From Promethearchaeota archaeon (GTDB lineage Archaea; Asgardarchaeota; Heimdallarchaeia; Hodarchaeales; Hodarchaeaceae), in assembly GCA_048938105.1 (NCBI GenBank), contig JBHLMN010000019.1, forward strand, positions 1 to 64,000: a stretch of DNA of 64,000 nt, in the 5' to 3' direction. Each line of letters begins with the position of its first letter. The first letter of the stretch is position 1. The notes under the pieces were generated by a model, which had not been told where the DNA came from, did not search any database, and saw nothing but the letters and a program-made list of their open reading frames with translations. Below are positions 1 through 64,000 of this stretch, piece after piece. Made by a program: the position numbers and the translations under genes.

Positions 1-636
1 GCCAGAAATATTGTTGTTAGCAATAACATTATGATTGGAGGGATCCAGGAAGATACCCCGACTGATGAAGGCTTGAATTCCGTCCACTTTGGATCTGATG
101 CTCTGGGAGGAAGGTTTTGTGGGGCTGGTAGTACCAGAGTCATAAATTTCATTATTTGCGATAGTATTGTAATCCGACCCCGCGAGGAACACACCATTCT
201 CGCCTGCGCTGTTATCAATCTCATTTCCGTCAATGAGGTTATCGGAGGAGTCTAGTAACTCCACTCCTGTTCCTGTGTAGCCAGAAATATTGTTATTAGT
301 AATAACGTTGTGGTCAGAGGGGTCTAGGAAGATACCCCGACTGATGAAGGCTTGAATTCCGTCCACTTTGCATCTGATACTCTGGGAGGAGGGAGTTGTG
401 GGGCTGGCAATACCAGAGTCATAAATCTCATTATTTGTGATAGTATTGTAATCTGAGCCTGCGAGGAACACACCATTCTCGCCTGCGCTGTTATCGATCT
501 CATTCCCGTCAATGAGGTTATCGGAGGAGTCTAGTAGCTCCACTCCTGTTCCTGTGTAGCCAGAAATATTGTTGTTAGCAATAACATTATGATTGGAGGG
601 ATCCAGGAAGATACCCCGACTGATGAAGGCTTGAAC
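1..636. repeat. Intragenic tandem repeat, 279-nt (93-aa) unit, at least 2.3 copies visible
   Basis: GCCAGAAATATTGTT recurs at 1, 280 and 559 with near-identical downstream sequence. Confidence 0.95.
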
Positions 637-1161
637 TCTGTTTATTTTAAATCGGATGTTTTGAGATGCAGGACTAATAGGAGTATTTTCGCTATAAGCA
701 TAAATGTTATTATTTACAATAATGATATTATCTGATCCAACTAAGAATATACTGTTTACAAAATTAGAGATAGTATTGTTGTATATTCGCCCATTTATGA
801 CATTCCATAATAAGATTCCATCAACTTCTCCATTAAAATTACTTATTGCACTATAACGGATCTCAAAAAATACAGTTGTATTACTAATACTAATTGCTGC
901 AGCTGGTAAAAACTTTCGATTTTTCTTGTAAGGAATTATAAGATCATAATTCTCAATTATGTACGGGTCATCACTTGTTCCAGACCCAGGCCAACCTTTC
1001 CTTGCAGCTTTCTTAGCAAAATCTATGTCACCATCAATTATAATTGGATCATATTTCACCTTTCGGGCCGCTGTTGCGGGATTTGTTGCATTAAGTAGAA
1101 ATTGGGTGATCCCCAACGTAATACAAAGAATTAAGATTCCAATAACAGCTTTTCTTTTCAT
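1..1161 (-). CDS. Secreted/surface right-handed parallel beta-helix (NosD/CASH-like) repeat protein, 3' end runs off the window
   Basis: Hand translation from ATG at 1161 is open to position 1 (387 codons): MKRKAVIGILILCITLGITQFLL signal peptide, GWPGSGTSDDPYIIENY motif, then repeated GIFLDPSNHNVIANNNIS / GVELLDSSDNLIDGNEI / GVFLAGSDYNTITNNEI coils. Absent from the ORF track because no stop lies in the window. Confidence 0.85.
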   Translation of the reverse strand, partial: MKRKAVIGILILCITLGITQFLLNATNPATAARKVKYDPIIIDGDIDFAKKAARKGWPGSGTSDDPYIIENYDLIIPYKKNRKFLPAAAISISNTTVFFEIRYSAISNFNGEVDGILLWNVINGRIYNNTISNFVNSIFLVGSDNIIIVNNNIYAYSENTPISPASQNIRFKINRVQAFISRGIFLDPSNHNVIANNNISGYTGTGVELLDSSDNLIDGNEIDNSAGENGVFLAGSDYNTITNNEIYDSGIASPTTPSSQSIRCKVDGIQAFISRGIFLDPSDHNVITNNNISGYTGTGVELLDSSDNLIDGNEIDNSAGENGVFLAGSDYNTIANNEIYDSGTTSPTKPSSQSIRSKVDGIQAFISRGIFLDPSNHNVIANNNISG

Positions 1162-1202
1162 AGTAATCTACTCTTTTTTATTCGTATCAATTCATGCTTT
1201 TT

Positions 1203-1266
1203 CTAGAGAAATTATTCGAATTGCTAGAGAAATTATTCAATAGTAACAACTAAATAATTACTCTAG
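1203..1266. promoter_or_regulatory. Candidate operator: two direct copies and one inverted copy of CTAGAGAAATTATT(C)
   Basis: CTAGAGAAATTATTC at 1203-1217 and 1224-1238 (21-bp period). AATAATTACTCTAG at 1253-1266 is an inverted copy with one mismatch. Lies about 40-105 bp upstream of the beta-helix gene. Confidence 0.5.
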
Positions 1267-1517
1267 TGAATTAAAGATTAAATAGGAATGCAAATTTCAA
1301 ATGATTTGCTTTCTATTCTTCAAATCTTATTTTGACTCATTTAATCTGTTATGAGTACATATTAGAATAAACGTATTTTTATGTCTTAAATCTTTTTTGG
1401 AATTAGATATGATTCTGTTCCTTAAATTCTCCCTTGAATGTATCTAAATATATGTAAATAATATTATTCGAATTGTTCATATATTAAGTAAGGGCTTTGA
1501 TATTTTTACCTAAAGGA

Positions 1518-2210
1518 TTATATACCTCTAGATTCCTCTAAATACCTCTTAATGAATTGCTTGACATTCTTTTTTCCCTTAATAATGCCAAAATGTCCTT
1601 CACATAAATAATCAGGTTGTAAATCAAGAATTTTCTTCATGGATTGCCGCCATTGACCAATATCTGATTTGAATTCTGACATAAATGGACCATGAATATC
1701 CTGACCAAATAGAACATATTCTTTTGGTGTGGTTAAAAATCCCACAACACTCCCAGGTGTATGTCCTGGAGTCATTATAATATCAAAGACACCACCTATA
1801 AGGTTAATACTATAGGGTTGTGTAATCTTAATGTCAATATACACGGAATGAAGCTTAGTTCGATACCATTTCGCAGCTGACAATGTAGCATCTTCATTTT
1901 CGATCACCTTAGCTGCGTAGGCGTGTGCAATAATTTCTGCTTGTGGTAAATAACCTCTAATATATTTTAAGCCACCAACATGATCGATATGAGCATGTGT
2001 GACTAAAATGTACTCAACTTGAGCTAAGTTCACAATTGCCTTTATGTTGTTAATAATAGCTTTAATAGACTCCTTACTTCCTGCCCCAGCGTCGACAAGA
2101 ATAGAAGAGTTAAAATCAGAAACTAAATAAACACAGCAGTCATTTGGAGCAGAAAGTCGTTCACTTCCTACTAAATGGACATTTATTTCATCAAGTTGAA
2201 TACTATTCAT
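1518..2210 (-). CDS. MBL-fold metallo-hydrolase
   Basis: THAHIDHVGG (HxHxDH), TPGHTPGS, downstream D and C-terminal GH motifs. Confidence 0.9.
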   Translation of the reverse strand: MNSIQLDEINVHLVGSERLSAPNDCCVYLVSDFNSSILVDAGAGSKESIKAIINNIKAIVNLAQVEYILVTHAHIDHVGGLKYIRGYLPQAEIIAHAYAAKVIENEDATLSAAKWYRTKLHSVYIDIKITQPYSINLIGGVFDIIMTPGHTPGSVVGFLTTPKEYVLFGQDIHGPFMSEFKSDIGQWRQSMKKILDLQPDYLCEGHFGIIKGKKNVKQFIKRYLEESRGI

Positions 2211-2324
2211 CTGATAACATCTTTTACTGACATAAATCTCTTAAATTTAGAAAAAGTATTAATAATTAATGACTTGGCTAATATGATGTTCTGTTTTAAA
2301 TATACAAGTACGGTGATTTAAATC

Positions 2325-2714
2325 ATGGGAACTCACGCAGTCATCAGTGTTATGGAGGAAACTTTTGGTGGGATAGAATTGCCTGGCACCTGTATTTCTC
2401 TCGTAGATTCTGATGGTTTAGTGATTCACAATGAGGGGGAGTGTGATGATTTACCAATACTTGAAAGCCTGAATGCTCACCTAATTACTTCCTTCGAAAA
2501 TACTTTAGCGCAGCTAATATCCTTGAATCAAATCCTTGATTCTGTTGTGCTTAACACAGGTGAATCTGTTTATTATGTTGATGATCTAACTGGGGGAACA
2601 GGATTATATCTTGTAATTAGGACAAGTCCCAAATTGATGAACAAGGTGATGCCTTTTTTAAAAAGCATTACTAAAACTATTGAGAATGCGCTACAAGTCA
2701 TGGCTTCAAAATGA
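2325..2714 (+). CDS. Roadblock/LC7-like (profilin/longin-like fold) small protein
   Basis: 129 aa; SLVDSDGLVI motif, central helix, three strands and C-terminal amphipathic helix typical of roadblock/MglB domains. Confidence 0.6.
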   Translation: MGTHAVISVMEETFGGIELPGTCISLVDSDGLVIHNEGECDDLPILESLNAHLITSFENTLAQLISLNQILDSVVLNTGESVYYVDDLTGGTGLYLVIRTSPKLMNKVMPFLKSITKTIENALQVMASK

Positions 2715-2959
2715 GTAATTCACCACATTTTGAAAACCCAAGACGATAATTAACTATTTGTATGAATGTTGGTTTCTTTAATTATTAAGATTTTATTAAA
2801 TGCATAGATATATGTTCAAAAGGCAGTAGAAAATTCCATAGAACCCAATGGTAGTTATCTTGTCAAACCAAAAACTAATTTATTTCCAACGAAGGAGGGT
2901 GACACTGTTCTATAATAAGTACTAATTTGATTTCCCAATTCCAAAGGAAGATTGATGCT

Positions 2960-4045
2960 ATGAGTAAAATTCGAGTCGCAATTGCAGGTCTGGGTAACTG
3001 TGCTTCAGCCTTGATTCAAGGTGTTCATTACTATCGTAATGAAAAGGAGGATTCTACTGTCCCTGGATTGATGCATGTTAAATTTGGCGACTACCATGTA
3101 CGGGATTTAGAGTTTGTTGCTGCTTTTGAAGTAAATAAAGATAAAATTGGCAAAAAAATTAGTGATGCGATTTGGGTTCACCCCAACTGTACTCCTAAAT
3201 TCTCTGAGGTTCCAGAAACTGAAAGCATAGTTTATCCTGGCCCAATCTCTGATGGTGTTCCTCCTCACATGATTAAACCGTTTCATTGTTACGATGAAGC
3301 TCAAATGAAACCAATTAACATTGCTGAAGTTCTTCAAGAGACAAAGGCAGATGTTTTGGTAAATTTTCTTCCCGTTGGGAGTGAAAAGGCAACTAAGATT
3401 TATGTAGAGGCATGTTTAGAAGCTAATGTGGCACTTGCTAATGGAATTCCTACATTTATTGTTTCAGATCCCAAGAAAGAGTGGCCGAAGAGATTTGAAG
3501 AGAGAGGGCTTCCCTGTGCAGGAGATGACATCAAATCTCAAGTGGGAGCTACAATTTTACATCGGGTATTAGCACAACTTATGCTTGACCGCGGTATCGA
3601 AATTGAAAAAACATTCCAGCTCAATGTGGGAGGTAATACAGACTTCGAAAATATGAAATTCGAGTCTCGACTGAAGACTAAACGAATTAGTAAAACTGAA
3701 GCAGTAACTAGTATATTGCCTCATGATACACCGACTCGGATAGGTCCATCGGATTTTGTACCATTCTTAGGGGATAGGAAGATTTGTTATTTATTACTTG
3801 AAGGAAGAAAATTTGGAGATCAACCCCTTTCGATTGAAGTCAAATTGAGTGTGATAGATAGTCCAAATTCTGCAGGTGTGATGATTGACGTGATACGTGC
3901 ACTTAAGACTGCAAAAGACCGTAATATATCTGGACCCTTAATTTCTATGTCGAGCTACGCTTTTAAGCATCCTCCTATCCAAATTCCAGATTTTAAAGCC
4001 CGTGATAGAGTAGAAGCTTTTATTCGTGGTGAAGTTGATAGATAA
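2960..4045 (+). CDS. ino1: myo-inositol-1-phosphate synthase
   Basis: AIAGLGNCASALIQG, NFLPVGSE, GDDIKSQVGAT, QLNVGGNTDF, DSPNSAG. Start placed at ATG 2960 (MSKIRV) rather than TTG 2927. Confidence 0.95.
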   Translation: MSKIRVAIAGLGNCASALIQGVHYYRNEKEDSTVPGLMHVKFGDYHVRDLEFVAAFEVNKDKIGKKISDAIWVHPNCTPKFSEVPETESIVYPGPISDGVPPHMIKPFHCYDEAQMKPINIAEVLQETKADVLVNFLPVGSEKATKIYVEACLEANVALANGIPTFIVSDPKKEWPKRFEERGLPCAGDDIKSQVGATILHRVLAQLMLDRGIEIEKTFQLNVGGNTDFENMKFESRLKTKRISKTEAVTSILPHDTPTRIGPSDFVPFLGDRKICYLLLEGRKFGDQPLSIEVKLSVIDSPNSAGVMIDVIRALKTAKDRNISGPLISMSSYAFKHPPIQIPDFKARDRVEAFIRGEVDR

Positions 4046-4065
4046 TGTCATCATGAGGAGATCAT

Positions 4066-5043
4066 TTGTCTTTAAAAACCCTTTTTCACGATATATATGA
4101 TCTCACACGATTACCTCTTGGGATTATGGGAGCTGTGGCTGGGTTAACAGCGGGAATGATTGTAGTGTTGGTTCACCATCAAGATCCTTCTAAAAATACC
4201 ATATTTATTGTTTTGAAGCTTCTTCCCAAGTATTGGGAACTTGCTATCTTAGGTTTAGCAATTCCTTTCTTAATAATCGGTGCTTCAATGGCTATCAATG
4301 ATTATGCTGATTATGAAGCAGATCGGATAAACAATAGAATAGATCGCCCTTTAGTTCGAAATCCAAATTTAAAACCAGAATACGTTCTGATTCTATCTTT
4401 ATCGATGATCTTAGTTGGTATCCTATTATCATTCCTCCTTTTCAGTGATAATCTTTTAATAGTCATCGGAGTAACCATCGCCAGTTTTTTAGCTATTTCT
4501 TATAATATATGGACTAAAGAAAAAGGATTGATGGGCAATATGACTGTTGCTGCTTGTGATATGGCTCCATTTCTCCTAGCCCTAATAGCCATGGCAGGAA
4601 AAGAAGGAGGAACAGATCTTAATTATTTATTTACATCTGAAATCATAGAAACAACTTTAGTTGTACTAATTATGACTGCTATAACTTTTTTTGGTGTTGT
4701 TGGGCGGGAATTGATCAAGGGGATAATGGACATGGAAGGAGATCGAGCTACTAGTTCACACACTTTTGCGGTCAGGTATGGTCCAAAACGAGCTGTACAA
4801 TTAGCTTCGATATTCTTTATGATTGTCATTGTATTAGCTCCGATTCCATTATTCGTGAAATTTCAAAATAATATATTCTATGCAGCATTTATGGTTGTTA
4901 CAATTATTTTACTTTTTTACAGTGTTTTAATTCTATCTCGTGATCAATCTGTTACTACTGGAAAAAAAGGTCGAACTTACACTCGAACTGCTCTATGGTC
5001 TGGGGTTCTTTCTTTCTTGGTGGGTGCATTAACTATGACGTGA
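4066..5043 (+). CDS. UbiA-family prenyltransferase, probable digeranylgeranylglyceryl phosphate (DGGGP) synthase
   Basis: INDYADYEADRINNRIDRPL and GRELIKGIMDMEGD aspartate-rich motifs, multiple TM helices, GAGGAG RBS before TTG. Confidence 0.85.
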   Translation: MSLKTLFHDIYDLTRLPLGIMGAVAGLTAGMIVVLVHHQDPSKNTIFIVLKLLPKYWELAILGLAIPFLIIGASMAINDYADYEADRINNRIDRPLVRNPNLKPEYVLILSLSMILVGILLSFLLFSDNLLIVIGVTIASFLAISYNIWTKEKGLMGNMTVAACDMAPFLLALIAMAGKEGGTDLNYLFTSEIIETTLVVLIMTAITFFGVVGRELIKGIMDMEGDRATSSHTFAVRYGPKRAVQLASIFFMIVIVLAPIPLFVKFQNNIFYAAFMVVTIILLFYSVLILSRDQSVTTGKKGRTYTRTALWSGVLSFLVGALTMT

Positions 5044-5062
5044 TGAATTTCAGGTTTTAACT

Positions 5063-6439
5063 ATGTTTGGCAATCCTCAAACCTTTTTTAGATCAATTGC
5101 AAATAAGAGTGATCTACAGGAAGGCGCGAGGGGTGTTGAACGAATAATTATAGAGATGTATAGACGACAAACCCAAAAAATGACAAATAAAGAGCTTTCA
5201 AGGTATGTTCACATTCCTATTCCTGTTCTATCTGCTGTCAGAGGTGAAATGTTAAAGGTAGGATTCTTAGAAACAAAGAGTATTTTATCAAGTTCTGCCA
5301 TTAAATGGATTCAGAAAAGATTGGGATTGGCTTATTCATCGGAATTCTTCGAAGATTTTAACATAAACTCGACATTAAAGGTCGCAAAAAAATACCTTGG
5401 TTTTTTTAATCCAGTAATCGAATATCTGAATCATCGCCCTCCACCTGAATATAAATACGATCAATCTCGTAGCATTCCTGAAACTGTACTAAAAAGGGCC
5501 TTATTGATGTTAAGAAATGGAGATGTGGAGGGAAAAAGGATTGCTATATTAGGAGACGATGACGGTGTCTCTTTAGCATTAGGATTCCTCAGATGTGCAA
5601 AAGAAATTCTTGTTATTGATATCGATTCTCGCATCCTTGAGTTTATTGATTCATTTGCTTATGAGAATGATTTGACAAATGTGTTGAAGACGCAACTATG
5701 GGATATAAGAACCACATTTCCAAAAAAATGGCAGCATTTTAATACTTTTGAAACAGATCCACCTTATACCGTTGCAGGTTTTAAACTATTTATTGATCAA
5801 GCCCTTAGGCTCTTGAATCCAACGGAAGGTGGGAGAGGGTATGTTTCATTTGGTACTAAATCACCTCACGATACTTGGACGTGTCAGCAATATCTTCTAG
5901 AAGCAGGTTTTTCAATTGAAGAGTTCTTTCAGGATTTTAATCGTTACCATGGAGCAACAATCTTAGGTAATACTTCCAATCTGTATGTCATAAGTTCTGT
6001 TCCTCAAAAATTGCGTTTATTTGAGACAAAACATTCTGAAAAGTCAATTTATACTTTTGATGAAAAAAAAGTAAAAAATCTCCCAACGATAGGTTATCAA
6101 ATTATAGCTGAATTTTATGGTGTTTCATATACATATCTGAATGAAGCCAAGATATTAACTGATATCCTTCAGAGTGGTATCAAAGAAAGTCAGCTTCATA
6201 TGGAGGAAATTTATGTAAAAGAATATTCTCCACATGGTTTGTCAATAATAGCTATTTTAGTGGAAAGTCACTGTCATTTGCATACGTGGCCAGAGTGGGA
6301 TTATCTTTCGCTTGACATATTTGTTTGTGAAGCTCGAGAAAAAGCGGAAAAATTATTTCAATACCTATTAAAAGTAATAGAACCATTGGATTATCATAAA
6401 TTCCAGTTTTTTCGTGGTCAGCCTCCATCAATAGAGTAG
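5063..6439 (+). CDS. Fusion of branched-chain polyamine synthase BpsA-like aminopropyltransferase and C-terminal pyruvoyl-dependent AdoMet decarboxylase (SpeD/SpeH-like)
   Basis: GDVEGKRIAILGDDD and FETDPPYT (BpsA-like); C-terminal ~115 aa with PHGLS...VESHCHLHTWPE...LDIFVC (AdoMetDC, E|SH cleavage site at 6263-6271). Confidence 0.8.
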   Translation: MFGNPQTFFRSIANKSDLQEGARGVERIIIEMYRRQTQKMTNKELSRYVHIPIPVLSAVRGEMLKVGFLETKSILSSSAIKWIQKRLGLAYSSEFFEDFNINSTLKVAKKYLGFFNPVIEYLNHRPPPEYKYDQSRSIPETVLKRALLMLRNGDVEGKRIAILGDDDGVSLALGFLRCAKEILVIDIDSRILEFIDSFAYENDLTNVLKTQLWDIRTTFPKKWQHFNTFETDPPYTVAGFKLFIDQALRLLNPTEGGRGYVSFGTKSPHDTWTCQQYLLEAGFSIEEFFQDFNRYHGATILGNTSNLYVISSVPQKLRLFETKHSEKSIYTFDEKKVKNLPTIGYQIIAEFYGVSYTYLNEAKILTDILQSGIKESQLHMEEIYVKEYSPHGLSIIAILVESHCHLHTWPEWDYLSLDIFVCEAREKAEKLFQYLLKVIEPLDYHKFQFFRGQPPSIE

Positions 6440-6456
6440 ACTCAAGTGATGTAACA

Positions 6457-7152
6457 ATGAACAAAACTGAAAATCAGAGTTCTGGAGAATTCAAATTTCT
6501 CAACGAATTGGGGCGAAAAACTATTCATCTCTCAGTTTGGGCCATTCCTTTGGCCTATCACTGGATTTTACCTGTCTTAGGTTTATCATCTGAGGAATCC
6601 CTCTTTTTTATTCAGTTCTGCTTGCTTGGATTTTTGTGTTTTTTTATCCCTTTAGAAATATATAGGCTAAAATTTAATCCGAACACTTGGATCAATCATT
6701 TTACTCGTGCTTATGAAAAGGAACGTCCTGCTAATTATATCTTGACAGCTGCTGTCTGGCTAGTATTACTAGTAGGTGTGAATCTTTTTTATGAGATGGA
6801 AGTAGTTGAGCTTGCATTAATCGCTACAGTAATGGGTGATTCCGCAGCTGCCTTAGTTGGAAAAGGAATAGGTCGTAGAAGACTTCCCTTGACGCAGGAA
6901 AAAACTGTAGAAGGATTTATAGCTGGATTATTAACAAATTATTTAATTGGTTTTTGTTTTCTCATAATTGTGTGGGAAAATTTATCCTCATCTTACCAAG
7001 TAGGGCTAATCTTCGTTTTACCACTTATTCCAACGATAGTATGGGGTTCACTTGATTTTTTTGAGGATTTACCTTGGTATTTAGCTGATAATTTATTTAA
7101 TCCTCCGCTTGCAGCGATTATTATTGGAATATTAGAGATTTTCTTGAAATAA
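6457..7152 (+). CDS. Dolichol/phytol kinase-like CTP-dependent polyprenol kinase (membrane)
   Basis: ELGRKTIHL, GDSAAALVGKGIG, EKTVEG and DN motifs of the Sec59/VTE5 family; several TM helices. Confidence 0.8.
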   Translation: MNKTENQSSGEFKFLNELGRKTIHLSVWAIPLAYHWILPVLGLSSEESLFFIQFCLLGFLCFFIPLEIYRLKFNPNTWINHFTRAYEKERPANYILTAAVWLVLLVGVNLFYEMEVVELALIATVMGDSAAALVGKGIGRRRLPLTQEKTVEGFIAGLLTNYLIGFCFLIIVWENLSSSYQVGLIFVLPLIPTIVWGSLDFFEDLPWYLADNLFNPPLAAIIIGILEIFLK

Positions 7153-7165
7153 AAAGGTTCCTCTT

Positions 7166-7897
7166 TTATTTTAATGGAACCATGGTGTTTGAGTGACAAA
7201 CCTCACATCCGTTTTTATCTAGAAAACATCTCTTACAATAAGGAGTAGAACATCCAGGATTTCCGCACATCACATCAGCAATATTTCCGCAGGTAAAACA
7301 CTTCTTTTTTAACCTAAAGAGATCATGAGTGCGGCTATACCGTTGAATTCGGAGAATTATAAGAAGAAAGATCACTAAACCTATTAGAACTACGAGGGGT
7401 ATGAAGAAGGGGATATCAAAGAGCGTTCCTGAGGGATTACTCGCGTCATGTAAGATTTCGATCAGACGGATTACATAGAAGAGATCATCACCATAATAGG
7501 AGTCAGTTACATTGTTAAACGCTTTTCCACTTGAAAAGGGGACTTCCCAAGGTTTTTCCTCTCCTGCTTTCATACCTAATAATCCCTCTACAAAGCCAAG
7601 ATTAGGTGGAGCATAAATCTCTGGATATTCATCAATAATAGAATTTGGAACACCCCCTAATTCATTAATTACATCAGGATCTTCCACATAAATTGTACCT
7701 TCTTGATCATCCACTCTTTCCTTCCCAACCCACAATGTGTAATTTACTAGTACAACATCATGCATTCCTACTTTTGTATCGGGAGTGACTTCAATCGCTT
7801 TAGTGGTGCTGACAATATTCAGGGAAAAAGCTAGAAAGAAACCTATCAATAAAAAAGATGTTAGCACTAGTGATTTATAGAGATTCTTAAAAACCAT
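7166..7897 (-). CDS. Membrane protein: signal/TM, FKBP-like domain, TM, C-terminal 8-Cys zinc finger
   Basis: DVVLVNYTLW...GFVEGLLGMKAGEEK...GDDLFYVIRLIEI resembles FKBP; FFIPLVVLIGLVIFLLIIL TM; CFTC..C...C...CKRC...CEVC tail. Confidence 0.65.
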   Translation of the reverse strand: MVFKNLYKSLVLTSFLLIGFFLAFSLNIVSTTKAIEVTPDTKVGMHDVVLVNYTLWVGKERVDDQEGTIYVEDPDVINELGGVPNSIIDEYPEIYAPPNLGFVEGLLGMKAGEEKPWEVPFSSGKAFNNVTDSYYGDDLFYVIRLIEILHDASNPSGTLFDIPFFIPLVVLIGLVIFLLIILRIQRYSRTHDLFRLKKKCFTCGNIADVMCGNPGCSTPYCKRCFLDKNGCEVCHSNTMVPLK

Positions 7898-8020
7898 TAA
7901 GGGTCAACCTTGGTTTACTTCCCCTAATGATATTCTAAAGAATTTTTGGTTTTTACTATATATATCAAAGACTTCAAAAAAGCCTGGAGAATTCTACTTT
8001 AAGAGCAAAAAAAGAAACAG

Positions 8021-8404
8021 ATGAAAAGAATGGGAATGCTGAGAAAGGAAAAAGCCAAATTAATATTAAAGGGCTGGGCCGCTAATCAAACATCGCGAAC
8101 AGAGGGTTATGCATTTATTTCTCACACACCAAGCGCTGCCCAGATCCGAATAACTTCTTTTCAAGGTAAAATTCCGCGTATTTTAGTTTGTCCAATGATT
8201 GATTGGTCTTGGTCCGATGTTGTTAACAAAGTTGCAGGAGTAGTGACTGATCATGGAACACGTGTTTCTCGGGGATCAGAAGTCTCTGGAATTGTTCAAG
8301 TTCCAGCTGTATTAGGAACAAAGATTGCTACGCAGCAAATAAAAGAAGGTAATTTTATTCAAATTTTCTGTGAGGGAATGGAAGCGATTGCTAAGGTTTA
8401 TTAA
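8021..8404 (+). CDS. Stand-alone PEP-utilising enzyme swivel/mobile domain-like protein lacking the phospho-His
   Basis: VAGVVTDHGTRVSRGSEVSGIVQVPAVLGTKIATQQIKEG aligns with the GxVTxxGGxTSHAAIVARELGIPAVVG consensus. Confidence 0.65.
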   Translation: MKRMGMLRKEKAKLILKGWAANQTSRTEGYAFISHTPSAAQIRITSFQGKIPRILVCPMIDWSWSDVVNKVAGVVTDHGTRVSRGSEVSGIVQVPAVLGTKIATQQIKEGNFIQIFCEGMEAIAKVY

Positions 8405-8434
8405 GGAACAAGCTAATAATTCTGGTGATTGATA

Positions 8435-9052
8435 TCATTCAGTTTCAGTGGTACTAGTAGCAGTAGTAATTTCTCGTTCTGCAAGTTTTAACTTGAGGAA
8501 TGAATCCCATTCTTCCTGGCTTTTTTGAAACTTTGTCTCCCAATCAGCATTCAATTGATTAATTTGACGTGTAAATTCTTCGTTAGCATTTTTAAGACGA
8601 CCCTCCAGCTCAATAATTGCTGAATTCATTTTGGATGCTTGATGAAGCATTTCTTCTTTCTCTTTTTCAAGAATCTTATTCCGTTGTTCTAAGGATTTAG
8701 ACTGCGCTTGTAATCCTTCAATTTCTTGTTCTTTCTTAGACAGTTGTTGCTTATACTCCTCAAAGTCACTTTCCAAAGTTTGAGAGCTTTTTTTACTTGC
8801 ACTACGAGCTTTTTTTGCAATGGAGATAGCATACTGATTCAATAAGTCTAGATTAATTCTTATTAACCGATCAGCCATTTCTTTGACAAATCTTTCAGTT
8901 TGTGCAACTGTTACACTGGTTCGAGAGGAAACCTTACGAGGTATTTCTTCACAAAAGGATTTTAGTGCATCATTCAGTTGATCTTTAGAATCAGCAATAA
9001 GTTCATCAAACAATTTCATAACATATTGACCTAGGTCTCTATATTCTGCCAT
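8435..9052 (-). CDS. Coiled-coil hypothetical protein
   Basis: 205 aa, E/K/Q-rich heptads over the C-terminal half. Confidence 0.75.
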   Translation of the reverse strand: MAEYRDLGQYVMKLFDELIADSKDQLNDALKSFCEEIPRKVSSRTSVTVAQTERFVKEMADRLIRINLDLLNQYAISIAKKARSASKKSSQTLESDFEEYKQQLSKKEQEIEGLQAQSKSLEQRNKILEKEKEEMLHQASKMNSAIIELEGRLKNANEEFTRQINQLNADWETKFQKSQEEWDSFLKLKLAEREITTATSTTETE

Positions 9053-9311
9053 AATGGTTCACGTCATTCAATAAAAAAGGGATTTTCAACATTACTGATT
9101 ATCTTTTCAATTTATCTCGGAATTTAATCGGTTTAAATTATAATAAGATCATATAATATAGAGAGAGTACAACTTATTGTGATCTTTATAGTACGTTAGT
9201 ATACATTAGAATTTTTTGCTCATAAATTGTCCTATTGAAATTTTTTCTAATTTTTGAGATCAAAAATAAATACATAAAATGATCAAGCTAGTAAAATGGT
9301 TGAATTAACAT

Positions 9312-10184
9312 ATGTTAGATAAACAGACTGAAAAACTTGTATTACTTGCTCAAAAAAATGAAATCACAGAATATCACATTTATAATAAGCTAGCGAAGGC
9401 CACTAAAGACCCTCACAACCAAAAAATACTCAACCAAATTGCTGAGGATGAGTTAAAGCATTATACTTTTTGGAAAAAATATACTCAAAGGGAAGTAATA
9501 CCAAGTCGAAGAAGGTGGTTTTATTACATTATTGCGAGAATATTTGGTTTAACTTTTGGTATTCGACTTATGGAGCTTGGCGAAGGACAAGCTCAAGCTT
9601 TTTATTCAATTATTACCAAAATTATTCCTGAAGCACAGTTTGTCATCGAAGATGAAGAAGCTCATGAAAAGGAGCTCATAAATCTCATCGATGAAGAATT
9701 ATTAGATTATGTTGGATCTATTGTCCTGGGTTTAAACGATGCATTAGTCGAATTAACTGGTGCGTTAGCTGGATTGACCTTAGCCTTTCAGAACACTCAA
9801 TTAATAGCTCTAGCAGGTTTAATTACAGGAATTGCTGCCTCTTTTTCTATGGCAGCCTCAGAATATTTAGCAACAAAAGAAGAAGGAACTTCGAAAACTC
9901 CTACTAAAGCGGCAATATACACTGGGGCTGCTTACATCTTCACTGTCATCCTTCTGATTCTACCTTATTTAGTCTTCAGTAATCTTAATCCTCTTGTTTG
10001 TCTAGCGATTACCCTTATCAATGCAATTCTCATAGTTTTTGTATTTACCTTCTACATTTCCGTTGCAAAGGATCTTTCATTCAAGAAAAGGTTTTCTGAA
10101 ATCGTCGGAATCAGTTTAGGAGTAGCTGGCTTAACTTTCATAATTGGATTAGTTGTACGATCAGTCTTGAATATTGACATATGA
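9312..10184 (+). CDS. Rubrerythrin/ferritin-like domain fused to VIT1/CCC1 iron transporter (MbfA-like)
   Basis: DELKH and DEEAH ExxH motifs; SIVLGLNDALVE and SFSMAASEYL VIT1 motifs; C-terminal TM helices. Confidence 0.9.
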   Translation: MLDKQTEKLVLLAQKNEITEYHIYNKLAKATKDPHNQKILNQIAEDELKHYTFWKKYTQREVIPSRRRWFYYIIARIFGLTFGIRLMELGEGQAQAFYSIITKIIPEAQFVIEDEEAHEKELINLIDEELLDYVGSIVLGLNDALVELTGALAGLTLAFQNTQLIALAGLITGIAASFSMAASEYLATKEEGTSKTPTKAAIYTGAAYIFTVILLILPYLVFSNLNPLVCLAITLINAILIVFVFTFYISVAKDLSFKKRFSEIVGISLGVAGLTFIIGLVVRSVLNIDI

Positions 10185-10293
10185 TTCTATCACTTTAGAC
10201 TATTTTTCGAGTATTTGAGTAAGGTCTGGAAAGAAAACATTCTTAACATTAGCAAAACTGTGACAACATTAAACAATTGCTGAGGTTATCATC

Positions 10294-11796
10294 ATGAAGA
10301 TATCGAAATATTTTTGTTGGTATATTATTGGTTTCATTCTCTTTTTAATTATTACACCAGTAATAGGAATCAGGGGTAACACTAATACTGTCAATGATTA
10401 TTATTTCTCTGTTCCAGAGGAAATAGTGGAAGTGAGTATCAATGTAGATGGATCTGCTGATATTGAGTACTGGATTACATTTGTAGTAGAAGAAGGAGGC
10501 GATCCAATTGATATTGTGGATATTGGTTTTCCCAACAAGCATTACAAACTGGGAAGTATAGTAGCAGATGTAGATGGGACGCCAGTGACAGATATTCAGG
10601 TTTCAGAGGTGATAGATATTGGTATTGAGATTCATTTGCATGGTTCCACGATTACAGATACTGGAGTATTACATGTTAAGGGAAATCAACCGTACATGAT
10701 ATTTGAAGATACAGAAGAAGAAGATATGGCTTCTGTAGAATTTGGAAATACATGGTGGAGTTCTGATTATACTACTGGTACTACAAACCTGACAACTCGA
10801 ATTATATTTCCCACAACTGTAGATGAAACAATATATACCAAGTATCATTATTCCAATAAGCCTGATCGGGAATATTTTTTACTTAATGGACGTAAAGTTT
10901 TCGAGTGGAATGAGGAATCCGCTCTTCCCTCAAGACAATATAAATTTGGAGTTTCCTTTCCTAAAGAAGGCGTAAAATGGCACACGAGTATTCCTCCCAC
11001 CACTGAGGAACTTCTAATTATTGTGGGAATCGTTAGTATAATATTAATTGCCATTGTGGTTGCTGTTGTAAGTTTTGTAAGGAAACGTCGCCGCTTGATG
11101 GATTATGTTCCTCCTTTTGTTTCAGTTCCAACTGCTGGGCCTAGAACGGATCTCCGTAGAGAGGAAGTAGCTATTGTTTTGGAAAAACCCGTCCATGTCA
11201 CAATTTCCATGATTATTCTTACATTAATTCAAAAGGGCTTATTAAAACAGTTTTCGTCAGAAAGTCCTCTCTTCGAGCCCGTCAAAGGTGCCTCAAAAAA
11301 ACATCTTCGAAAATACGAGCGAATAGTTCTGAAATCCATTCGTACAGACCTCAGCATCGATGAGGACAATCTAGTGAAAGCAGTATCCAGCTTAGTTAAA
11401 TCCACTCAGCGTAGGATTCGAGGATATTCGTATGAAAGAACTGTGGATTATTATGAAAGATTAATTAGGGATTCTATAGATGAAATCAAATCAAAATCCG
11501 ATCCACGAGATGTTTCAACAGAAGCTTGGTTTTGGGCCATTCTGGATGAGGAATTCTTGCCTGATTTAGAAGTGCAAATAACAGAACGTGCGGAGTATTA
11601 TGATTATTACCCCTGGTATTATCATTATGGTTACCATCGATGGCATTGGATCCCTCGTGGCGGATCATTCACCCGTCGTGTGACAAAAATCAGTCATCCT
11701 ATCCCGCAAGGAAGTGGTAGAGGTTCGAGAGGAGGCGGAGGCTGTGCTTGTGCCTGTACTGGCTGCGCTTGTGCCTGTGCTGGAGGTGGACGTTAA
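10294..11796 (+). CDS. DUF2207-like membrane protein with C-terminal six-cysteine tail (GGGGCACACTGCACACAGGGR)
   Basis: N-terminal signal/TM, acidic beta-rich ectodomain (VSINVDGSADIEYWITF), TM followed by RKRRR, cytoplasmic domain, Tyr/Trp/His-rich patch, Gly linker, Cys tail. Confidence 0.8.
   Translation: MKISKYFCWYIIGFILFLIITPVIGIRGNTNTVNDYYFSVPEEIVEVSINVDGSADIEYWITFVVEEGGDPIDIVDIGFPNKHYKLGSIVADVDGTPVTDIQVSEVIDIGIEIHLHGSTITDTGVLHVKGNQPYMIFEDTEEEDMASVEFGNTWWSSDYTTGTTNLTTRIIFPTTVDETIYTKYHYSNKPDREYFLLNGRKVFEWNEESALPSRQYKFGVSFPKEGVKWHTSIPPTTEELLIIVGIVSIILIAIVVAVVSFVRKRRRLMDYVPPFVSVPTAGPRTDLRREEVAIVLEKPVHVTISMIILTLIQKGLLKQFSSESPLFEPVKGASKKHLRKYERIVLKSIRTDLSIDEDNLVKAVSSLVKSTQRRIRGYSYERTVDYYERLIRDSIDEIKSKSDPRDVSTEAWFWAILDEEFLPDLEVQITERAEYYDYYPWYYHYGYHRWHWIPRGGSFTRRVTKISHPIPQGSGRGSRGGGGCACACTGCACACAGGGR
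11740..11781 (+). repeat. 21-nt tandem duplication encoding GCACAC(T/A)
   Basis: GGCTGTGCTTGTGCCTGTACT followed by GGCTGCGCTTGTGCCTGTGCT. Confidence 0.85.
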
Positions 11797-13122
11797 ATGA
11801 AACGTCTAGACAAAGCTAAACTCGTACATTTAAGAGAAGGGGAGGATGGAGATATTCGATTACATCTACGTCGTCAAGGAGATGGTGCACTCCTAATTAT
11901 CAACGCTTCAAGAATATTAAACCTTAACTCTACAGCAACATTCTTTGTGGAAAGGATTTTGAAGGGTAAGACAGACTCAGAGATTATTAAGGAGCTTAAA
12001 GGTCTTTATCGTGTCAGTGATCAACAAGCGAATCAAGATCTTCAATCACTGAAAGAGATGATTCATACATTATCTACAACAGATGACATATGTCCAATTC
12101 ATTCCCTGCAGATGGAAGAATCAAATTTAACGGAACTACAATTAACAGCTCCTTTACGAATGGATTTAGCTATCACTTACCATTGTAATAATAACTGTGA
12201 ACACTGCTATAATCAACCAGAATCTCAAAATGCAACTGAATTAGATACAAACACCTGGAAGGCCATTCTAGAACGACTTTGGGAGATTTCTATTCCTCAT
12301 GTGACCTTCACGGGAGGTGAACCCACGTTACGCTCCGATTTATCTGATTTAATCGACTATGCAGAGAATATTGGAATAGTTACTGGGCTCATCACTAATG
12401 GTCGAAATTTAAAAGATGCTAACTATGTAAACAGTCTAGTAAATAACGGATTAGATCATATTCAGATTACATTCGAAAGTGTAGATGAAAGGATTCACAA
12501 CCAAATGGTGGGGAATGACAAAGCGTGGAAAGAAACGGTTGAAGGAATAAAAAATGCCATAGATACTCCCATATACACCCTAACGAACACCACACTGACT
12601 CGCTTGAATACCCCCAAGATTGAAGAAACCATAGAGTTCCTTAATAGCCTTGATGTAGAACAATTTGCCTGTAACTCAATTATATATGCAGGAAAAGGGA
12701 AAAATGTTTCCAAGATAGCCTTTACAGAGAATGAATTGATTCCCATTCTCGAGTCAATTCAGGATGTAGCAGATGAATGTGGTATGCAGTTTATTTGGTA
12801 CACACCCACTCGCTACTGCGAACTTGATCCGAACAACCTAGGGCTAGGAGTAAAGAGATGCTCTGCATCCCAATTAGCAATGGCCATTGAACCAAATGGA
12901 ACCGTTATCCCATGCCAAAGTTATTATGAAGGATTGGGGAATATTCTGCATGATAGTTGGGACAGTATCTGGAACCATCCTCTATCACAGGAGCTACGGA
13001 CTCATGCAAACGTCCCTGATGAGTGTCAAAAATGTAATCAACTTGATCTCTGTGGTGGTGGTTGCCCTCTGAGCTTCTATCGTGAGGAATATATATGTCC
13101 CGAGAGTCAGGCCAACGATTAA
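11797..13122 (+). CDS. Radical SAM/SPASM protein with N-terminal PqqD/RRE-like domain
   Basis: LNSTATFFVERILKGKTDSEIIKELKGLYRVSDQQANQDL (PqqD-like); CNNNCEHC; FTGGEP; SPASM CSAS...IEPNGTVIPC...CQKCNQLDLCGGGC. ATG directly follows the upstream TAA. Confidence 0.9.
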   Translation: MKRLDKAKLVHLREGEDGDIRLHLRRQGDGALLIINASRILNLNSTATFFVERILKGKTDSEIIKELKGLYRVSDQQANQDLQSLKEMIHTLSTTDDICPIHSLQMEESNLTELQLTAPLRMDLAITYHCNNNCEHCYNQPESQNATELDTNTWKAILERLWEISIPHVTFTGGEPTLRSDLSDLIDYAENIGIVTGLITNGRNLKDANYVNSLVNNGLDHIQITFESVDERIHNQMVGNDKAWKETVEGIKNAIDTPIYTLTNTTLTRLNTPKIEETIEFLNSLDVEQFACNSIIYAGKGKNVSKIAFTENELIPILESIQDVADECGMQFIWYTPTRYCELDPNNLGLGVKRCSASQLAMAIEPNGTVIPCQSYYEGLGNILHDSWDSIWNHPLSQELRTHANVPDECQKCNQLDLCGGGCPLSFYREEYICPESQAND

Positions 13123-13886
13123 ACCTGAAGGATCAAATTTATTCTGAAGAAGATGCTCAATATTTCAACGAACTGTATGAGGATCAACTGGAATGGACCA
13201 TAACAACGAGAAAGCGGTTATATCGAAAAATGAATTTGTTTCACGCACAACAGGTTCTTGAAGTGGGTTCAGGAACGGGTGCAATACTAAGAGAAATACA
13301 GATACTAAACACAAAAGCCAATCTTGTGGGACTCGATTGGAATTTGATTGCATTAGATTATTCAAAGAGAGAGTCAATTAATCCAAGCATTGTTTGTGGA
13401 AGAGGGGAATTTTTACCTTTTTCATCAAACAGTTTTGATATTACTCTGTGTCATTATTTCATAATGTGGCTAAAAGAGCCCTTTACAGTATTAAAAGAAA
13501 TGAAACGAGTTACACGTATTGGAGGTTGGATAGCCTGTTTAGCTGAACCCGATTATGGAGGACGTTTGGATTATCCAGCCAGTGAGCTCTGGAAAGAGCT
13601 CCTTATCGAGTCATTGTCTGCTCCTGATCCCCTCATTGGACGAAAATTACGAGCACTCTTCTCTAAAGTTGAACTTGAAGCAGAAATAGGTCTTCAGACA
13701 GCTGTCCTATCCTCAGATGTTGTGATGGACTTATATAAAGCTGAAATTAAGAATTTAACACGATTCCTTTCAGAGAAAAACGATGATAATCTAAAAAAAC
13801 TAAAGAACATACTTGAAACACACCCCCCAACTGAGTTGTTTTCATTTATGCCAGTATTTTTTGCTATAGCTAGAAAAAATAGGTAA
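13095..13886 (+). CDS. Class I SAM-dependent methyltransferase (UbiE/Methyltransf_11-like); exact start uncertain
   Basis: VLEVGSGTG, GLD, LPFSSNSFD, LKEMKRVTRIGG; overlaps the 3' end of the radical SAM gene. Confidence 0.85.
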   Translation: MSRESGQRLNLKDQIYSEEDAQYFNELYEDQLEWTITTRKRLYRKMNLFHAQQVLEVGSGTGAILREIQILNTKANLVGLDWNLIALDYSKRESINPSIVCGRGEFLPFSSNSFDITLCHYFIMWLKEPFTVLKEMKRVTRIGGWIACLAEPDYGGRLDYPASELWKELLIESLSAPDPLIGRKLRALFSKVELEAEIGLQTAVLSSDVVMDLYKAEIKNLTRFLSEKNDDNLKKLKNILETHPPTELFSFMPVFFAIARKNR

Positions 13887-13892
13887 AGTGCT

Positions 13893-14135
13893 TTATTCCT
13901 TCTCTTCACGGCCCAGTAATCTTAAATCTAGCAATTGATTAACAACACATCTTCGAACGAATTCAGAATAATTATCAGCTATTCCTAACTCAATAGCTTT
14001 TTTAATAGAATCATAAAGTGGATCTGAAACCCTTAATAAAATTGTTTTAGCCTTCTCTTTTCTTTTAATATGAGCTTCCCCCTTTTGATTAGATTTATCT
14101 GACTTTTGAGGTCTTGACATATCAATACCATTCAT
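13893..14135 (-). CDS. Ribbon-helix-helix (CopG/MetJ-like) DNA-binding protein
   Basis: KTILLRVSDPLYDSIKKAIELGIADNYSEFVRRCV strand-helix-helix pattern. Confidence 0.7.
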   Translation of the reverse strand: MNGIDMSRPQKSDKSNQKGEAHIKRKEKAKTILLRVSDPLYDSIKKAIELGIADNYSEFVRRCVVNQLLDLRLLGREEKE

Positions 14136-14242
14136 TTCTGTTTTAATTCCTCTATGAGATTTTTCATTATAAGTAAATTCAGATATATTTATATACCTTT
14201 CGTTATCAATTGATAATCAAAGATATTCTGATTGGAATCCAA

Positions 14243-14443
14243 ATGGATAATTCAAACTTAATTGATGTTGGAAAAATTACCGCTATTATGACTGGTTCTA
14301 CGATTTTAGGGATTTTTCTTGGTTCCCGTACCGGTGGTACCTATATCTTCGAAGTTGGGAGCAATTTAATGCTAGTATTAGTGGTTTTCATGGTACTTGC
14401 CTCTAGTCTGGCGATTGCCAGTATGTGGATGTCTAAACAATGA
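14243..14443 (+). CDS. Small two-TM membrane protein
   Basis: Two hydrophobic segments; overlaps the next gene (ATGA). Start set at ATG 14243. Confidence 0.55.
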   Translation: MDNSNLIDVGKITAIMTGSTILGIFLGSRTGGTYIFEVGSNLMLVLVVFMVLASSLAIASMWMSKQ

Positions 14444-14958
14444 CCAATCGCTCAAAGAAACCCCTAATCGTCCCTATCTCTATGACTCTCATTGTCTCTT
14501 CTATAGCTCTGCTTACTTTTTTCTCTGCTCATCAGGTTCAAGTTGAGCTGCCTCCTCATCCCGAAATCCGCCCCAATCTCTCCCAAAATGGTTCTAATTT
14601 CAATGGTTTTATTGATATTACCATCCCATTTAACATTAGTAATCGTTCACCAGCTTTTCTTAAGAATGGTAAGATCTTTGCCTCAATGTCAGTTGTCAGT
14701 ATCGAAAATTTCGGTTTATTCCCTGATACGACAATAATTAATGTCTCCCAAGAAATTCCAGTAATCAATCCCAACGATTTTAAACAAATTGTACTTCAAG
14801 TTAAAGTTTCTTCTTGGATTCCAGTGTTAGCGATAGTAGATGCCTATCTAGTTTTGGATATCGATATCAGTTTGGAGTACACACTTGGTTTTTTGTTATT
14901 CCCTATTCATTTAGTTGGACGTTTACAAGATAAGTGGGATGCTCCATTCTCGATTTAA
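14440..14958 (+). CDS. Membrane-anchored beta-rich hypothetical protein (possibly LEA2-like)
   Basis: N-terminal TM then alternating beta pattern (IDITIPFNISN). Confidence 0.6.
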   Translation: MTNRSKKPLIVPISMTLIVSSIALLTFFSAHQVQVELPPHPEIRPNLSQNGSNFNGFIDITIPFNISNRSPAFLKNGKIFASMSVVSIENFGLFPDTTIINVSQEIPVINPNDFKQIVLQVKVSSWIPVLAIVDAYLVLDIDISLEYTLGFLLFPIHLVGRLQDKWDAPFSI

Positions 14959-14969
14959 TGACCTAGCTT

Positions 14970-16160
14970 TTAATTAATGGTTAATATTTCAAATGGTTTA
15001 GATCCTTCTTTTATATTCATTAATCGGTTCTTAGTCACGCTGATAGCATATTTTGAAGAATCTCCTCCCATCCATCGTCTATTTAATTTTTCTGCTACTG
15101 ACAAAGTGGTACCCGATCCACAGAAAAAGTCAGCTACAAGATCCCCTTCATTGGAAGTCATTCGAATGATTCTTTCCAGTAAAGCTTCAGGTTTTTGTGT
15201 TGGGTACCCAATTCTTTCCTTCTCATTTGAGGTAAGAGCTTGGATATCAGTCCAGAGGTTCCCAATTTTTCTTCCTAGATATTCATCTGCATAACGTTTA
15301 TATCTTGGCCTTCCTTTTCCCGTCCAATAAATAAGGTGAGGGTTTTTTGCTAATCTTTTATCAAAAGTTTCTTGGGTCCAACGCCACCCTATTTTGGTTG
15401 TAACTTCTCTACCATTAATTATTCTTTTCTCTCCAATACTATAAGCATTCGAGCTCTGTTCAAGTTTTTCGTGTGTAAATTTTCGTCCTGTTTCCTTCTC
15501 TATATAGGGGAATTTTTCTTTTATTTCTTTCTCTGTCAATGCTTGGTACTGTTGGTGATATACATAATCAGCTGTTTTACTGTACCAAAGGATAACATCC
15601 GTCATTACATCCAATGTCGAAGATAAATGGTGTCCTGGTGTTCGCTGCCAAATGATATCAGCTCTGAAGTTTTCATAACTAAAAATTTCATCTAGTATTA
15701 CTTTGATATAATGTACTGTATGCCAGTCTAGATGAACAAAGATTGAACCTTTGTCAGCTAAAAGTTCTGCCATCAATACTAATCTTTGGTACATGAAATT
15801 CAAATAAGCTTCTAGACCCCTTACTCCCCAAATATCCTTGAATCCATTTTCCATATTATTTAAAGAATGCCTTGTTGGATTTTTTTGAGTTTTTCCACTC
15901 TTGCTACTAGGTTTGAATGTTGTTCCTGATGCAAAAGGTGGATCGATGTAGATAACATTGATTTTTCCTGCAAATTCTCTTAGAAGAGAAGCAATAACGA
16001 GTTTGTTTTCCCCTAATATGAGTTTATTACTCCAGCTTTCTGATGATTTAATAGTATTTATAGATTCAACAACTTCAAGTGAGTGAGGTTTTTCAATACC
16101 TACCCCTTTTGCTTCAGATTTACCCCGCCAAATGAGTTGACATTTCTTAATTACTGTCAT
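14970..16160 (-). CDS. Beta-class site-specific DNA adenine methyltransferase (Type III Mod-like), no adjacent Res gene
   Basis: IYIDPPF precedes YPTQKPEALLERII and ADFFCGSGTT. Confidence 0.9.
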   Translation of the reverse strand: MTVIKKCQLIWRGKSEAKGVGIEKPHSLEVVESINTIKSSESWSNKLILGENKLVIASLLREFAGKINVIYIDPPFASGTTFKPSSKSGKTQKNPTRHSLNNMENGFKDIWGVRGLEAYLNFMYQRLVLMAELLADKGSIFVHLDWHTVHYIKVILDEIFSYENFRADIIWQRTPGHHLSSTLDVMTDVILWYSKTADYVYHQQYQALTEKEIKEKFPYIEKETGRKFTHEKLEQSSNAYSIGEKRIINGREVTTKIGWRWTQETFDKRLAKNPHLIYWTGKGRPRYKRYADEYLGRKIGNLWTDIQALTSNEKERIGYPTQKPEALLERIIRMTSNEGDLVADFFCGSGTTLSVAEKLNRRWMGGDSSKYAISVTKNRLMNIKEGSKPFEILTIN

Positions 16161-16435
16161 AATCGTGGTATCTCCTCTAGATAATTCAGCGTTGTCTAAT
16201 TGATATGTAATATCATTTTGTTTTCTCTTGTTTATATCTCATAAACGAATTATATTTACCTTTAATTTATAATTATAACATTATTTACGAAATTAACATA
16301 AATAAAGAACCAAGAGTTTTATTGTGCTTTTTCATTTTATTATATGTTAAGGTAAACCAGTCATATGTGATATTCCCTGTTCTATGCTCGTAGATTAAAC
16401 AGAATTTTCAGAAGATTCTAATGACGAACTATTTG

Positions 16436-17323
16436 TTAGAACATTTGAATGGGAGAATGGTTCCTCAATAGGATGGTTCTACGTAAAAGAATTATACTTA
16501 GTAATATACAAACAAGACCCAGAACTTTTTCAAAATAGATTTGTTCAGTAAATATGAAATAAGCACCAATAACGGGAATCAAGACTGAGATAGAATTTGT
16601 AATCGGACTAACAATCGAGAGTCTCCCATTTTGAAAAGCAAACTGCTGAGAAACAATGGCGACAATGTAGGTTAGGGAAAATATGACTACCATGAATAAT
16701 AATAGACCAAAATTGGTATTGAGTGAGAATAAAATGAGGATGACTTTAGTAAAAATCGCTCCCAGGCCATAAAAAATTCCTGCTGATATCGAATAGAAAA
16801 ATTCTTGATTCTGAACTCGTTCGGTTATAATAAAGATACCCAGGAAAATGATCCCAACTATCGTAAAAGGTAAAAGACAAATTAAAGGAAATAATTCAAT
16901 AATACCTGTTGATTCCCTTGTTATAATCCCCAGGAAGATCATTCCCATTATAATCCCAACTATTCCCATCCATTCAGTCAATTTTAACCGTTCTTTGAAG
17001 ATAATATAAGCAAGAATGAATGTAAACGCAAGATTTGTGTTAACTAATGGTTTGACTATAGAAAGTTCAAAGTGTTGTAGTGTAACTAGATACACACAAA
17101 ATCCAAGAATTCCAACAACGGCTCCAGTAAGCCATACAGGAGTCGACAATAATTTAAGAAACGTTTGAAGAAAGGTTTTCAATGAATGTTCAACTCGTAA
17201 ACCACCAATTTTGATTATTCCCTTTTTTGATAAAACAGCAGAAACTCCTCCCAATATTCCATAAAAAGTCATTAATGTGACAATTGCAATAAAAGATCCA
17301 ATTTCAAATTGCATTATACCCAT
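16436..17323 (-). CDS. EamA/DMT-family transporter
   Basis: About 9-10 TM helices; LSIVKPL...IFKERL and LSIVSPI...FTE repeat motifs. Confidence 0.8.
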   Translation of the reverse strand: MGIMQFEIGSFIAIVTLMTFYGILGGVSAVLSKKGIIKIGGLRVEHSLKTFLQTFLKLLSTPVWLTGAVVGILGFCVYLVTLQHFELSIVKPLVNTNLAFTFILAYIIFKERLKLTEWMGIVGIIMGMIFLGIITRESTGIIELFPLICLLPFTIVGIIFLGIFIITERVQNQEFFYSISAGIFYGLGAIFTKVILILFSLNTNFGLLLFMVVIFSLTYIVAIVSQQFAFQNGRLSIVSPITNSISVLIPVIGAYFIFTEQIYFEKVLGLVCILLSIILLRRTILLRNHSPIQMF

Positions 17324-17350
17324 GAAAAATAAACTCCATTACATAGAAGC

Positions 17351-18397
17351 TTAAAATATGATTAAGGGAAGTAATCTCATAATAATGATTAACCATTCAA
17401 TAAGAAGGAAGATGATCACAAGATTATGCAATTTACCAATGAAGATTCCAGGTTTAGAAATTTGCCATAAAGAAGAGGAACTAAGCCAAATATAAAGAAA
17501 TGCCACGAAAGTCAATGGAATGAAAAGAAGGAGATGCCAAGTTATTTGATAAGACAGAAAAGCTAAGAAAATAAATGTGGATGCCATTATTGTTAATAAG
17601 CTATCGAAAATGAGGATTCCTCTCTGAGAAAGATGACTTTCTAACCCTCGATATCCAAATTGATCCGCGATTTCTTTATCTTGGATCTTATAACCCAAAT
17701 AACCGATAGCTAGAATACAAACAATACCTGTCAGAAAAAGATAAGGTGCATCTACAAGAGGAAGGATTAAAGTCCATCCTATAAGGATGCGGAAAAAATG
17801 GTTCATAGGGCCAGAGAAAAAAAGATTTCCTATTGTCTCTTTTAAGCGAAAGGGAGGGAAACAGTACAGAATCTGGAACATTACCATAATAAGCGCTAAA
17901 ACCAAGCCAACTGGTGAAATTATCGCTATCAGTCCTAAACCTAGGAGTACATGGATTGTTGCAATGAATAATGCCATTCTTTTGGAAACGCGTTGAGCAG
18001 CTATTGGTCGAAGCATCTTGGTAGGGTGAATTCGATCAAATTCTGCGTCAAATACCGAATTAAAGGTGTACAGTCCTCCCCACAATAATGGGCCTACAGC
18101 AATACCCGTCCAGAAATAGCTTAAAACAATGGATGGTACTTGCCACATATTAGTTAAAAGGAGACCAAAACCAATTGAAACAAAATTCGAGATCCAGCCA
18201 TAAGGTCTTATTAAGTAGATATAATCCCCAAAATTAATTTTCGGAAGCTCAAAAGCATGTAATGCTTCCAATGATTCAACCTGTGAGATATAAAAAATTA
18301 TTAGGGTCAAAAATAACTGCTCTTTAATGCTTAAAAGGTATTGAATTCCGCTTTGAAAAAGTACTTTTGCTGAGTGTTGTTCCGTGGAATTTCTCAC
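17351..18397 (-). CDS. UbiA-family prenyltransferase (second paralogue); start uncertain
   Basis: LIRP, FNSVFDAEFDRIHPTKMLRPIA, YCFPPFRLK, IQDKEIAD. Confidence 0.85.
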   Translation of the reverse strand: MRNSTEQHSAKVLFQSGIQYLLSIKEQLFLTLIIFYISQVESLEALHAFELPKINFGDYIYLIRPYGWISNFVSIGFGLLLTNMWQVPSIVLSYFWTGIAVGPLLWGGLYTFNSVFDAEFDRIHPTKMLRPIAAQRVSKRMALFIATIHVLLGLGLIAIISPVGLVLALIMVMFQILYCFPPFRLKETIGNLFFSGPMNHFFRILIGWTLILPLVDAPYLFLTGIVCILAIGYLGYKIQDKEIADQFGYRGLESHLSQRGILIFDSLLTIMASTFIFLAFLSYQITWHLLLFIPLTFVAFLYIWLSSSSLWQISKPGIFIGKLHNLVIIFLLIEWLIIIMRLLPLIIF

Positions 18398-18425
18398 TAT
18401 ATTTCACCAGATTACTTTTATCGTT

Positions 18426-19220
18426 TCAAATCTCTTCTCCTTGGATTTCAACAACGTTGGTATGATGTAACTCAGAATTCGATTTGTTAGTAAAATTCGT
18501 TATGTTTAAACGAATAAAACGTGCTGGAATACCTGCATAAATCGAATTTGGTTTGATTCTCTGATTTTTTTTCACAAATGAACTTACCCCCACAGTCGAA
18601 TTATCTCCAATCACAGCTCCTGGCCCGATAATAGCGTATCCTCCGATGGTAACATTTTTGCCAATCTTTACTGGATTAAGAGTAAGAACACGATTTTCAT
18701 TGATGTGAGCAGAAATTATTGCCCGCATCCCAACAAAACTATTGTCCCCAATTTCTACTAAATGAGAATCCAATACTGCGCCTGATGAGAGGTAAACATT
18801 TTTTCCGCATTTTAATCCGTAAAGTCGTAAAGCTTGGCCTAAGAACATTGAATAGAGATGAGGAATAAAACTGAAGGCTTTCAACATACTTTTATATATG
18901 GCTGGAGAGACAATGGCTACTGCATAGAGCTTAGCTTCATCGGTGTCGTGATGGTACTTTCCTGGTTTGATTTTTGGCAGAAAAACTCGACAAATGACTT
19001 GGGAGTGTATGGCTCCAAATGTTAGGCATGAAACTGAATACATAAGGGGTATTACTATCGAGGAAAGTAACCACAGGACAAGTAACCACAAACCATCACT
19101 AACTGCTGTTGATTTGACCAAAAAGTACCCATATAATACCTCAGGTACAAAGACCGCCAAGAGAAGCATAGCAGTAAAGATGAAATATCCTATCAGCCTT
19201 AATCTTGTGGAAAATTTCAT
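18426..19220 (-). CDS. Membrane-anchored hexapeptide-repeat (LbH) acyltransferase
   Basis: Two N-terminal TM helices; VEIGDNSFVG, VKIGKNVTIG, VIGDNSTVG repeats; YAGIPARF. Confidence 0.85.
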   Translation of the reverse strand: MKFSTRLRLIGYFIFTAMLLLAVFVPEVLYGYFLVKSTAVSDGLWLLVLWLLSSIVIPLMYSVSCLTFGAIHSQVICRVFLPKIKPGKYHHDTDEAKLYAVAIVSPAIYKSMLKAFSFIPHLYSMFLGQALRLYGLKCGKNVYLSSGAVLDSHLVEIGDNSFVGMRAIISAHINENRVLTLNPVKIGKNVTIGGYAIIGPGAVIGDNSTVGVSSFVKKNQRIKPNSIYAGIPARFIRLNITNFTNKSNSELHHTNVVEIQGEEI

Positions 19221-19240
19221 TCAGGAATACCTACTCTTGT

Positions 19241-19438
19241 TTAAGTTTTTTCGTGGATTTGAAAACGGGAAAATTCCTCATAAATGTCAACATCTGACCA
19301 ATATACTTCTTCGAACATCCTATGCTTACTGCATTCCTTCATCATCATGATTTGGTTGTTTTTACGAATGATTTATACAGGAATCAATCGAAGACACTCT
19401 GGACATAATGATGATATCACAGGATAGCTCAAGGTCAA
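19241..19438 (-). pseudogene. Fragment resembling the N-terminal metal-binding domain of tetraether lipid synthase (Tes/GDGT-MAS, MJ0619 family), with in-frame TAA
   Basis: Hand translation: LTLSYPVISSLCPECLRLIPV*IIRKNNQIMMMKECSKHRMFEEVYWSDVDIYEEFSRFQIHEKT*. Stop at 19373-19375; SLCPxC...KxCxxH...YWSD pattern. Confidence 0.7.
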
Positions 19439-19883
19439 TTCTCTTAAATTTTTTCAACTATAGTTGAAAAAAAACTAAAACTTTATAAGCTTTTGTAAAA
19501 ATGGAAAAAATAGACTCTTACATATGAAAATGTAGAAAGAATGTTGAAATCTTAGCTTAGTAATGAAATCTTCTATCAAATTAAAAGATTATTATCAAAC
19601 ATTGAAATATTTACGTTTTGGAATTATTAACTGCTTAACTCTCAATATAGGTTTCGCTGATATCAACAGGTTTCTAATGTTTTGAAAATTAAAGAAGAAT
19701 ATCTAGAAAAAAATAAAGGAGAAGTACAATTATTATATAAAGAAAACAATGTTCCCCAGTTAAAAAAGGTGCTTGATTTCTTAGTATTCTTAATATATAT
19801 TTTTGTTTACCGTCACAAGTGATTAGTATGAATGATCAATCAATTAGAAATTTAAGGGTGTAATGGAGTTCTGGTGAATAATT

Positions 19884-20735
19884 TTGCAGAATAAAAGACA
19901 AGAAAAAGTGACTGATATAGACACTTTATCCACAGCCTTAGATACTGAATTAAAAACAGGTTTGAAGGAAGCATTACTTACATTAGGTTTAAGCAAATAT
20001 GAATCTCAGGTTCTTGTCTCACTATATATTCTAAAGGAATCAGAAGTAAAAACTATCGCTGCAGCTGCACAGGTTCCAATGGGTCGGATTTATGATGCTC
20101 TTAATAACTTAACGCAGAATGGATTAATCCAGAAGATTAAAGTGAAAGGAAAGCCCCTACGTTACCGAGCATACGATTATAAAGTTACACTAAGAAATAT
20201 CTATGATACTGTCAAGAAAGATATTGATACAGCTATAAATCACGTTATGGAAAGTGTCACGCAACTCCAAAAAATTAAAGTGATATCAAAACCATCGCAT
20301 GAACCAATCGAGGTGGTTTTTGGAGACTGGAATCTCTCTATGACCCTTAAAGACACGATTTTACGGACAGAAAATGAAATTATCTTATCATTATCAGTTG
20401 AATATCTTAAAAACCATCAATCCACCCTTGAAGCTATTGTCAGCAAGAATATTAATGTAATGGCAATCTGTATTTCAGAAGAAGAAAAGGGGGAGCTAAG
20501 AAACTTGGGAATCCCGTACTATTCTCTTGATCTTGATGCACATATGCCTGCGTTAAAGAGGTTTTTCTTGGAACAAAACAGTAGGATAAATGGTGTCATG
20601 ATTGATAACAGAATTGTTTTTCTAATCCTTTTACAAGCTGAAAATGAACCATATGGTATCCTCATATCTCATCCATCCCTTGTACAGACATTTTCAATCC
20701 TTATTCAGAGCTTAATATCTCAACTAGATGAGTAG
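19884..20735 (+). CDS. TrmB-family transcriptional regulator
   Basis: LGLSKYESQVL...VPMGRIYDALNNLTQNGLI...GKPLRYRA wHTH plus C-terminal effector domain. Confidence 0.9.
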   Translation: MQNKRQEKVTDIDTLSTALDTELKTGLKEALLTLGLSKYESQVLVSLYILKESEVKTIAAAAQVPMGRIYDALNNLTQNGLIQKIKVKGKPLRYRAYDYKVTLRNIYDTVKKDIDTAINHVMESVTQLQKIKVISKPSHEPIEVVFGDWNLSMTLKDTILRTENEIILSLSVEYLKNHQSTLEAIVSKNINVMAICISEEEKGELRNLGIPYYSLDLDAHMPALKRFFLEQNSRINGVMIDNRIVFLILLQAENEPYGILISHPSLVQTFSILIQSLISQLDE

Positions 20736-20755
20736 ATCCCATTAAGTATCGTTCT

Positions 20756-21083
20756 ATGACTCTAATTAAAGATATTCCCGATCTAGGGGGGATAGATAAA
20801 CTTGAGGTTACTACTGACCTCGTTTACGATGAATGGGAGAGAGTAATGGATTTAACAGAGCTTTCTGAACCTATGAGGGATTTTTACAGCAGTACTGCAA
20901 CAGTTGTCACTTTGAAATACCAACATGAGGGAAAGAGAGGAAGATTATTTCGGAGGAGAGGAATGTGCAGATAAGGTTCTGTATAGGCGCCTGAGGAATA
21001 AAGTAAGGACTTTTCCTAATGTGGAGAGATCTATTTCAGAGTTAGAGCTGGAAGTTCATTATCTAGAGCAGCATTTGAGCTAG
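20756..21083 (+). pseudogene. Small hypothetical ORF pair, possibly one frameshifted gene
   Basis: 72-aa ORF 20756-20974 overlaps a +1-frame ORF 20925-21083 (MREREEDYFGGEECADKVLYRRLRNKVRTFPNVERSISELELEVHYLEQHLS*). Confidence 0.3.
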
Positions 21084-21211
21084 ATTGAGTGGGAGATCCA
21101 TTATCTAAAGCACAAAAAAAATAAAAAAAAACATATATATTGGAATACATAATTACTTCTTTCGTATTTAATTCTACTATGTAAAAAAGAAGACAATCTT
21201 GAGGTATTGAA

Positions 21212-21580
21212 ATGAGCTACCAAGACACGATGAATTCTCTAATTCAAAATGGTTATATATCCATTGTCCATATTCTTGACGCTAATGGAGGAACCTACTG
21301 GACTAACCAACCTGAATGGCAAGTGAATGGTGCAGCTGTTTTAACATCATGGAGGAATAAGGAACCTGGAGTCACTATCAGTGGAACACGTTTTTCTGCG
21401 ATTATGAATGAATGGGAGACAGGATATTTTGTGGCCCGAAATGTTGGAGGAGCAGGTATAATCGTCATAGCTCGCGCCCCGAATGGATATTATTTCTTAA
21501 CATGGACACCAGGGGATGTACAGATTCCTCCGTTGAATATCCATGCAGAAGTGTCGCGAATGGCGGCTTTATTCAAATAA
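21212..21580 (+). CDS. Profilin-like protein (Asgard type)
   Basis: 122 aa; MSYQD N-terminal helix, ILDANGGTYW..W, GVTISGTRF, ARNVGGAGIIVIARAP, C-terminal helix; GAGGT RBS. Confidence 0.7.
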   Translation: MSYQDTMNSLIQNGYISIVHILDANGGTYWTNQPEWQVNGAAVLTSWRNKEPGVTISGTRFSAIMNEWETGYFVARNVGGAGIIVIARAPNGYYFLTWTPGDVQIPPLNIHAEVSRMAALFK

Positions 21581-21945
21581 AATCAGTACTTTTATCACAA
21601 CATTCCCATGAGGGTGCTTTTCAAACACCCCAATCATCTTTATGCAAATGAAAGGAAGCCCAGATTTTATTGGGTCTATTTTAATCTTATTTTGGCTTAA
21701 TTGTCAACCTTTTATCCAATCTTTCTTGTTTTCATACTGATTGGTTTGAATTTTAGCGCTTTTCTTGAGTTATATATGAACGAAAGAATAATCTCATAAA
21801 TCTAATTCGCTATTTTCTTTACATTGATGTAAGCGATTCATGTAGGTTCTTAATGAACCTGATGTAAAATTAACTCCGATATAATATGAGCTATTTCCTT
21901 TCTATCTCCTATAAGCTCCCATGGATGTTCGAAGAGTTGTAATCT

Positions 21946-24900
21946 ATGAAGTCAAAGATTGAAGAGTTCTACCCTCTCTATAGAAAGGTGACGAGGTTTT
22001 TACTTCAAAATCTAAATGGTATCCATGATGATAAGAGAAAGAAAGAATTTATTAACAATTTTATGTTACAAATGTTGGTATTATGGTTTATTCAAAAAAA
22101 AGAGTTTTTTAACGAAGATAAAAACTACTTTATAACTAAGTTTCGAGAATTCGATACAAAAAAACCTTTGCAGGGGAAGAATAACTACTTTGACTTTCTT
22201 ACTTATTTCTTAGATCAAATTAACCTTCATCTGAACGATGGATGTTTTGAAGACGAGATTATTGGAAAGATAGTGATTCCAAGACCAGCTATCCTTCTTA
22301 AAATGGATAATGAAGTCAAAAAGATTTCAATCCCCAATAAATGTTTTTACAAAGAGGAAAAAACTGATCAATCGTCAAATCAGTCATCTAAGCTGGAAAC
22401 TGAGAATTTACCTCTTTTTAATTTGTTTGAGAGCAAAGTAAAACGATTTAATGGTTTTTTTCTAGGAGAACTATATGAAAATCTGATAGCTCAAGTAGAT
22501 AAGAAGGCTTCAGGCGCTTATTATACCCCTGAAGCGATTACTTTCTTTTTGTGCAAATCTACAATTGAAACATATCTCCTTGAAAAAGTGAACATTCAAT
22601 TCAATACTAAGTTTGAAACTATAGACTCATTAATTAAATCTCATGATTTAAGTGTCATAAAATATCTAATATTGCAATTACAGAGAATAAAAGTGCTAGA
22701 TCCTGCTGTTGGTACTGCTCATTTTTTAGAAAGTGTTATTAAGACCTTTGTAGAGATTTATGAGAAAATTTGGTGGATAGCTAAGAAGATAGGCCTTAGA
22801 ACAGGTATGAATGTAATAACAATAGATACGAACGGAACATTAAAATACGTTAATCTATTAGAAATTACAGAGGAGGATGAGTTTAAATTATTGGTTATTT
22901 TATACCACATTCTTTCAAGGAACGTATATGGTGTTGATATAAATCCTGTGGTCTTGAAGATTGCGAAAGTGAGATTATTTTTATTCCTAATTGATTATTG
23001 TAATATTCAAACTCACTATTTTAAAAAACTCCCAGAAATCTACTTTAATCTAAAGGAAGGAAATTCGCTTATAGGGTATTTACAATTAGAAAAAGGTAAA
23101 ACAGCTAAACAATTAAGACTTGAGGCATATTTAGAGAAATACTCAGTTGAAAATTCAGAATTAATAAAAGTAGATTCAAGATTACGAGAATATATTAAAA
23201 ACACAGCAATTGCTTTGAATGTTGGGGAATGTTTAGTAGATGAGCTGGAAGACCTGAATGAAATTTTTAATCAGAAAGAGATTAGTCTTACAAGTACTCA
23301 CATGATCTTACAGACTAAAGAAAAGCTTCTCCAAATACTATTTGCATCTTTGGATACTCAGTTTGCTAAACCGTTACAGAACCTCTTGAAGAGAATGACA
23401 GACCTTCTAAACGTCAAATTGGATGAAAATTTTTCCAAAGAATTTAATATTGACTTAAGTCAACTCAAAGAAGTTAAAACTCTCCATTGGATTTGTGAAT
23501 TTCCCCACATATTTTTGGAACAGGGAGGTTTCGATATTATAATTGCCAATCCTCCTTATTTGGGTGAAAGTGGGAATAAAGAGCTTTTTAGGATATATGC
23601 TAGAGCATTAGAAGAATATTATGAGGGGAAAATGGATCTCTGGTATTTTTTTCTTCAAAGAAGCTTAGATCTAATGGTCACTGGAGCTTATTCTTCCTTC
23701 ATTACATCAAGTTATTGGATTACAGCTACAGGTGCAACAAAATTACGCGCTAGACTATTATCAGATGCCTTTATTATACAATATATCAGTTTTGGAGAGA
23801 ATAAAATCTTTGGTACTGCTCAAGGAGTACATACAAACATCATAACTTTCAAGAATGAAAAAAAATCAAATAATAACATCGATTGTATCCTCTTTGAAGC
23901 AATATACCCACAGGGAACGGATCTTGTTCAAAAACTAGCACTACAACACACTTTCAAGGCTGATCAGAAAAGACTTACTCTGAAAAAGTGGGATCAGTAT
24001 TTTCATTTCTTACCGAGAAATTTAAAAGCAATTATTGATTATATTACTAAAGATTCATCAACATTGAAAACAAGCGGTTTCTATGTTAAAGAAGGCATAG
24101 TAACAGGACTTAATAACATAACAAAACGATTAATTAAAAAATACAAGTTACCAGAAGAATGGGCGGGACTTGGGGTTTTTATACTAGACAGAAAAAACCC
24201 TCAGGATTTGAATGTAATACAATCACTTTCTAAAGATGAGAAAATCCATTTAAAGAATTTCTATAAAAATTCTGACATATCAAGATTTCATACAGCCATC
24301 CAGACGACGAAAAATATTCTCTATTTAAACAGGCATATTATTAACTTGGATAAACTCCCAAGAATAAGAATACACATACAGAAATTCAAAGAAATATTAA
24401 AACAATCTTTAGATAATCCACCATATATTAACAGGCCCCGAAATCAAGATATTTTCACATCCCCAAAGATAATCACCCCACAAAGAAGCGTTCGCAATAT
24501 TTTTGCTTATAATTCGTTCGATTGGTATGCTGCTCAAGATGTATATTATATCTTAAACGAGAATAACGACAAAGAGAAATTAAAAAGGTTATTACTAATT
24601 TTAAACTCCAAATTAGCGTACTTTTGGTTGTATTGGATGGGAAAGCGAAAAGGAAAACATCTCGAATTATTTGGTGAACCCTTAGGATTTTTCCCCATAG
24701 CTCATGAATTTGATAATTATTTAATAATATCTCGAATTACGGAATATCTCCTCTTCCTTCATTCGCTTAAATGTAAAGAAAAGGATTTTCAATACATTAA
24801 AGACTTTTTTGAGAAAGAGATCGGAGATTCCTTAGTTTATGAACTCTATTTTAAAGAAAAGATACGAAGAAACAGTGTCTTTCAATCTAAAAAATATCCT

Positions 24901-25149
24901 CTACTTGAACTTTTATCAAAGAAACTTAAACAGATTAAATTTGATAAATGGAATAAACTACATTACAAAGAACAGGTGGAAAAAGGATTGAATGACAAAG
25001 AAAAACTTCAGAAATCGACTCTTGAGAATGAAAGCTTAGAAATAATTGAAGAATGCTATACTTTACTTAAAAAAAGTAGATCAGTGAGTAAGATTATCAC
25101 TCAAATAAAGTCAAATAAACTGGTTAAGACAATAGAGGAAGAACTTTAA
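21946..25149 (+). CDS. Large gamma-class N6-adenine DNA methyltransferase (Eco57I/Type IIG-like with TaqI_C-like TRD), apparently without N-terminal nuclease
   Basis: GAYYTP, VLDPAVGTAHF, YGVDIN, GGFDIIIANPPY, C-terminal PKIITPQ...ILNSKL. Confidence 0.88.
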   Translation: MKSKIEEFYPLYRKVTRFLLQNLNGIHDDKRKKEFINNFMLQMLVLWFIQKKEFFNEDKNYFITKFREFDTKKPLQGKNNYFDFLTYFLDQINLHLNDGCFEDEIIGKIVIPRPAILLKMDNEVKKISIPNKCFYKEEKTDQSSNQSSKLETENLPLFNLFESKVKRFNGFFLGELYENLIAQVDKKASGAYYTPEAITFFLCKSTIETYLLEKVNIQFNTKFETIDSLIKSHDLSVIKYLILQLQRIKVLDPAVGTAHFLESVIKTFVEIYEKIWWIAKKIGLRTGMNVITIDTNGTLKYVNLLEITEEDEFKLLVILYHILSRNVYGVDINPVVLKIAKVRLFLFLIDYCNIQTHYFKKLPEIYFNLKEGNSLIGYLQLEKGKTAKQLRLEAYLEKYSVENSELIKVDSRLREYIKNTAIALNVGECLVDELEDLNEIFNQKEISLTSTHMILQTKEKLLQILFASLDTQFAKPLQNLLKRMTDLLNVKLDENFSKEFNIDLSQLKEVKTLHWICEFPHIFLEQGGFDIIIANPPYLGESGNKELFRIYARALEEYYEGKMDLWYFFLQRSLDLMVTGAYSSFITSSYWITATGATKLRARLLSDAFIIQYISFGENKIFGTAQGVHTNIITFKNEKKSNNNIDCILFEAIYPQGTDLVQKLALQHTFKADQKRLTLKKWDQYFHFLPRNLKAIIDYITKDSSTLKTSGFYVKEGIVTGLNNITKRLIKKYKLPEEWAGLGVFILDRKNPQDLNVIQSLSKDEKIHLKNFYKNSDISRFHTAIQTTKNILYLNRHIINLDKLPRIRIHIQKFKEILKQSLDNPPYINRPRNQDIFTSPKIITPQRSVRNIFAYNSFDWYAAQDVYYILNENNDKEKLKRLLLILNSKLAYFWLYWMGKRKGKHLELFGEPLGFFPIAHEFDNYLIISRITEYLLFLHSLKCKEKDFQYIKDFFEKEIGDSLVYELYFKEKIRRNSVFQSKKYPLLELLSKKLKQIKFDKWNKLHYKEQVEKGLNDKEKLQKSTLENESLEIIEECYTLLKKSRSVSKIITQIKSNKLVKTIEEEL

Positions 25150-25907
25150 CTTAACGCTTTTATATGATCTATCACTAATGGTAGAAACTCACCTGATTTA
25201 GCTTCAATACGAATATCTGCTATATTGTCCAATTCAGTTTTTCCCATATTAATTATTATGAGGCAGGCACCTAATCTTTTAGCAATGACTGGAAAACTAG
25301 CAGCAGGTACTACACTCAATGTAGATCCAATTGTTAACATGACATCGCATTGTCTGGTATGTTTCTCTGCTTCCTGCATTTCTTTTTCTGGCATTGGATC
25401 ATTAAAATTTACTACCGAGGAAATAATTCTATCCTCACAATGAGGACATTTCGGTTGGTTCGACCTTGGTTTTTCTGTCCGATATCCTTTTCCGTGAATG
25501 TGATCCTGCCAACCAATTTCCTGCTTTAAAAAACGAGTATCACAAGCAAGACATTTCATTATACTAGAATTTCCGTGGAGTTCAGCTAAGATTTCAGAAG
25601 GGATTCCTGATTTTATATGAAGATTATCGACATTTTGAGAGATCAGATATTTTAACAATCCAAGTTTGTAGAGGTCAAAAATAGCGAAATGACCAGGATT
25701 AGGTTCAATGAGATGCATTGGTTTCCTCGGTAATTTAGGTTTAAGCCCTTTATCGCGGAGTGTCCAAACCCCTTCTGGTCCACGATAATCTGGTAATCCT
25801 GATTCTGTAGAGATCCCAGCACCAGTAAAAACTACGAGATATTTAGAATTTTTTAATATTTCAGCTACTTCATGGACATCATTATGTGAAAATGGCAAGT
25901 TTATCAA
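25146..25907 (-). CDS. cobB: Sir2-family NAD-dependent protein deacylase
   Basis: FTGAGISTESGLPDYRG, SQNVDNLH, ELHG, CLAC/CPHC zinc pairs, GSTLSVVPAA. Confidence 0.92.
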   Translation of the reverse strand: MINLPFSHNDVHEVAEILKNSKYLVVFTGAGISTESGLPDYRGPEGVWTLRDKGLKPKLPRKPMHLIEPNPGHFAIFDLYKLGLLKYLISQNVDNLHIKSGIPSEILAELHGNSSIMKCLACDTRFLKQEIGWQDHIHGKGYRTEKPRSNQPKCPHCEDRIISSVVNFNDPMPEKEMQEAEKHTRQCDVMLTIGSTLSVVPAASFPVIAKRLGACLIIINMGKTELDNIADIRIEAKSGEFLPLVIDHIKALS

Positions 25908-25994
25908 TCCTCAGTTGTGAAATCTTATTCTAATTCAGTTTCTTTTACAATATAGACCTCTATAATTAGTCTAAATAGAATATACTTCTTTTTT

Positions 25995-27665
25995 TTACTC
26001 ATTGAGTATTTTAGCAATACGGATATCAAACAATCTTTTCAAAAAGTGTATTGGTATCCCCCCACTTTCTAGAATGGTGTTATGAAAAAATTGATTCGAA
26101 TATTTGTCTTTTAATCTCTCCCTGACATAATCCCGGAGATCCAACAAAGAAATCTTACCAAACAAGTAACTTAGTGGATATCCTGGACGATATGTGTACC
26201 AAGTTAGTTCTGAGTTTACAGCCTGTTCGTCCATACCAACCTCCTCAACCATAAAAGCATGAGCCTCATCAAATGTCATTTGGCTGGTGTGCATTTTAAC
26301 ATCAACGATAATGCGTACTGCTCGCCAGATTTGGTCGATCTTCTGCATAAAGACTTCTTTTTTTCCCAAAAAGCCTTCATCTGCCATTAATTGTTCACAA
26401 TAATGAGCCCATCCTTCAACAGTTTCGTCTCCTTGAACAATGCTGCGAATAAGATTAGGCTGCAAATTCGCTGATGCTATTTGTAAGTGATGACCAGGGT
26501 AGGCTTCATGAACTGCAACGTTCTTTAATGAAGCGTATGAATGTTCTTTTAACATTTCTGGACGTCCTTCGATGGGTGTGACAACGTATTGACTTACTTG
26601 TTTTTCTGAGAATTTTTCAGGAGGGAATAATGCTGCGAAGGGGAGAATAGGGACAAGAAATGATGGTGTGGGGATAATTTGTAGTTCTTCTTTCTTTGGA
26701 AGACTCAATAAATTCTTTTTACGGATAAATTCACGAGCATCTTGAGTAAGTTCGCGAACATGTTCAAGAACCATTTCGAAAGTAGGGGGATGGTCATTTT
26801 TCAAGCTCTCTCTAACTTCTTTCGTTGTGTTTGCTCCAGTATCAGAATAAAGTTCTTTTGCTAATTCCTCGATTTCTTTCTTGGTATCTTCTAAAGTTTT
26901 TTCACCAATTTCTAGGATTTCATCATAAGATTTTCCTAGTTGCCTCAGTTGGATCAATCTTGCGAATTTTTGAGATCCTATAACCCAATCATGGGTAGCT
27001 CTGGGCAATACTTCGCTCTTAATCCAATCAACGTACTTGTTTATTGCCTCACTTGCTTTTTCTATTTCTGCTAATAATTCTTGATGTTGCTTTGGTTCTA
27101 GGTCTGGTTTCAAAGTCTGTTGTATTAGTTGGAGAAAACCAATAGTTCTTGGCCCTTCTTCAAGAGTGAGGTTCACCCATCTCTCAACTGGAAAAATCCA
27201 AATTGTTTTTGTTTCTTCTAGGAATTGAGGTGTTAATTTTAATCGATTAATCATCGCAGAAACTCTGGTGCTTATTGGTGCAAAATCTCTGGAATAAAGT
27301 CCATATATTGCTGTACCAATAGTTCCTATAGGACTTTGGATTCCTGCTTTCCATGTCGCAAGTTCAAGTTGCCGAAACAATTGTAACTCAGCGAAATACA
27401 TCACTAAATCGTAATCTAATTTTCCTTCTTCAGAAAGGAGTTCATAATCGATCGTTGTTTCCAATTCTCTTTTCTGTTTTAAAGCACGAATTATGCTATC
27501 CTCTCTGGCATTAATCGATCCATCAGGTAATAAATGATCATATTTTTCATGTTTGTATCCAAGAAATGTTGCTGTTATAGGATTATGTTCCATTTCGATA
27601 TCAAATTGTGTTTCAAATAGGTTTTTCAGTTTATTATCCTCATTCATTGCACTGAACTCCGTCAT
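25995..27665 (-). CDS. DUF885-family metallopeptidase-like protein
   Basis: HEAYPGHHLQ, EGWAHYCE, RAVRIIVDVKMH, PGYPLSYLFG, FHNTILESG. Confidence 0.88.
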   Translation of the reverse strand: MTEFSAMNEDNKLKNLFETQFDIEMEHNPITATFLGYKHEKYDHLLPDGSINAREDSIIRALKQKRELETTIDYELLSEEGKLDYDLVMYFAELQLFRQLELATWKAGIQSPIGTIGTAIYGLYSRDFAPISTRVSAMINRLKLTPQFLEETKTIWIFPVERWVNLTLEEGPRTIGFLQLIQQTLKPDLEPKQHQELLAEIEKASEAINKYVDWIKSEVLPRATHDWVIGSQKFARLIQLRQLGKSYDEILEIGEKTLEDTKKEIEELAKELYSDTGANTTKEVRESLKNDHPPTFEMVLEHVRELTQDAREFIRKKNLLSLPKKEELQIIPTPSFLVPILPFAALFPPEKFSEKQVSQYVVTPIEGRPEMLKEHSYASLKNVAVHEAYPGHHLQIASANLQPNLIRSIVQGDETVEGWAHYCEQLMADEGFLGKKEVFMQKIDQIWRAVRIIVDVKMHTSQMTFDEAHAFMVEEVGMDEQAVNSELTWYTYRPGYPLSYLFGKISLLDLRDYVRERLKDKYSNQFFHNTILESGGIPIHFLKRLFDIRIAKILNE

Positions 27666-27771
27666 TAGTGGTACAAAAGAGGAAATATGTACGAATTAAT
27701 TCTTTTTTATCTCTAAATTTTTTTTCTACTAGTCAAACGCATTAGGAATTATTTTTCTTCACATTTAAGGA

Positions 27772-29190
27772 TTATTGGTACTTCCAAATTGTACCGATTG
27801 CTTTATCCTCAAGAGAAATCCCAAGATCAGAAAGACTAGTGCGAATTTTGTCCGAGATCGTATACATTTCTGCTTTTCGTAACTCTTCTCTGATATCAAT
27901 GAGTAAATCAACCAAAGAAGGAATTAATTCGTCTTGATTTCTCTTCAAAGATGTCATATCAAATTTAATACCCAGAATTTCAAGTAGTTCAACAATTTTT
28001 TCCTTCGCTTCCATTAAGATTATTTTCTGATTGTTAAAAGAAGAATTTACTTTACGTATAAATCGCATAATGCTTTGGATCGCTGCAACAGTATTGATAT
28101 CATCATCCATGGCTTTAATGAATTCTTTTTTTAGTTTATCAATCTCTTCCTGTAAGTTTACTTCCTTTCCTCCTGGAGCTTGATCAATAAGTCTAAGAGT
28201 ATCTTCAATTCGATTGAAAAGACTCTGACTTTGAATAAAAGCATTTTCATTAAAATCAAGGTTCTTTCGATAATGACTATTGACCAAAAAGAAACGAATG
28301 ATCATTGGATCATACTTTTTCAGCATCTCACGAACAAGTATATAGTTTCCTAGTGATTTACTCATTTTCACTCCATTTACAATGAGGTGATTCGCATGAA
28401 TCCAATAATTGACAAATTTCTTCCCTGTTCTAGCTTCTGATTGAGCAATCTCATTGGGATGATGTAACATTTGATGTTCAATACCACCCGCGTGGATGTC
28501 TAATGTTTCACCAAGATATTTTTGCGCCATCACAGAGCATTCTAAATGCCAACCTGGATAACCTAACCCCCAGGGAGATGGCCATTTCATAAGATAGTTT
28601 TTTGGTGCTTTAATCCACAAAGCAAAATCACGAGGGTTTCTTTTCTCTGGGTTTACTGCTATACGTACTCCTGCTGATTCTTCAGAGAAACTGGAAGGAT
28701 TGAGTTTTCCATAGGATGAAAATTTTGTCACATCGAAGTAAATAGAGCCATTAACCTCATAAGCATAGCCTTTGTCAAGTAAATCTTTGATGAATTCAAT
28801 CATTTCAGGAATATGCCCTGTTGCACGGGGATAGATATCAGCTCGTTGAATGTTTAACGCATCGATATCTTCAAAGAAGCGTTTAATCTGTGATTCGACA
28901 AGAACCATCGGTTTTAAATTCTTATCCCTTGCAGTTTTAATAATTCTATCTTCTCCAGAGTCAGCATCGTCAGTTAAATGTCCAACATCTGTAATATTTT
29001 GAACCCAGAAGACATTATATCCCCGCCATCTCAAGTAACGTACTAAAACATCCCAATATGAATAAGTACGAGCATTACCCAGATGGAGATCAAGGTAAAT
29101 TGTCTGTCCACATGAATAAAAGTGGACAGTATTGCCTTCCAATGGTACAAATTCTTCTTTTTGTCTGGTTAACGAGTTAAATAATTCCAT
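27772..29190 (-). CDS. cysS: Cysteine--tRNA ligase
   Basis: YSCG, HLGN (HIGH-like), NITDV, DFALW, GYPGWHLECS, HHPNEIAQSE, KMSKS. Confidence 0.97.
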   Translation of the reverse strand: MELFNSLTRQKEEFVPLEGNTVHFYSCGQTIYLDLHLGNARTYSYWDVLVRYLRWRGYNVFWVQNITDVGHLTDDADSGEDRIIKTARDKNLKPMVLVESQIKRFFEDIDALNIQRADIYPRATGHIPEMIEFIKDLLDKGYAYEVNGSIYFDVTKFSSYGKLNPSSFSEESAGVRIAVNPEKRNPRDFALWIKAPKNYLMKWPSPWGLGYPGWHLECSVMAQKYLGETLDIHAGGIEHQMLHHPNEIAQSEARTGKKFVNYWIHANHLIVNGVKMSKSLGNYILVREMLKKYDPMIIRFFLVNSHYRKNLDFNENAFIQSQSLFNRIEDTLRLIDQAPGGKEVNLQEEIDKLKKEFIKAMDDDINTVAAIQSIMRFIRKVNSSFNNQKIILMEAKEKIVELLEILGIKFDMTSLKRNQDELIPSLVDLLIDIREELRKAEMYTISDKIRTSLSDLGISLEDKAIGTIWKYQ

Positions 29191-29418
29191 AAGATTTTTA
29201 CCTCACGTCACTAAGCCAATATTTCTCACACCACCAGAAGAAAACAAAAGAAGGGGGAAAATTCGATCAATCAGGTACCCATTGTAGACTCCTGGCTGAA
29301 TAAGAGAATTAACAACAACAGTAGTTTTTCATGCCAGAAATCTGAAGGGTCAACGGTATCGTTTCATATTATTTTAGGTTCTTTTTTATAATTTTTCTTC
29401 GAGGTATAGGCAGATACT

Positions 29419-30531
29419 TCAGAAAGTCACTTTATATACAGCAGACTCACGATACCCTGTTATTACTCTAACATAACCACTTAAGAGTTGGTTTACTTCA
29501 TTGTCTCCTGTATCAACTAAAAATGGACCACTGAGAGAATTAATCTTTTCTCTTGTTGCTACAACTAGGATATTTTCTTTTCCTATTTGTTCAATTAGAT
29601 CAGGACTCAGCTGTTGGTTTCCTCTCCCAAATAAATACCCCTGCCCTCCGATTGGAGTTACTATTAATTTTGCTTTCTTTCCACGGATATATTTTAGCAA
29701 ATCATTCTCATTAAGATCTTTCCCAATGAGTTTTTTATTATAGATAAGATCAACACCTAATAATGTATAATCTAAGTTCAACTTTTCCATAATAGAACGT
29801 GTTGTAGTACCTGGACCAACAATATAATAGTAATCATCAATCATATTTTCTATTATTTCTTCAGCAATCGCTTCTTGAGCATATCTCTCGCTTGGTGTTG
29901 TTCCCGATTTCATCCCTTGAACATGCCTTTTTTCAAATGGTATTTTCATGTACCCATATAGTTTGGCTGAGACAATACCATTTCTAAAGCTTTCCTCATC
30001 GATATCCATAACTTCGGCTTCTCTTATTTCTTGGATCCTCCCTTGAAGATATAACACAACTAAATCTCCAGCTCTCATTGGGTTCCAAGCATAGACAGCT
30101 GAATGCATTTTTACTCCCGTAGGAATACCAAGAACAACTATTTCTCCTTTGACAACATTATATATATCTCTGGCCGTCCCATCTCCTCCAGCAAAAAGTA
30201 AGAGATCAACTTCAAGATTCAATAGGTCTTTAGAAGCTCTCTTTGTATCAAGGTTAGTTGTTTCGCCTTTTCTTATTGCTCCTATTACTTTTGGTTTGAA
30301 TCCACATTGTTGAGATACATCTTCACCCATTTCAGTAGGATATGTGATTATTTCTATTTCATCTTTGAGTGGAATAAGTCTCTTCATTGCTTCTGTTGTT
30401 CGCTTTGGAGACTCTGGTTCTGCTCCTAAACGTTTAGCTTTTTCTAGAATATCTATTCCATCTGTTCCTTTTAATCCCACTCTACCCCCCATCCCTGCAA
30501 TGGGATTGATTATCAGTCCAAGTTTTCTCAA
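29419..30531 (-). CDS. ATP-NAD kinase family protein (AcoX-like)
   Basis: [51 protein letters not shown]. Confidence 0.88.
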
Positions 30532-30540
30532 TTTAACTCC

Positions 30541-32082
30541 TTACTTTTTCCATTTTTTTAAATAAGCTCTCCAAGTTATTGCCCATCTGGTTGGGTCGTC
30601 AAGCGGTTCTGTATTGATTTTGTGGACAACACTATTATGAGGTGCGTTTTTCACTATATTAGGATTACTATAAGCTTCTTCGACAACTTTTTTTAATCCA
30701 GCAATATATTCATCAATTTCAGCTTTAGAATATGATTCAGTAGGTTCAAGTGTCATAGGTTGTGGCACAATGAATGGATGGTGAGAAGACCACATGTGGA
30801 AACCAAAATCGATCATACGGTTTGTGATATCTTCTGTTGTGACTCCTGTCTCATTCGTTAGATCTTCCCAGCTATAGCGAACTTGTTCAATACGATGTCG
30901 ACCTTTCGCATAAGGTGCACTAGCGCCTCGAATCTGTAAAATTTTTGATAATAGATAATTATTGTTGAGGACTGCTATATAGGAAGCTTCTTTCAATCCC
31001 TCACCGCCTAAACTCACGATCCATGCATATGATCTCAATACTGCTGGTATTACACCGTAATATCCTCTAACTTTACCAATACTGTTTGGTATGTTGTAAT
31101 TCAGATAGTATGTATTTCCATTGAAGTTTACTAATGGAACTGGAAGATAAGCTTTGAGTTTTTTTATTACTCCTAGAGCACCAGTAGCAGGTCCACCACA
31201 TCCATGAGGAGAGGAGAACGTTTTATGGAGATTAAAGAAGCACATATCGAATCCAGCCTCTTTTGCTCTAGCAATACCTAATATGCCATTTGCATTCGCT
31301 TGATCGTAACCACAAATCCCTCCAACATCATGAATAGTTTGGGTAAACTCCGTGATATCGGGGTTAAAAATGCCTGTATCTTCGGGATTTGTAATCAGTA
31401 ATCCAGCAGTACGATCAGAGACCGCTGTTCGTAGAGCTTCGAGATCAGGTAAACCATCTTCATTTGGATAGATGGTTATAATCTTGAATCCTTTTACAGC
31501 AGCTGCAGCTGCATCTGACGGGTGAGAAAATATCGTTGTAATCATTTCATCCTTTTTTTCCGATTCCCCGTTGAAATCATGATATGCTCGAATTATTGAA
31601 GCCATTGTAAGTATTGCTTGACTACCACCTCCAGGTTGAAAAGAAAAGTTGTCTAGACCTGAAATCTCTCTTAGAAAAATGTCAGTTTTATAGATAATTT
31701 CTAAAATACCTTGAACAGTGCTTTCGGCTTGGTTCGGATGAAGTTCTGTTAATTTTGGAGAAGTTGCAAATTGTTCATTAATCTTCGGACTATATTTCAT
31801 TGTACAAGTGCCTTGTCCAATATCAATATTCAGATCTGCTCCCAAATTTTCTTGTGATAACCTTAAATAATGTTTTAAAACCCGCATCTGTGACAATTCT
31901 GGGAGTTGAGGGACTTGTTTTCGTCTCATAATTATAGGTAAAGAGGAAAGTCCATCACCAACTATCTCTTCAATTTCCTTATCAATTTCAGGTAATAATA
32001 TCCCCCGTTCTCCTTCTGTGCTTAATTCGAAGATTATTGGTTCATCCCATTTGGCTTGGTGGAAATTTGTTCTGAGTTTCAT
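30541..32082 (-). CDS. gcvPB: Glycine dehydrogenase (decarboxylating) subunit 2
   Basis: GTCTMKYSPK, ITNPEDTG, NLHKTFSSPHGCGGP (PLP lysine), EPTES. Confidence 0.93.
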   Translation of the reverse strand: MKLRTNFHQAKWDEPIIFELSTEGERGILLPEIDKEIEEIVGDGLSSLPIIMRRKQVPQLPELSQMRVLKHYLRLSQENLGADLNIDIGQGTCTMKYSPKINEQFATSPKLTELHPNQAESTVQGILEIIYKTDIFLREISGLDNFSFQPGGGSQAILTMASIIRAYHDFNGESEKKDEMITTIFSHPSDAAAAAVKGFKIITIYPNEDGLPDLEALRTAVSDRTAGLLITNPEDTGIFNPDITEFTQTIHDVGGICGYDQANANGILGIARAKEAGFDMCFFNLHKTFSSPHGCGGPATGALGVIKKLKAYLPVPLVNFNGNTYYLNYNIPNSIGKVRGYYGVIPAVLRSYAWIVSLGGEGLKEASYIAVLNNNYLLSKILQIRGASAPYAKGRHRIEQVRYSWEDLTNETGVTTEDITNRMIDFGFHMWSSHHPFIVPQPMTLEPTESYSKAEIDEYIAGLKKVVEEAYSNPNIVKNAPHNSVVHKINTEPLDDPTRWAITWRAYLKKWKK

Positions 32083-32093
32083 ATTAATTCCCT

Positions 32094-33494
32094 TTATCCT
32101 CTTAAATAGTCATTTAAAGCTTGAACTAGCCGATCAATATCCTCTTTTGTGTGAATCTCCGTGATACAGTACAAGGCACATTCTCCTAATTCTGTGAATT
32201 CATTAGAAAGATTTTTCCCTCCGAATATCCCTTTTTTAAGTAGAAAATTGTTGATCTTCTCGATCGTTTTACCAGTTCTACTAAAATCTACAATGAATTC
32301 TTTAAAATGAGAAGATTGAAACAGTGGTGCTATTACTCCTTCAATTTCTGAAATTTGCTGCATTGCATACTGTGATTTTTGCAGAATCAACTGTCCCAAT
32401 TCTTGCATCCCCTGTGGCCCCATCAGAGCTAAATAAACTCCTGCTGTTATCCCCCATAATGCGGCCATCGTTCCCACGAATTCTTTCCCTTGTTCGCGCT
32501 TATCGAAAGATGTTCGCTCATAGGTTACATCTCCAAATCCCCATTCACCTTCTACTTCGGTAGATGTTATACCAAAAAGACGCGATGGATATTCCATTAC
32601 AAATTGTTCTTCATCTCGAGTAGCGATAAAACCAGCTAATCCTCCACCATATTGCATGTGAATTCCTAATCCTTGTATGTCACCACATACGATATCTGCT
32701 CCATAATTATTTGGAGGAACTAGCACGCCTAATGAAATTGGATCAACACCTACAATACTCAAAGCCCCAACTTCATGTAAAATGGTTGAGATCATTTTTC
32801 CTTGATCCTCAATATTACCAAGATATGATGGGTTTTCAAAGTAAAATCCAGCAGTTTTTGACGATACTTTAGCATTAAGATCCTCAAGATTAATTCTACC
32901 AGTGTTTAAATGGCACTCTACTAAGTTGATTTCCATAACAGGTTGACAATAATTTCGGATTATTGCAAGTCTTTCTGGAGATATAAATTTTGAAATTAAT
33001 ATCTCTGCGCGATTTGTAATTCTCTCGGCCATTCTAATAGACGTGCTTGCAGCTTGACCCCAGTCATATGTTGGAACATTAACTACATCCATGTCAAGAA
33101 TTTCTCCCATCATACTCTCATATTCGAAAAGTGCATGAAATCTCCCATGATCTTCATAAGGTTCCCCAGCGTAGGCTGTTAAAAATTCAGAACGTTGATT
33201 AATTTCATCGCAAATTGCTGGGACATAATGCTGCCAACATCCTCCACCTAAAAAGCTGATATATTCAGTACAGGTCTTGTTTTTTGATAAGATTTGGTTT
33301 ACGTGTTGTTTCAAGGCATATTCAGAATGAAAGGGATCTGGAAGATTTAATTCTCCCTTGAACCTTAAATGACTAGGAATGTCTTCATAGAGAGCTTCAA
33401 TATTCTCTACACCTATTTCTTCAAGCATTTTTGCTTTAACTTCTGGTACGGAATTTGGAATGTAAGGATGAACCAGTGCTTTCTTGTCACTCAT
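32094..33494 (-). CDS. gcvPA: Glycine dehydrogenase (decarboxylating) subunit 1
   Basis: HPYIPNS, FLGGG, RSEFLTAY, GADIVCGD, TEIHTKEDID. Confidence 0.93.
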   Translation of the reverse strand: MSDKKALVHPYIPNSVPEVKAKMLEEIGVENIEALYEDIPSHLRFKGELNLPDPFHSEYALKQHVNQILSKNKTCTEYISFLGGGCWQHYVPAICDEINQRSEFLTAYAGEPYEDHGRFHALFEYESMMGEILDMDVVNVPTYDWGQAASTSIRMAERITNRAEILISKFISPERLAIIRNYCQPVMEINLVECHLNTGRINLEDLNAKVSSKTAGFYFENPSYLGNIEDQGKMISTILHEVGALSIVGVDPISLGVLVPPNNYGADIVCGDIQGLGIHMQYGGGLAGFIATRDEEQFVMEYPSRLFGITSTEVEGEWGFGDVTYERTSFDKREQGKEFVGTMAALWGITAGVYLALMGPQGMQELGQLILQKSQYAMQQISEIEGVIAPLFQSSHFKEFIVDFSRTGKTIEKINNFLLKKGIFGGKNLSNEFTELGECALYCITEIHTKEDIDRLVQALNDYLRG

Positions 33495-33551
33495 GTTATT
33501 CGTCTCCGATCGAAGGTATGATTTAATTTTTATGTTTAAAAGGAGTTTAAT

Positions 33552-34331
33552 TTATGCATTACCTCCGCCATCCACAACTAAAGTAGATCCAGTTACCCAA
33601 CTCGAAAGTTCGCTCGCAAGGTATAATACTGCATAAGCAACATCTTGAGGTGTACCAACGCGATTGATAGGTCGTTTTGCAGCTTCTTTTATGAATTCCT
33701 CTTCATTAACACCTAATTGATGAGCTTCATTCCTTAGCATTGGGGTGTTAATATCACCAGGACAAACACAGTTAACACGGATTCCATGCTTGCCATGATC
33801 GATTGCCATTGCTCGTGTCATATTTACAACTCCACCTTTTGAGGCACAATAGGCTAGCGCATCAGATCCCCCTTTGAGCCCCCAACCTGACCCTGTATTT
33901 ATAATACTTCCTCCTTTAGCTTTAACCATAATAGGAATCACATATCGCGATAATAAAAAGATTCCTTTGAGATTAACATTTAAAACTTGATCCCAATCTT
34001 TTTCCTTTAAATTTATGATATTTCTACGTTTTATTACTCCAGCATTATTGAAGAGTATATCTATTTTTCCAAATTCCTTATAGATCGTTTCAATTGTATG
34101 TTTACAGTCATCATTAGATGTTACATCACAGCAAAAGAATTTAACTTCTCCCCCTGTTTTTCTAATCTCTGCAGCAGCCTTTTCTCCTCGAGGAGAATCT
34201 ATATCAATCAAAGCAACACTAGCTCCCATTTCTGCAAGAAGTGAAGCAGCCGCTAAACCAATACCTGAAGCTGCTCCTGTAACAATGCCCACTTTGCCTT
34301 TTAAAGAGAGAAGATCTAATATCCTTTTCAT
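33552..34331 (-). CDS. SDR-family oxidoreductase
   Basis: TGAASGIG, NNAG, YCASK, VDGG. Confidence 0.95.
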   Translation of the reverse strand: MKRILDLLSLKGKVGIVTGAASGIGLAAASLLAEMGASVALIDIDSPRGEKAAAEIRKTGGEVKFFCCDVTSNDDCKHTIETIYKEFGKIDILFNNAGVIKRRNIINLKEKDWDQVLNVNLKGIFLLSRYVIPIMVKAKGGSIINTGSGWGLKGGSDALAYCASKGGVVNMTRAMAIDHGKHGIRVNCVCPGDINTPMLRNEAHQLGVNEEEFIKEAAKRPINRVGTPQDVAYAVLYLASELSSWVTGSTLVVDGGGNA

Positions 34332-34879
34332 ATTTCAGAATTCTCCTTTTTTTTTAACAATTTTTGCTTTCTTCTCTGATCACAAGTGAATTTTTTAAAG
34401 AAAGGTCCTTTCCAATAAACGATCTTAATTGGAACCGCCGTTATTTTAATATATTTTAGAATTATATCAATTCCTAAAATTTTTGTTATAACATCGCTGT
34501 TATATTTCTTCTGAAGGTTATCAAAACATTCTCTGACAATATTTTCTGAATTAAACTGTTGAGAGATTGCTTCAATCATTATTCCTTTATTTTGAAGTGA
34601 ATCCGTTGGATGGGTGCTATCAGTAGTTAGAGTTATATTCGGATTTTTCTGAAGGTTCATGGCAATTTTTGATTGTTTATTTATTAAAAATGCTAAGCTA
34701 CACTTTCCAAACTCATTAACAAAAAGTACAGGTTGAATTCGGGGTTTTCCATTTAGATCGATGGTACCCACATACATTGATGATGCTTTTAATAGAAACC
34801 TAGCAATGTAGTTTGGTAAGATGCAAATATGACCGTTAATTTGGCATTCTAGTATCATTACTCTACACCAAAACTTCAA
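34328..34879 (-). CDS. Pyridoxamine 5'-phosphate oxidase-like (split-barrel flavin-binding) protein
   Basis: VGTIDLNGKPRIQPV...SKIAMNLQKNPNITL. Confidence 0.7.
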   Translation of the reverse strand: MKFWCRVMILECQINGHICILPNYIARFLLKASSMYVGTIDLNGKPRIQPVLFVNEFGKCSLAFLINKQSKIAMNLQKNPNITLTTDSTHPTDSLQNKGIMIEAISQQFNSENIVRECFDNLQKKYNSDVITKILGIDIILKYIKITAVPIKIVYWKGPFFKKFTCDQRRKQKLLKKKENSEI

Positions 34880-36165
34880 AATTTTATAAGCTCAGATCTC
34901 GACGCCTTCCAGAAGAAGAATTGTTCAGGGATAATCTCAATGATAGTTCTACTAAAAATAGGTATCATTTGCCAAGCTTGTGGAAGAGCACGGCTAATTT
35001 TCCAGTATTGACTAATATAGTGGCTATACTTCTTTCTAAAAAGGAAGAAGATACGAAGTATATGAAGTCCAAATATTAGATAGAACAATATTCCAGTTCG
35101 GAAATTATATCCATATATTTTGCTTCGACCAGTAATTAACACACCTATACTCTTTGTAATATCACAATATTTACCAGAATCAATGAAAATAGAAATATTA
35201 TTTCTTTCTCGGAGATTTTTAACTTTTTTACTCTCTATCGATGTTGCAATAAAGAAATTTCTCCCATCAAATACGAATAAAGTAGGAGTAATATGGGGGA
35301 ATTTTCCAGGTGAGATTGTCCCAACTTGTGCAAACTTAGAAGAACGAATGAGTTTTAATAAACCATCAGGAATTGACCGTACATATAAAAGACGAAGATG
35401 AAAAATATTAAATGTCGCAAGAGTGAATGTTACAAAGAGATAGGTACTTAATGTCACTAGAAGTACTAAATCCATTAAACCTAGAGGAATAAGTGTAAAA
35501 CCTCCACATATTGCTAAATAATGAATATAATCAGCTTTTTCCAAATTTCTGATATTAATTGGAGAAAACTGTGCTTTAATAACAGGTGTTCTTAAATAAT
35601 GAGCCAGGAGAAAATTGCGACGAATTTGTACTATTATAACATGAAGCGAAAGACCTAACCTATAACAGAGATCGAAAGTTAATAGTAGCACATAAAGTAA
35701 AAGTAAAGGAGGTATCGAAGAATAATTCAATTCCTTTTGCATCTTGGTTAAGAAGTTTTCAAAACCAAAAGAAGTAGAAGTAAAGAAGTATGTTAAAACA
35801 AATATAAATACAAGAATACTTATAACAATGGAGGAGGGTTGAAATAGATCCTCAAGAAATCCAACCAAAAATTTCTTATTAACTCTATTAAGCCTTTCAA
35901 CTTCGACATTTCTTAAATTGTCAGCATAGTGAAAGATACCGATTGTCCATAAAAAGAGGCCAAAAGCGCTAAAAGTACCTGCAAGAAAATAGGATAATGG
36001 AATATTATAAATGAAATAAAGACTAAAACCCCAAAAGAAATACAATAATAATAATAGGAAGACATTTGTTGGAGATTTCACTTTATTAAAAGGCCAAATT
36101 CCCTCAAAAACATGTTCTTGTAAGAATTGATATTTCTTTGGGGGTTGCATTAAACCTAGTTTCAA
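34876..36165 (-). CDS. Multi-pass membrane protein fused to a C-terminal PNPOx-like domain
   Basis: About six N-terminal TM helices, then VGTISPGKFPHITPTLF...SKKVKNLRERNNISIFID. Confidence 0.7.
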   Translation of the reverse strand: MKLGLMQPPKKYQFLQEHVFEGIWPFNKVKSPTNVFLLLLLYFFWGFSLYFIYNIPLSYFLAGTFSAFGLFLWTIGIFHYADNLRNVEVERLNRVNKKFLVGFLEDLFQPSSIVISILVFIFVLTYFFTSTSFGFENFLTKMQKELNYSSIPPLLLLYVLLLTFDLCYRLGLSLHVIIVQIRRNFLLAHYLRTPVIKAQFSPINIRNLEKADYIHYLAICGGFTLIPLGLMDLVLLVTLSTYLFVTFTLATFNIFHLRLLYVRSIPDGLLKLIRSSKFAQVGTISPGKFPHITPTLFVFDGRNFFIATSIESKKVKNLRERNNISIFIDSGKYCDITKSIGVLITGRSKIYGYNFRTGILFYLIFGLHILRIFFLFRKKYSHYISQYWKISRALPQAWQMIPIFSRTIIEIIPEQFFFWKASRSELIKF

Positions 36166-36385
36166 TATCTTTTATTCTCCGTGATGATGATTTTTATTCA
36201 ATCTTAATGCAAACTCACTTTATTAATTATAAGAAGTTGATTTAATAAGATTTCACTAAAATCCAGGCTTTTAACAAGGGTGACTTGATCTAAAAAAAGG
36301 CGATCAAAGTAATGAAACTTGAAGAGGTCTTAGACGAATTGAGTCTGACTAAGAGGAGTTAAAAGAGTAGTGAACAAATCAATCA

Positions 36386-36688
36386 TTAGGGAAATTCTGG
36401 CATAGCAGGGAAATTTGCGATCATAGTTAGTGCCAAGAATAGCACTACTACTGCAAAAATACCGAATATAATACAAGTAATAATTCCACAAATATTACTG
36501 AATTACTTTACGGATTGATAACACTCAGGACAATAAGTGTATACACTATCTACTTCGTCCACTCTCCTACGTCTATAGGTCATTTTATCTTCTAAACATA
36601 TTAAACGATTGCACTTTTCACATTTTGCGACAGCAACGCGGTCAGGATGATAAAAGCACCGAGTTTGTTTAGGAACTGTGATTTTTAT
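36386..36688 (-). pseudogene. B-box-like zinc finger membrane protein with ATA start and in-frame TAA
   Basis: Hand translation: IKITVPKQTRCFYHPDRVAVAKCEKCNRLICLEDKMTYRRRRVDEVDSVYTYCPECYQSVK*FSNICGIITCIIFGIFAVVVLFLALTMIANFPAMPEFP*. Internal stop at 36503-36505. Confidence 0.7.
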
Positions 36689-36821
36689 TTCTCAAATACC
36701 TGAATTTGATAGTCTTGGCTAAATAATATTGAATCATTAATTAAGCTTGAGACAAGAAGTCCCACTATTTTTTCGCTAAAATATAAATTTAGAATTGTAA
36801 TAGGAATGTTGAGGTGCTAGA

Positions 36822-38189
36822 TTGGAATTCCCAATAGAAAAAATCAATTATGTTAATTGGGATTTTCCTAAAAGTAAGACTCAATTTCTGACTCATAAAT
36901 ATCACTCTTATCCAGCACGATTCATTCCCCAAATACCACGCACAATCTACAATATATGTCTCAATTCGAGTGGTTCTAGAATCTTTGACCCATTCGTTGG
37001 ATGTGGTACATCATTAGTTGAAGGAATTTTATCTCGGAATCACACAGGTGGAGTTGATCAAAATCCTCTAGCTATTCTAATATCAAGAGTAAAAACACGA
37101 CCTTTAGATATTAACTCCCTGAATAATTATTGGAAGAGTTTTCAGAAAATTACCCAGCATAAGAATTCTATTTTTCAAATCAAGACAAATCCTAAATCGT
37201 TATCTAATAAAGAAGAACAGTACACACCCCGAGAATTCATCTTTCCTAATCGAAATTTATCAATACGATTCACTGATGATAATATTCAAGCAATCTCTTT
37301 AATTCTAGATCACATTGAAGAAGAAGTAATAAATACCCAATTTCAGGACTTCTTTAGAGTTGGGCTCTCAGCAGTAATTACAACTCTAACAGAATCAAAA
37401 AATTGGAGAAAAGTAAATATTTGGAACACCTTCCGAGTAAAAATTAATTCTATGATACACATTATGGACAAGTTCAATCGTAAGGTTATGGGATTTAGTA
37501 ATGACATGCAAGAAGATATAAAACTCGGAGATTCGAGAAAAATATCTTTTATTTCCGATGAAACAATTGATTGCGTGGTTACATCCCCACCATATGTTAA
37601 TGCATTGGATTATAACCGTATTCATCAATATAATATGAGTATTCTCGGGTATGATTATCGAGCTTTTGCTAAAGCTGAAATTGGAGCTCATGGACACCAT
37701 ATTAGCAATAGGTGGAGATTATTAACGGAATATTTAGCAGATATGGCTCAATCAATAGTTGAAATGAATAGAGTAACCAAACAGGGAGGTGTCATATGCA
37801 TTATAATTGGGGATAGTTGTTTAGAATATGAGAATATAAGTTCTCATAGCCATTTTAAAGAATTAGGAAAATTATTAGGATTAACACACCAATTATCGCT
37901 TTCTCGAAACATCGATGCAACAAGTAAATCAACTAGTAATGACATTGGAAACATTTTTTCAGAGTATTTAATATTTTTTACAAAAGATAACGAATTTGAA
38001 AAGGGATCAGCAAATTTAATACATGAATATATTGAAAATACGTTGTACACCTACTTGGATCATGTAAAAACAAGTACAGGAACCTGTCTAAGAAATAAAG
38101 CCGAAATATCTACAGAAAGACAAGAATTAGCTGTTCAAAGGGTTGAAGAAGCTATATCAAAAATCAAGGAAGATTATCGTTCTGTTTAG
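36822..38189 (+). CDS. Probable N4-cytosine DNA methyltransferase (FxGxG before SPPY)
   Basis: LTHKYHSYPARFIPQIP, IFDPFVGCGTS, VVTSPPY. Confidence 0.88.
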   Translation: MEFPIEKINYVNWDFPKSKTQFLTHKYHSYPARFIPQIPRTIYNICLNSSGSRIFDPFVGCGTSLVEGILSRNHTGGVDQNPLAILISRVKTRPLDINSLNNYWKSFQKITQHKNSIFQIKTNPKSLSNKEEQYTPREFIFPNRNLSIRFTDDNIQAISLILDHIEEEVINTQFQDFFRVGLSAVITTLTESKNWRKVNIWNTFRVKINSMIHIMDKFNRKVMGFSNDMQEDIKLGDSRKISFISDETIDCVVTSPPYVNALDYNRIHQYNMSILGYDYRAFAKAEIGAHGHHISNRWRLLTEYLADMAQSIVEMNRVTKQGGVICIIIGDSCLEYENISSHSHFKELGKLLGLTHQLSLSRNIDATSKSTSNDIGNIFSEYLIFFTKDNEFEKGSANLIHEYIENTLYTYLDHVKTSTGTCLRNKAEISTERQELAVQRVEEAISKIKEDYRSV

Positions 38190-39132
38190 TGTTATTTTGG
38201 AAGGATTGATCGAGTTCCCTGTGTTTGAACTCAAGTTGTGTCTGGAAAATTCTTTTTTGGAGAGAAAGAACATATCTAGAGGTTTTAATCTGATCTCTGT
38301 ATTTTTCTGCCATTAGAAACCACCAAACATTCCATAAGGCTCTATTTATCCACCCTTCTGTACCAGCTTTGTGCAACATTTCATAAGAGTCAATAAAAGG
38401 TGGAGCGTACAACTCAAATAAATAGGCCATATTTTTCCCCTTCTTTTTCTTCTTGCGAGCTTCATGAACGTAAACAGATCCTTCAGGAGTATAACATGAA
38501 CATACGGCCGCGTTCCTTCGCCAACCAATCCAATCCCCAGAATAAAGAAAATCTTGAAAAGCGATTTGGTGGAATGGGCTTCCAACTCCAAAACCATGAA
38601 ATTTCTTTTCAGGGATAACACATGATAATGATGCTAGCCAAGATGCAACATCATGAACACTACCAGGTTGATTTATTTTGAATGAGGGAACCATTCCTCC
38701 TAATCCCACGTAATCGTTTGAAGGATATGAATTTCTGGTATCAGGTATATGGATAACTGGTATGATGTCATAATCAAACTTCTTGGTCAAATAGATCCAA
38801 TTTTGTCTTGATTTTCTTGAATTCCCAATTACATCCAAATTAACAATTATATCCTTATCATGAATATTTATTTCAGATAGAAATGACGCATAATCTTCAA
38901 CTTGGATGTTTACACCAGAGTTAAAAGCACTGTAAGCACCAGAATCCACCATAATTGGACCTTCAAAAGAGAAATAATCATGAAGACCTTTTGAAACCAT
39001 ATCAATTTCCTTCTTTCTAAAGGACCAATATGAGAATATAATTCCTGAATGATTTCTTATCATCTTTTTGTGAATACTCGGTTCAATTGACCAGGGAAAA
39101 ATACCTGGGACAACCCCTAAATATAGTTGCAA
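38164..39132 (-). CDS. TGT/DpdA-like guanine transglycosylase-fold protein 1
   Basis: IMVDSGAYS, VNLDVIG, IPVIH, GLGGMVP, FHGFGVG, SGDWIGW; no PUA domain or canonical CxCxxC site. Confidence 0.7.
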   Translation of the reverse strand: MQLYLGVVPGIFPWSIEPSIHKKMIRNHSGIIFSYWSFRKKEIDMVSKGLHDYFSFEGPIMVDSGAYSAFNSGVNIQVEDYASFLSEINIHDKDIIVNLDVIGNSRKSRQNWIYLTKKFDYDIIPVIHIPDTRNSYPSNDYVGLGGMVPSFKINQPGSVHDVASWLASLSCVIPEKKFHGFGVGSPFHQIAFQDFLYSGDWIGWRRNAAVCSCYTPEGSVYVHEARKKKKKGKNMAYLFELYAPPFIDSYEMLHKAGTEGWINRALWNVWWFLMAEKYRDQIKTSRYVLSLQKRIFQTQLEFKHRELDQSFQNNTKQNDNLP

Positions 39133-39294
39133 ATGTTACTCCTCTGGAGTTCTACTGATTTGATAACCTGATTTTTCAAGATTTAAAGGAAATTATACAT
39201 ATTTATAATTCGTATGGGAGAATTATTTTTAATATTGAACTAATTAATGTTGGTAACGATCTAGGTTAGATTTTCTTGAAAAGGTGGTATTATT

Positions 39295-40197
39295 ATGGTC
39301 GAAGTCTTGTTAGTCAAAACTGATGATCGTGTTAAAGGTTTGAAGTTTATTTTTACGCATTTCAAGCAGATTTTTGAATCTCTAAGAGGAAAAGAAGTTG
39401 CGATCAAACCTAATTTTAACACAGCCGATCCTCCGCCTGCCTCAACAGATATCAGAATAATAAGTGAAGTAATCGAACATTTGAAGACCTGTGAAGCAAA
39501 GAATATTACTGTGGTAGAACGAGCAGGACCAGCTGATACTCATGAAACAATGAAAACGAAAGGGCTGTTTAAATTGCAGGAAGAAATTGGAGGTTTTGAT
39601 ATTCTTGATCTATCATCCATTCCTGACTCAGAATGGATTCACTTTCGACCAAACAAACCCAGTGATTCTCATTGGAAAAATGGTTTTTTGTTTCCTAAGT
39701 TCATTCAAGAAGTAGATGCGATAATTGCACTACCTTGTCTTAAAACACATCGTTTTGGTGGCCATTTCACCTTTTCACTGAAATTAGCTGTTGGGTTAGT
39801 ACCTCGTCGAGGTTATGAGTATATGCAAGAACTTCATTCATCTCCCTTTATGCGTAAGCTTATTGCGGAAATCAATCAGATTTATTCACCAACATTAATA
39901 ATCTTGGATGGTGTTGATTCTTTCGTCGAAGATGGCCCAGAAAAAGGAAAACTCATTCATTCACAAGTGTTACTCGCAAGTACAGATAGGATTGCTATTG
40001 ATGCAGTAGGAGTAGCAATTCTCCGTGATCTTGGTACGACTCCAGAAGTAACAAAAGGTACTATATTTGAACAAGAGCAGATAGCTAGAGCTGTTGAGCT
40101 CAATCTTGGAGTACAAAAACCTTCGGAGATAATTATTAGAGGTGCAGATGAAATAAGCGATCAATATGCAAAATATCTTCAAACAAAGTTTTCATAA
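39295..40197 (+). CDS. DUF362-family protein
   Basis: VAIKPNFN, LPCLKTH, TFSLK, STDRIAIDAVG. Confidence 0.85.
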   Translation: MVEVLLVKTDDRVKGLKFIFTHFKQIFESLRGKEVAIKPNFNTADPPPASTDIRIISEVIEHLKTCEAKNITVVERAGPADTHETMKTKGLFKLQEEIGGFDILDLSSIPDSEWIHFRPNKPSDSHWKNGFLFPKFIQEVDAIIALPCLKTHRFGGHFTFSLKLAVGLVPRRGYEYMQELHSSPFMRKLIAEINQIYSPTLIILDGVDSFVEDGPEKGKLIHSQVLLASTDRIAIDAVGVAILRDLGTTPEVTKGTIFEQEQIARAVELNLGVQKPSEIIIRGADEISDQYAKYLQTKFS

Positions 40198-40225
40198 GTT
40201 TTCATGTAATTTTACCAGGAAGATT

Positions 40226-50258: not shown

Positions 50259-51444
50259 ACTGAAAAATAGCTATTTATTCCTGGTTTCGATTTTTATTGT
50301 GTTATTTGGGTTAACATTTACACAATTAACTCCAAAAAAAGCATTATCTTCTCTTGATCCCGATATTCAATGGAACCTAGTAGATGTAGGAGCTGAAGAA
50401 GCTTGGAATTACACTCAGGGTAATCCAAATATCGTTGTAGCTGTGATCGATAGTGGAATTGATTTTACTCATCAAGATTTAAAGAATCAATCATGGAGTA
50501 ACCCTAATGAGATTCCTAAGAATGGGAAGGATGATGACAAGAATGGGTATGTTGATGACATTGTTGGATGGGATTTCCGAGACAATGATAACGATCCATC
50601 TCCAGGACATAAACATGGGACTTTTGTTGCTGGTTTGATTGCTGCAGATGATGATAATGACATATGTGTAGGAATTGCTCCAAATATTCATTTAATGTCA
50701 CTAAGATTTCTCAATGATCAAAATCGCTTTGGAGGAGAAGATTGGGGTATTTTTGAAGAAGCAATCAGATATGCAACCCAAAATGGAGCAGATATTATCC
50801 ACATGTCTATTCAAGCTTGTAGTATACCTCCAGATCCATTCCACGATGCTATAATAGATGCTTATGAATTAGGAATTTCAATAGTAAGCGTCACTGGTAA
50901 TATTCCAGCTTGTGGAAAAACGCATGTTCATTACCCTGGAAATTATTCTGAAGTCATTGCTGTTTCTGCAACAAACCAATCACATGGTATAGCCAGCTTC
51001 TCTTGTTATGGTGGACAAAATGAAATCTGTGCTCCTGGTGACAAAGTTTTCTCGATTTACCCTGACACTTGGACACCACAACTTGGATCAGGAACATCCT
51101 TCGCTGCTCCTTTGGTCTCTGGTACAATTGCTCTTATACTCTCAATTAATCCTAGTTTGTCAATTGAAGAAATTCGGTCTATTCTTCATGAAACAAGTAA
51201 CGATTTAGGAGTCAGTGGAGAGGATCCTTTTTTCGGGTATGGGTTACTTAATGTATCTGCAGCGCTCGAAAAGGTTATGTTGGAGTATGATAATGGAAGC
51301 ATCTCTAATGAACCTGAATCTTCGACATCTTCGATAACAACCACATCCTCAACTATAAATGGGTTGACAATTAATAATATTGTTGGGGTTCTTGCTTTAA
51401 CTTTTATTTTTAAGAGAAAATTAAAAAAATTAAGAAAAGAATAG
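50239..51444 (+). CDS. Membrane-anchored S8 (subtilisin-like) serine protease; start uncertain
   Basis: Signal peptide; VIDSG, HGT, GTSFAAP catalytic triad; S/T linker, hydrophobic tail, basic C-terminus. Confidence 0.93.
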   Translation: MKWSQYELKNSYLFLVSIFIVLFGLTFTQLTPKKALSSLDPDIQWNLVDVGAEEAWNYTQGNPNIVVAVIDSGIDFTHQDLKNQSWSNPNEIPKNGKDDDKNGYVDDIVGWDFRDNDNDPSPGHKHGTFVAGLIAADDDNDICVGIAPNIHLMSLRFLNDQNRFGGEDWGIFEEAIRYATQNGADIIHMSIQACSIPPDPFHDAIIDAYELGISIVSVTGNIPACGKTHVHYPGNYSEVIAVSATNQSHGIASFSCYGGQNEICAPGDKVFSIYPDTWTPQLGSGTSFAAPLVSGTIALILSINPSLSIEEIRSILHETSNDLGVSGEDPFFGYGLLNVSAALEKVMLEYDNGSISNEPESSTSSITTTSSTINGLTINNIVGVLALTFIFKRKLKKLRKE

Positions 51445-51475
51445 AAGAATATTGATTATACTCAAAATTTAATGT

Positions 51476-53656
51476 TTAAATAGTAGTTAAGTTATTTCTT
51501 GATCTTTGAGCTTTGTCCCGTTTTTTTAAAACTCTATAAGTTCTTTCAAGAAGAGTATAGATTTCATTGAGGAAGTTCCTATCCACTTTATCTGATAAAT
51601 GTGTTCCTTCAATGATTGCTAGGTCAAGAGCTTTTCTCAGGGGCAATTTTATTTGATGAGGAATTGGGGGTAGTTTTAACTTACGTATCGTATCAAATTC
51701 CTTGATTATTCGGTCTTGTTGTGATTTTGAAAATTTCAGAACATCAAGGAATAAAGGTTCTTTCATGTAATCAATTATTTGGAGTCTTCCATAAGAACCT
51801 CCAATTTCACGTCGGCTTAAGAGAAAAAGAACAATAAAAAAAGTCGAATTCAACCATGCGGCAAGCAACTTTGCTTGAATAAGAGAACAATTTCGTAGTA
51901 CATAAAAATTTTTAGAACAAGTTATTTTTGAATCCAAAAAATGTGCCATTACACTTGTTGTGGAGATCCCTGATTTATCGATGAAAAATAGATTACCAAA
52001 GGGCTTTTTGATTTTTATTTGGTTGTAAATATGAGAGATCCAGTCTGGCCCAAACTTTCTTTTTGCTGGAGAAGCAAACTGCTCTGAAATCATTAAATAG
52101 TCTTCTAACCATTTTGGAATTGTTTCATTGGATTTAGGTATAGATAATGCAAAATCTGATACTATAGGCGATATATATTGTGTATAGTTTCCTGGTTTTC
52201 TTAATGATCGGACTAAAAATTCTTTTGGGACAATAATGGTTTTTTCTTCTGATTTTAAAACAATCTCAACCTTTTTTTCAGAGATAATTTGCCATGTTCG
52301 ATTTGGAACAAAAAAAAAGTCTGGACCATACATTTCCACACCCCGTACAATATCCAAGTTTAAATTAACTCCATTTTTAAGAAAGTCTGATTGGAGAAAA
52401 AGGTCACGGATTCTTAGAAACTTAGGATCTTTTAAAAATATTGTCCAATTCCATTCTTTGATCAGTATTTCCTCTGGAATCATTAGATCGGAGGAAATAT
52501 TCCATTTAGATCCTTTAAATGGCTCTGAAATACGGATAAATTTGATTTTTCCTTTACTTCTTACTTTGTTATGTTTTGCAACTAGAAATATTTCTCGAAG
52601 GTTACTACCCTCAGAAAAAGATTTTTCATCCTCAGAAGCAGCAATGATTTTCAATTGATAATTATTCAATAATAATTCATGGACACCACTTGAATATTGG
52701 GAAAGAATAGTTGCAGCTGGTAAAACGGTTCCTAATACTCCATTCTCTTTGATTAACATATCAGCTAACAATATTGCATAAATATGAAGGCCTACTTGCC
52801 CATGTAAATATTTTTTATACTTTCTTTCGAGTTTTTGTAAATTACTTCTCTGATCACTACTTATACGGTGTGTACGTGTGAAAGGAGGATTCATTAATAT
52901 TAAATCATATGTTTCATTGTTTTTTGCTTGAGTGTCCTCATCTAAAGTAAAGAATTCAAATGCGTCACCAATAGATGCTTGTATTAAACTGTAATCCTGT
53001 TTTTTCTCCGATAATAAAAGAATAAGCCGACAATAAGCAATGAGAACAGCTGAACCCATTAGATCGTGTATTCTAATGTGTGGAAATCTACTTTTTGGTG
53101 TTAAATTTCTTAAATACGCTAAAACCAACCTTCCTGAACCACAGAAAGGATCTATGATTGCTGAAGGAGTTTTCAATTCCAATAATTCCACAAGAATTCT
53201 TGCTGAACTTTGGGTAGTATAATTGACAGCTAGCCTTTTTCGTTCAAGTAAGGGCAACGAATGTTGTAACATTGTCCCCAAAACATCATTAAATAAAGCT
53301 TCACGTAAATCTGGGAATTTTATTAATAGAAGTGAATCTAAAATATTTTTTTCATTTAAATTTGTAAAAAGGACATCAAGAAAACCCCAGAGAGAATTTG
53401 ATTGAGGATATTTGCTTTTTAACTCCTCAAGTATTTTAAAAATCTTAGTAATTGATTTGATAGGATTATTATGATTAAAAAATCGTAATAGCCATAATCC
53501 CCCTAATAATGATAGTAAAAACTCGTTTTGATTATGGATTAGTGCTGGTGGGTGGCTAAAATTAAAAATAGATTTACAATTCTCCATCCATTGATTAACT
53601 TTGATTGAACTCTCATTTTGTGTTGTGAATACTGAATTTCGAACTGGAGTTGTCAC
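51476..53656 (-). CDS. Gamma-class N6-adenine DNA methyltransferase with TRD
   Basis: NYTT, IIDPFCGSG, LILMNPPF, C-terminal AAWLNST. Confidence 0.85.
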   Translation of the reverse strand: MTTPVRNSVFTTQNESSIKVNQWMENCKSIFNFSHPPALIHNQNEFLLSLLGGLWLLRFFNHNNPIKSITKIFKILEELKSKYPQSNSLWGFLDVLFTNLNEKNILDSLLLIKFPDLREALFNDVLGTMLQHSLPLLERKRLAVNYTTQSSARILVELLELKTPSAIIDPFCGSGRLVLAYLRNLTPKSRFPHIRIHDLMGSAVLIAYCRLILLLSEKKQDYSLIQASIGDAFEFFTLDEDTQAKNNETYDLILMNPPFTRTHRISSDQRSNLQKLERKYKKYLHGQVGLHIYAILLADMLIKENGVLGTVLPAATILSQYSSGVHELLLNNYQLKIIAASEDEKSFSEGSNLREIFLVAKHNKVRSKGKIKFIRISEPFKGSKWNISSDLMIPEEILIKEWNWTIFLKDPKFLRIRDLFLQSDFLKNGVNLNLDIVRGVEMYGPDFFFVPNRTWQIISEKKVEIVLKSEEKTIIVPKEFLVRSLRKPGNYTQYISPIVSDFALSIPKSNETIPKWLEDYLMISEQFASPAKRKFGPDWISHIYNQIKIKKPFGNLFFIDKSGISTTSVMAHFLDSKITCSKNFYVLRNCSLIQAKLLAAWLNSTFFIVLFLLSRREIGGSYGRLQIIDYMKEPLFLDVLKFSKSQQDRIIKEFDTIRKLKLPPIPHQIKLPLRKALDLAIIEGTHLSDKVDRNFLNEIYTLLERTYRVLKKRDKAQRSRNNLTTI

Positions 53657-53729
53657 AAAATATCCCTTAATTAATACTCTTATAATTCTTGAGAAACATG
53701 ATCCAGAATCTTATTGTCTAAATCAGATA

Positions 53730-55514
53730 TCAACTCTTGAATAAGCGAGAAATCAGCTCATTGATTTTAGAAATCTTAGTTGTATCTTCATATTGCTCTT
53801 TTCGGATTTCTTGAACTAGAAGTTTGATTCTATTATGAATTTGACGTTCATCTGATGATTTCCAATTAATAAGACGAAAGGGGATGTTTTTTAATGGTTC
53901 TTCAGAAAATTCTGCAACTCCACCACGAATGAGGCCTTTATTTGTGATCCAATCAAAGATTTCCTTACTATTTAGAAAAGCAGTGATATATTCAGGTGAT
54001 TCTTTAACCCAATCAAATTTCACTAATACAGTAGCATCTTGTGTGGTATAAATTCCTTGTTCACAGAGAGCAAAGCGCACAAAGCCTCGCTTATCAAACC
54101 GATCTTTACAAGGAACACAGATTAATGCTTCAGCAGTTTTCATGAGATTATAGTTTCTAATGAATACCCATTCCCAATAAGGTATCTTTCTATTGTATTG
54201 ATATCGTCTTTCCAATATGTTTCGATAAGGTTTAAGCTGTTCAAACAATGATGGATAATCCTCTCTTAAGATATCTTCTGATGGAATATCTCCAGGTTTG
54301 ACAAGAAAATAGGTTGTTAAAAATTCAATATAAAATCTGTGAATAGCTTTTGCTTTAACTACAGGAATAACGAGTTTGTTTTCATTTTTAGTAAGTTTTA
54401 TATTTGAACTCAGTCGAAATGCTTTATCAAGACCACTAACCATACCATTTCCTATCTCTACTACATCACCAATTCTCACAAAACGTGGTGGAGGGGAAGA
54501 TGGAGTTTTTGAATCCTTAGTTAAGTATTCTGTCAACTGGGTCACTTTAGGAGCAATGAAATAAATTTTATTACCATATTGCACCTTTTTACAAGAAATT
54601 ACAGGATGATCTAACATTTTAAGATCATCTGCAGAGTAGAGATGGGATAATCGAGTTGTTTCTCCATTAATATTTAATTTTGGGGAAAATTGACAAGCCT
54701 GCTCAAAGCGCGTTAATTTTTCTTCCATATCACGAGGAAGAAACCACCATGGCGTCGAATTATAAGGCTGATGGGTCTCAAAAAACTCTAGATCTCCATC
54801 TTTTTGAGAGAAAGGTTCCCAAGATGATGATTCTAGAAGAAGCCAACGGATATGTTCAGGGACTTTTGGTTTCAATTTTCCTTTCTGCCAATAATTAATA
54901 ACCTTTAAGGGTTGATTTTGCTTAGATTTTCGGTATTTAAAGATAACGAGGTTAATGTTTGCTTTTGAGAAAATTTGCGTTTCATGAAGATTAAGAATGA
55001 TCTCTAGAGAGCCATTTTCTAATAAAAATCGTCTTAATGGTTCCGCATGTAGCGTCTGCATCCAGAAAATAGGCGTAATAAATATTAATTCTCCACCAGT
55101 GTTTAAGTGATCCACACTTTTAAAAATAAACGGTTGTAATATGTCAGTTAAGCCATTCATACGTTCTTGCCAGAATGACGCTGAGATAAAATATTCTCGT
55201 TGGACTAGAGAGAGATTTTTCCATCGAATATATGGAGGATTACCTATAACCACATCAAATTTCTCTGAGACTGGGAAGTCAAAAAAATTGAGGTTATAAA
55301 TTGGAATAGCTGATTTTTTAACTAGTGTTGGATCAATTTCTATTCCAGTAAGGTTCTTATAACCCATATTGGTTAATGTTTTGAGAAATATGCCTTTACC
55401 AGCACTAGGCTCAAGAATTTTTTTTGTTTTGGGACCTTTGGATATTAAATCAGCCATTAGTTGAGCAATATTAGCTGGTGTAAAATATTGACCCAAAGAC
55501 TTTTCTTTTGACAC
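53730..55514 (-). CDS. Gamma-class N6-adenine DNA methyltransferase (TaqI/Eco57I-like) with TRD
   Basis: GQYFTP, ILEPSAGKG, VIGNPPY, C-terminal AFLNS. Confidence 0.9.
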   Translation of the reverse strand: MSKEKSLGQYFTPANIAQLMADLISKGPKTKKILEPSAGKGIFLKTLTNMGYKNLTGIEIDPTLVKKSAIPIYNLNFFDFPVSEKFDVVIGNPPYIRWKNLSLVQREYFISASFWQERMNGLTDILQPFIFKSVDHLNTGGELIFITPIFWMQTLHAEPLRRFLLENGSLEIILNLHETQIFSKANINLVIFKYRKSKQNQPLKVINYWQKGKLKPKVPEHIRWLLLESSSWEPFSQKDGDLEFFETHQPYNSTPWWFLPRDMEEKLTRFEQACQFSPKLNINGETTRLSHLYSADDLKMLDHPVISCKKVQYGNKIYFIAPKVTQLTEYLTKDSKTPSSPPPRFVRIGDVVEIGNGMVSGLDKAFRLSSNIKLTKNENKLVIPVVKAKAIHRFYIEFLTTYFLVKPGDIPSEDILREDYPSLFEQLKPYRNILERRYQYNRKIPYWEWVFIRNYNLMKTAEALICVPCKDRFDKRGFVRFALCEQGIYTTQDATVLVKFDWVKESPEYITAFLNSKEIFDWITNKGLIRGGVAEFSEEPLKNIPFRLINWKSSDERQIHNRIKLLVQEIRKEQYEDTTKISKINELISRLFKS

Positions 55515-55538
55515 TACATAACCTCAGAGCATCAACAG

Positions 55539-56711
55539 TTATCTTCTGCTCTCATATTTCACTTTCGTTATTAAATCACATAGCTCAAGCAAATCTGAGT
55601 CTGGTGGAATGGTCTTCTTTTGTGCTCCTTCTGCAAGAGGAACTGTTTCAATGTTCTCTCCACGAAGACAAACCATCAATCCATAACGATCTTCTAGCGC
55701 TAGTTGTGTTGCATGAGTACCCAGTCGTAGTCCAAGAATACGATCAAAAGAGTTTGGTGTTCCCGCTCGCATTGTGTGACCAAGAACAACATCACGGACT
55801 TCAAATTCTGCATCATATTTCTGAAAGAAATTCACCAAATCTTTTCTGAGGCTTAACTCTTCAACAATGATTTTTGACATATTTAACTTTAAAAGTAATG
55901 GATTTCCAAAGTCATCTTTAGGAAGACTGTCAACTTTCCCTTGGGATATTGTTTTAAAGTCTTTTTGTAACGATTCCAAGGTAGGTACCGCTCCCTCGCT
56001 GCAAGCGATAATATGATATTTACATCCTGCTTTTACTCGTTCTCGTAATACATTTACGATATCTTTATCGAAATTAAATGGTCTTTCGGGGATTAAAATA
56101 ATGTCTGCACCACTAGAAATACCACTGATCAATGTTAACCACCCTGCATCACGCCCCATAACCTGGACGACAAAAATTCGCTGATGAGATCGAGCAGTCG
56201 TTGTTATATTATCCATTGTGTTTGAAGCTAGCTGGATGGCCGACCAAAATCCAAAAGTATAATCTGTACTCGAAAGATCATTGTCTATTGTCTTTGGTAC
56301 ACCTATTACTTTTGCTTCTGCGTATCGATGCATTGCTTCAGCAACACCAAGAGTGTCATCACCACCAATTGCGATTAATGCATCAATTCCTAAAACATCA
56401 AACTGAGAAGTCATCTTTTTTGCTGTTTCTTCAATCAACTTCTGTTTTTTAGCTGGATCCTTGATTTTTTTGGCGTCTTTATAAGGATTAGTTCGTGAAG
56501 TGTAGAGTATAGTGCCTCCAATGGTGTGTAAGTCATCTAACTTGGATATATCTAATTCTCTAGTATTATTTTCTAGAAGTCCCTTCCATCCTTTCTCGAT
56601 ACCAACAACTGTAATTCCAGCATTTATAGCTTTCAGAAGTACTCCGTATAATACGCTATTTAAGCCTGGGCAATCTCCACCACCAGTCAAAACACCAATA
56701 GTTTTTATCAT
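55539..56711 (-). CDS. pfp: PfkA-family phosphofructokinase, probably PPi-dependent
   Basis: TGGGDCPGLN, GGDDT and PKTIDND (Asp/Lys PPi-type signature), MGR, LGHTMRAG. Confidence 0.85.
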   Translation of the reverse strand: MIKTIGVLTGGGDCPGLNSVLYGVLLKAINAGITVVGIEKGWKGLLENNTRELDISKLDDLHTIGGTILYTSRTNPYKDAKKIKDPAKKQKLIEETAKKMTSQFDVLGIDALIAIGGDDTLGVAEAMHRYAEAKVIGVPKTIDNDLSSTDYTFGFWSAIQLASNTMDNITTTARSHQRIFVVQVMGRDAGWLTLISGISSGADIILIPERPFNFDKDIVNVLRERVKAGCKYHIIACSEGAVPTLESLQKDFKTISQGKVDSLPKDDFGNPLLLKLNMSKIIVEELSLRKDLVNFFQKYDAEFEVRDVVLGHTMRAGTPNSFDRILGLRLGTHATQLALEDRYGLMVCLRGENIETVPLAEGAQKKTIPPDSDLLELCDLITKVKYESRR

Positions 56712-56863
56712 TGTCTTTCACCAGAGATAAATCATTACTATTCTGAATGAAGAAAATTCAATATCCTCCCACAATATTAGTATAAAAAAGAGAATTTTTC
56801 ACCTTGGTTTGAACAGTAAAAGGAGATCACATTCTCTTTTATACTTGAGTTTTTAGAGGTTAA

Positions 56864-57724
56864 TTAGCGTAACTTGCCATAACAATGTGGACAGAAAAAT
56901 GCTGAAGCTGGAACTGGTTTCCCACAGAACTTACAGGTTTGTTCAGCTCCTCCTGCAGGGGCAGCTTTTTTGACGACCTTCTTAACTTTCTTTGGAGCTG
57001 CTGTGGTAGACTTTATTGCCATCTTAGGTTGCTTGGCAGCGCCACCACCCCATTGTAAAGTTGGTTCCCAACCTCCTGGAGCGGCTCTTGCTTTAGGAAC
57101 TTGTGGTCCCCGACCCGTAACAAAGCCCACAACTGTCAGGATTAATCCAACGATGGTGAGAATGATAGGGAAAATCTGGGCAAAAAGTGTGTATGAAATA
57201 TCTACTCGGCTAGTAATAAGCTGAATTTGAGAAGGTTCTTGGTTTACAATTCTAACTTTAAGAATAAATCCCTGGGAATGTTCAGCATTAAGACTAGTAT
57301 AGATTGTAGTCAATTTCTGTTCATCTGCGTCACCACGAATGGTTTTGCCAGTTTTAGGAATTTCAGTTTGACCATGATTTTCATCTTCATGAATGAGCTT
57401 TACATCACACTCCCAATCTTCATCAGATCTAAGATAAAATGAAGCTTTTACTTGAACTCCCATAATGGGTAGGGGAGTTCTTGGTACATCTGTTACTAGA
57501 GCAATTTCTGCATCATCATTTCCATTAATATATAAATTTGCTTCTCTTCGATCTTGACTTCCTGTTGTCACATAAAATGGATAAAGAGATATTCCAATGA
57601 CTGGGAATAACAATGAAAATAACACAAATAAAAAGCCACCTAGTATTAAAACTGCTATTCCTGCTACCATAAGTTTCGATACCATCTTACTCACTCTTTT
57701 TTTTCCTTGAACAAGACTCGACAT
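56864..57724 (-). CDS. Two-TM membrane protein with C-terminal zinc ribbon
   Basis: TM, beta-rich loop domain, TM, K/A/P-rich linker, CKFC...FCPHCY. Confidence 0.8.
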   Translation of the reverse strand: MSSLVQGKKRVSKMVSKLMVAGIAVLILGGFLFVLFSLLFPVIGISLYPFYVTTGSQDRREANLYINGNDDAEIALVTDVPRTPLPIMGVQVKASFYLRSDEDWECDVKLIHEDENHGQTEIPKTGKTIRGDADEQKLTTIYTSLNAEHSQGFILKVRIVNQEPSQIQLITSRVDISYTLFAQIFPIILTIVGLILTVVGFVTGRGPQVPKARAAPGGWEPTLQWGGGAAKQPKMAIKSTTAAPKKVKKVVKKAAPAGGAEQTCKFCGKPVPASAFFCPHCYGKLR

Positions 57725-57854
57725 TCATGGATTAAATTTAATATATAAACAAGACTCCGCGCATGTCTTAATAAACTTTCGAATGTTGATAGATTGAAAT
57801 AATTAGTATTATATTTGGTATAGTAACATCCAGATATGAATACAACTTGAACAG

Positions 57855-58037
57855 GTGTTACTAATTATAGAGATAAACCGTCAGCAATGTATGGGTTGCG
57901 CATATTGTTCACTAATATGCCCTGTTGCTAGTTTTAAAGTATTTGGTGTCTCTCATTTTATGCAGAAATGCATTAAGTGTGGTTTATGTGTAATGTATTG
58001 CCCTGTTTCAGCAATAATCCCGTTATGGGAGGAATAA
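57855..58037 (+). CDS. 2x[4Fe-4S] ferredoxin
   Basis: CMGCAYCSLICP and CIKCGLCVMYCP. Confidence 0.88.
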   Translation: MLLIIEINRQQCMGCAYCSLICPVASFKVFGVSHFMQKCIKCGLCVMYCPVSAIIPLWEE

Positions 58038-58040
58038 AGG

Positions 58041-59330
58041 ATAACAGAAACATATGACCAGTTCATTGCAGGTGGAGGATTAGGAGGATTACTATCGGCG
58101 GCACTTTTGGCACAGGGAGGGCGGAAATGCTTCCTAGTCGAGAAAATGCCTTTTTTTGGTGGAAGATTTACTTCGATTAAGTATCATGAGTTTGAGATCC
58201 CAACAGGAGCCGTTCATATGATACCACATTCTCGTAATGGGCCTTTGGGCCAAATGCTCCTGAAGGATTTGAATCTTTCACTTGAAATCATTGATAATGA
58301 AAATTTCACAGCATGGTATTGGGCTCATCGTAAACCAATTGTACATCGGAATTTTTGGGGGATTTTTAAAGCGTTTCCGAAAATGAATCAACGATTACAT
58401 ATATTTCGTAAGTTATTTTTAAGTGCACGTCATTCTGAACGTCATACTGAATCCTTTCACGAGTATTTGGAGGCTTGTACTGAAGATCCACAAATTTTTC
58501 AGTTTTTTAACGCTCTTACTGGCTTTGCTTTAAGTATAGATATCTCTCAATTATCAACTGCTACAATGTTTCGAGTGTTTAGGCGATTACAGCAAAAAGG
58601 GCGCCCAGGAGTACCTATGGGTGGTTGTAAAGCTGTTACTACCGCGCTGATAGATTATATTCGGGGAAAGGGTTCAACTCTCAAGAAAAATTGTCAATTG
58701 ATTAAGTTAGAAATGAATGACTCTCTAGTAGAATCAGCGATTTACCAGAATCGAAAAACCAATGAGGAATTCAGTATTCGAGCAAATCAATTCATCCTCA
58801 ACTTGGGGCATCCTCAAATAAATGAAGTATTAACCAATAGTAATTTACCTTATCGTTTACCCCATGTTCCAACCGCTCGAGGGGGGGGGTTTGCTTATCG
58901 ATCCAAAGAATCAATTCTAGGAACTTCTGTTGTGGCACAGTTTCCTGAGAATGAATATGTAAAAGGAGCAGTAGAACCTACAACATTATCACCCAATCTT
59001 GCGCCTTCTGGTGAACACTTACTACTGACTCATCAAGTATTCTATACCAATGATATCGTCCGTGACACTCGTCGAGCACGAGATGAGCTTTTAGAGACGT
59101 TTCCCCAACTAAAAGAAGAAGATGAATTGTGTATACATACATTTTACAAAGATTGGCCAGTGAACTACGCTTGTCAGGGAAGTGACCTTTCTAATTACTC
59201 GTCCGTAATCCCCAACCTTTTCTTTGTTGGAGATGGTTTCAAAGGTAATGATGGTTGGATGATGACTGAAGGGGTTGCTCACGGTGTGAAGCAAGTGGTT
59301 GATAAAATCAATGAATACGGATCTAATTAA
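58041..59330 (+). CDS. FAD-dependent oxidoreductase (phytoene desaturase/COG1233-like); start extended to ATA 58041
   Basis: The Rossmann motif YDQFIAGGGLGGLLSAALLA lies upstream of the track's TTG 58107 in the same frame; VEK..GGR; NLFFVGD; GGAGG at 58028-58032. Confidence 0.85.
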   Translation: MTETYDQFIAGGGLGGLLSAALLAQGGRKCFLVEKMPFFGGRFTSIKYHEFEIPTGAVHMIPHSRNGPLGQMLLKDLNLSLEIIDNENFTAWYWAHRKPIVHRNFWGIFKAFPKMNQRLHIFRKLFLSARHSERHTESFHEYLEACTEDPQIFQFFNALTGFALSIDISQLSTATMFRVFRRLQQKGRPGVPMGGCKAVTTALIDYIRGKGSTLKKNCQLIKLEMNDSLVESAIYQNRKTNEEFSIRANQFILNLGHPQINEVLTNSNLPYRLPHVPTARGGGFAYRSKESILGTSVVAQFPENEYVKGAVEPTTLSPNLAPSGEHLLLTHQVFYTNDIVRDTRRARDELLETFPQLKEEDELCIHTFYKDWPVNYACQGSDLSNYSSVIPNLFFVGDGFKGNDGWMMTEGVAHGVKQVVDKINEYGSN

Positions 59331-59518
59331 ATTTTATAAGACAGTTACAATTTTTACAATCTTTTCATAATGTAGAAAGATATTTATGGTTAAATGAATC
59401 TAGATTTGGAATTATGTTATTGATGAGATGTCAGTCAAAAAACATTAAATCAAAAGAAATTATTTTTATAGCGAAAGAAAGATCACTCTTACAATCTAAG
59501 TCGTATCGGGGTTTGTAA

Positions 59519-60802
59519 ATGAAATTCCAACTCAAGAAACTATTGCTTGTATTTGCACTGCTTTTCTGCTTTATACCAATTAACTCTGCAATCATACCTC
59601 CTAATCAAGGAACAGCAAGTAGTAACCAATCAATTCAAAAAATTGCTGTAATCTTGGATTCTTCTGAGTTCTATGATTCTTACTTTATAGAGGATGTCTT
59701 AAATGGATTTGATCTAGTCAATCAAACTTACAATATTGATTACGATGATTTTCAGCTTACTAAGTACACCTCTCCCTCAACAGATGGAGATGAGACAATA
59801 AATCGATATCCATATCACGCTACCTATTATTACAATAATAGCGCTACTAACCATACAGAATTGGCAGTCAAGCTTATAGAGACGGGAGAATATAATATGA
59901 TTGTTTTTATGGGTTATGAGTTAAGACGTGAGAAGAAAGAAAATTACCTCCCAGCTCGCTATCCTGATACAAAATTTCTTTATTATGATTTGTCTGGTGA
60001 TCTCCCTTCTCACCCAGGAGACAAACTAGGGTCTAATGTTGCAGTTGTAAGTTTCAATGAGAGTCATGTCGGATTTATTGCGGGAACTCTAGCAGCAGAA
60101 GCAATATCTCCTCTACCACGAAAAGTTGCTATGATCGGTACCTATCGAAATAGTGTAGGAATAGAATTAGATGATCCTAAAAGTCTACCACCAGACCCTC
60201 GCTCGTGGCAACTTATTACAGGGTTCCAAAGTGGTTTTTTACGTAAATCTATTGATGTAGAATTTCAGATATCCTTTGTAGATTATTACTGGGGAAGTTG
60301 GACTAATAGTGCTAAAGCAGCAGCAAAGGCTAGTGAGCTAAATGATCAAGGTTTTGAATTAGTTTTCTCAGCACTACAAAATAACAACACTTTAGGAGTA
60401 ATTGATGGATTTACAGGATCAGTTGTTGCTGTGGATTCTGATCGAACATTTATTGGTAAAGTTGAACCAGTCTTAAGTGTAGCAAAAAATAATACAAAAA
60501 CAATTTTAACGATGTTTGAGGCATTTAATCAGAGTCAGAAAGGATTTCTTGCAGGAGCTTTCTCCTTCGGGCTAGCTGATAACATCTTTTATCCAAGTAG
60601 CTGGGAAAGTGAAGATTTTGATAAGAAAGCCATCAGTAATATAATGGGAGAAATTTACACTGATGTAGTGATAAGTAAAATCCAGATTCCCTCAAGTATT
60701 AAACATGCAGAGAACACCCCTGGTTTCGAAATAATGACAATTTCAGGATTGGTATTATTTTTATCAACTGCAAGATACAATCGAAAGAAGAGAAAAAGGT
60801 GA
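59519..60802 (+). CDS. BMP/PnrA-like substrate-binding protein with PGF-type C-terminal sorting signal
   Basis: Signal peptide; FNESHVGFIAGTLAA, VAVDSD, SVAKN; TPGFE-hydrophobic-RKKRKR tail. Confidence 0.75.
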   Translation: MKFQLKKLLLVFALLFCFIPINSAIIPPNQGTASSNQSIQKIAVILDSSEFYDSYFIEDVLNGFDLVNQTYNIDYDDFQLTKYTSPSTDGDETINRYPYHATYYYNNSATNHTELAVKLIETGEYNMIVFMGYELRREKKENYLPARYPDTKFLYYDLSGDLPSHPGDKLGSNVAVVSFNESHVGFIAGTLAAEAISPLPRKVAMIGTYRNSVGIELDDPKSLPPDPRSWQLITGFQSGFLRKSIDVEFQISFVDYYWGSWTNSAKAAAKASELNDQGFELVFSALQNNNTLGVIDGFTGSVVAVDSDRTFIGKVEPVLSVAKNNTKTILTMFEAFNQSQKGFLAGAFSFGLADNIFYPSSWESEDFDKKAISNIMGEIYTDVVISKIQIPSSIKHAENTPGFEIMTISGLVLFLSTARYNRKKRKR

Positions 60803-60811
60803 ATATTAGGT

Positions 60812-61627
60812 TTGGGTATTGAGCCCTCTTCAAAAGCTAGTATCGCTATCATTGGAGGATCTGGGTTTTATGACTTTTTAGAAAACCCATCAAAACTTTC
60901 CGTTGATACCCCTTTTGATTCTAAACCAGTTGTTATTTACCGTCAAGAACAGGAAGAAAATATCATCTTTTTTTTACCTCGTCATGGAGGGAACCATTCC
61001 ATTCCTCCCCATCGAATAAATTTTAAGGCGAATATGTATGCTCTCCACTCATTAGCTATTCCTCGGGTTATTGCGACGAGTGCTGTTGGTAGCCTCCATA
61101 CATCTATAAAACCTGGGGATTATGTACTTCTAGATCAATTTATTGATTTAGTCAGGCCATTAACTTTTTTTAATGGAGATTTCAGTGTTAAGTTTCCACA
61201 AGGAACTATAATCTCTGGAGTTGTCCATTTGGACATGACTGAACCATATTGTCCTGAAATACGTAAAATTCTGTCAGTTATTCTCGAAAATGATCTAAAT
61301 ACACATATTAAAGGAACATATGCTACAACAATGGGGCCTCGTTTCGAAACACCTGCAGAAATTAAAGCATTACAACACATGGGAGCTGATGTCGTCGGAA
61401 TGACAAATTCTTCTGAAGCTATCCTCTGTCGAGAACTTGGTATCTGCTATGCGGTTATAGCAGTAGTTACAAATATGGCTGCAGGTCTTCAGAAAGTAGT
61501 GACTCACAACGAAGTTCTAGATATTTTCAAATCCAGATCAGCTAATCTTAAAAAGATTTTTTATAAGGCAATAGCACAGATGCCAAAGCAAAGAGGTTGT
61601 TCTTGCTCCTGGTATGCTGAGAGATAA
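60812..61627 (+). CDS. mtnP: 5'-methylthioadenosine/methylthioinosine phosphorylase
   Basis: IIGGSG, LPRHG..H.IPPH, SAVGSL, GPRFETPAE, DVVGMT, VTNMAAG. Confidence 0.92.
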   Translation: MGIEPSSKASIAIIGGSGFYDFLENPSKLSVDTPFDSKPVVIYRQEQEENIIFFLPRHGGNHSIPPHRINFKANMYALHSLAIPRVIATSAVGSLHTSIKPGDYVLLDQFIDLVRPLTFFNGDFSVKFPQGTIISGVVHLDMTEPYCPEIRKILSVILENDLNTHIKGTYATTMGPRFETPAEIKALQHMGADVVGMTNSSEAILCRELGICYAVIAVVTNMAAGLQKVVTHNEVLDIFKSRSANLKKIFYKAIAQMPKQRGCSCSWYAER

Positions 61628-61747
61628 TTAGAATATATTTGCATTTTATTTTTAAGTAAGCCAAGCCCGTCAATTTTTTTCTTTATATTTTTCTGTGGAA
61701 AATTTCCTTTATATGGATTTAACAACTTCCAATAGATTCTAGCTATA

Positions 61748-62359
61748 TTAAACACTTATTTGAGATTCTCTCCATTTCTTATAATTCTTAAGACAAACTG
61801 GACAACAAAAATAATGGCGAATATCGTCGAATTTTACTGATTCGTAATCATCATTTATCTGCTTACCACAATATTCACAACGAACATTTAGGAGTTGACT
61901 ATGTTTAGGAATTCTATGAGGGTTGGAAAAGACCTCTTTCAAAAGTATACTTATTTTTGCCCCCTCAATATTGGGATAAGCTTTTATTTCTTCAAATAGA
62001 ATTTGGTGCATTGATAATGCTTGTATCTGAGTTATTATCAAGAAATTAAATTCGTCTAATACTTCAAATACTTCTTTTACTTCACTTAATGATGTTAGAT
62101 ATTCAAGTAAATCTTTCTTCTTATCTTTATTAATTTTAATTTTTATTAGAGCAGCACTCTCATTCGTTAATGAGTGAGGGTTTAAATAAATACCAATATG
62201 ATGGATGACTCCAATTTTCATCAGCTTTTCAATCCGAGATTTCACTGTAGGAACTGTGAGGTTAATTTCAGTAGCTATCTCGGAATAAGTTGCCCTTCCA
62301 TTCTCATTTAAACGATTTAGAATTGTTAGATCAATATTGTCTAATTTTATTTTCATCAT
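61748..62359 (-). CDS. Lrp/AsnC-type regulator with C-terminal TRASH domain (CopR/CopT-like)
   Basis: LDNIDLTIL..L..NGR HTH; CEYCG...YFCCPVC TRASH motif; divergent from cop genes. Confidence 0.88.
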   Translation of the reverse strand: MMKIKLDNIDLTILNRLNENGRATYSEIATEINLTVPTVKSRIEKLMKIGVIHHIGIYLNPHSLTNESAALIKIKINKDKKKDLLEYLTSLSEVKEVFEVLDEFNFLIITQIQALSMHQILFEEIKAYPNIEGAKISILLKEVFSNPHRIPKHSQLLNVRCEYCGKQINDDYESVKFDDIRHYFCCPVCLKNYKKWRESQISV

Positions 62360-62829
62360 AGAATCACAATAACAAAGATTTTTTCGAGCTTTTAGAATTT
62401 AATTAAAATTTTAAAGCAGTTGATTTTAAGAAAATCATTTTTACCCTTTCTATCAATTTGTAGATTACTAGGTTATCAATTCTCATTCCAATTTGATCTA
62501 GTTTTATGTTAATTTAAGCAATAGTTCATCTGATTCTTCAATCATAGAAGATTAAAAGGATTATCAATCCTATTTACGAATTCATTTACAAAATATTTTT
62601 TATAGATAATAAAATAATTTGTTTAATGAGTAACAAACTCACATAATTTAGTATTATTATTTTTCTGAGCTTTTTAATTTCTTTAATTTTTAAGTACATA
62701 GATCCTTAAGAAAACAAAAATCTCGAATGATCAGAAAGATTCACTAATATAGATCGAAAAATGGTTAATTTCTAGAAAATGAAGATAATAGCATGAGAAA
62801 ACGAAGAATGAACAATTATGGTGATTTTA

Positions 62830-63021
62830 ATGTCAGAAATGTTAAAGTGTCAAGTATGTGAATACACAGAACCAGTACCCATTCATTGTAATCAACCAAT
62901 GCATGTAGAATCAATTGAGGGTATTGAGAAATTAGTTTGCTGGATGGGTCCAGATTGTGGAGTGGAAGATCTCCCTTCCCACCACGATAAAGCAATGAAA
63001 ATTGTATCAGTAAATGAATAA
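62830..63021 (+). CDS. Small Cys/His/Met-rich putative metallochaperone
   Basis: MSEMLKCQVCEYTEPVPIHCNQPMH...LVCWMGPDCG...PSHHDKAM; GGTGA RBS before ATG 62830. Confidence 0.75.
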   Translation: MSEMLKCQVCEYTEPVPIHCNQPMHVESIEGIEKLVCWMGPDCGVEDLPSHHDKAMKIVSVNE

Positions 63022-63038
63022 AATTTAGGTTATTTTTA

Positions 63039-64000
63039 ATGCCAGAAATGTTGAAATGTCAAGAATGTGATTATACAGAAGCAGTTCCTATACACTGCAA
63101 ACAACCAATGCATGTAGATACAGTTGGGGGCGAAGAACAATTAGTGTGTTGGATGGGCGCCTCCTGTGGGGTACAAAATATTCCAACTCATCATGGGAAA
63201 CCAATGCAAATAGTGGTTGATTTGGGATTAACAACGCAGGAAAAAAAACTTCAGGAAACTGGCTTACTTCATTCTGCAACAGAAACTCATCACGAAGAGA
63301 AGCCTTTAACAGCTCCATTACTTCCCTCTCAAGAATACCAGGAAGCGAGCTTAGGAATTGTAGGCATGACTTGTGCTTCCTGTGTATCCACAATTGAGAA
63401 AGGATTAAACAAAGTTGAGGGTGTCTTGAAAACTTCAGTCAATTTAATGACAGAAAAAGCTACTGTTAGATACGATCCTACCATTACTGATGTTGATAAA
63501 TTGATTCAGACTGTGGAAAGTGTCGGATATGGAGCCAAAGATATATCCTCCACTCCAAAAAGTGGTTTAAAGACTCTTGATCTGAATATTACAGGTATGA
63601 CTTGTGCGAGCTGTGTTAATACTATTGAATCCACCTTAAATAAACAAAATGGGATAACAGAAGTTGTCGTTAACCTCATGACAGAAAGAGCTCGTATGAA
63701 GTTTAATCCTAAAATTATCTCTGTGAATACAATAATTGATACTATTAGAAGTGTTGGTTATGACGCTAAGAAAATATCCACCTATAGAATCACATCTGAA
63801 GATAGAGAAAGTCTTGAGCGAGCTAGAGAGTTACGAATTCAACAATTACGGTTATTAACTGCAATTCTACTGAGTATTCCAATTTTACTTTTCAGTATGG
63901 GTTCAATGGTCGGATTTTCAATTAAGCTTCCCATCCCTGATAATTTGATTCTTGGAATTGACAATAATACCCTAATAGTCCTGTTTTTAACTATTCCAGT
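63039..64000 (+). CDS. copA: Cu(I)-type P1B ATPase (CopA), 5' part only
   Basis: Hand translation from ATG 63039: N-terminal copy of the upstream small protein, two HMA domains (GMTCASC x2), then first TM helices. The catalytic motifs lie outside the window. Confidence 0.85.
   Translation, partial: MPEMLKCQECDYTEAVPIHCKQPMHVDTVGGEEQLVCWMGASCGVQNIPTHHGKPMQIVVDLGLTTQEKKLQETGLLHSATETHHEEKPLTAPLLPSQEYQEASLGIVGMTCASCVSTIEKGLNKVEGVLKTSVNLMTEKATVRYDPTITDVDKLIQTVESVGYGAKDISSTPKSGLKTLDLNITGMTCASCVNTIESTLNKQNGITEVVVNLMTERARMKFNPKIISVNTIIDTIRSVGYDAKKISTYRITSEDRESLERARELRIQQLRLLTAILLSIPILLFSMGSMVGFSIKLPIPDNLILGIDNNTLIVLFLTIP

What the first reader, a model, noticed from the sequence alone, without database searches (positions are those of the whole stretch)
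10294..13886. Candidate RiPP-like system whose substrate is the six-Cys tail of a membrane protein
Seen: a 500-aa membrane protein ends in a Gly linker plus (GCACAC[T/A])x2-GGGR on the predicted cytoplasmic side. Its TAA abuts the ATG of an RRE/PqqD-radical SAM-SPASM gene, which overlaps a SAM methyltransferase. I found no separate short precursor ORF in the operon. Known: RRE-SPASM enzymes (ranthipeptide/sactipeptide maturases such as CteB and PapB) bind peptide substrates and form Cys-carbon thioether crosslinks. Inference: the enzyme crosslinks the tail of a full-size transmembrane protein, possibly followed by methylation, creating a modified membrane sensor or a releasable peptide. The upstream YYDYYPWYYHYGYHRWHW patch is a candidate RRE-binding leader or alternative substrate.
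Basis: partly seen in the sequence, partly recalled or inferred. Interest (0 to 1): 0.88.

Follow-up and report, generated by a model that had tools for sequence, protein, structure and literature searches.

The report
Radical-SAM partner of Cys-Ala-tailed membrane protein
An Asgard archaeon carries a three-gene unit, shared with many anaerobic bacteria, in which a 500-residue membrane protein ending in an unchanging cysteine-alanine tail is followed by a peptide-modifying radical-SAM enzyme and a methyltransferase. This points to an undescribed, untested enzyme-made modification on a whole membrane protein rather than on a short peptide.

Summary
A 500-aa two-helix membrane protein (10294-11796) ends in a Gly linker plus CACACTGCACACAGGGR. 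Its TAA abuts the ATG of a PqqD/RRE-radical SAM-SPASM gene (11797-13122), which overlaps a class I methyltransferase gene (13095-13886) by 28 nt.

The tail occurs once in the 5.85-Mb genome. Across relatives that share only about 30% identity it is almost invariant as protein, while every synonymous codon is used. The enzyme gene lay directly downstream in 60 of 73 judgeable loci from Asgard archaea and about ten bacterial phyla. Five of five genomes without a linked enzyme carry it elsewhere. In 200 Asgard genomes, all 40 with the membrane protein have the enzyme. The two protein trees share 33 of 58 splits. Only these three genes are conserved between Asgard loci, and no small Cys-rich ORF exists.

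Best reading (0.57): the enzyme modifies the cytoplasmic tail of the full-size protein, most likely through Cys thioether links. No chemistry is shown. The main rival is a metal or Fe-S site.

The aromatic patch proposed as leader is specific to this clade. A motif 14 residues before the tail is the better candidate.

Neither protein reaches any curated family cut-off, and no paper I searched mentions the tail. This scan had already noted the same system on other genomes.

The parts
10294..11796 (+). Gene 1: 500-aa membrane protein with the Cys-Ala tail. It has no Pfam or NCBIfam family and is only distantly DUF2207-like.
   Evidence: ORF. No family at E<=0.01. More than 2200 homologues. 530 representative clusters found with a tail-less query.
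10405..10962 (+). Extracytoplasmic beta-sandwich domain (residues 38-223).
   Evidence: AF2 model, pLDDT mostly above 90. Foldseek matches chain E of human OST-A (8pn9_E, E 7e-9) and the N-terminal domain of M1 aminopeptidases.
11002..11091 (+). Transmembrane helix (residues 237-266), followed by RKRRR.
   Evidence: Hydropathy. AF2 helix 237-266.
11158..11694 (+). Cytoplasmic winged-helix-like and helical domain (residues 289-467).
   Evidence: AF2 secondary structure H-H-E-E followed by helices, pLDDT 79-92.
11596..11649 (+). Aromatic patch YYDYYPWYYHYGYHRWHW (residues 435-452). It is specific to this clade and is not a family-wide leader.
   Evidence: In alignment A1 only P440 and W441 are nearly invariant. 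Bacterial homologues have other sequence here.
11665..11706 (+). Pre-tail motif SFTRRVTKISHPIP (residues 458-471), the candidate recognition sequence for the RRE (inference).
   Evidence: F459 and P469 are invariant in A1. The motif is present in about 70% of 226 tail proteins, a median of 14 aa before the first Cys.
11707..11742 (+). Gly/Ser/Arg linker (residues 472-483).
   Evidence: The 12 residues before the tail are 76% Gly or Ser across 226 homologues. Disordered in the AF2 model.
11743..11793 (+). Tail CACACTGCACACAGGGR (residues 484-500): six Cys alternating with Ala (one Thr here), then GGGR and the stop.
   Evidence: The last 10 residues are identical in 80 of 80 loci, with 80 distinct DNA sequences.
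11797..13122 (+). Gene 2: PqqD/RRE-radical SAM-SPASM enzyme, 441 aa.
   Evidence: Pfam. AF2 pLDDT 81.7, pTM 0.85. Foldseek top hits are SkfB, SuiB, PqqE and CteB.
11821..12078 (+). N-terminal RRE-like domain (residues 9-94: four strands, then three helices).
   Evidence: PqqD at 28.2 bits, above the cut-off of 23.4. PqqD found in 26 of 28 orthologues. AF2 elements E9-43 and H45-94.
12184..12207 (+). CxxxCxxC motif (C130, C134, C137), followed by the invariant Y138.
   Evidence: Invariant columns in A2.
12817..13098 (+). SPASM region with Cys 341, 355, 373, 410, 413, 419 and 423 (all invariant) plus C434.
   Evidence: A2 invariant columns. Pfam SPASM, 41.6 bits.
13095..13886 (+). Gene 3: class I SAM methyltransferase, 263 aa.
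   Evidence: Methyltransf_11, 62.3 bits. It follows the enzyme in every Asgard locus examined, including those where the membrane-protein gene is unlinked.

Best explanation
The three genes form one unit for maturing the protein's own tail. The membrane protein has an outside beta-sandwich, one TM helix and a cytoplasmic helical domain. It presents a flexible Gly/Ser-linked C-terminal Cys-Ala tail in the cytoplasm.

Proposed steps (all inferred):
1. The radical SAM enzyme docks through its N-terminal RRE, probably on the conserved pre-tail motif at residues 458-471.
2. It threads the tail into its active site.
3. It uses the 5'-deoxyadenosyl radical and two auxiliary SPASM clusters to modify the tail repeatedly.
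4. The methyltransferase then adds one or more methyl groups to an unknown atom.

The most likely chemistry is Cys-sulfur to carbon thioether links onto neighbouring or facing Ala or Gly residues. I put about 0.6 of this reading on that chemistry, which is about 0.35 overall. One possible geometry is a hairpin, as in StsA.

Shown: gene linkage, co-inheritance, co-divergence, enzyme architecture, and protein-level selection on every tail residue. Inferred: binding, the site of attack, and the chemistry.
For: 1. Linkage. In 73 loci with at least 1.5 kb downstream, an orthologue (over 300 bits) lies downstream on the same strand in 60, upstream in 4 and on the other strand in 1. With refined start codons the median gap is 30 nt, and 56 of 59 gaps fall between -4 and +120 nt. 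The loci span Asgard archaea, Chloroflexota, Acidobacteriota, Zixibacteria, Coatesbacteria, Aminicenantes and delta-proteobacteria.

2. Unlinked cases keep the enzyme. Five of five such genomes carry it elsewhere, at 373-498 bits.

3. Phyletic profile in 200 Asgard genomes. The membrane protein is in 40, and all 40 have the enzyme orthologue. Nine more, all from one family with fragmented assemblies, show the enzyme only. Four genomes of the window's own genus lack both.

4. Co-divergence. The enzyme tree and the membrane-protein tree (tail removed) share 33 of 58 splits. These include a cross-phylum clade of delta-proteobacteria with Acidobacteriota.

5. Selection acts on the protein, and on Ala as much as on Cys. 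There are 80 distinct DNA sequences in 80 loci, all synonymous codons are used, and the last 10 residues are identical in 80 of 80. A search with a tail-less query still returns 119 Cys-Ala-type tails among the best 150 representatives. Most of the rest are fragments.

6. Tail variant and enzyme clade vary together. All four (CA)3G(CA)4 tails go with a divergent, upstream enzyme.

7. The enzyme is of the peptide-maturase type. PqqD/RRE is present in 26 of 28 orthologues, with a full SPASM domain. The nearest structures over the full length are SkfB, SuiB, PqqE and CteB.

8. There is no other conserved gene and no small Cys-rich ORF.

9. Precedents read here:
- CrpC installs thioethers on the 28.8-kDa protein CrpA, at motifs that include ACAGM and CAVD (PMC13692751).
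- StsB links Cys2, Cys4 and Cys6 of a CxCxC core to Gly15, Gly13 and Gly11 in a hairpin (PMC10288494).
- QhpD pre-forms three crosslinks in QhpC (PMC7876137).
Against: - No chemistry, binding or expression data exist for any member.
- CxCxC runs are classic metal and Fe-S ligands. Co-inheritance shows a functional link, not that the tail is the substrate.
- Two Heimdall-type loci have (CA)6 with no central Gly, so a Gly-centred hairpin cannot be universal.
- The pre-tail motif is missing, by my pattern, in about 30% of tail proteins.
- In one Asgard family the membrane-protein gene is unlinked from the enzyme-methyltransferase pair.
- The enzyme scores far below the cut-off of every characterised thioether synthase family. 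Its best profile hits are PqqE and NirJ-type enzymes, which do other chemistry.
Confidence: 0.57

Rival explanations
1. The tail is a metal or iron-sulfur binding site, or a redox site, of the membrane protein and is never covalently modified. The radical SAM enzyme is a partner that docks on the protein, which serves as membrane anchor, electron donor or regulator. The enzyme acts on something else, such as a lipid, a quinone-like molecule or an unlinked peptide.
For: - Alternating Cys is a classic metal-ligand pattern (general knowledge).
- The Crp genes are induced on pyrite, and the authors of that paper suspect metal binding (PMC13692751).
- The methyltransferase gives weak UbiE/MenG-type hits of 34-50 bits.
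- An iron-transporter-like rubrerythrin-VIT1 gene sits just upstream here.
- In one Asgard family the enzyme-methyltransferase pair is separate from the membrane-protein gene.
Against: - The Ala, Gly and terminal Arg positions are as invariant as the Cys. A simple metal site does not require that.
- The number of Cys varies from 5 to 8 between clades, which is odd for a defined cluster.
- The enzyme carries a peptide-binding RRE in 26 of 28 orthologues.
- The VIT1 neighbour is kept only in the closest relative.
Confidence: 0.2
2. The enzyme does act on the tail, but the chemistry is not thioether formation. Options include a protein-derived cofactor (as PqqE and MftC make from C-terminal residues), Cys oxidation to formylglycine or dehydroalanine, epimerisation, or C-methylation. 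This probability is part of the 0.57 given to the best explanation.
For: The highest family scores are PqqE (136 bits), NirJ2 (134) and MftC (98), above SkfB (87.5) and StsB (84.5). MftC acts on the extreme C-terminus of its substrate (established knowledge). anSME is also among the structural neighbours.
Against: - All those scores lie far below the family cut-offs.
- StsB is itself closer to MftC than to other sactisynthases, yet it makes thioethers (PMC10288494).
- A core of alternating Cys has so far been found only with thioether synthases (StsA; the CrpA motifs).
- Two of the three alignable catalytic-site proximity positions match SkfB and not PqqE or CteB. Tyr follows CxxxCxxC, and Gln follows the auxiliary-cluster Cys (alignments; CteB residues from PMC10288494).
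Confidence: 0.2
3. The true substrate is a small peptide that was not recognised or is encoded elsewhere. Adjacency to the membrane protein then reflects a different shared function.
For: Short peptides are easily missed. Gaps of 60-120 nt exist in some loci.
Against: - In 22 of 59 loci the gap is 10 nt or less.
- No Cys-rich small ORF exists here.
- Nothing but the three genes is conserved between Asgard loci.
- This reading leaves the invariant tail unexplained.
Confidence: 0.06

Closest known systems
CrpC / CrpA of Methanococcus voltae (PMC13692751, 2026; NCBIfam TIGR04463)
   Same: An RRE-rSAM-SPASM enzyme encoded beside a Cys-rich full-size protein. The Cys lie in the C-terminal part. Thioethers are installed on a protein rather than a peptide, and the modified motifs include ACAGM and CAVD, which resemble the CAG units here.
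   Different: - CrpA is soluble, with ten 17-residue repeats containing C-x-x-Q/D.
- Here the partner is a membrane protein with one short terminal (CA)n block.
- The enzyme is not of that family: 30.8 bits against a cut-off of 525.
- Nothing is shown experimentally here.
StsB / StsA (and BlaB / BlaA) sactipeptides (PMC10288494)
   Same: The core has alternating Cys (CxCxC), linked to residues two apart on the return strand of a hairpin. The enzyme is MftC/PqqE-like by overall similarity, as this one is.
   Different: - StsA is a short peptide with a discrete RRE protein (StsC) and Gly acceptors.
- Here the candidate substrate is 500 aa, the RRE is fused, and the partner residues would be Ala.
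- The StsB model scores 84.5 bits against a cut-off of 625.
QhpD / QhpC of quinohemoprotein amine dehydrogenase (PMC7876137)
   Same: A radical SAM/SPASM enzyme makes several intramolecular Cys thioethers in a protein that stays part of a larger functional assembly.
   Different: - QhpC is a small periplasmic subunit with Cys-to-Asp/Glu links and a quinone cofactor.
- The QhpD model scores 28.3 bits against a cut-off of 453.
- No qhp genes are present here.
SkfB (PDB 6efn), SuiB (5v1q), PqqE (6c8v) and CteB (5why): solved RRE-containing rSAM maturases
   Same: Nearest solved structures by sequence (SkfB 1.9e-17, PqqE 3.2e-17) and by fold over 400-450 columns.
   Different: All act on peptides shorter than about 60 residues. 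Sequence identity is about 20%.
DUF2207 (PF09972 / PF20990) membrane proteins and ribophorin I
   Same: Same layout of an outside beta-sandwich, a TM helix and a cytoplasmic domain. One homologue is named DUF2207 by UniRef. Fold match to chain E of human OST-A, which I recall to be ribophorin I; I did not verify this.
   Different: - The window's protein matches neither HMM.
- One distant homologue gives a sub-threshold DUF2207 hit of 16.7 bits.
- The genome has a separate, true Ribophorin_I match on another contig.

Membership tests
RRE-dependent radical SAM/SPASM peptide (RiPP) maturases (architectural class) | CxxxCxxC radical SAM cluster motif | tested here: met
   C130, C134 and C137 are invariant in 28 orthologues. 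Radical_SAM scores 83.2 bits.
RRE-dependent radical SAM/SPASM peptide (RiPP) maturases (architectural class) | SPASM domain with the seven-Cys pattern for two auxiliary clusters | tested here: met
   C355-x12-G-x4-C373 and C410-xx-C413-x5-C419-x3-C423 are invariant, plus C341 and C434. SPASM scores 41.6 bits.
RRE-dependent radical SAM/SPASM peptide (RiPP) maturases (architectural class) | N-terminal PqqD-like RiPP recognition element | tested here: met
   PqqD scores 28.2 bits against a cut-off of 23.4 and is found in 26 of 28 orthologues. The AF2 model has strands followed by three helices at residues 9-94.
RRE-dependent radical SAM/SPASM peptide (RiPP) maturases (architectural class) | A short precursor peptide (leader plus core) encoded in the cluster | tested here: not met
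   No small Cys-rich ORF. Gene gaps have a median of 30 nt. Only three genes are conserved. The candidate substrate is a 500-aa membrane protein.
RRE-dependent radical SAM/SPASM peptide (RiPP) maturases (architectural class) | Enzyme shown to modify its substrate | not testable with these tools
   Needs co-expression or in vitro assay with mass spectrometry.
Sactisynthases (SkfB TIGR04403, StsB NF045574, AlbA NF012164) | Score over the family's curated cut-off | tested here: not met
   87.5 against 300, 84.5 against 625, and 77.6 against 850 bits.
Sactisynthases (SkfB TIGR04403, StsB NF045574, AlbA NF012164) | [quoted passage not shown] | tested here: inconclusive
   Only three of the six positions could be placed from the alignments. 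Tyr after the cluster motif and Gln after the auxiliary-cluster Cys equal SkfB. The reference table is not held.
Ranthisynthases of the SCIFF/CteB family (TIGR03974) | Score over the cut-off; SCIFF peptide nearby | tested here: not met
   39.6 bits against a cut-off of 425. No SCIFF-like ORF.
CrpC family (TIGR04463, rSAM_vs_C_rich) | Score over the cut-off | tested here: not met
   30.8 bits against a cut-off of 525.
CrpC family (TIGR04463, rSAM_vs_C_rich) | Large Cys-rich protein encoded next to the enzyme | tested here: met
   A 500-aa protein with a six-Cys tail lies directly upstream.
QhpD (TIGR03906) | Score over the cut-off | tested here: not met
   28.3 bits against a cut-off of 453.
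PqqE (TIGR02109) | Score over the cut-off | tested here: not met
   136.2 bits against a cut-off of 381. It is the best hit but lies far below the cut-off.
DUF2207 (PF09972) | Match to the Pfam model | tested here: not met
   No hit for the window's protein even at E<=10, and none in the genome search.
Ribophorin I (PF04597) | Match to the Pfam model | tested here: not met
   The only match in the genome is on contig C18, not this gene. The similarity is at fold level only.

The most novel reading that the evidence does not exclude
The enzyme stitches the tail into a compact thioether ladder. In the (CA)3-G-(CA)3 form, a hairpin centred on the middle Gly puts each of the six Cys opposite an Ala (a Thr at one place here). 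The result would be a rigid, possibly methyl-capped, protease-proof or metal- or redox-active knob at the cytoplasmic end of a receptor-like membrane protein. This would be a new kind of enzyme-made protein modification, shared by Asgard archaea and about ten or more bacterial phyla.
Probability: 0.15. Interest if true: 0.88.

Novelty: new variant of a known kind. Interest (0 to 1): 0.74.

Why it matters
Radical SAM thioether chemistry is known almost only from short secreted peptides. The proven cases on proteins are QhpC and, since 2026, CrpA.

This pair would extend the chemistry to the cytoplasmic tail of an integral membrane protein. Its 17-residue core is kept unchanged between archaea and bacteria. 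That level of constraint suggests an important but unknown structure or cofactor.

The system is directly testable. The tail is a single tryptic peptide, the enzyme is of a well-handled type, and cultured carriers exist (Bellilinea caldifistulae, Thermoanaerobaculum aquaticum). It would also give a first functional handle on a large family of uncharacterised, distantly DUF2207-like membrane proteins.

Tried and rejected
- **Complex prediction**. I folded the enzyme alignment with three 4Fe-4S clusters, SAM and residues 430-500 of the membrane protein. The verdict was no answer (score 0.18, mark 0.32). It counts neither for nor against binding.
- **Sequencing runs** for expression evidence.
- **Catalytic-site proximity table** of Precord et al. 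No supplementary file is held, so only three of the six positions could be compared.
- **Literature.** Searches for the tail letters, for DUF2207 with radical SAM, and for rSAM/SPASM with membrane protein tail all found nothing.
- **Sorting signal.** A C-terminal signal of the PGF-CTERM or PEP-CTERM type is rejected. There is no terminal hydrophobic helix, and the tail lies on the cytoplasmic side.
- **DNA-level repeat** as the cause of conservation. Rejected, because there are 80 different DNA sequences for one peptide.
- **Iron-transporter neighbour** (rubrerythrin-VIT1) as part of the unit. Rejected, because it is kept only in the closest relative.
- **Promoter and terminator scans.** Uninformative, at shuffle level and using bacterial consensus.

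Full report
**What is there.** The window is contig C31 of a 5.85-Mb Asgard (Hodarchaeales-type) genome. It carries three co-oriented genes:
- 10294-11796: a 500-aa protein.
- 11797-13122: a 441-aa protein.
- 13095-13886: a 263-aa protein.

The DNA reads ...CGT TAA ATG... at 11791-11799, so genes 1 and 2 abut. Genes 2 and 3 overlap by 28 nt.

Gene 1 ends GGGG-CACACT-G-CACACA-GGGR. Gene 2 has PqqD (28.2 bits, cut-off 23.4), Radical_SAM and SPASM domains. Gene 3 is a Methyltransf_11 enzyme. Gene 1 has no Pfam or NCBIfam family.

**The membrane protein.** Hydropathy shows an N-terminal anchor and a single TM helix followed by RKRRR. An AF2 model (mean pLDDT 82.5) gives four parts:
- An outside beta-sandwich, residues 38-223.
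- A TM helix, residues 237-266.
- A cytoplasmic winged-helix-like plus helical domain, residues 289-467.
- A disordered end, residues 473-500.

The tail is therefore on the same side as a cytoplasmic, oxygen-sensitive enzyme. Foldseek finds the same overall layout in chain E of human oligosaccharyltransferase, and finds the sandwich in the N-domain of M1 aminopeptidases. The Ribophorin_I and DUF2207 models do not match this gene. The family is at best distantly DUF2207-like.

**The tail is a family character under protein-level selection.**
- CACAC occurs once in all six frames of the genome.
- Of 120 listed homologues, 118 end in (CA)n-G-(CA)3-GGGR. The other two look truncated.
- That search and the locus scan used words from the tail. 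I therefore repeated the search with residues 30-440 only, against 1.84 billion cluster representatives. It gave 530 hits. Among the best 150, 114 have the canonical tail and 5 have variant CxCxC tails. Most of the remainder are evident fragments that end inside conserved domains.
- In 80 loci the 17 codons give 80 different DNA sequences using all synonymous codons. The last ten residues are identical in all 80.
- Ala, Gly and the terminal Arg are as fixed as Cys. The N-terminal half varies in length, from (CA)2 to (CA)5. Two Heimdall-type loci have (CA)6 without the central Gly.

**The link to the enzyme.**
- *Adjacency.* Among 73 loci with enough downstream DNA, an orthologue (over 300 bits; identity to the window's enzyme 43-91% among the orthologues aligned) lies downstream in 60, upstream in 4 and on the other strand in 1. 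One further locus has it broken by a frameshift. With refined starts the median gap is 30 nt.
- *Breadth.* The loci come from Asgard archaea and about ten bacterial phyla. They include the cultured Bellilinea caldifistulae and a genome assigned to Thermoanaerobaculum aquaticum.
- *Unlinked cases.* Five of five genomes without a linked enzyme have it elsewhere.
- *Phyletic profile.* In 200 Asgard genomes the membrane protein is found in 40, and all 40 have the orthologue. Nine more have the enzyme only. All nine belong to one family, in which the membrane-protein gene is unlinked and, where found, is cut off at a contig end. Four congeners of the window's genome lack both. Related genomes are not independent, so I give counts and no statistic.
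- *Co-divergence.* The enzyme tree and the membrane-protein tree (tail removed) share 33 of 58 splits, including a clade that mixes delta-proteobacteria and Acidobacteriota. The pair therefore moves as a unit. Both trees are FastTree trees. In both, the Asgard sequences form one clade. In the drawn, midpoint-rooted enzyme tree that clade lies among bacterial ones. The root is not known.
- *Conserved unit.* Between Asgard loci only the three genes are conserved, and the flanks differ.
- *Co-variation.* All four (CA)3G(CA)4 tails go with a divergent enzyme placed upstream.

**The enzyme.** Twenty-eight orthologues keep CxxxCxxC-Y, the full SPASM cysteine pattern, and an N-terminal domain with the invariant H23, L24, R25 and A37 and the nearly invariant L43, N44 and T46.
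- PqqD is detected in 26 of 28.
- The AF2 model (pLDDT 81.7, pTM 0.85) shows strands followed by three helices at residues 9-94.
- The nearest solved structures over 400-450 columns are SkfB, SuiB, PqqE and CteB.
- No curated family claims it. Scores against cut-offs in bits: PqqE 136/381, MftC 98/265, SkfB 87.5/300, StsB 84.5/625, AlbA 77.6/850; SCIFF maturase 39.6/425; QhpD 28.3/453; CrpC family 30.8/525.

The enzyme thus sits nearer the PqqE/MftC/StsB/SkfB region of SPASM enzymes than the CteB/QhpD/CrpC region. This is a weak hint towards sactionine-type rather than ranthionine-type chemistry.

Two of the three catalytic-site proximity positions that I could place match SkfB rather than PqqE or CteB. 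They are Tyr after the cluster motif and Gln after the auxiliary-cluster Cys (PMC10288494).

**How it most likely works.**
1. The RRE holds the membrane protein near its C-terminus.
2. The Gly/Ser linker lets the tail reach the active site.
3. The enzyme modifies the tail several times.
4. The methyltransferase acts afterwards.

The motif F..V..(T/S)(N/H)PxP has an invariant F459 and P469 and is found in about 70% of 226 tail proteins, a median of 14 residues before the first Cys. It is a reasonable but unproven leader equivalent.

For the chemistry, the closest precedents I read are:
- StsB, which links Cys2/4/6 of a CxCxC core to Gly15/13/11 in a hairpin (PMC10288494).
- CrpC, which installs thioethers on the 28.8-kDa protein CrpA at motifs such as ACAGM and CAVD (PMC13692751).
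- QhpD, which does so on QhpC (PMC7876137).

In the (CA)3-G-(CA)3 tail, a hairpin centred on the Gly would place every Cys opposite an Ala. This is my inference, and the Gly-less (CA)6 variant argues against it as a general rule.

**Rivals.**
- The tail may be a metal or Fe-S site, with the enzyme as a docked partner that has another substrate (0.20).
- The enzyme may act on the tail with other chemistry, such as cofactor formation in the manner of PqqE or MftC (0.20, counted within the 0.57).
- An unseen small precursor is unlikely (0.06).

Co-inheritance cannot separate the first rival from the best reading. The invariance of the non-Cys residues, the variable Cys number and the fused RRE favour the substrate reading.

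**Novelty.** I found no paper with the tail letters or with this pairing, and no curated model for either protein. Radical SAM thioether formation on whole proteins has precedents, so I class this as a new variant of a known kind, on a membrane protein and with a new core.

This scan had already noted the same system on other genomes. Those notes gave me the CrpC, StsB and QhpD leads. I checked the leads by reading the papers and by scoring the family models. Their counts are not used as evidence here.

**Limits.**
- Nothing here is experimental.
- The complex prediction gave no answer.
- No RNA data could be obtained.
- The trees are quick FastTree trees.
- Locus sampling began from tail-containing patterns, although the tail-less search agrees with it.

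Noticed in passing
window 9312-10184 (+): A fusion of a rubrerythrin/ferritin-like domain with a VIT1 iron-transporter domain (MbfA-like) lies directly upstream on the same strand. It is kept next to the cassette only in the closest relative (L003), so it is probably not part of the unit.
   Followed up: partly
window 13893-14135 (-): An 80-aa ORF lies just after the methyltransferase on the other strand. It has no Pfam family and looks like a small ribbon-helix-helix-type regulator. It is conserved in L003 only.
   Followed up: partly
window 14970-16160 (-): An N6/N4 DNA methyltransferase (PF01555, E 2e-44) lies next to the cassette.
   Followed up: no
G000 contig C18:50502-51224 (-): The genome has a true Ribophorin_I (PF04597) match at 48.5 bits (cut-off 25) in a 691-aa frame. 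This is a eukaryote-type oligosaccharyltransferase subunit homologue, separate from the tail protein that shares its fold layout.
   Followed up: no
G000 contig C42:214823-217398 (+): A second radical SAM/SPASM gene gives the genome's best hits to the QhpD and SCIFF-maturase models (97 and 85 bits). It is followed by a 436-aa protein that looks like a sulfatase. This is probably an anaerobic sulfatase-maturase pair, another enzyme of this class that acts on a whole protein.
   Followed up: partly
L083-L088 (Asgard family f16): In this family the enzyme-methyltransferase pair stands alone. The membrane-protein gene lies on another contig. In the two genomes I fetched (L084, L086) the gene runs off the contig end at its 3' end, and two further matches also sit at contig ends. 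Assemblies seem to break at or just after the tail-coding stretch.
   Followed up: partly
L035, L038, L043, L044, L046, L052, L053, L060, L063, L067, L068, L071, L080 and others: Many Anaerolineae loci carry a second, divergent radical SAM paralogue (150-210 bits) after the first, often followed by the methyltransferase. The bacterial unit is therefore often four genes long.
   Followed up: no
P0246, P0247, P0248, P0254, P0210: Variant tails exist in the same protein family. They include three Cys-Ala/Val blocks separated by Ser/Asn or Val-Ser, and endings GGGVGK, GGGA or GGGGGR instead of GGGR.
   Followed up: no
L041 and L057: Two loci from long-read MAGs have lost the tail through what looks like a frameshift near the 3' end of the membrane-protein gene. 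The enzyme gene is 360-550 nt downstream. These are likely sequencing errors rather than biology.
   Followed up: no
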